The position numbers and the translations under genes were made by a program. Below the pieces are notes generated by a model, which was not told the DNA's origin, did not search any database, and saw only the letters and a program-made list of their open reading frames with translations. This document shows, one piece after another, positions 1-31,490 of a DNA stretch of 31,490 bases (positions within the stretch are counted from its first letter, which is position 1; each line of letters begins with the position of its first letter). The DNA comes from Halalkalibacterium halodurans (GTDB lineage Bacteria > Bacillota > Bacilli > Bacillales > Bacillaceae_D), in NCBI RefSeq assembly GCF_004376175.1, contig NZ_SNUY01000048.1:998-32487 (forward strand). The letters are read 5' to 3'.

Positions 1-1412
1 CACTAGCGTTGCATAAAAGAAGATACTTAAAATCTGATTATTCTGTTATTTGTTCATTCTAGTAAATGAGCTAAAAAGACAACACCAAGGGAAAGGTGGC
101 ACTGTCCATTTGGTAAAATTATACAATTACACTTGGGCGACAACGACTTTTTCTCTTTTACGGAATCCCGCTAGGAACAATGTAGCTAAGCCAAACTCTT
201 GCCGGGCGCCATATGGTCCTCTTTAACCATCGAGTAATTTGTAAAAGTGTTTGCTTACTTTTGGTTTCGAGTTGGATAAGAACATTGAGACAATACGTGA
301 TGAGCGCTAAAAACAGTTGATTGTGCACCGCTTCTTCGCTATAACCAAAGAAAGTTTTGATTTTCACGTGTTGTTTTAGCCATTTGAAGAAGAGCTCGAT
401 GGCCCATCTTGAGCGGTATAGATCGCCAATTTCATCGGCAGTTAAGTCGAAACGGTTGGTAATCAAACGTAAAAGCTGTCCTTTCGAATCAACTGTTTCA
501 ATGATTCGAAACACATTGTCACATCTCTTTTGAGTGGTACCGATGTAAGCCATTTTGTTTGAAGTTACCGAGCTATCTTCTGGAAGATCAAAGGTTTCAA
601 TCTCCCGAATAACTGCATTTTTCTTCAGTCTAGACAGAAAAAAGACTCCATCATCTGTGTAGCGATCAAATCGTTCATAATCGACATATCCACGGTCAAA
701 CACGTACATGGCGTCTTTATCATCAACAAGAATTTCAAGTTGGTTACGATCGTGCTCGGCAGCATTTGTAATAATGGCTTTATCAGGATAGACCAGTTCC
801 TGATCCACGTAAACTAAACGGAGATGAAGCTTAACACCAGCTTTTGACTTCCGAAAATGAGCCCACTGACAACGAGTAAGGTTAAGTGGCATCGTACTAG
901 AATCGATGATTTTAATAGGGTTCATCCTTTTTCGTTTGTCTGTTTTCAGATGAATGAGACGCACAAGTTCAAGGAAAATGGTCGATAAAAACTCTGGATC
1001 CATCGATTTATTTTTACGAGATAACTGAGATACACTAATCGATTTAAATCCAAGTTCTTTCTGCAAACCTTCATCCGCTAGTGCAGTATTTAGATCATGA
1101 AGGCTTTCCATCTGATTCAAATGGGCATAGAGAAAAAGTTTTGTAAATGAAAGTGTTTTTAGCTTCTTCGTATACTTATCAAGATGATATTTTTCAACTT
1201 GTTCATTAAAAAGTTTCATATTTATGGGTGCAACCCATTTACCAAATGAAGAAAATCGTGTATTCTTGTCCATAGCTGAGATCCTTTACGTTGGATTTGG
1301 ACAGGAACCACCTGTACTTCCATTGTAAAGGATTTTTTTATGGCTAAAACGATTAATAATTGAAGATTCAAAGGATTTTAAATCTTCAATTATTATTAAT
1401 GCAACACTAGTG
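1..1412 (-). mobile_element. IS4-family insertion sequence, copy A (both terminal inverted repeats present)
   Basis: CACTAGCGTTGCA at 1-13 and TGCAACACTAGTG at 1400-1412 are inverted repeats (12/13 match). They bracket one DDE transposase ORF. The 13-bp terminus is the same as in the IS at 16915-18486. The left flank is outside the window, so no target-site duplication can be scored. Confidence 0.85.
158..1273 (-). CDS. IS4-family DDE transposase (371 aa)
   Basis: Full-length ORF with RBS AAAGGA upstream. Motifs: IIDSST (D), VFDRGY (D) and YRSRWAIELFFKWLKQ, which fits the Y-x2-R-x3-E-x6-K signature of IS4/IS5-type transposases. Clearly a paralogue of the 17092-18321 transposase. Confidence 0.9.
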   Translation of the reverse strand: MDKNTRFSSFGKWVAPINMKLFNEQVEKYHLDKYTKKLKTLSFTKLFLYAHLNQMESLHDLNTALADEGLQKELGFKSISVSQLSRKNKSMDPEFLSTIFLELVRLIHLKTDKRKRMNPIKIIDSSTMPLNLTRCQWAHFRKSKAGVKLHLRLVYVDQELVYPDKAIITNAAEHDRNQLEILVDDKDAMYVFDRGYVDYERFDRYTDDGVFFLSRLKKNAVIREIETFDLPEDSSVTSNKMAYIGTTQKRCDNVFRIIETVDSKGQLLRLITNRFDLTADEIGDLYRSRWAIELFFKWLKQHVKIKTFFGYSEEAVHNQLFLALITYCLNVLIQLETKSKQTLLQITRWLKRTIWRPARVWLSYIVPSGIP

Positions 1413-1550
1413 AAATACAATATAACATTTACAAAAGGGGCATCAACCCAAACAGTTGATACCGCTAAAAAGTTTGTATCCATGTATGGTAGGCAAGAAT
1501 TAAGAGATGTTGCTAAACTGCATTTTAAGACCACAGATAAAATTATTTGA
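1413..1550 (+). pseudogene. Possible 3' remnant (45 codons plus stop) of a gene truncated by IS copy A
   Basis: The frame is open from the IS boundary to TGA at 1548-1550 (KYNITFTKGASTQTVDTAKKFVSMYGRQELRDVAKLHFKTTDKII) in very AT-rich DNA, where stop codons are frequent. I do not recognise a family. Confidence 0.25.
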
Positions 1551-1673
1551 TTATTAAGGATTCATGGGGGTCCGTTTGTTCTTAAATACGATAGATTGCT
1601 AGACGTAATATTCTTTTATTATGGTATATTAGATTATAGTTTAAATGTTGGATTCTTCTGGGGGGAAGGGACT

Positions 1674-2765
1674 ATGAGTAAAAAAAATATTTTTAAAGGG
1701 TTGCATCTCAATAGAAATATGTTGCTTCAATGGATTAATGAGTTTTCAGAGTTAAAGTTTTCCTCGTTTACATGTTCAGAACTCGAGCTTGTTGGAGGAA
1801 ATCAATACAGATGTACCATAGTTGGTGATGGTAAAGAGCTATTGGTTGACTTTTACTTTAATAAGGATGATAAAACTACAATACAACCTAAGGTTGGTCA
1901 AAACCAAGATACCAGCATGGAATTGGCAACCTATATCCTAGGGAAACTTGAATATTCGTATTCCGATATTAAGAGTAGATCTTACTCAGTGCATCCATTA
2001 CCAGAAGATGAACTTGACTTGATAATTGAATACCTTGGAGAATTGAAAGGTGTTAAAAAAGTAAATGTATCTCGGAATGATACTAACAGATACTCCTTGT
2101 ATCAATTTAAGAGTGAAATTGGTGACAAAATAACACTGACATATTATGATAACAAGAGATTACAGATACAGGGGAAACCGTTCTTTTTATACCAAGAAGT
2201 CACCTGTTTGCTTTCTGCTTACTTTCCTTTTGAAGATGTTATAAAAAACCAGTCAGAGTTCTTTAGTGTCGAAATTAGTCCTACCGAAATTAGAGATGAA
2301 ATGAAGGAAATGTTACCTTCTGCATATAATTATATAAATGAAGAGCTTAAGAAGGTATTATCAGCCTCTTTGGCACTGCAAAAAATAGATATAGAATTAG
2401 AAGATTACTCATCCTTTGTGTTTCCTGCTTTAAAAACACTTGAAGGTTATCTTAAGCAAATTTTCGCTGAAAAAGGAATTTTAATAAAAAAAGGTGGGTT
2501 TGGTAAATATTTTGGGTATAATAGTATATTAAAGAAATATAAATATCTTCAGGAGCCCGAAATTGACAGTATTGTAACAATTGATGTGATTGAAACATTA
2601 TATAATTATGTACATAAACATCGTCATACAATATTTCATGCGGAAGCAATTGCCTCTGCGACTAGAATTATTGAAACCAAACAAAACGCTGAATTAATTA
2701 TTGAACAAGTAATATCTTTAATTGAAACTACCCATGAAAAATTGAACAATCCTGTATCGAGTTGA
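1674..2765 (+). CDS. rnlA: RnlA/LsoA-like type II toxin (RNase LS family, HEPN-type endoribonuclease), 363 aa from ATG 1674
   Basis: ORF 1596-2765. The likely start is ATG 1674, preceded by GGGGGGAAGGG. It resembles E. coli RnlA (357 aa, recalled from memory) along its length: LLVDFYFNKDDKTTIQ, RLQIQGKP, DYSSFVFPALKTLEGYLK, GGFGKYFG. The HEPN R-x4-H motif RHTIFH lies at 2622-2639. Confidence 0.8.
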   Translation: MSKKNIFKGLHLNRNMLLQWINEFSELKFSSFTCSELELVGGNQYRCTIVGDGKELLVDFYFNKDDKTTIQPKVGQNQDTSMELATYILGKLEYSYSDIKSRSYSVHPLPEDELDLIIEYLGELKGVKKVNVSRNDTNRYSLYQFKSEIGDKITLTYYDNKRLQIQGKPFFLYQEVTCLLSAYFPFEDVIKNQSEFFSVEISPTEIRDEMKEMLPSAYNYINEELKKVLSASLALQKIDIELEDYSSFVFPALKTLEGYLKQIFAEKGILIKKGGFGKYFGYNSILKKYKYLQEPEIDSIVTIDVIETLYNYVHKHRHTIFHAEAIASATRIIETKQNAELIIEQVISLIETTHEKLNNPVSS

Positions 2766-2794
2766 TTTAATCCTTTTTAGGGATAAAGGTGATA

Positions 2795-3154
2795 ATGATG
2801 AAGAATTATGAAATTTATAAACTTAATAATGAATACCCTTATATCGTATTTTCTACTTCCTACATAAATCCTTTAGAGGATATTGAAAAAATTGAAGAGG
2901 AAATGGAATCCGAATTCCGGGGGAAAGTGTTGTTTGATCTTCTCTTGTCTAATGGATTAACATCTAACAGGTTTTTAGAGGCTGAATTTGATGGTGGTAA
3001 GTTTCAATATACTTCAATTAAACCGGTAGGCAATCTAGATAATTTAATTAAAAAAGAGTCTATCACTTTTTACCGTGAAAACATTGACCTACTGCAAAAT
3101 AGTGTTTTACCTAACGCACATAAATTTCTAATCAAAAAAGGACTGTTGGTTTAG
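2795..3154 (+). CDS. rnlB: RnlB/LsoB-like antitoxin (119 aa from ATG 2795; the ORF track starts at GTG 2789)
   Basis: It lies 29 nt downstream of the toxin gene on the same strand, with RBS AAAGGTGA. Its size matches RnlB (123 aa). The core GKVLFDLLLSNGLTSNRF resembles the RnlB core as I recall it (G-E-I-LFDLL-x-A-NG-x3-NRF). The toxin-first order matches rnlAB. Confidence 0.7.
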   Translation: MMKNYEIYKLNNEYPYIVFSTSYINPLEDIEKIEEEMESEFRGKVLFDLLLSNGLTSNRFLEAEFDGGKFQYTSIKPVGNLDNLIKKESITFYRENIDLLQNSVLPNAHKFLIKKGLLV

Positions 3155-3331
3155 AACTCATAAAAACTAGCATAGGCGAGCTTTCTTTGTGTAAGGTATG
3201 TTCATAAACCGAGGTTATCTATGGTTTTGTGACACGGGGGATCAGACCCTCCTACTCAATTTGACCACATTCTGACCACGAAACATATATAATCGTATAT
3301 TATTTAATTTGCTTTTTCGTAAATGAAAAGT

Positions 3332-3361
3332 GGCTAAACCTTCACTTACCAAGGTTTAGCC
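3332..3361. terminator. Perfect 11-bp stem hairpin (GGCTAAACCTT / AAGGTTTAGCC, 8-nt loop), possible terminator of the rnlAB-like operon
   Basis: The inverted repeat is seen directly. On the plus strand the T-rich tract follows only after about 5 nt. On the minus strand ACTTTTCATTT follows the stem. The function is uncertain. Confidence 0.35.
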
Positions 3362-3387
3362 TATCCGTGTTTATTTATATTAACTGT

Positions 3388-3457
3388 CGTAATGAAAGAA
3401 CGTAAGAAATACGGTCTTAAAGCTGCTCGTCGTGCACCTCAGTTCTCAAAGCGTTAA
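3388..3457 (+). pseudogene. rpsI: Orphan 3' end of rpsI (ribosomal protein S9, last 21 codons plus stop)
   Basis: 3392-3457 translates to [21 protein letters not shown]. The B. subtilis S9 C-terminus is ...[26 protein letters not shown]. No S9 coding sequence lies upstream (3155-3387). Confidence 0.85.
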
Positions 3458-3473
3458 TATCAATGGTTTACAG

Positions 3474-3508
3474 AACCCTCTGCTTTCCAACCCGGCAGAG
3501 GGTTTTTT
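3474..3508 (+). terminator. Rho-independent terminator (native rpsI terminator)
   Basis: Stem CCCTCTGC (3476-3483) pairs with GCAGAGGG (3495-3502) and is followed by TTTTTT (3503-3508). It lies 17 nt after the rpsI stop codon. Confidence 0.85.
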
Positions 3509-3509
3509 A

Positions 3510-3911
3510 ATGTGGCTCTACAATAAAGGATTCTCGTTAAATGTTGGGGCATATGCGTCTGAAATTATCCGTGCCGCGATTTTGTCAATTCCAAAAGGGC
3601 AATGGGAGGCGGCGTATTCGATCGGTATGAGCTATCCACAGGCATTAAAGCATATCGTGTTGCCGCAAGCCTCTCGTGTCTCGATTCCGCCCTTGTCCAA
3701 TTCTTTTATTAGCCTTGTGAAAGATACGTCATTGGCGTCGTTGATCCTGGCGGCAGAAATGTTCCGGAGAGCCCAGGAAATCGCAGCAACGAACTATGAA
3801 TTTTTACTATTGTATGCGCAAGCGGGCGCCATTTACTGGATTATCTGCTTTGGTCTCTCGTTAGTACAGGGACGAATCGAAAACCGTTTAGATCGCTATG
3901 TCGCGAAATAA
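3510..3911 (+). pseudogene. Amino-acid ABC transporter permease (His/Glu/Gln/Arg family), 5'-truncated: only the C-terminal ~125 residues remain
   Basis: The sequence [45 protein letters not shown] carries the EAA loop and is followed by the last TM segments. The ~90-100 N-terminal residues typical of the family are absent. Family similarity begins at about 3530, right after the rpsI terminator. The 3432 ORF start runs through the rpsI remnant and terminator and is an artefact. Confidence 0.8.
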
Positions 3912-3926
3912 GAAGGAGCTCATAAA

Positions 3927-4670
3927 ATGATTGCCGTACAGAGCTTATATAAAAAATTTGGAGAAGTCGAAGTACTCAAAGGCCTTGACTTAACCGTTGA
4001 ACGTGGAAAAGTAGTTGTCGTCATTGGTCCTTCAGGATCTGGGAAAACGACCCTCCTGCGCTGTTTAAATATTTTAGAGACACCGACTTCAGGATCGGTC
4101 CAGATTGAAAATCAAACGTTGGATTTCAGCGGAAAAGTATCTTCCAAAGAGATCGCTAATTTTCGCAGATTGACAGGGATGGTGTTTCAAAGCTATAACC
4201 TTTTTCCCCATATGACGGTACTTCAAAACGTCATGGAAGGCCCGATGACCGTAAAGAAAGAGGCAAAAGCACAGGTTGAGGAGAAGTCGAAGCAGCTCCT
4301 TGCAAAGGTGGGTCTTGCCGATAAGGAAACTGTATACCCATTTCAACTGTCAGGGGGCCAGCAGCAACGAGTAGGAATCGCTCGGGCGCTCGCCATGGAG
4401 CCGAAAGTGATGCTGTTTGATGAGCCAACGTCTGCCCTTGACCCAGAGCTTGTTGGCGAGGTTTTACGAGTCATGAAGGAGTTGGCCGAAGAAGGAATGA
4501 CCATGATCGTTGTCACCCATGAAATGAGGTTTGCTCAAGAAGTGGCGGACGAAGTCATTTTTATGGACGACGGCAAAATTGTGGAGCGAGGCACCCCAGA
4601 CGACATCTTCAAGACACCAAAAGTAGAGCGGACGAAGCAGTTTCTTCGTCTCATTCATAGTAGAGTGTAA
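3927..4670 (+). CDS. Amino-acid ABC transporter ATP-binding protein (GlnQ/TcyC-like), 247 aa
   Basis: Walker [10 protein letters not shown], signature [15 protein letters not shown], Walker [13 protein letters not shown]-loop VTHEM. RBS is AAGGAG. Confidence 0.95.
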
Positions 4671-4690
4671 CGAAATAAGACGAAGAAGGA

Positions 4691-4725
4691 CCCCTGCTGC
4701 AGAACGAGTGTCGCAGGGGTTTTTG
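4691..4725 (+). terminator. Rho-independent terminator after the ABC ATPase gene
   Basis: CCCCTGC (4691-4697) pairs with GCAGGGG (4713-4719) and is followed by TTTTT. Confidence 0.8.
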
Positions 4726-4787
4726 ATCGTTTTCATGATAAAATGAAACCACTGTTTATAATGACAGCATAGAGGAGTGGCGAACGA

Positions 4788-5027
4788 ATGAAGCAAATGA
4801 CGTTTAACCATATGAAAATCAATTACAATCCAGCAATGCATGTTTTTACGAATGATGATACTAAGGGAATCGTGTTTGTCTCGAAGGGCCTTGATGAAAT
4901 TCACGCTGTAGTAGAAGTGAGTGAAAATAATAATTTCAAAATACATCTAAGGTGGAATGTGAATTTTTTCGTAAGTGATAGTGAAATCACCGTTGATTTA
5001 AATTACTGTGAAGAAGAGGACGAATAA
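4788..5027 (+). CDS. Hypothetical protein, 79 aa
   Basis: ORF with RBS AGAGGAG 8-9 nt upstream. No recognisable motif. Confidence 0.5.
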   Translation: MKQMTFNHMKINYNPAMHVFTNDDTKGIVFVSKGLDEIHAVVEVSENNNFKIHLRWNVNFFVSDSEITVDLNYCEEEDE

Positions 5028-5165
5028 TTGTCAAACATGAGAGAGCCCGGCTGTAGATGAGTACAGTAGAGGGCTGATGCAGCGAAATTAAAGACGTAGG
5101 GCAGAGTCTACTAATACTAAACATACATTAGGAACTTTTTAAAGTACAGCCCAAGTGCCTTCCAA

Positions 5166-5321
5166 ATGGATTTATTTGAATCAATCGTTGGGATTTTATT
5201 TTGGCTACTAATCATTTATATGATTTCCAGAGTTTTTGTCCATTTTGATCATCAAAAGAAAGAAATGAAATCCCTTCATGAGAAGGTGGATCAGTTGCTT
5301 GAAGAGAGGAAAGATCAGTAA
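5166..5321 (+). CDS. Possible small membrane protein, 51 aa (MDLFESIVGILFWLLIIYMISRVF...)
   Basis: The ORF is below the track cutoff. It has one hydrophobic segment followed by a charged tail. No clear Shine-Dalgarno sequence. Confidence 0.25.
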   Translation: MDLFESIVGILFWLLIIYMISRVFVHFDHQKKEMKSLHEKVDQLLEERKDQ

Positions 5322-5589
5322 ATGATAGCGGCTTTCAGGTGTTTAGCATTATATCAATTAAGACTTCAATACACTGGTTGAATGTTTGGTATTGCTTCAT
5401 CAAGTTTGACGTTCATGTCGATTCTAGGTACTTTTCTTGTTAAACCGATAGAATCTCAACAGCACCCCAGCCATCGCTTCAAATGGTATGGATTCTGTGT
5501 TACCCATGGAAAAGACCAAGTGTTTGCAGGCTGATAGGAACCCGTGGTACCGTTAGAAGTGAATGGATAGGGGAAGGGGCGATACAGCC

Positions 5590-5769
5590 ATGAGTACAGC
5601 AAATTTGGAGGAGCGTCTTGCTACGTTAAAAGCGGATTATATCAAGTATCAGGGCGATTTGGAGAAGGTTGAATCCACTGGTGGCGATGGGGGGCCCATT
5701 GAGCGCCAACTTTATCAGCTTGAAGAAGAAATCCAGAAAATTCGCGAAGAAATCCGCAGCAACGGATAA
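5590..5769 (+). CDS. Small coiled-coil protein, 59 aa from ATG 5590 (MSTANLEERLATLKADYIKYQGDLEK...)
   Basis: ORF 5563-5769. The internal ATG at 5590 is preceded by GGGGAAGGGG. The sequence shows heptad-like charged repeats. Confidence 0.55.
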   Translation: MSTANLEERLATLKADYIKYQGDLEKVESTGGDGGPIERQLYQLEEEIQKIREEIRSNG

Positions 5770-5809
5770 GGGAAGGCATGGCCCTTAAAGTGAAAACTCC
5801 TTACGAACG

Positions 5810-5849
5810 GCACCTCATTGACAATTAAACCAATGGAGGTGCTTTTTTT
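5810..5849. terminator. Hairpin plus T-run between convergent genes
   Basis: GCACCTC (5810-5816) pairs with GAGGTGC (5836-5842) and is followed by TTTTTTT. The loop is large, about 19 nt. Confidence 0.5.
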
Positions 5850-5863
5850 GTTAGAAAAACATG

Positions 5864-6589
5864 CTACCCCTGCAATCTATACAATTCACGGGCCATCGCT
5901 TCAAGAATGTACACGACGGGCACTTGGGTCGTGATGTTTGCTTTCTCAAAAAACTCTTCCGAGACATAATACGAAAGATTGACATCTGCTACTTTTGCTA
6001 TTGTGGAAAATTTATTGTTGGTGATGCTAATGATTTTGCTACCTTCTTGTTTTAGCTGATTCACTTGGGTGATGGTAAAGTGGGTTTCCCCTGAGACAGA
6101 TAGGGCGATGGTGACGCTGTTCTGCCGGAGCTTGGAGTGAATCGGGTAAGAAAAGTCTTTAATGTACATCGATAATTTCCCTAAGGCGGAAAAATACCTT
6201 GCGCCATATTCAGCTAAGATTCCAGAACTGCCGATTCCGATGAAGATGACGTTTTCCGCATCTGCCACAAGGGCAGCGGCCTCGGAAATTCTTTCTTCCA
6301 AGTCCCCTTTAAACGCCCGTTCGAAAAATTCCGCAATCGCATGCTGGGAGCTTTTAATCGGAGCTTTCTTCTCTTTTTCTAGGTGCATTTTTAGCTTCAC
6401 TTTAAATTCGGAAAACCCGTCGCAATCCACTTTTCGGCAAAAACGCAAAATCGTCGCTGTCGATACGTGGGTTTCGTCAGCAAGCTCACGAATCCGCATG
6501 TACGCTACTTTTTCTGCGTGTTGGCAAATGTAGTTGTAGATCGACATTTCTAACTCATTAAAGGACGCAATGACCTCACTTGAAAACAT
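5864..6589 (-). CDS. RpiR/MurR-family transcriptional regulator (HTH plus SIS domain), 241 aa
   Basis: The N-terminal HTH is MRIRELADETHVSTATILRFCRKV. SIS motifs are IFIGIGSSG and LSVSGET. RBS is GAAGGGG. It is divergent from the glucosidase genes. Confidence 0.9.
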   Translation of the reverse strand: MFSSEVIASFNELEMSIYNYICQHAEKVAYMRIRELADETHVSTATILRFCRKVDCDGFSEFKVKLKMHLEKEKKAPIKSSQHAIAEFFERAFKGDLEERISEAAALVADAENVIFIGIGSSGILAEYGARYFSALGKLSMYIKDFSYPIHSKLRQNSVTIALSVSGETHFTITQVNQLKQEGSKIISITNNKFSTIAKVADVNLSYYVSEEFFEKANITTQVPVVYILEAMARELYRLQG

Positions 6590-6721
6590 CGTATACCCCT
6601 TCTCTGTCCATGATTTCCTTACTAGATGTTCTATACTGCTACATATCCCATCGTTGCATTGCTTTGCTACTATTTCACCGCTATTGTATCTTCCGTTTGA
6701 ATAACACTATTATAGCACTAA

Positions 6722-6748
6722 GTAACATACTGTTACAAAAATGTAACA
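6722..6748. promoter_or_regulatory. Cluster of GTAACA/TGTTAC half-sites (candidate operator) in the rpiR / GH1 divergent intergenic region
   Basis: The sequence is GTAACAtacTGTTACAaaaaTGTAACA. TGTTACA-N4-TGTAACA (6731-6748) is a perfect 7-bp inverted repeat. A third half-site lies at 6722-6727. Confidence 0.35.
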
Positions 6749-6946
6749 CGCGACTTTCGGTGTGATAACAAACCATATGGCCTCCGCTTGTTTACGATCA
6801 CCACCCTTCCATTTACGATGGTGGTAGAGGTTAACTAAACGTTTGTTTAAAAGAGGCGAAGGCCCGTATCGGTAAGCTCTTCGATTATCAAAAACGGATC
6901 AGTTTTTGGTCTTTTGTGAAACGGGAAGACAAGAAGATTTCAATAG

Positions 6947-8392
<1,446 letters not shown>

Positions 8393-8430
8393 CGGTATAA
8401 AAACATTTAAGCTCTCGGAGGTGTAAGGCA

Positions 8431-9759
8431 ATGACAGAAGGTATTAAGATTGCGACGATTGGTGGGGGTTCAAGCTACACGCCTGAACTTGTTGAAGGAT
8501 TTATTAAACGCTATGATGAGCTGCCGGTTCGTGAACTATGGCTCGTCGATATTGAGGAAGGCAAAGAAAAAATGGAGATCGTCGGGAACCTTGCGAAGCG
8601 CATGGTTCAAAAAGCGGGTCTACCGATTGACATTCATCTAACCCTTGATCGAAGAGAAGCGTTAAAAGGAGCCGATTTCGTTACGACGCAATTTCGAGTG
8701 GGCTTGCTGGATGCGCGGGCAAAGGATGAGCGAATTCCATTAAAGTATGGCGTGCTCGGTCAAGAGACGAACGGGCCAGGCGGCTTGTTTAAAGGGCTGC
8801 GCACGATTCCGGTTATTCTTGACATTTGCCGTGACATGGAGGAGCTGTGTCCGGATGCATGGCTTATCAACTTTACGAATCCAGCGGGTATGGTGACAGA
8901 AGCAGTCTTACGTTATGCCAATATTAAAAAAGTCGTCGGGCTATGCAATGTTCCCATCGGGATCGAAATGGGTGTCGCCAAACTGCTTGATGTGGATCAC
9001 TCGCGCATTCGCATTGACTTTGCCGGCTTGAACCATATGGTGTACGGACTCGATGTTTATTTAGACGGTGTCAGTGTAAAAGACAAAGTGATTGAGATGA
9101 TCACAGATCCGAACAATAGTAGTTTCGTCAAAAACATCGACGGGCTCGGCTGGGAGCCATCCTTTATCAAAGCGCTCGGCGTCCTCACATGCCCATACCA
9201 TATGTATTATTACAAGTCACGGGAAATGGTCGAAAAGGATTTGAAAAAAGCTGAAGAGGAAGGCACACGGGCTGAAGTCGTCCAACGCTTAGAAAAAGAA
9301 CTGTTTGAGCTGTATAAGGACCCGAATCTGGACATCAAGCCACCGCAGCTCGAAGAACGAGGCGGAGCCTATTACTCTGATGCCGCCGTCCGCTTAATCC
9401 ATTCGATTTATACAGATCGACGAGATATTCAACCCGTGAATACGATGAATCGTGGGGCAATCGCAAGCATCCCGAGCGACTCAGCGGTGGAAGTGAGTTG
9501 TGTCATCACAAAGGATGGACCGAAGCCGATCGCGATGGGAGATTTGCCAGTCCCGGTCCGCGGACTCGTTCAGCAAATTAAGTCGTTTGAACGGGTAGCA
9601 GCAGAAGCGGCCGTTACTGGCGATTATGATCTTACGGTTCTGGCGATGACGATCAATCCATTAAGTCCATCGGACACGATCGCGAAACAAATCGTTGATG
9701 ACATGCTTGAGGCACACAAGGAGCACTTGCCGCAATTTTTCAACGAAGTTCAAGCGTAA
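8431..9759 (+). CDS. licH: GH4 6-phospho-beta-glucosidase (LicH/CelF type, NAD and Mn dependent), 442 aa
   Basis: The N-terminal KIATIGGGSSYTPELVEGFIKRYDELPVRELWLVDI matches B. subtilis LicH closely as I recall it, and the length is the same. RBS is GGAGGTG. Confidence 0.92.
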   Translation: MTEGIKIATIGGGSSYTPELVEGFIKRYDELPVRELWLVDIEEGKEKMEIVGNLAKRMVQKAGLPIDIHLTLDRREALKGADFVTTQFRVGLLDARAKDERIPLKYGVLGQETNGPGGLFKGLRTIPVILDICRDMEELCPDAWLINFTNPAGMVTEAVLRYANIKKVVGLCNVPIGIEMGVAKLLDVDHSRIRIDFAGLNHMVYGLDVYLDGVSVKDKVIEMITDPNNSSFVKNIDGLGWEPSFIKALGVLTCPYHMYYYKSREMVEKDLKKAEEEGTRAEVVQRLEKELFELYKDPNLDIKPPQLEERGGAYYSDAAVRLIHSIYTDRRDIQPVNTMNRGAIASIPSDSAVEVSCVITKDGPKPIAMGDLPVPVRGLVQQIKSFERVAAEAAVTGDYDLTVLAMTINPLSPSDTIAKQIVDDMLEAHKEHLPQFFNEVQA

Positions 9760-9767
9760 TAAAGGAG

Positions 9768-9794
9768 AGGGGCTGTTCATGTTGAGCAGCCCCT
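9768..9794. terminator. Bidirectional hairpin terminator
   Basis: AGGGGCTG (9768-9775) pairs with CAGCCCCT (9787-9794), followed by T-rich sequence on the plus strand. Confidence 0.7.
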
Positions 9795-9961
9795 GTTTCT
9801 CGTATGAAAGAGATGTCCAGCTCCAAGAGCTCTCCGTAATTCTTTTAACTCCGTGGCCTTCCCCCCTTATTCATTTCGCTCTACTTTTAGGACAAAATCG
9901 AGCAAATGATGATCCTCGATCGGAATTTTCGCCTTTACATCGAACGTCCCATTGTCAATGA

Positions 9962-11053
9962 TCAGCAAATGAGCGTCGGCTCCTTTCTCGCGTAAATAAA
10001 TCCATTTACGACATGGTCATAATAAAGGATCTCGTAGATAGCGTCCTTTTGAATATAGTCTTTTTCCAAGGCTTGAAACGTAGGGTTTTCGCCAAATGTA
10101 AGCAGACCGAGGGTAACCCCGTCCTCCTCACTCTGGACAAGATATAAGGCTTTGTTTTCTTCGAGAAAAACAGTTCCTTCGCCCTCAAAGTAATACATAT
10201 CTTGATGTGGGAGGTGGTGAAACGGATAGGTGGCGTGATACCGGAACTCACGATCGTAAACAAACAACGTTCCCTCCTCACTTAAAATATAAGCATAATC
10301 ATCATCCGCATAAAGGGGGTAGAGATCTTGTCCCCCTAGTTGAAAATCTTCGTAGGTGACGTTCTCCTTCGCCATATCGACAATCCCAATCCCTGCGTTC
10401 TCATAGTGCCCTTCTTGATTGAAACGACCGCTAAGGCCGTATATGATCCTTTCCTGAAACCCTAACAGTGGTGCACTTTTGGGTACAAAATCTGGCTCTG
10501 TTTCAAAGCTTTGTTCCGTTGTTGCATTGGAAAGAGAAACACTAAACGTGTCAGAATCGATATTTTGCTCACTCGTTTTGTGGGAGACGGCTGTATCAAA
10601 TAACACCTCTTCCCCGTAGTGCTCAAGGTTTTGCACGCCAACGTTAGATGAAAAATAATCGAGCTCAACTTTTTCAAAGGAAAGGCGCTGTAAGTCAAAC
10701 GTATAATAGTAATTATCAGACGTGGCCTCCCCAAATAACGAAACGTACAGGGTATCCATATCCGTTGGCTTTTGGTGGATAAACATACGACGAAACTTGT
10801 CATCAACAATTTCAAACTCCTCAACGATCTCCCCATTCTCGTTTATAGCTTTCACAATAGTGGCGTCTTGGTTGACTCGGATGTCAGCCGGATAGAATAG
10901 TAAATAGTCGCTCTCCTCATTTGTTAAAAGATCGAGATGAAACTGCTCGATTCCTTCGACTTGAACTCTTTCCAGTTGGACTTTCGTCTTTGCCACCGCA
11001 ATGATCACGATAAGTAAAAGCCCGCTTATTAATAGTAATCGATACCACTTCAT
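9962..11053 (-). CDS. Membrane-anchored or secreted protein of unknown function, 363 aa (the C-terminus may be frameshifted)
   Basis: N-terminal TM/signal anchor MKWYRLLLISGLLLIVIIAVA. RBS is AGGGAG. I do not recognise a family. An alternative frame stays open for 49 codons to 9867 past the annotated stop. Confidence 0.7.
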   Translation of the reverse strand: MKWYRLLLISGLLLIVIIAVAKTKVQLERVQVEGIEQFHLDLLTNEESDYLLFYPADIRVNQDATIVKAINENGEIVEEFEIVDDKFRRMFIHQKPTDMDTLYVSLFGEATSDNYYYTFDLQRLSFEKVELDYFSSNVGVQNLEHYGEEVLFDTAVSHKTSEQNIDSDTFSVSLSNATTEQSFETEPDFVPKSAPLLGFQERIIYGLSGRFNQEGHYENAGIGIVDMAKENVTYEDFQLGGQDLYPLYADDDYAYILSEEGTLFVYDREFRYHATYPFHHLPHQDMYYFEGEGTVFLEENKALYLVQSEEDGVTLGLLTFGENPTFQALEKDYIQKDAIYEILYYDHVVNGFIYARKEPTLIC

Positions 11054-11288
11054 GCGATTGGTTCTCCCTGACGTGGGCTTACATTACAAAATGGATGGAC
11101 ATGGTTCACAACATTCTCTCCTAGTATTGTTTTTAATTTATATTACTATAAAACGAAGGGGAATGGGAAAAAGTTCTAGAATACTAGAAAGTAGCTTCAA
11201 AAGGAGGAAAAATCGTGATGATCCCAAACAATGCATCGAAGCTTTATCGGAAAGATAGGATCGTGAAGGACCCCAAAAGGAGATCAAT

Positions 11289-11528
11289 ATGGAATTATTA
11301 TTGCAACTAAGCCTATTTGTCCTCTTGATCATCATCATAAATTTTGTCATGAAACAATTTGGTAAAAGGGGTTCCCTGTTCGTTTTGGTTATACTTTTTG
11401 CTAGTTTAATCACTTTAATAATAGGGATCAATGGTGTTGCGGATCGTTCTTTTTGGTTGATCATTTTGTTCGCTTCAATTCCTCTATCTATAGGAATTAC
11501 ACAACTCATAAAGAAGCAGAAGGACTAA
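11289..11528 (+). CDS. Small integral membrane protein, 79 aa
   Basis: RBS AAAGGAG 7 nt upstream. Three hydrophobic segments. Confidence 0.6.
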   Translation: MELLLQLSLFVLLIIIINFVMKQFGKRGSLFVLVILFASLITLIIGINGVADRSFWLIILFASIPLSIGITQLIKKQKD

Positions 11529-11595
11529 AAAATCTCTATTGTTTTACATTTCTTTTTGTTGATGAAAGCTAATAGAGTAAATAAAATAAACAACA

Positions 11596-11633
11596 GCCCT
11601 CATCACCTCCTCACAGGCAATGAGGGCTTTTCT
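11596..11633. terminator. Bidirectional terminator between convergent genes
   Basis: GCCCTCAT (11596-11603) pairs with ATGAGGGC (11620-11627), followed by TTTT on the plus strand. The minus strand is also T-rich after the stem. Confidence 0.7.
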
Positions 11634-11635
11634 CG

Positions 11636-12982
11636 TTAATTCTTGGCTGCCTGTCTGTGAAAGACTGCTTCACTTGCAGCTAGGACTTTGTTTCGTAAGC
11701 CGTCCAGGTCATCGAATAACAGCTTGCCGTGTCGTTTAACGGGTCGGCCTGCGATGAAGACTGAATCTACGTTTTCAGGCCTCGCGCTTTGGACAACCGC
11801 ACCAACAGGCTCATGATTGAGCGGGAACAGGTTGAACGACGCTGGGTTGATCAAGAGAAGGTCTGCCTCTTTCCCTACGTCAAGGGTTCCGATTTTATCG
11901 TCTAGCTTGAGGGCTTTTGCACCGTTCAGTGTGGCGAACGTTAACACGTCGTTCGTTGTCATCTTCAGCTGCTCCGGCATTTCTCCGCGGTCGAGTCGTT
12001 GTTCATTTTGCCACGCTCGTTCGGCTTGAAGGGCGAACTTCATCTGAGCGAACATATCACCTGCGGTAGCAACGACAACATCGACGCCGAGGGTGACTAG
12101 GCCACGGTGCTTATGGAGGTGACCGGTGGCTGGATAGCCGTGCCCCATCATCATTTCCACTTCAGGGGTGACGGATAGGGAGGCGCCGCTTTCCGCAATG
12201 TATTCATACTCATGTGGTTGGATTCGGTTCACATGGACGAGGTTTAAGTCCGAATCGAGCAAGCCGGCATCACGCATACGGGTGATGGAACGGTCATGAG
12301 GGCCCCACGTACCGAATCCGATGTGCATCGACGCGATGGCATCAAGTTCTCTCGCTAGCTGGATATCATCAAGGGTGACCTCCCATGAGCTGAATTCCGG
12401 TCCGCGAATCGCTAACGCCATGGTCAGCAGCTGATCGTCCGACTGAAAATATTCTTTTTTTACCCGCTTTGCGTCTTTCGGGTGTCTCACTTCACTGTCA
12501 CGGGACCAATACGCCTCATACCCTGGGGTGCCATGGGCGAAGACGGCACGAATGCCAGCTGCTTGAAGTCCTTTGATGGACGCGTCGGCGTGCTCAGGGG
12601 TCTCGAGCATGGACCAATCGAGCACCGTGGTCACCCCTGCATCAATCGCTTCGAGAGCGCCCCAAAGGTTGGCAATATAGGAGTCTTCAGGGGTTAGCAT
12701 TGATCCTAGATTACCGTAATATAATTTGTCTAAATAGGTGAGCAAGGTCCAGTCTGTGCCGATGTGACGGAGTAGTGACTCCCATACGTGCCGATGCGTA
12801 TCGACAAAGCCTGGCATGACGATTTTACCCTCGGCGTCGATGATTTCTGTATCGACTTCTGGTTCGATGTTTGGGCGGATGTCCCGAATCCACTTGCCTT
12901 CGATCAGGATGTCTTTTGCTTGTGGTTTGTGGTTTCCTTTCATGTCTAACACAAGTCCGTTTTTAATTAATTGCTGTTTCAT
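11636..12982 (-). CDS. Amidohydrolase-superfamily metallohydrolase (TRZ/ATZ / deaminase-like), 448 aa from ATG 12982
   Basis: Motifs: MPGFVDTHRHVWES (HxH metal motif), internal His residues and the C-terminal GTLDVGKEADL. RBS GGGGAGGA precedes the ATG at 12982. The track start at 13006 is an upstream extension. Confidence 0.85.
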   Translation of the reverse strand: MKQQLIKNGLVLDMKGNHKPQAKDILIEGKWIRDIRPNIEPEVDTEIIDAEGKIVMPGFVDTHRHVWESLLRHIGTDWTLLTYLDKLYYGNLGSMLTPEDSYIANLWGALEAIDAGVTTVLDWSMLETPEHADASIKGLQAAGIRAVFAHGTPGYEAYWSRDSEVRHPKDAKRVKKEYFQSDDQLLTMALAIRGPEFSSWEVTLDDIQLARELDAIASMHIGFGTWGPHDRSITRMRDAGLLDSDLNLVHVNRIQPHEYEYIAESGASLSVTPEVEMMMGHGYPATGHLHKHRGLVTLGVDVVVATAGDMFAQMKFALQAERAWQNEQRLDRGEMPEQLKMTTNDVLTFATLNGAKALKLDDKIGTLDVGKEADLLLINPASFNLFPLNHEPVGAVVQSARPENVDSVFIAGRPVKRHGKLLFDDLDGLRNKVLAASEAVFHRQAAKN

Positions 12983-13154
12983 AAAGAAATCCTCCCCTTG
13001 AATCAATTGCTTCGTTCGCCTCGATTCCGCCAGTTGGCGATGACTGATCCCCCTTTCCTAATCATTTCAACTAAAACGAGACGCGCATCGTGTACTCTAT
13101 ACCCGTTTTTGACTTCTTTATCCCATTTATTTTGTAAAAATGGTAGAAAGATAG

Positions 13155-13185
13155 AAAACCCTTGATCAAATCAATCGATCAAGGG
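13155..13185 (-). terminator. Rho-independent terminator of the DinB-family gene
   Basis: CCCTTGATC (13159-13167) pairs with GATCAAGGG (13177-13185). On the minus strand the stem is followed by TTTTCT. Confidence 0.7.
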
Positions 13186-13196
13186 CTCTGAATTGT

Positions 13197-13739
<543 letters not shown>

Positions 13740-13784
13740 TTATATGAAATGTCTACGTAAAGTATAAACGTAAATGGGGTGAAA

Positions 13785-13818
13785 GAAAAAAAGGAAGCCT
13801 TGTGTAACCTTAGCTTCC
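13785..13818 (-). terminator. Rho-independent terminator of the lactate permease gene
   Basis: On the minus strand, GGAAGC ... GCTTCC is followed by TTTTTTTT (plus-strand A-run at 13785-13792). Confidence 0.65.
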
Positions 13819-13828
13819 AAAGTAGGAG

Positions 13829-15478
13829 TCACATCAACAACCCAATCACGCCTGCTAACCCCGCGTAAATCATCATCGGGATGAGCGTCATGCGGATGAT
13901 GAGCCCTTCTTTTCCAACCAAGCCAACGACAGAGGCTGCTGCAACAACATTAACAACACAGATCATATTACCAGCGTTTGCCCCCATTACTTGCAGGGCA
14001 ACCACTTGCGTTGGATCAGCACCAATTTGATCGGCAACAGAAAATTGGAAAAGGGAGAACATCATGTTGCTAAATGTGGCACTACCCGAAATGAAGGAAC
14101 CGAGAGCGCCAATGAAAGGGGCGACGAGTGGCCAGCTACCACCAAGAAGTTCGGCTGCTTGATTGGCAAGCTCCACCGGCATGCTCTCAAGACCAGCGTT
14201 GTTCACTCCGGAATTGATGAAAAGCCTCACCATTGGAACGGCTGTAAATAGAGTCACAGCGGTACCGATCAACGTTTTGCAAGAAGTTGAAATAGCACTA
14301 GCAAAAGCATCTTTACGAATCTTATGGAGGAAAAATGTGATAAGAACGACAAGTATAAAAACGGTCCCTGGTAAATAGAACGGCTGGAAGGTAGCTGAAA
14401 TCGTCGTACCTAAAATATGGTTCCAGCCGATACGGACGCTCATGAGCCATTGCTTCACAGGAAGGACATCCAGTCGGGTAAGGACTAAAAGGAGTCCAAG
14501 CAGCAAATAAGGGACCCATGCAAGCAAAAGGGACATCGGTTTCGGTCGGTCATCTAGCTTGACCGTGAGACTTCCAAGCCACTCTGGAGACCATTGATCT
14601 TGTGGTGGAAAATCCCACGTTTCTTTTGGCATGAACCAACCTTTTTGAACTGCCGTTAAAACGAGAAGAAGTCCAACAGCACCTCCAACAATCGATGGGA
14701 ATTCCGGCCCTAGCAAAAATGCGACAATGAGTGCTGGTACGGTGAAGCTAAACCCTGCAAAGAGGGCAAATTTCCACACCTCAAACCCTTTTTTCCACGA
14801 TTTTGTTTCGCCAAAAAAACGGGTTAATACTAAGATCAAAATGAGCGGCATTAGCGTCCCGACGATGACGTCAATTTGCATCACTTGTGCAGCTAACTGC
14901 CGTAAATAATCGGTCATGGACATCTCTGATAGGTAAGGGGTGGTGACAGCGGCAAGCTCAGCCCCTTCCTGCAAACCTTGCTGTACGCCAACGACGATGG
15001 GCGTCCCCACCGCCCCAAACGAAACTGGGCTGCTATCGGCAATCAAGGCAAGAACAACGGCTGCAAGCGGCGGGAAACCTACGGCGACAAGTAATGGGGC
15101 AGCAATAGCCGCTGGCGTACCAAAACCAGCGGCCCCTTCAATAAAGGCACCAAATAGCCAAGCAATTAATATTACCTGAATCCGTCGATCTGGAGTCACA
15201 TTCATTAAAAAGGAACGAATGGAATCGATGGCCCCGCTAGCTTGGAGCGTATTTAATAAAAGGATCGCTCCGAAGACAATATATAAAATCGAAACACCAA
15301 TCATAATCCCTTCGATGATCGAAGCGGAAATGTGGACCACAGGGACTTTCCAATAAGCAAATGCTAAAATAGCGGTTACGAGTAAACTAATCGGCATCGC
15401 TTTCATTGCCGGCATGCGAAGCAACACAAGAAACAACATGACCGATAAAATCGGTGTTAATGCAATAACGGTCACCAT
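13829..15478 (-). CDS. lctP: L-lactate permease (LctP family), 549 aa
   Basis: Polytopic membrane protein with the LctP-family core [53 protein letters not shown] is AAGGGGGAAG. Confidence 0.9.
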
Positions 15479-15546
15479 CTGACTTCCCCCTTAACCTCTC
15501 TATAACTTTCTTACTACCTAAAGTGTACCACGAGTTTGCTCAATAT

Positions 15547-15577
15547 TTCACAAAGTGTTGTGAACGATTTCGCACAA
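15547..15577. promoter_or_regulatory. Rex-like operator candidate upstream of lctP
   Basis: The sequence is TTCACAAagtgTTGTGAAcgatTTCGCAC. The 3' part, TTGTGAA-N4-TTCGCAC, is close to the Gram-positive Rex box TTGTGAA-N4-TTCACAA. The 5' part is a perfect 7-bp inverted repeat. The site lies 70-100 bp upstream of the lctP start. Confidence 0.4.
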
Positions 15578-15669
15578 AGCACAATTTCACCATTTCGGTT
15601 TTATTTGTAGGGGAGTGTAAAAAATTGACGTTTAAGCAGTACAATATAGTGAGAAAGGATGGTTACGTA

Positions 15670-16422
15670 ATGATAACGACTTATTTCAATAAAATCGAAG
15701 AAATACTGGAAATCGTATTACAAATAGAAGAGGATTCATTAAAACAAGCTGCAGAAAAGGTAGCTGAAAGCATTCAAAATGGGGGAATTATCCAACTGTT
15801 TGGCTGTGGTCATTCGCACCTATTAACAGAGGAAGTGTTTTATCGCGCGGGAGGGCTCGTGCCGATCAAACCGATTCTTGTGGAGCCTTTAATGTTACAC
15901 GAAGGAGCTGTGCGTTCATCCAAGCTGGAACGGCAAAATGATTACGCCGATTGGTTTTTGCAGGATCAGGATCTTCAGGCGAACGATGTATTGATCGTTT
16001 TATCAACCTCGGGGCGTAACCCTGTACCCGTGGATGTGGCGGCGTACGGTAAAGAAAAAGGAGCCTTTGTCATTGGGGTTACGTCACTCGAATATTCCAA
16101 AAGCCAGCCGTCACGACATAAAAGTGGAAAGCATCTGTATAATTCAGTCGATCTCGTCATTAACAATCATTCGGTTAAGGGAGATGCCGTGCTTTCATAC
16201 GAAAAGGTTCAAGTACCCTTTGCCCCGACTTCGACGGTTGTAGGAGCAACGATCTTAAATAGCATGTTTGCAGAAGCGATCAAAAGGATGGCCGACAACG
16301 GTTATGAACCACCCATTTTCTTAAGTGGGAACATCGATGGTGCTGATGATCATAACCAACTATTAATTGAGCGTTACCAAAAACGAATTCCCCTATTAGC
16401 GTTAGATAGGGATGAGGCCTAA
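15670..16422 (+). CDS. SIS-domain protein (UPF0309-like sugar-phosphate isomerase/binding protein), 250 aa from ATG 15670
   Basis: Motifs: LFGCGHSHLL and VLSTSGRNPVPVD. The ATG at 15670 is preceded by AAAGGA. The upstream part of ORF 15523-16422 looks non-coding. Confidence 0.8.
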   Translation: MITTYFNKIEEILEIVLQIEEDSLKQAAEKVAESIQNGGIIQLFGCGHSHLLTEEVFYRAGGLVPIKPILVEPLMLHEGAVRSSKLERQNDYADWFLQDQDLQANDVLIVLSTSGRNPVPVDVAAYGKEKGAFVIGVTSLEYSKSQPSRHKSGKHLYNSVDLVINNHSVKGDAVLSYEKVQVPFAPTSTVVGATILNSMFAEAIKRMADNGYEPPIFLSGNIDGADDHNQLLIERYQKRIPLLALDRDEA

Positions 16423-16626
16423 AGTAAATGTTAGTTTAATCTAGTTGTAATTTCCGGTCCATTGCTTGGAATTCCCTTGACAGAACGAAGAATGCCCAAT
16501 CCCACTTGTTTATGTGTTTGCAGGACACAATACATTTTCATCTATTCGATCTTTGAAGAGTTACTCGAATTTTTTGGATGGTAATTGGGAACCTATGTAG
16601 ATACATGAATAAAGGAGTGAATTGGA

Positions 16627-16914
16627 ATGGGGGATTTGTGCAGAAAAGTGCCAGATCATGCCGTACAAATCATTAAAGAGCGATGTCGTGTAGTTAACCT
16701 ATGTCACTATATTACACCGACATCCACATTTTTTCGCAATGACAATCGGGATCAAGAGATTTGTGAAATCGTCCGAAAAGCAGCTGCCATTTGGTGTGGT
16801 GCAGGCATTGAGTTTAATGTAAATCGTATCGAGGAACTGCAACACGTGCTAACAGAGCCGCCATTCAATGAGTTAGTAGCTGAAGATTTCCCTTGTGAGG
16901 ATCATATTGGAGAT
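16627..16914 (+). pseudogene. Metzincin-like zinc metalloprotease gene, 5' fragment (interrupted by an IS)
   Basis: The ORF ends in a stop codon created inside the IS terminus (…EDHIGD|H*). Removing the IS and one TSD copy joins it in frame to 18496 onward (…EDHIGDRIPHLLATRPG…). Confidence 0.8.
16906..16914. repeat. Target-site duplication, left copy (ATTGGAGAT)
   Basis: An identical 9-mer lies directly outside both IS ends (16906-16914 and 18487-18495). Confidence 0.9.
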
Positions 16915-18486
16915 CACTAGCGTTGCACAAAAAAGTGAAGACAAAGTCAAGGGTACAGAAATGGAATATTATTGATAATTATTCCATTTTATAACTTTAC
17001 GAAATATTCAGTTTTATTTTTTTCTTGGTAATCAAGTCAAAAGGATAAGGGGGGTCTGTTTGAAGGTAGTCCTTATCCAATTTTTTACAAATTAGTAGAT
17101 AGGGTCATAACTTAGGTCGTTTAAATGTTGGGTATCACCATCTTCAAATTGTGCTAAGGTTTCGTTGAAAATCCGGTCATGATCAAGTCGCCTTCGACCC
17201 TTTGATGATCGCTTGGGCTTTTTAAATAGCTCCTTTAGAAAAACAGAGAAGCTTCTCCACCAATATTCTTTTATAAACTCAAGCATCTCAAGGAGAGTTC
17301 CTTGATAACGCACTTTCTTCTTCATTAATAAAGTTAAACAGAAAGTAATCATGGCGATATAGACTTGGTTGTAAACGGCATTGGCGCTCTTTCCATAACA
17401 TTTTTTCAGAACCATATGCTGCTTCATCCATTTGAAGAACAACTCGATTTGCCAGCGGCTTCGATAAAGATCACTGATTTCCTCTGCGCTCATCTTTGCA
17501 TCATTTATGATAATCGAGATCTTGTTTCCTTGACTGTCCAGCGTTTCAATCAATCGTAGAGGGTATTTCATTTTTCCTAGCTTGACCACCGCCTCACGAA
17601 GAATATCGGAAGATGGGTCCACAGGCAGTTCTTCAATAACCTTGATGACCGTGTTATCTTTTATTCGAGTACAAAACCGAACGTTATTTTTACAGTAATC
17701 GTCAAACTTATCGAAATCGAAATATCCCCGATCAAATACGTGAAGGGCATCCTTTTCGATGACCATCAAGGCATCCAGTTGTGTGGAATCTGCCCGCCTG
17801 GCAGGGGTGATGATGATCTTATCCGGGGAAATCTCCCCTTCATGAATAACGACACGGGTATGTATTTTCACTCCCGCTTTTGTATTTCGGAAATGAGCCC
17901 ATCGATACTGGCTAAGACAAAAAGAGATGGTAGTAGAATCAATGAGATGGATTTTGCCTAATAAAGCATTTCCCTTTTCCTTCCCGAATTCCCGGTGGAT
18001 CTGTTGGACTAAATGATGAAGGATGGATTCAAAAATCTCTGGTGGCAAATCAGAAAGTTTACGGGATAATTGGGATTTACTGATGCTTTTTAATCCAAGT
18101 TCTTTTTGTAATTTTTTCTTATGCCGCACTTTAAAACTAATTTCCTTTAGACTTGATAACTGTTTCAATTGAGCATAAATAAAGAGTTTGATAAAGGTGA
18201 GGCTATCTAGTTTTTTAACATATTTATCCACTTGCATTTGATCAATGATTTTAGAAATGACTTTCATGTCTGTCGGTTGAATGTATTCCTTAAAAACCGT
18301 TTTTGTGTTATTCTTGTCCATAGGTTTACTCCTTATAATTAGGATATGGACAGGACTTCGTACCTTCTGTCATCTAATTATAAGGATTTTTTTATGAAGT
18401 TGAAGACTAGTATTTACCATAAATTCAATAAAATTGAATTTAATTACACCTTGACAAATCTTTTTTTATTTAATGCAACGCTAGTG
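16915..18486 (-). mobile_element. IS4-family insertion sequence, copy B (1572 bp), inserted into the metalloprotease-like gene
   Basis: Perfect 13-bp inverted repeats: CACTAGCGTTGCA (16915-16927) and TGCAACGCTAGTG (18474-18486). It carries a single transposase ORF and is flanked by the 9-bp direct repeat ATTGGAGAT. Confidence 0.92.
17092..18321 (-). CDS. IS4-family DDE transposase (409 aa)
   Basis: Motifs: HLIDSTT, HVFDRGYFDF and YRSRWQIELFFKWMKQ (YREK signature). RBS is AAGGAG. It is a paralogue of the copy A transposase, not identical to it. Confidence 0.92.
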   Translation of the reverse strand: MDKNNTKTVFKEYIQPTDMKVISKIIDQMQVDKYVKKLDSLTFIKLFIYAQLKQLSSLKEISFKVRHKKKLQKELGLKSISKSQLSRKLSDLPPEIFESILHHLVQQIHREFGKEKGNALLGKIHLIDSTTISFCLSQYRWAHFRNTKAGVKIHTRVVIHEGEISPDKIIITPARRADSTQLDALMVIEKDALHVFDRGYFDFDKFDDYCKNNVRFCTRIKDNTVIKVIEELPVDPSSDILREAVVKLGKMKYPLRLIETLDSQGNKISIIINDAKMSAEEISDLYRSRWQIELFFKWMKQHMVLKKCYGKSANAVYNQVYIAMITFCLTLLMKKKVRYQGTLLEMLEFIKEYWWRSFSVFLKELFKKPKRSSKGRRRLDHDRIFNETLAQFEDGDTQHLNDLSYDPIY

Positions 18487-18495
18487 ATTGGAGAT
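18487..18495. repeat. Target-site duplication, right copy (ATTGGAGAT)
   Basis: See 16906-16914. Confidence 0.9.
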
Positions 18496-19367
18496 CGGAT
18501 TCCTCATTTGTTGGCAACACGTCCAGGTAGTACAGACACGACAATTGCGGTTTATTGGATTGGCGGTGAAACGTTCCAAACGGATGGACACGGTGTCCAA
18601 GTAACTGGGTGTCATAACTTCAGCTTTTCAACTACTGACTCCATCCCAAGGCACTCAATTATTCTTACGGACTTAGCGAATTACCAAGTGTTAGCTCATG
18701 AGCTAGGGCATGCTTTATTTGTACATCACCCGGTGTGTTTAACAACGATGATCCGAGTCCAAATGCAGACCCCAATAACCGCAAGCATAATAGCGATTCC
18801 AATAATGTCATGTTTCCCAATGCAGGGACACAAACGACAGTTGAGCAGCGGCTATTGGCGAGAAAAAGCAAACTGGTGGTTGAAGATTTTTGTGATGTTA
18901 AATTTGTTCCTGAATTTCCTAAGAAGTTTGAAGTGGAAATTTTGAGCATTGGGGTCCATGAAGTGGACGATGGTTTATTTGATTCTGATATTGAAGTGCG
19001 TTTTAACTTCAAGATCAACGATACCACTCTTTCTTGGGAACATCATCAGATTGAACCTTCCGCTGTTCCTTACCACATTGGTGTTAGGACGAACGTATTA
19101 ATTCACACTCCTGATGATGAGATTTCATTAGAAATAACTGGTGTTGAATTTGATGTTAATCAGAACGACCCGTTGCCGTCATTTTCAAGAACATTTGGAC
19201 AGGCCGACCAGTGGTGGGGTACAAATGTTCCCAATCCTCCTGGTTTCCATAGTACCTTGATTTTAGAAAACGATGAGATAAAGTGTGAAATCTTTTTCAA
19301 GATTACTGCGGTTCCTTCGGAAGAAAAGCTGATCCCTGGTGTTTTCCAACAATCAATAATTACCTAG
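18487..19367 (+). pseudogene. Metzincin-like metalloprotease gene, 3' part (HELGHALFVHH motif), with an additional frameshift near 18729-18733
   Basis: Frame A gives …LANYQVLAHELGHALFVHHP and then runs into nonsense. Frame B (18735-19367) continues with VFNNDDPSPNADPNNRKHNSDSNNVMFPNAG… and a ~210-aa C-terminal region. A 1-nt deficit in the CCCGG run joins them as …HHPGVFNNDD…. Confidence 0.75.
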
Positions 19368-19668
19368 GTTTGGGCGAGAAACTCGTTCGTACATCACTGT
19401 TATCCAATTGCTTTTTAACATGGTGTCTCTTTGTGGCCTTCAAAAAATCATGTCGTATAGAATTTGCAAGCCCTAAGACTTAAAGTCTCATGGCCCTTTT
19501 TACGCTACCTTTTTCCGTTTCCGATAGACGACATAGCTCCTTGTAAAATATTTTAGTGGCATGCTGAGTACGATTAATCATAAGACGTGACTTCAGGAAG
19601 GAGTTGCGTTTTTTTTGTTTGTTTCTCATTGAGTCTTTATAAATCGAGATCGTAGCAAGATCATTTAA

Positions 19669-22747
<3,079 letters not shown>

Positions 22748-22760
22748 TGAAATAGTGGAT

Positions 22761-22789
22761 GGAGCTGCCCGTTGATGCAGCTCCTTTTA
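22761..22789 (+). terminator. Rho-independent terminator of the GH81 gene
   Basis: GGAGCTGC (22761-22768) pairs with GCAGCTCC (22777-22784) and is followed by TTTT. Confidence 0.8.
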
Positions 22790-22878
22790 TCGTTATGATT
22801 CATCCCCACATTTGTTCACAAAATCGAACGACTTCGATTGGGTTGATTTTACGTTATAATGTAAAAAAGAGGGGATTT

Positions 22879-24045
22879 ATGATGACGAAATTCATTTATA
22901 TTATTTTAGTCGTTGCGTTTATTGATACATTTATCCAACTGCCGATCATCACCCCTTATGCCCTAAGTCTAGGAGCATCAGAAACGTTAGTCGGTGGTAT
23001 TGTGGCGATTTATTCCTTAGCGAATATGGTGGGCAATATCATCGGTGGGCACTGGGTTGATCGCTTCGGACGCAAACGAATGCTTTACATGGGGATGCTG
23101 GCAGTGGGGGGCGTGCTTTTACTTTATCCCCTTGCTCAAACAGGAGGTCAGTTATTCCTCGCCCGGTTATTACACGGGCTAGCCGGTGGTGTTTTAATCC
23201 CAGCCGCGTTTGCCTTAATTGGTGACCAAGCAAAGGCAAGACAGAGCCGAAAGCCGATGGCGTTTGCTGGGGCCTCCATCGGGATTGCCGCCATTACGGG
23301 GCCGGCTATAGGTGGGATTTTAGCCGCTCAATCCCGGACGGAGTACGTGTTTATTCTCGTAGCGATCCTGTTCTTCCTATCTGTCGGATTAACGATCAAA
23401 TTTGTCCCAGAATCGCTGAAAGCCACAAGTCGTCAACGAGTGTCCTGGGGGCATGTCGGTCCACTACTGAAGAACGTAAGTCTAATGCAAGCGTGCCTTG
23501 CTGCATTTGCTTTAATGGTCAGCAACGGAACACTTGCATTCGCATTACCACTACTCGTGACCCAATTAGGTTTAACGTCGGCATCAACGGGGATGCTTTT
23601 AAGCATTTACGGCATAACGGCGCTATTTATTTTTATTACCCCGCTAAACAAAGTGTATGAGCGACTATACCCTGGGCGATTGGTCGTACTAGGATTAGGG
23701 TTGATTGGAGTATCCCTTATGTTGTTAAGCTTTATCCACACGTTATCATTAGCGGTAGTCCTAATGGTTACTTATGGCATCGGGTTTGCGTTTGTTTTTC
23801 CGTCCATGAATCAAATGGTGTCAACTGCGTCTCAAGATGAAGATCGCGGGAAGGCCTATGGGATTTTTTACGCTGTCTTTTCTCTCGGTGTTGTTGCTGG
23901 CTCGTTCATTTCAGGTGTTGTCACCGAACTTTTAGGCGTTCCTTTTATCGTTAGTGGGTGCTTGATGCTTGGGTGCAGCGTGCTTTTAGTTTGGCTATCG
24001 CAAAAAAGGATCACCGAGTCTTATGCTGTAAAAAGAGGTGCTTAA
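22879..24045 (+). CDS. MFS transporter, 388 aa from ATG 22879
   Basis: About 12 hydrophobic segments. MFS motif A is GHWVDRFGRKRML. RBS AAGAGGGGA precedes 22879. The upstream part of ORF 22759 overlaps the terminator. Confidence 0.88.
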   Translation: MMTKFIYIILVVAFIDTFIQLPIITPYALSLGASETLVGGIVAIYSLANMVGNIIGGHWVDRFGRKRMLYMGMLAVGGVLLLYPLAQTGGQLFLARLLHGLAGGVLIPAAFALIGDQAKARQSRKPMAFAGASIGIAAITGPAIGGILAAQSRTEYVFILVAILFFLSVGLTIKFVPESLKATSRQRVSWGHVGPLLKNVSLMQACLAAFALMVSNGTLAFALPLLVTQLGLTSASTGMLLSIYGITALFIFITPLNKVYERLYPGRLVVLGLGLIGVSLMLLSFIHTLSLAVVLMVTYGIGFAFVFPSMNQMVSTASQDEDRGKAYGIFYAVFSLGVVAGSFISGVVTELLGVPFIVSGCLMLGCSVLLVWLSQKRITESYAVKRGA

Positions 24046-24074
24046 ACCATCTGGCTTTTCAGGTGGTTTTTTCT
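24045..24074 (+). terminator. Rho-independent terminator of the MFS gene
   Basis: AACCATCTG pairs with CAGGTGGTT (one G-U pair) and is followed by TTTTTT. Confidence 0.75.
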
Positions 24075-24212
24075 TATGACTTTAAAGAGAAAAAAGATTG
24101 CGGAAAAGCGAACTTCCCGAACAAGAAATTTGTCCAAAAGCTGTCTTGATTTCCACTGCATGAGCCCCGCGGTTCCTCTGGATACTAAAGAAAAAAGGGA
24201 GTGTGAGGAGCG

Positions 24213-24650
24213 ATGACGGTTATTACAACATTTACACAAAAACGTCGGGAGAAACAGTGGAAGTTTGAACGGAAAATGCTTCGTGAATTGACATTGCAAC
24301 AAATAAAAAAAGACATTCAGACTCATTTTCAAGACATTATCCCGTTTCATTTTTTAACCCACCCATTTTTGATGGACCCTTGTACCGATATGGCCATTGA
24401 TGCCTATTTACTTGGCGCCGAGTTTGGCCGTTTTGGCTACTATGGGGAGCCAGCAGAGAAAGCGAAAGCGCGATGCGAAGAAGAATTGTCTGACCTGTCC
24501 CACTATGTTTTCGATTTACTTCAAGGTTGGTATACAAACTCCGAGTTTATTCTCGATTCTCTCCACGTTGCTTCACAAGCCTTTGTCGATCATTGGTGGC
24601 GTAAAGGATTTGAAGAGGGGACAAAACGGTACAAACTCCGCCTTCATTAA
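24213..24650 (+). CDS. ybaK: YbaK-like conserved hypothetical protein (DUF2521 type), 145 aa
   Basis: Its size and its position immediately upstream of cwlD match B. subtilis ybaK. RBS is GAGGAG. The assignment rests mainly on synteny. Confidence 0.6.
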   Translation: MTVITTFTQKRREKQWKFERKMLRELTLQQIKKDIQTHFQDIIPFHFLTHPFLMDPCTDMAIDAYLLGAEFGRFGYYGEPAEKAKARCEEELSDLSHYVFDLLQGWYTNSEFILDSLHVASQAFVDHWWRKGFEEGTKRYKLRLH

Positions 24651-24712
24651 GAAAATCACTACATATTTTCCCACTTGTCCAAATATATATAGGAACGATA
24701 GGACGAGGGGGA

Positions 24713-25435
24713 ATGATCATGATTAAGTGGTTAAAAGGTGGAGTGTTTGCACTAGGGCTTGTTGCACTCCTTTTCATTATCCAATATCAGTTTATTAGCA
24801 ATGATTCATCTTCCACATGGAATCTTCCGTTGTCTGGAAAGGTTATTATCCTTGATCCGGGACACGGAGGGATCGATGGCGGGGCGACGTCTAGGGCAGG
24901 TGCCTTGGAAAAAGACATTACGCTCGCTGTTAGCTTGGAACTTCGCGACTATCTCCAGGAAGCAGGGGCCCTCGTGTTAATGACACGAGAGGAAGATCGT
25001 GACTTAGCGGATGCGACGACAGCGAAGGTTCGCCAGCGAAAGGTTCAAGATTTAAAGCGGCGAGTTGAAATTGTCAATGGTTCTGGAGCTGATATGTTTG
25101 TCAGCATCCATTTGAATGCGATTGCTTCTCCTCGTTGGAGCGGGGCGCAAACGTTTTACAATCGAGCGATTCCGGAGAACGAACCTTTAGCCCGGTTTGT
25201 CCAGGATCAGCTGAAACGTAATTTAGAAAATACGAGTCGTTATGCAAAGCCAATTAATAACGTTTTTTTGTTAAAACATGCTGAAATTCCAGGTTTGCTA
25301 GTTGAAGCAGGTTTTTTATCCAATCCTTCCGAAGCTGAATTGCTTGAGACAGAAGACTATCAACAAAAAGTTGCAGCATCCATCTACCAAGGGATCATGC
25401 GCTATTACACAAATGAAGATGCGCCTGAGCAATAA
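24713..25435 (+). CDS. cwlD: Germination-specific N-acetylmuramoyl-L-alanine amidase CwlD, 240 aa
   Basis: N-terminal TM segment. Amidase_3 motifs are ILDPGHGGIDGGA, FVSIHLNA and LVEAGFLSN. It sits in the conserved cwlD-salA-gerD-kbaA-pdaB context. Confidence 0.92.
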   Translation: MIMIKWLKGGVFALGLVALLFIIQYQFISNDSSSTWNLPLSGKVIILDPGHGGIDGGATSRAGALEKDITLAVSLELRDYLQEAGALVLMTREEDRDLADATTAKVRQRKVQDLKRRVEIVNGSGADMFVSIHLNAIASPRWSGAQTFYNRAIPENEPLARFVQDQLKRNLENTSRYAKPINNVFLLKHAEIPGLLVEAGFLSNPSEAELLETEDYQQKVAASIYQGIMRYYTNEDAPEQ

Positions 25436-25501
25436 ACGAGTGCAAACGGATTCACGAACAGGACTAGGCGTATGCTATACTAAGCGTATACTGGAAAAAG
25501 G

Positions 25502-26566
25502 ATGGTGTCTTTGTTGTTGACGGAGGAAAAGGTACTAGCTGCACTTAATCGGGTAAAGGACCGAGATTTAAATAAAAGCATCGTGGAGACCGGAGGCATC
25601 CGGGAACTGAAAATTTCAGGTGCGAATGTGAGCGTAAAAGTAGCTTTAGCCCAAACGGGAACTCGCGAGCAAATGGAGATTCAACAAGAAATCGTAAACG
25701 TACTAAAAGGGGAAGGGGCCGAGTCGGTAGGGCTCCGCTTTGATCAGTTAGATGAGACGGAGATTGAAAAGCTAGGAGGACTCCCTAAGCAAGAATTTCA
25801 TGGACCACCGTTGCTTCATCCAAATACTTCAACAACGTTTATCGCCGTGACAAGCGGTAAAGGTGGGGTAGGTAAGTCCACAGTTTCAGTGAACCTTGCC
25901 ACGACCCTTGCCCGTCTAGGGAAGAAGGTTGGTATCATCGATGCGGACATTTATGGATTTAGTGTTCCTGACATGATGGGGATTGAAGAGCGTCCGAAAG
26001 TGGTTGGTGAACAAATTTTTCCGGTGGAGCGCTTTGGTGTAAAAGTCATCTCGATGGGGTTTTTTGTGGAAGATAATGCACCGGTCATTTGGCGTGGCCC
26101 AATGCTCGGCAAAATGCTTAATAATTTTTTTGCTGAAGTCGAGTGGGGAGATTTAGACTACTTAATTTTGGACTTGCCTCCTGGCACTGGAGACGTAGCG
26201 TTGGACATTCATACGATGCTCCCTCATTCGAAAGAAATTCTTGTCACAACACCTCATGCTACTGCTGCGTTCGTGGCAGCACGGGCAGGCGCTATGGCAT
26301 TAAAAACACATCATGAAATTATTGGTGTGGTTGAAAACATGGCCTACTTTGAAAGCAAGATTACAGGAGAAAAAGAGTATGTATTTGGCCAAGGTGGGGG
26401 AGAACGACTGGCTGAAGAGTTGAAGACGGAAGTTCTCGGTCGCATTCCGCTTGGACAGCCAGAAATCGATGAAGACGATTTTGCTCCGTCCGTTTATGGA
26501 GCGACTCATCCGATCGGGGAAATTTATACGGCTATCGCCAAGCGAGTCATTGATAAAACAACATGA
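25502..26566 (+). CDS. salA: Mrp/NBP35-family Fe-S cluster carrier ATPase (SalA/ApbC), 354 aa
   Basis: N-terminal DUF59-like region. Deviant Walker A is SGKGGVGKST. Other motifs are DLPPGTGD and VENM. Synteny agrees. Confidence 0.92.
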   Translation: MVSLLLTEEKVLAALNRVKDRDLNKSIVETGGIRELKISGANVSVKVALAQTGTREQMEIQQEIVNVLKGEGAESVGLRFDQLDETEIEKLGGLPKQEFHGPPLLHPNTSTTFIAVTSGKGGVGKSTVSVNLATTLARLGKKVGIIDADIYGFSVPDMMGIEERPKVVGEQIFPVERFGVKVISMGFFVEDNAPVIWRGPMLGKMLNNFFAEVEWGDLDYLILDLPPGTGDVALDIHTMLPHSKEILVTTPHATAAFVAARAGAMALKTHHEIIGVVENMAYFESKITGEKEYVFGQGGGERLAEELKTEVLGRIPLGQPEIDEDDFAPSVYGATHPIGEIYTAIAKRVIDKTT

Positions 26567-26588
26567 ACCGTTTGTAACAAAGAGTAGA

Positions 26589-26624
26589 AAGAGCCTCAAA
26601 GAAGTAAAAATGAGGCTCTTTCTT
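26589..26624. terminator. Hairpin terminator between convergent salA and gerD
   Basis: AAGAGCCTCA (26589-26598) pairs with TGAGGCTCTT (26611-26620) and is followed by TCTT. Confidence 0.75.
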
Positions 26625-26667
26625 ACGTTAAATATTAAGTGACGAGACTGATTGGGCGGTGGGGGCT

Positions 26668-27294
26668 TTACGAGCCACCGCCCCCGCCGGCATCTCCTTG
26701 ACCGCCTTCTTGTTCTTGTTGCTGCTCTTGCTGTTCTTGTTGTTTTTTCATTTGTTCCTCTGCCACTTTTACGAAGATTTCGTTTAGCTTTGCCATAAAA
26801 TAAGGACTCTCAAACGCTTCGTTCATGATTGTCATTACTTGTTGACGATATTCCTTTGTTTTCATCAAATCAAGGAACATCTGCTCCATCTCAGGGTTTT
26901 GTAGCACTTCAACCATCATTTGTTGATATTCGGGATCTTTCATAAGTCCTTTTAGTAATTTTTCGTTTTCTGCTTGCATGCTCTCTGCAAATGTTTTCGC
27001 AAATTCAGGGTCTTGCATCGTTTCTTGCCAAAACTGCTTACCCGCTTCCGAGGTCAATGTATCTTGAATCGCTTTTTTTACAAAGGCGTTATCCATTACA
27101 ACTGTACGCCGCACTTCTTCGTCTGCCATTAATTCTTTTATGGCTTGTTTTCCTTCTTCAGTCTGCAACATGTCGACCATCATTTTCTTTGTACTTTCGT
27201 AATCAGGAGGTTGATTCCCTCCCTGTGCTTGAGGTGCACAGCCGATGATGATGGACAATAACGCAATGCAAATGAGCAGCGCCCCTTTTCTCAT
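26668..27294 (-). CDS. gerD: Spore germination lipoprotein GerD, 208 aa from ATG 27294
   Basis: Lipobox LSIIIGC after MRKGALLICIAL. RBS AAAGGAG precedes 27294. Repeated helical motifs (EEGKQAIKEL, EAGKQFWQE) and the synteny support the call. The C-terminal tail is low-complexity Q/E/G. Confidence 0.85.
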   Translation of the reverse strand: MRKGALLICIALLSIIIGCAPQAQGGNQPPDYESTKKMMVDMLQTEEGKQAIKELMADEEVRRTVVMDNAFVKKAIQDTLTSEAGKQFWQETMQDPEFAKTFAESMQAENEKLLKGLMKDPEYQQMMVEVLQNPEMEQMFLDLMKTKEYRQQVMTIMNEAFESPYFMAKLNEIFVKVAEEQMKKQQEQQEQQQEQEGGQGDAGGGGGS

Positions 27295-27439
27295 CACTTC
27301 TGCTCCTTTCACTCATTTTGTCATTAATTTGAGACATTTTCTTGAACTTTATGCATGGTCTAGGGACAACGACTGGCTTTTTCGCTGAGCGATTGATACA
27401 ATCAATGACAGCAATGTATGTAGATGTGGAGGAACGTAC

Positions 27440-28024
27440 GTGAATACGAGGAAAGTTGTTCAGCTTTTTTTTACGACGTTAATTATTGGTAGTTTAAGCG
27501 GTACGATTGTCGGGTTGCTTTTGGATTTAGACCTATATACAAGTGGAAGTGTGGCTAATTTAATTGTAGGGATTATTTGGATCGCGGGGATTAGTGCTGC
27601 ATTTAGCTTAATTGCACAGATGGGTTTTTTCGCTTATCTAACCTTGCATCGTTTTGGCCTCGGGATATTCAAATCCGTGAAGCTTTGGAACTGGGTTCAA
27701 GTCATCCTGATTGCGTTTGTCGTTTTTGACCTTATTTATTTACGTTATATTGCTTTTGCTCAAGAGGGGGAAACCATCTTCCATTACATGGTGATGCCTC
27801 TAGCCCTTTTGGTGTATGGTGCGATTATCGCTTATTTGAAAGCGAAAGATACGAATAAGGGTGCCTTTATTCCTGCGTTATTCTTTATGGTTGTGATCAC
27901 GTCCATTGAGTGGGTACCGGCTTTAACCGTTAATGATCCGAAATGGCTCTGGGTATATTTCGCTCCTCTCATTGCAGCGAACACTTGGCAAATTTTAATT
28001 CTCCATCGATTGCAACAGCAATAA
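27440..28024 (+). CDS. kbaA: KinB-signalling pathway activation protein KbaA, 194 aa (GTG start)
   Basis: Polytopic membrane protein of the right size, located between gerD and pdaB as in B. subtilis. RBS is GGAGGA. Confidence 0.8.
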   Translation: MNTRKVVQLFFTTLIIGSLSGTIVGLLLDLDLYTSGSVANLIVGIIWIAGISAAFSLIAQMGFFAYLTLHRFGLGIFKSVKLWNWVQVILIAFVVFDLIYLRYIAFAQEGETIFHYMVMPLALLVYGAIIAYLKAKDTNKGAFIPALFFMVVITSIEWVPALTVNDPKWLWVYFAPLIAANTWQILILHRLQQQ

Positions 28025-28028
28025 AAAA

Positions 28029-28054
28029 GTCGAGCGATGTCGCTCGGCTTTTTG
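28029..28054. terminator. Bidirectional terminator between kbaA and pdaB
   Basis: GTCGAGCG pairs with CGCTCGGC (one G-U pair). The stem is flanked by AAAAAA upstream and TTTTT downstream. Confidence 0.75.
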
Positions 28055-28061
28055 TTTTGAC

Positions 28062-28823
28062 TTATTTGATTTCATCATGGGTTGGATGGGCGTCCGCCAT
28101 TAGCTCCTCGATCGAGCGAAAATGATATCCTTTTCCTTTTAGTTGATCGATGATAATGGGCAGTGCTTTATGAGTTTGTTTAGCTGAATCAGACGCATGC
28201 ATGAGTACGATATCACCTGGTGAGATATGGTCAACAACTTGACGAACGATGGCATCAACCCCAGGGTTTTCGTAGTCTCGTGAGTTGATACTCCAATGGA
28301 CAATCGTATAATCATAAGACTCGGCCAAGTTTAAGACACGTTTGTCGAAATCTCCATTAGGTGGCCTGAGTAAAGTCGGCTTTTCTCCGGTAATCGAGCT
28401 AATGACTTGTTGGCTTTGTCTTAGGTCCTTACGAATTTTTTCGTCCTCCCAAGTTGTATAGTTTTTGTATTGATATCCGTGACTGCCGATATGGTATCCC
28501 GCCTCTTGAATAAGCTCTACTAGCTCAGGGTGTCTTTCTGCCCAAGAGGCCGAGATGAAAAATGTGGCTTCCTCTACTTTTTTACTCTGTAATACATCAA
28601 TAATTGGTTTTACCCGTTGTTCTCCCCAACTAATATTAAAGGTAAGGGCTGCTACTTTTTCGTCCGTTTCTGCTTTATGAAACGCTTGGGGGCCTTCTGG
28701 TGTGGAAAAAACCATAAGGTGACTGCGCTCTAAATAAAGTAAACTGGCGCAAAAAAAAGCAGTGAGAAGAATGATGGTTAATTGCTTTATCTTTTTTGCA
28801 CGTAATACCCAGAAGAACTTCAT
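28062..28823 (-). CDS. pdaB: Sporulation polysaccharide deacetylase PdaB (NodB homology domain), 253 aa
   Basis: N-terminal TM segment. NodB-type motifs are LTFNISWG, HGYQ and LRPPNG, with a late LMHASD. Synteny agrees. RBS is AGGAGG. Confidence 0.87.
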   Translation of the reverse strand: MKFFWVLRAKKIKQLTIILLTAFFCASLLYLERSHLMVFSTPEGPQAFHKAETDEKVAALTFNISWGEQRVKPIIDVLQSKKVEEATFFISASWAERHPELVELIQEAGYHIGSHGYQYKNYTTWEDEKIRKDLRQSQQVISSITGEKPTLLRPPNGDFDKRVLNLAESYDYTIVHWSINSRDYENPGVDAIVRQVVDHISPGDIVLMHASDSAKQTHKALPIIIDQLKGKGYHFRSIEELMADAHPTHDEIK

Positions 28824-28971
28824 CTGATTCTAGCCTCCTGTATCGATTTGGTTATATTCATGTATATAGAAAAGACGGACAAGGTATGAATAAAAACCCA
28901 AAGATTAGAAAAGAATTTAGTTAGAGGAATGATCATTGTATGTGAGTTAATTATAGGTAGGAGTGTTGTCG

Positions 28972-29205
28972 ATGCTAGGGTGTCTTTTTAATGAAAAAGA
29001 AGCACAGGAGATAGAGTACTTATTAAAGAGAGAAATGGAGGAGCTGCTTCTTGATTTATCGGATCCTAGGATCGATGAAGTTGTGAAACGAGCGATGGAA
29101 GAAAAATATCAAATCGTGTATGGCATCTATAAACGTTTCGTCCCGCCAAATGAAAGAATGAGATACATGTTAAAACGTTATAAACGAAAAGGAAATGATA
29201 TTTAG
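28972..29205 (+). CDS. Hypothetical small protein, 77 aa from ATG 28972
   Basis: RBS AGGAG lies about 8 nt upstream of ATG 28972. The protein is charged and helical with a basic C-terminus. Confidence 0.5.
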   Translation: MLGCLFNEKEAQEIEYLLKREMEELLLDLSDPRIDEVVKRAMEEKYQIVYGIYKRFVPPNERMRYMLKRYKRKGNDI

Positions 29206-29207
29206 TA

Positions 29208-29236
29208 TTGACGAAGAGATCCGTCCGTGTTATATT
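29208..29236 (+). promoter_or_regulatory. rrn promoter P1 candidate (sigma-A type)
   Basis: TTGACG (29208-29213), a 17-bp spacer, then TATATT (29231-29236). It lies about 235 nt upstream of the 16S start. Confidence 0.55.
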
Positions 29237-29286
29237 ATCTCTTGCGCTCAAAAACAAGGAAACGTATTGGTTTATAAAAAAAGTTG

Positions 29287-29315
29287 TTGACGTTGTGCCT
29301 TGGTTTTGATAGTAT
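29287..29315 (+). promoter_or_regulatory. rrn promoter P2 candidate
   Basis: TTGACG (29287-29292), a 17-bp spacer, then TAGTAT (29310-29315). A better TATAAT at 29313-29318 would give a 20-bp spacer. Confidence 0.4.
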
Positions 29316-29470
29316 AATTTACAGTCGTCAGCAAGACGACGTCAGACAGTTCTTTGAAAACTGAACAAAAGCCAAGCGAAATAAAGAGATACAAGGTATC
29401 TCGTCAATTTACTTCATTATATGAAGTGTCGCAGGAAACAAATCCTGTGAAACATGAGCTTTATCAAACT

Positions 29471-31023
<1,553 letters not shown>

Positions 31024-31173
31024 CGGAGTTTTTAACTCTAGTCGACCATTCGCAGATTCATCTGCGGAAGGACGCTTCGGACTTTTGTTCAGTTTTGAGA
31101 GAACTCAAAACTCTCAATTAATGGAATTGACAAAGAGCATCAAGTAGATCAAGGAAGCAAGGATTTGAGGAAT

Positions 31174-31195
31174 GGAGCGTATGTGTATACGTGAC
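31174..31195 (+). repeat. 22-bp direct repeat GGAGCGTATGTGTATACGTGAC, copy 1
   Basis: An exact second copy lies at 31469-31490. The upstream flanks are also similar (GAAGCAAGGAnnTnGAGGA). Confidence 0.9.
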
Positions 31196-31468
31196 ATGAC
31201 CGAGAATCTGAAGCTGACGAAGAGATGCGATGATGATCTGCCATCAAAATGGTTCTTTGAAAACTAGATAATGATATTGTAAGTGGAAGATGAGCGCGAT
31301 GCTCATTGGAAGCTTATATGACGCAAATCGAGTTCACCGGGTATTTAACCTACATCCTGTAGGGAAAATACTCACGAACGAGACGTCAAGAATTCCATGA
31401 CGCTTTTGATGAATTATGTATTTTGCGACGAGAAGCAAGGAGATCGAGGACACGCGTTTTCGAGTGAG

Positions 31469-31490
31469 GGAGCGTATGTGTATACGTGAC
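31469..31490 (+). repeat. 22-bp direct repeat GGAGCGTATGTGTATACGTGAC, copy 2 (ends exactly at the window end)
   Basis: Exact match to 31174-31195. Confidence 0.9.

Follow-up and report, generated by a model that had tools for sequence, protein, structure and literature searches.

Features of the locus

The DNA considered here, referred to below as the window, is a stretch of 31,490 nucleotides (C125:998-32487) from genome G000, which is available as an assembly of 181 contigs. Its features are collected in Table 1. The central one is a short piece of the gene for ribosomal protein S9: translation of positions 3392-3457 yields the product of the last 21 codons of rpsI, which is identical to the C-terminus of the only full-length S9 of this genome (130 aa, C96:56593-56985). 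At the nucleotide level the similarity forms a 68-bp repeat, in which window 3392-3459 and C96:56920-56987 agree at 66 positions, and the two mismatches (T/C at 3424 and G/A at 3451) are both synonymous. With a 21-nt probe from the tail and up to 3 mismatches, zero chance matches are expected, and the whole genome holds just two rpsI tails, the one on C96 and the one in the window; the complete rplM-rpsI pair is present in one genomic place, on contig C96. The tail is followed by a hairpin terminator, with a stem formed by 3472-3484 and 3494-3506 and a T-run to 3508 (-20.1 kcal/mol, z = -3.7). This stem resembles the terminators that follow the attR copies in G001, a genome of the same genus, and in G009, and is unlike the arm that lies 3' of the full rpsI on C96.

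The sequence-only reading of this DNA had described the site as an orphan rpsI 3' end of 21 codons with its terminator, preceded by AT-rich DNA without S9 coding sequence, and the translation, the 68-bp match and the hairpin at 3472-3508 bear this out. The remainder of the S9 coding sequence was sought upstream of window position 3392 and was not found, and the GC content to the left of the tail (rnlA and rnlB DNA) is 31-33%, against about 44% in the remaining window. The start at 3388 that had been proposed is 4 nt too far to the left, since rpsI homology begins at 3392. It had also been anticipated that a full-length rpsI would lie elsewhere and that its last 70 bp or so would be repeated here, and both are the case for the gene on C96, of which the last 68 bp return in the window.

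Table 1 Features of the window around the rpsI tail and of its downstream flank
Feature	Position	Strand	Details and basis
IS4-family insertion sequence, copy A	1..1412	-	Inside island cargo; transposase 158-1273; Pfam DDE_Tnp_1 and DUF4372
RNase HII/HIII-family gene, 3' end, split by IS	1413..1550	+	5' part on C125 before the window (C125:46-849)
rnlA-like HEPN RNase toxin gene	1596..2765	+	Pfam RnlA_toxin_N, RnlA_toxin, RnlA-toxin_DBD, HEPN_RnaseLS
rnlB-like antitoxin gene	2789..3154	+	Pfam RnlB_antitoxin, E = 2.9e-24
Two direct TGACCAC heptamers, 11 nt apart (TTGACCACATTCTGACCAC)	3261..3279	+	Probable arm-type integrase-binding sites; motif conservation
Hairpin flanked by A-run and T-rich run	3332..3361		Likely bidirectional terminator closing the cargo, part of the right arm; terminator scan
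rpsI 3'-end duplicate (21 codons, stop codon, then TA)	3392..3459	+	Direct repeat/attR core; 66/68 to C96
Native-type rpsI intrinsic terminator	3472..3508	+	Fold energy; stem CCCTCTGC...GCAGAGGG
Second breakpoint	3509..3527		About 19 nt of unassigned DNA between terminator and truncated permease; full-length permease homology from about 3528
Decayed amino-acid ABC importer	3528..4670	+	Permease to 3911, lacking about the first 105 residues; intact ATPase 3927-4670
ybaK-like gene and cwlD	24213-24650, 24713-25435	+	Ancestral rpsI downstream neighbours; tblastn with G023 proteins and ORF list

To the left of the tail, the window opens with an IS4-family element that possesses the terminal inverted repeats CACTAGCGTTGCA and CACTAGTGTTGCA and has split an RNase HII/HIII-family gene, generating a 9-bp target duplication (AAATACAAT, C125:841-849 and window 1413-1421). 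The RNase reading frame is continuous across the insertion once one AAATACAAT copy is removed. Its upstream part matches Pfam RNase_HII (E = 2.9e-28), and the gene is also truncated at its 5' end, by a repeat at the start of the contig. A 10-N scaffold gap is present before the window (C125:850-1135, window 1-138) and is bordered by the same 138 bp on both sides; these flanks overlap, so there is no real gap at that position. Downstream of the RNase gene, all four RnlA Pfam models and RnlB_antitoxin were found above their cut-offs, and the two genes are predicted to form an RnlA-RnlB type II toxin-antitoxin or anti-phage pair. The activity of RnlA in Escherichia coli depends on RNase HI, for which reason the position of an RNase H-type gene directly upstream of rnlA-rnlB deserves mention. 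When phage records were searched with window 1413-3520, the rpsI tail was matched and the rnlAB cargo was not.

The right junction

The DNA between rnlB and the rpsI tail has a recurring organization. The double TGACCAC motif is unique in the genome, and at least 10 genomes show it conserved at about 130 nt before an rpsI tail. It overlaps a promoter-like -35/-10 pair (TTGACC, 18 nt, TATATT) that is conserved through the -10-like box, with the hairpin following 35-45 nt downstream. When related right arms were folded singly, a hairpin was found at the equivalent spot in 8 of 9 (9 of 10 counting all), with a stem sequence that differs in each of them; RNAalifold, applied to a MAFFT alignment of the right arms, gave no consensus structure, the hairpins being out of register, and no covariation is claimed. 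Within the module (window 3261-3391), the AT-rich spacer after the hairpin ends exactly where the rpsI tail starts. At least 10 other genomes, belonging to several families, carry the same arm module at the same distance, abutting the rpsI tail at the same nucleotide, and the rpsI tails that close related elements on the right, as well as the attP of a Listeria phage, have this same left boundary.

It could be suspected that the junction is an assembly artefact, or the product of a chance IS-mediated rearrangement unrelated to site-specific integration, as the genome is IS-rich and scaffolded and the N-gap with its duplicated 138-bp overlap lies just before the window. We regard this as very improbable. 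A misassembly at the tail junction appears unlikely because the 68-bp repeat is shorter than the 127-bp overlaps of the assembly graph, because its copies differ at two positions, and because the arm meets the tail at this very nucleotide in at least 10 independent genomes; furthermore, both flanks are unique sequence within a 32-kb contig.

Complete elements with this kind of arm, here called B-type, were found in G243 (6.6 kb), G267 (19 kb) and G093 (18 kb). They have a common layout of rpsI, terminator, four TGACCAC repeats and a convergent gene for a 383-aa integrase, and TGACCAC heptamers are present on both of their arms. The direct repeat in this family is long: it covers all 66 nt of the tail and extends over the terminator in integrated elements. 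The integrase of G243 has an Arm-DNA-bind_4 domain, and its gene is followed by an excisionase-type HTH gene and a phage-type replication gene. In view of the heptamers on both arms and the Arm-DNA-binding domain of the integrase, the TGACCAC repeats are probably arm-type sites at which the integrase would bind.

The right-arm module could also be seen as a very small transcription unit, instead of, or besides, a set of integrase arm sites. An alternative to which we attach a rather low probability is that the promoter-like pair and the hairpin constitute a tiny element-encoded RNA gene, or an outward promoter plus insulator, that would act in excision control or in expression across att, and, separately, that the rpsI tail and its terminator also delimit, on the left side, a decayed and older insert of 20.7 kb (3509-24148) of which the right-hand repeat has been lost.

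Two further observations concern B-type sequences. The attL rpsI of G243 (C2:183800-191600, 456-929) contains a run of 5 A's, against 6 in the attR copy and in other genomes (CGTAAAAATACGG), by which the frame is shifted over the last 16 codons and the ORF is extended to 157 aa; this reflects either a sequencing error in the homopolymer or damage to the gene end that the element supplied. A fragment on contig C123 of G000 that resembles the C-terminus of the B-type integrase was discarded as a candidate: it adjoins sufB and is unrelated to rpsI.

The left junction and its integrase

At the other copy of the repeat, contig C96 meets a multicopy IS about 170 bp past the full rpsI. This C96 tail of about 170 bp, together with contigs C62, C92 and C91, shares 84-90% identity with the DNA downstream of rpsI in G023, a genome of genus g7. 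It encodes a tyrosine recombinase that is convergent with rpsI and has Pfam Phage_integrase and SAM-like domains. In G000 the gene is spread across the C96 tail, C62 and C92, and it is broken by two IS insertions: the frame is open on C62, where IS ends cut it at about codon 27 and just before the region with the C-terminal His and catalytic Tyr, and this C-terminal region is encoded on the C96 tail. With two IS insertions, the integrase of G000 is judged to be non-functional. The sequence-only reading had pointed to an integrase next to the full rpsI as a mark of an integrated element. A tyrosine integrase is indeed situated directly beside the C96 rpsI, in convergent orientation, but it is broken by IS, the interior of the island is shattered, and what is left should be regarded as a fossil.

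The corresponding element of G023, which we call A-type, measures 12.3 kb. Both of its arms bear GGTTCAA-like repeats, and at its end the rpsI stop region is present as a 29-nt copy, followed by a native-type terminator. The element contains an FtsK/SpoIIIE-like gene and candidate replication-initiator ORFs without a Pfam match, and can be described as IME-like. A relaxase, RCR-type initiator or coupling protein could not be assigned to the G000 copy: close homologues of these G023 genes are absent from G000, the only matches being FtsK-like ones elsewhere with 25-27% identity.

A scan with one genome per species uncovered relatives of this integrase (58-100% identity) at 49 loci across many Bacilli. 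A full, convergent rpsI lies about 177 nt from the integrase gene at 35 of them; among the remaining loci two are cut by a contig end and two have only an rpsI tail. Among these relatives, those of Anoxybacillus, Atopococcus, Siminovitchia, Bacillus thermotolerans, Cerasibacillus, Sporosarcina and Gracilibacillus show 98-100% identity, and the one of Streptococcus infantarius 94%. GGTTCAA repeats are present in the attL arms, which are nearly identical across host genera. Since the rpsI coding sequence at A-type attL sites is host-specific up to its last 20-30 nt and the attL arms are shared, the A-type crossover is placed at the very end of rpsI, and A-type elements are therefore assigned, on sequence grounds, to a short-repeat family. 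The near-identity of integrase and attL arms in different hosts suggests a very recent spread of one element among families of Bacilli.

The probable native locus and the DNA beyond the terminator

About 21 kb downstream of the tail, and on the same strand, the ybaK-like gene and cwlD are followed by salA/mrp, gerD, kbaA and pdaB, reaching position 28823. In Bacillus subtilis the gene order downstream of rpsI is also ybaK, cwlD, salA/mrp, gerD, kbaA and pdaB. The ybaK-cwlD block is collinear with contig C169 of G001, of the same genus, which bears rpsI as well: on this single contig, rplM-rpsI is separated by an insert of 6 kb from a second rpsI tail, behind which the ybaK-cwlD block is found. 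An empty site is present on contig C16 of G003, a genome of the same family, where rpsI, terminator and ybaK are found with nothing between them, and the island-free relative that had been proposed as a means to define attB is thus available. On account of the ybaK-cwlD-salA-gerD-kbaA-pdaB order on the same strand and the synteny with G001 and G003, we consider the window to be the native rpsI locus, as far as synteny shows.

The distance between the rpsI tail and ybaK is hypervariable: it amounts to 20.7 kb here, against about 0.1 kb in G003, 4 kb in G023 and 5 kb in G001, and comparison of 3510-24148 with G001 revealed no counterpart. Directly past the terminator lies a decayed importer operon. 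Its permease matches Pfam BPD_transp_1 at profile positions 60-183 only, and its ATPase matches ABC_tran. The operon of relatives has the genes for binding protein, permease and ATPase in this order. An orthologous binding-protein gene and the 5' part of the permease gene were searched for genome-wide and are absent, so a simple insertion that split the importer operon can be dismissed. A further copy of the rpsI tail or terminator was also sought in the window, particularly near ybaK, and only chance matches of 9-13 nt were obtained. With no further att copy between the terminator and ybaK, 3509-24148 is at most a putative insert and not a demonstrated bounded island. In G009 and G001 the repeat reaches the end of the terminator. 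The truncation of the permease may be due to a separate, later deletion of native DNA past the terminator, or may represent the decayed left end of an older insert of the long-repeat type, whose left edge the terminator would then mark as well. The right flank can thus be called native as regards ybaK-cwlD, but the DNA immediately past the terminator, with its truncated permease, is not intact native DNA.

Elsewhere, rpsI tails with the right arms of elements were encountered away from rpsI, in G003, G062 (C2:55727-55792) and G365 (C2:58373-58404). In G003 (C15:22000-38000) tails at 7796-7888 and 15569-15599 flank a polysaccharide-synthesis block of 7.7 kb next to groESL and an IS21 remnant, and in both G062 and G365 the extra tail is on a second contig. 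Because tails occur at such places, an orphan rpsI tail by itself does not prove an attR or the rpsI locus. It is accordingly conceivable that the tail in the window is the element's own, attP-derived rpsI tail and terminator, which was moved or captured here, for example by IS activity, and is not a native attR. B-type elements and a Listeria phage carry an rpsI tail with terminator of their own, orphan tails reside at the three non-rpsI loci just described, the permease beside the terminator is truncated, and IS copies are nearby. Nevertheless, the genes that ancestrally follow rpsI are present in the window with the expected order and strand, and the terminator after the tail resembles the chromosomal ones of G001 and G009 rather than the B-type terminators of G243, G267 and G093, which makes a displaced tail improbable in our opinion.

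Origin of the island

We conclude with good, though not full, confidence that the tail is an attR-type junction of mobile DNA that was integrated by a tyrosine recombinase at the native rpsI 3' end, and that this mobile DNA is now decayed and most likely composite. The interpretation as an attR-like scar, already put forward from the sequence alone, is strengthened by the combination of the 68-bp repeat, the conserved attL arm with its integrase, the conserved right arm and the native ybaK-cwlD genes downstream. Elements that target rpsI carry their own copy of the rpsI tail. Upon integration, this copy would complete rpsI at attL (now part of C96), and the chromosomal tail that it displaces would remain, terminator included, at the opposite end, at window 3392-3508.

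The left and right ends of the island belong to different element families, and for this reason it is most likely a decayed, IS-riddled composite of two unrelated families that target rpsI. An A-type left end (short repeat, GGTTCAA arms) and the right arm of a phage-like B-type element (long repeat, TGACCAC arms, Arm-DNA-binding integrase) would have been joined by tandem accretion, after which the internal junction between the accreted elements was presumably lost and IS bombardment followed. The RNase H-like gene and rnlA-rnlB would be surviving cargo of the B-type part. The earlier placement of rnlAB as cargo at the right end of an island holds insofar as rnlAB adjoins attR, but the island is IS-riddled, probably composite and not one intact element. 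A B-type integrase or left arm, an A-type right arm and a third rpsI tail were sought in the G000 assembly without success, and because of their absence the accretion step is inferred rather than seen. Accretion was seen directly in Siminovitchia, where an A-type element is situated behind the rpsI tail of another element.

The same features can be read as a single element, with one island running from C96 to window 3391 and the IS-disrupted integrase using two different arm sequences. The genome has only two rpsI tails, and tyrosine-integrase elements may have P and P' arms that look dissimilar. We nonetheless consider a single element to be unlikely, and less probable than a composite, because arm type and integrase type go together in every complete element examined. 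In the A-type element of G023, GGTTCAA-like repeats occur on each arm and the repeat measures 29 nt, whereas in G243, G267 and G093 the TGACCAC right arm is always accompanied by a left arm with TGACCAC and by another integrase, of 383 aa. The integrase-like ORF of G093 is only 29% identical to the C62 protein, of which no relative at E <= 1e-10 is present in G243 and G267, and the case of Siminovitchia shows that an A-type element can come to lie behind the tail of another element.

For the composite island, attL (C96) and attR (C125) are on different contigs. No unique path of 127-mer end overlaps leads from C96 to C125, there being dozens of IS copies and contigs below 500 bp missing; the synteny with G001 argues for adjacency of the two junctions. 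As the integrase is split by two IS and the arms are mismatched, the island is expected to have lost the ability to excise.

Prevalence and meaning

A second, strong rpsI tail was detected in 10 of the 49 genomes of the host's family and a short one in 4 more, and the other 35 have a single tail. The rpsI tail is thus a busy landing site beyond the streptococci, in spore-forming Bacillales, with a second tail in about a fifth to a quarter of the genomes of the family, and it is used by at least two unrelated integrase families. The occurrence of an integrase that is 98-100% identical in several distant genera points to recent and wide spread. For the genome under study, the tail defines where a genomic island ends on the right, in a badly fragmented and IS-riddled assembly, and this boundary explains the presence of an anti-phage-type rnlAB cassette in AT-rich DNA beside housekeeping genes.

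Between a full rpsI and a 52-nt rpsI tail, G034 (C12:5000-17000, 5045-6919) has an insert of 1.8 kb with two ORFs, by eye for excisionase-type HTH and PIN-domain proteins, and no integrase was seen among the ORFs listed. The insert resembles a minimal cassette of the toxin-antitoxin type at the rpsI site.

Comparison with known systems

Streptococcal IMEs and ICEs are known to use the 3' end of rpsI as target; integrase families with long and with short repeats have been described for them, and accretion with decayed elements is frequent (PMC5357655). IMESag-rpsI and other streptococcal rpsI elements include the Tyr_4 and Tyr_5 types with long repeats and the Tyr_7 type with short repeats (PMC5357655, PMC5704250, PMC4701971). 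Since the rpsI target, both repeat families, accretion and decayed relatives have already been described for streptococci, the present finding is a well-supported example of the known rpsI-targeting islands in a host group that is less documented, and it leaves the current understanding of how such elements work unchanged.

Like IMESag-rpsI and the streptococcal IMEs and ICEs, the island discussed here targets the rpsI 3' end, has a tyrosine integrase gene adjoining it and displays direct repeats that duplicate the gene tail. The coexistence of long- and short-repeat families, tandem accretion with decayed elements and toxin-antitoxin cargo are other points of agreement, as is the integrase relative of S. 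infantarius with its 94% identity. Differences are that the host is a spore-forming member of the Bacillales, judged from the ybaK-cwlD-gerD-pdaB context, that the G000 copy has no assignable relaxase or coupling protein, that its integrase has been destroyed by IS and that its two ends are from different families.

The right junction can also be compared to the attP of the temperate Listeria phage vB_LmoS_188 (KP399677.1), in which an rpsI tail is preceded, at 120-150 nt, by heptamer repeats. This tail begins at the same nucleotide (ATGAAAGAACG), and it is accompanied by a terminator of its own, more heptamers and a convergent integrase, as in B-type elements. The heptamer of the phage is TGGCATA, in contrast to TGACCAC in the window, and the phage is complete with lysis and structural genes, whereas just the right arm and some cargo genes remain in the window. 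The B-type part of the G000 island may have been a prophage, a phage satellite or an IME.

In its present state the island is also reminiscent of CIME-like decayed or cis-mobilizable islands, in which att-type repeats are kept, the recombination module is lost or broken and defence or toxin-antitoxin genes form the cargo. Unlike such remnants, it carries arms of different families at its two att flanks, which makes its cis mobilization by a single incoming integrase doubtful.
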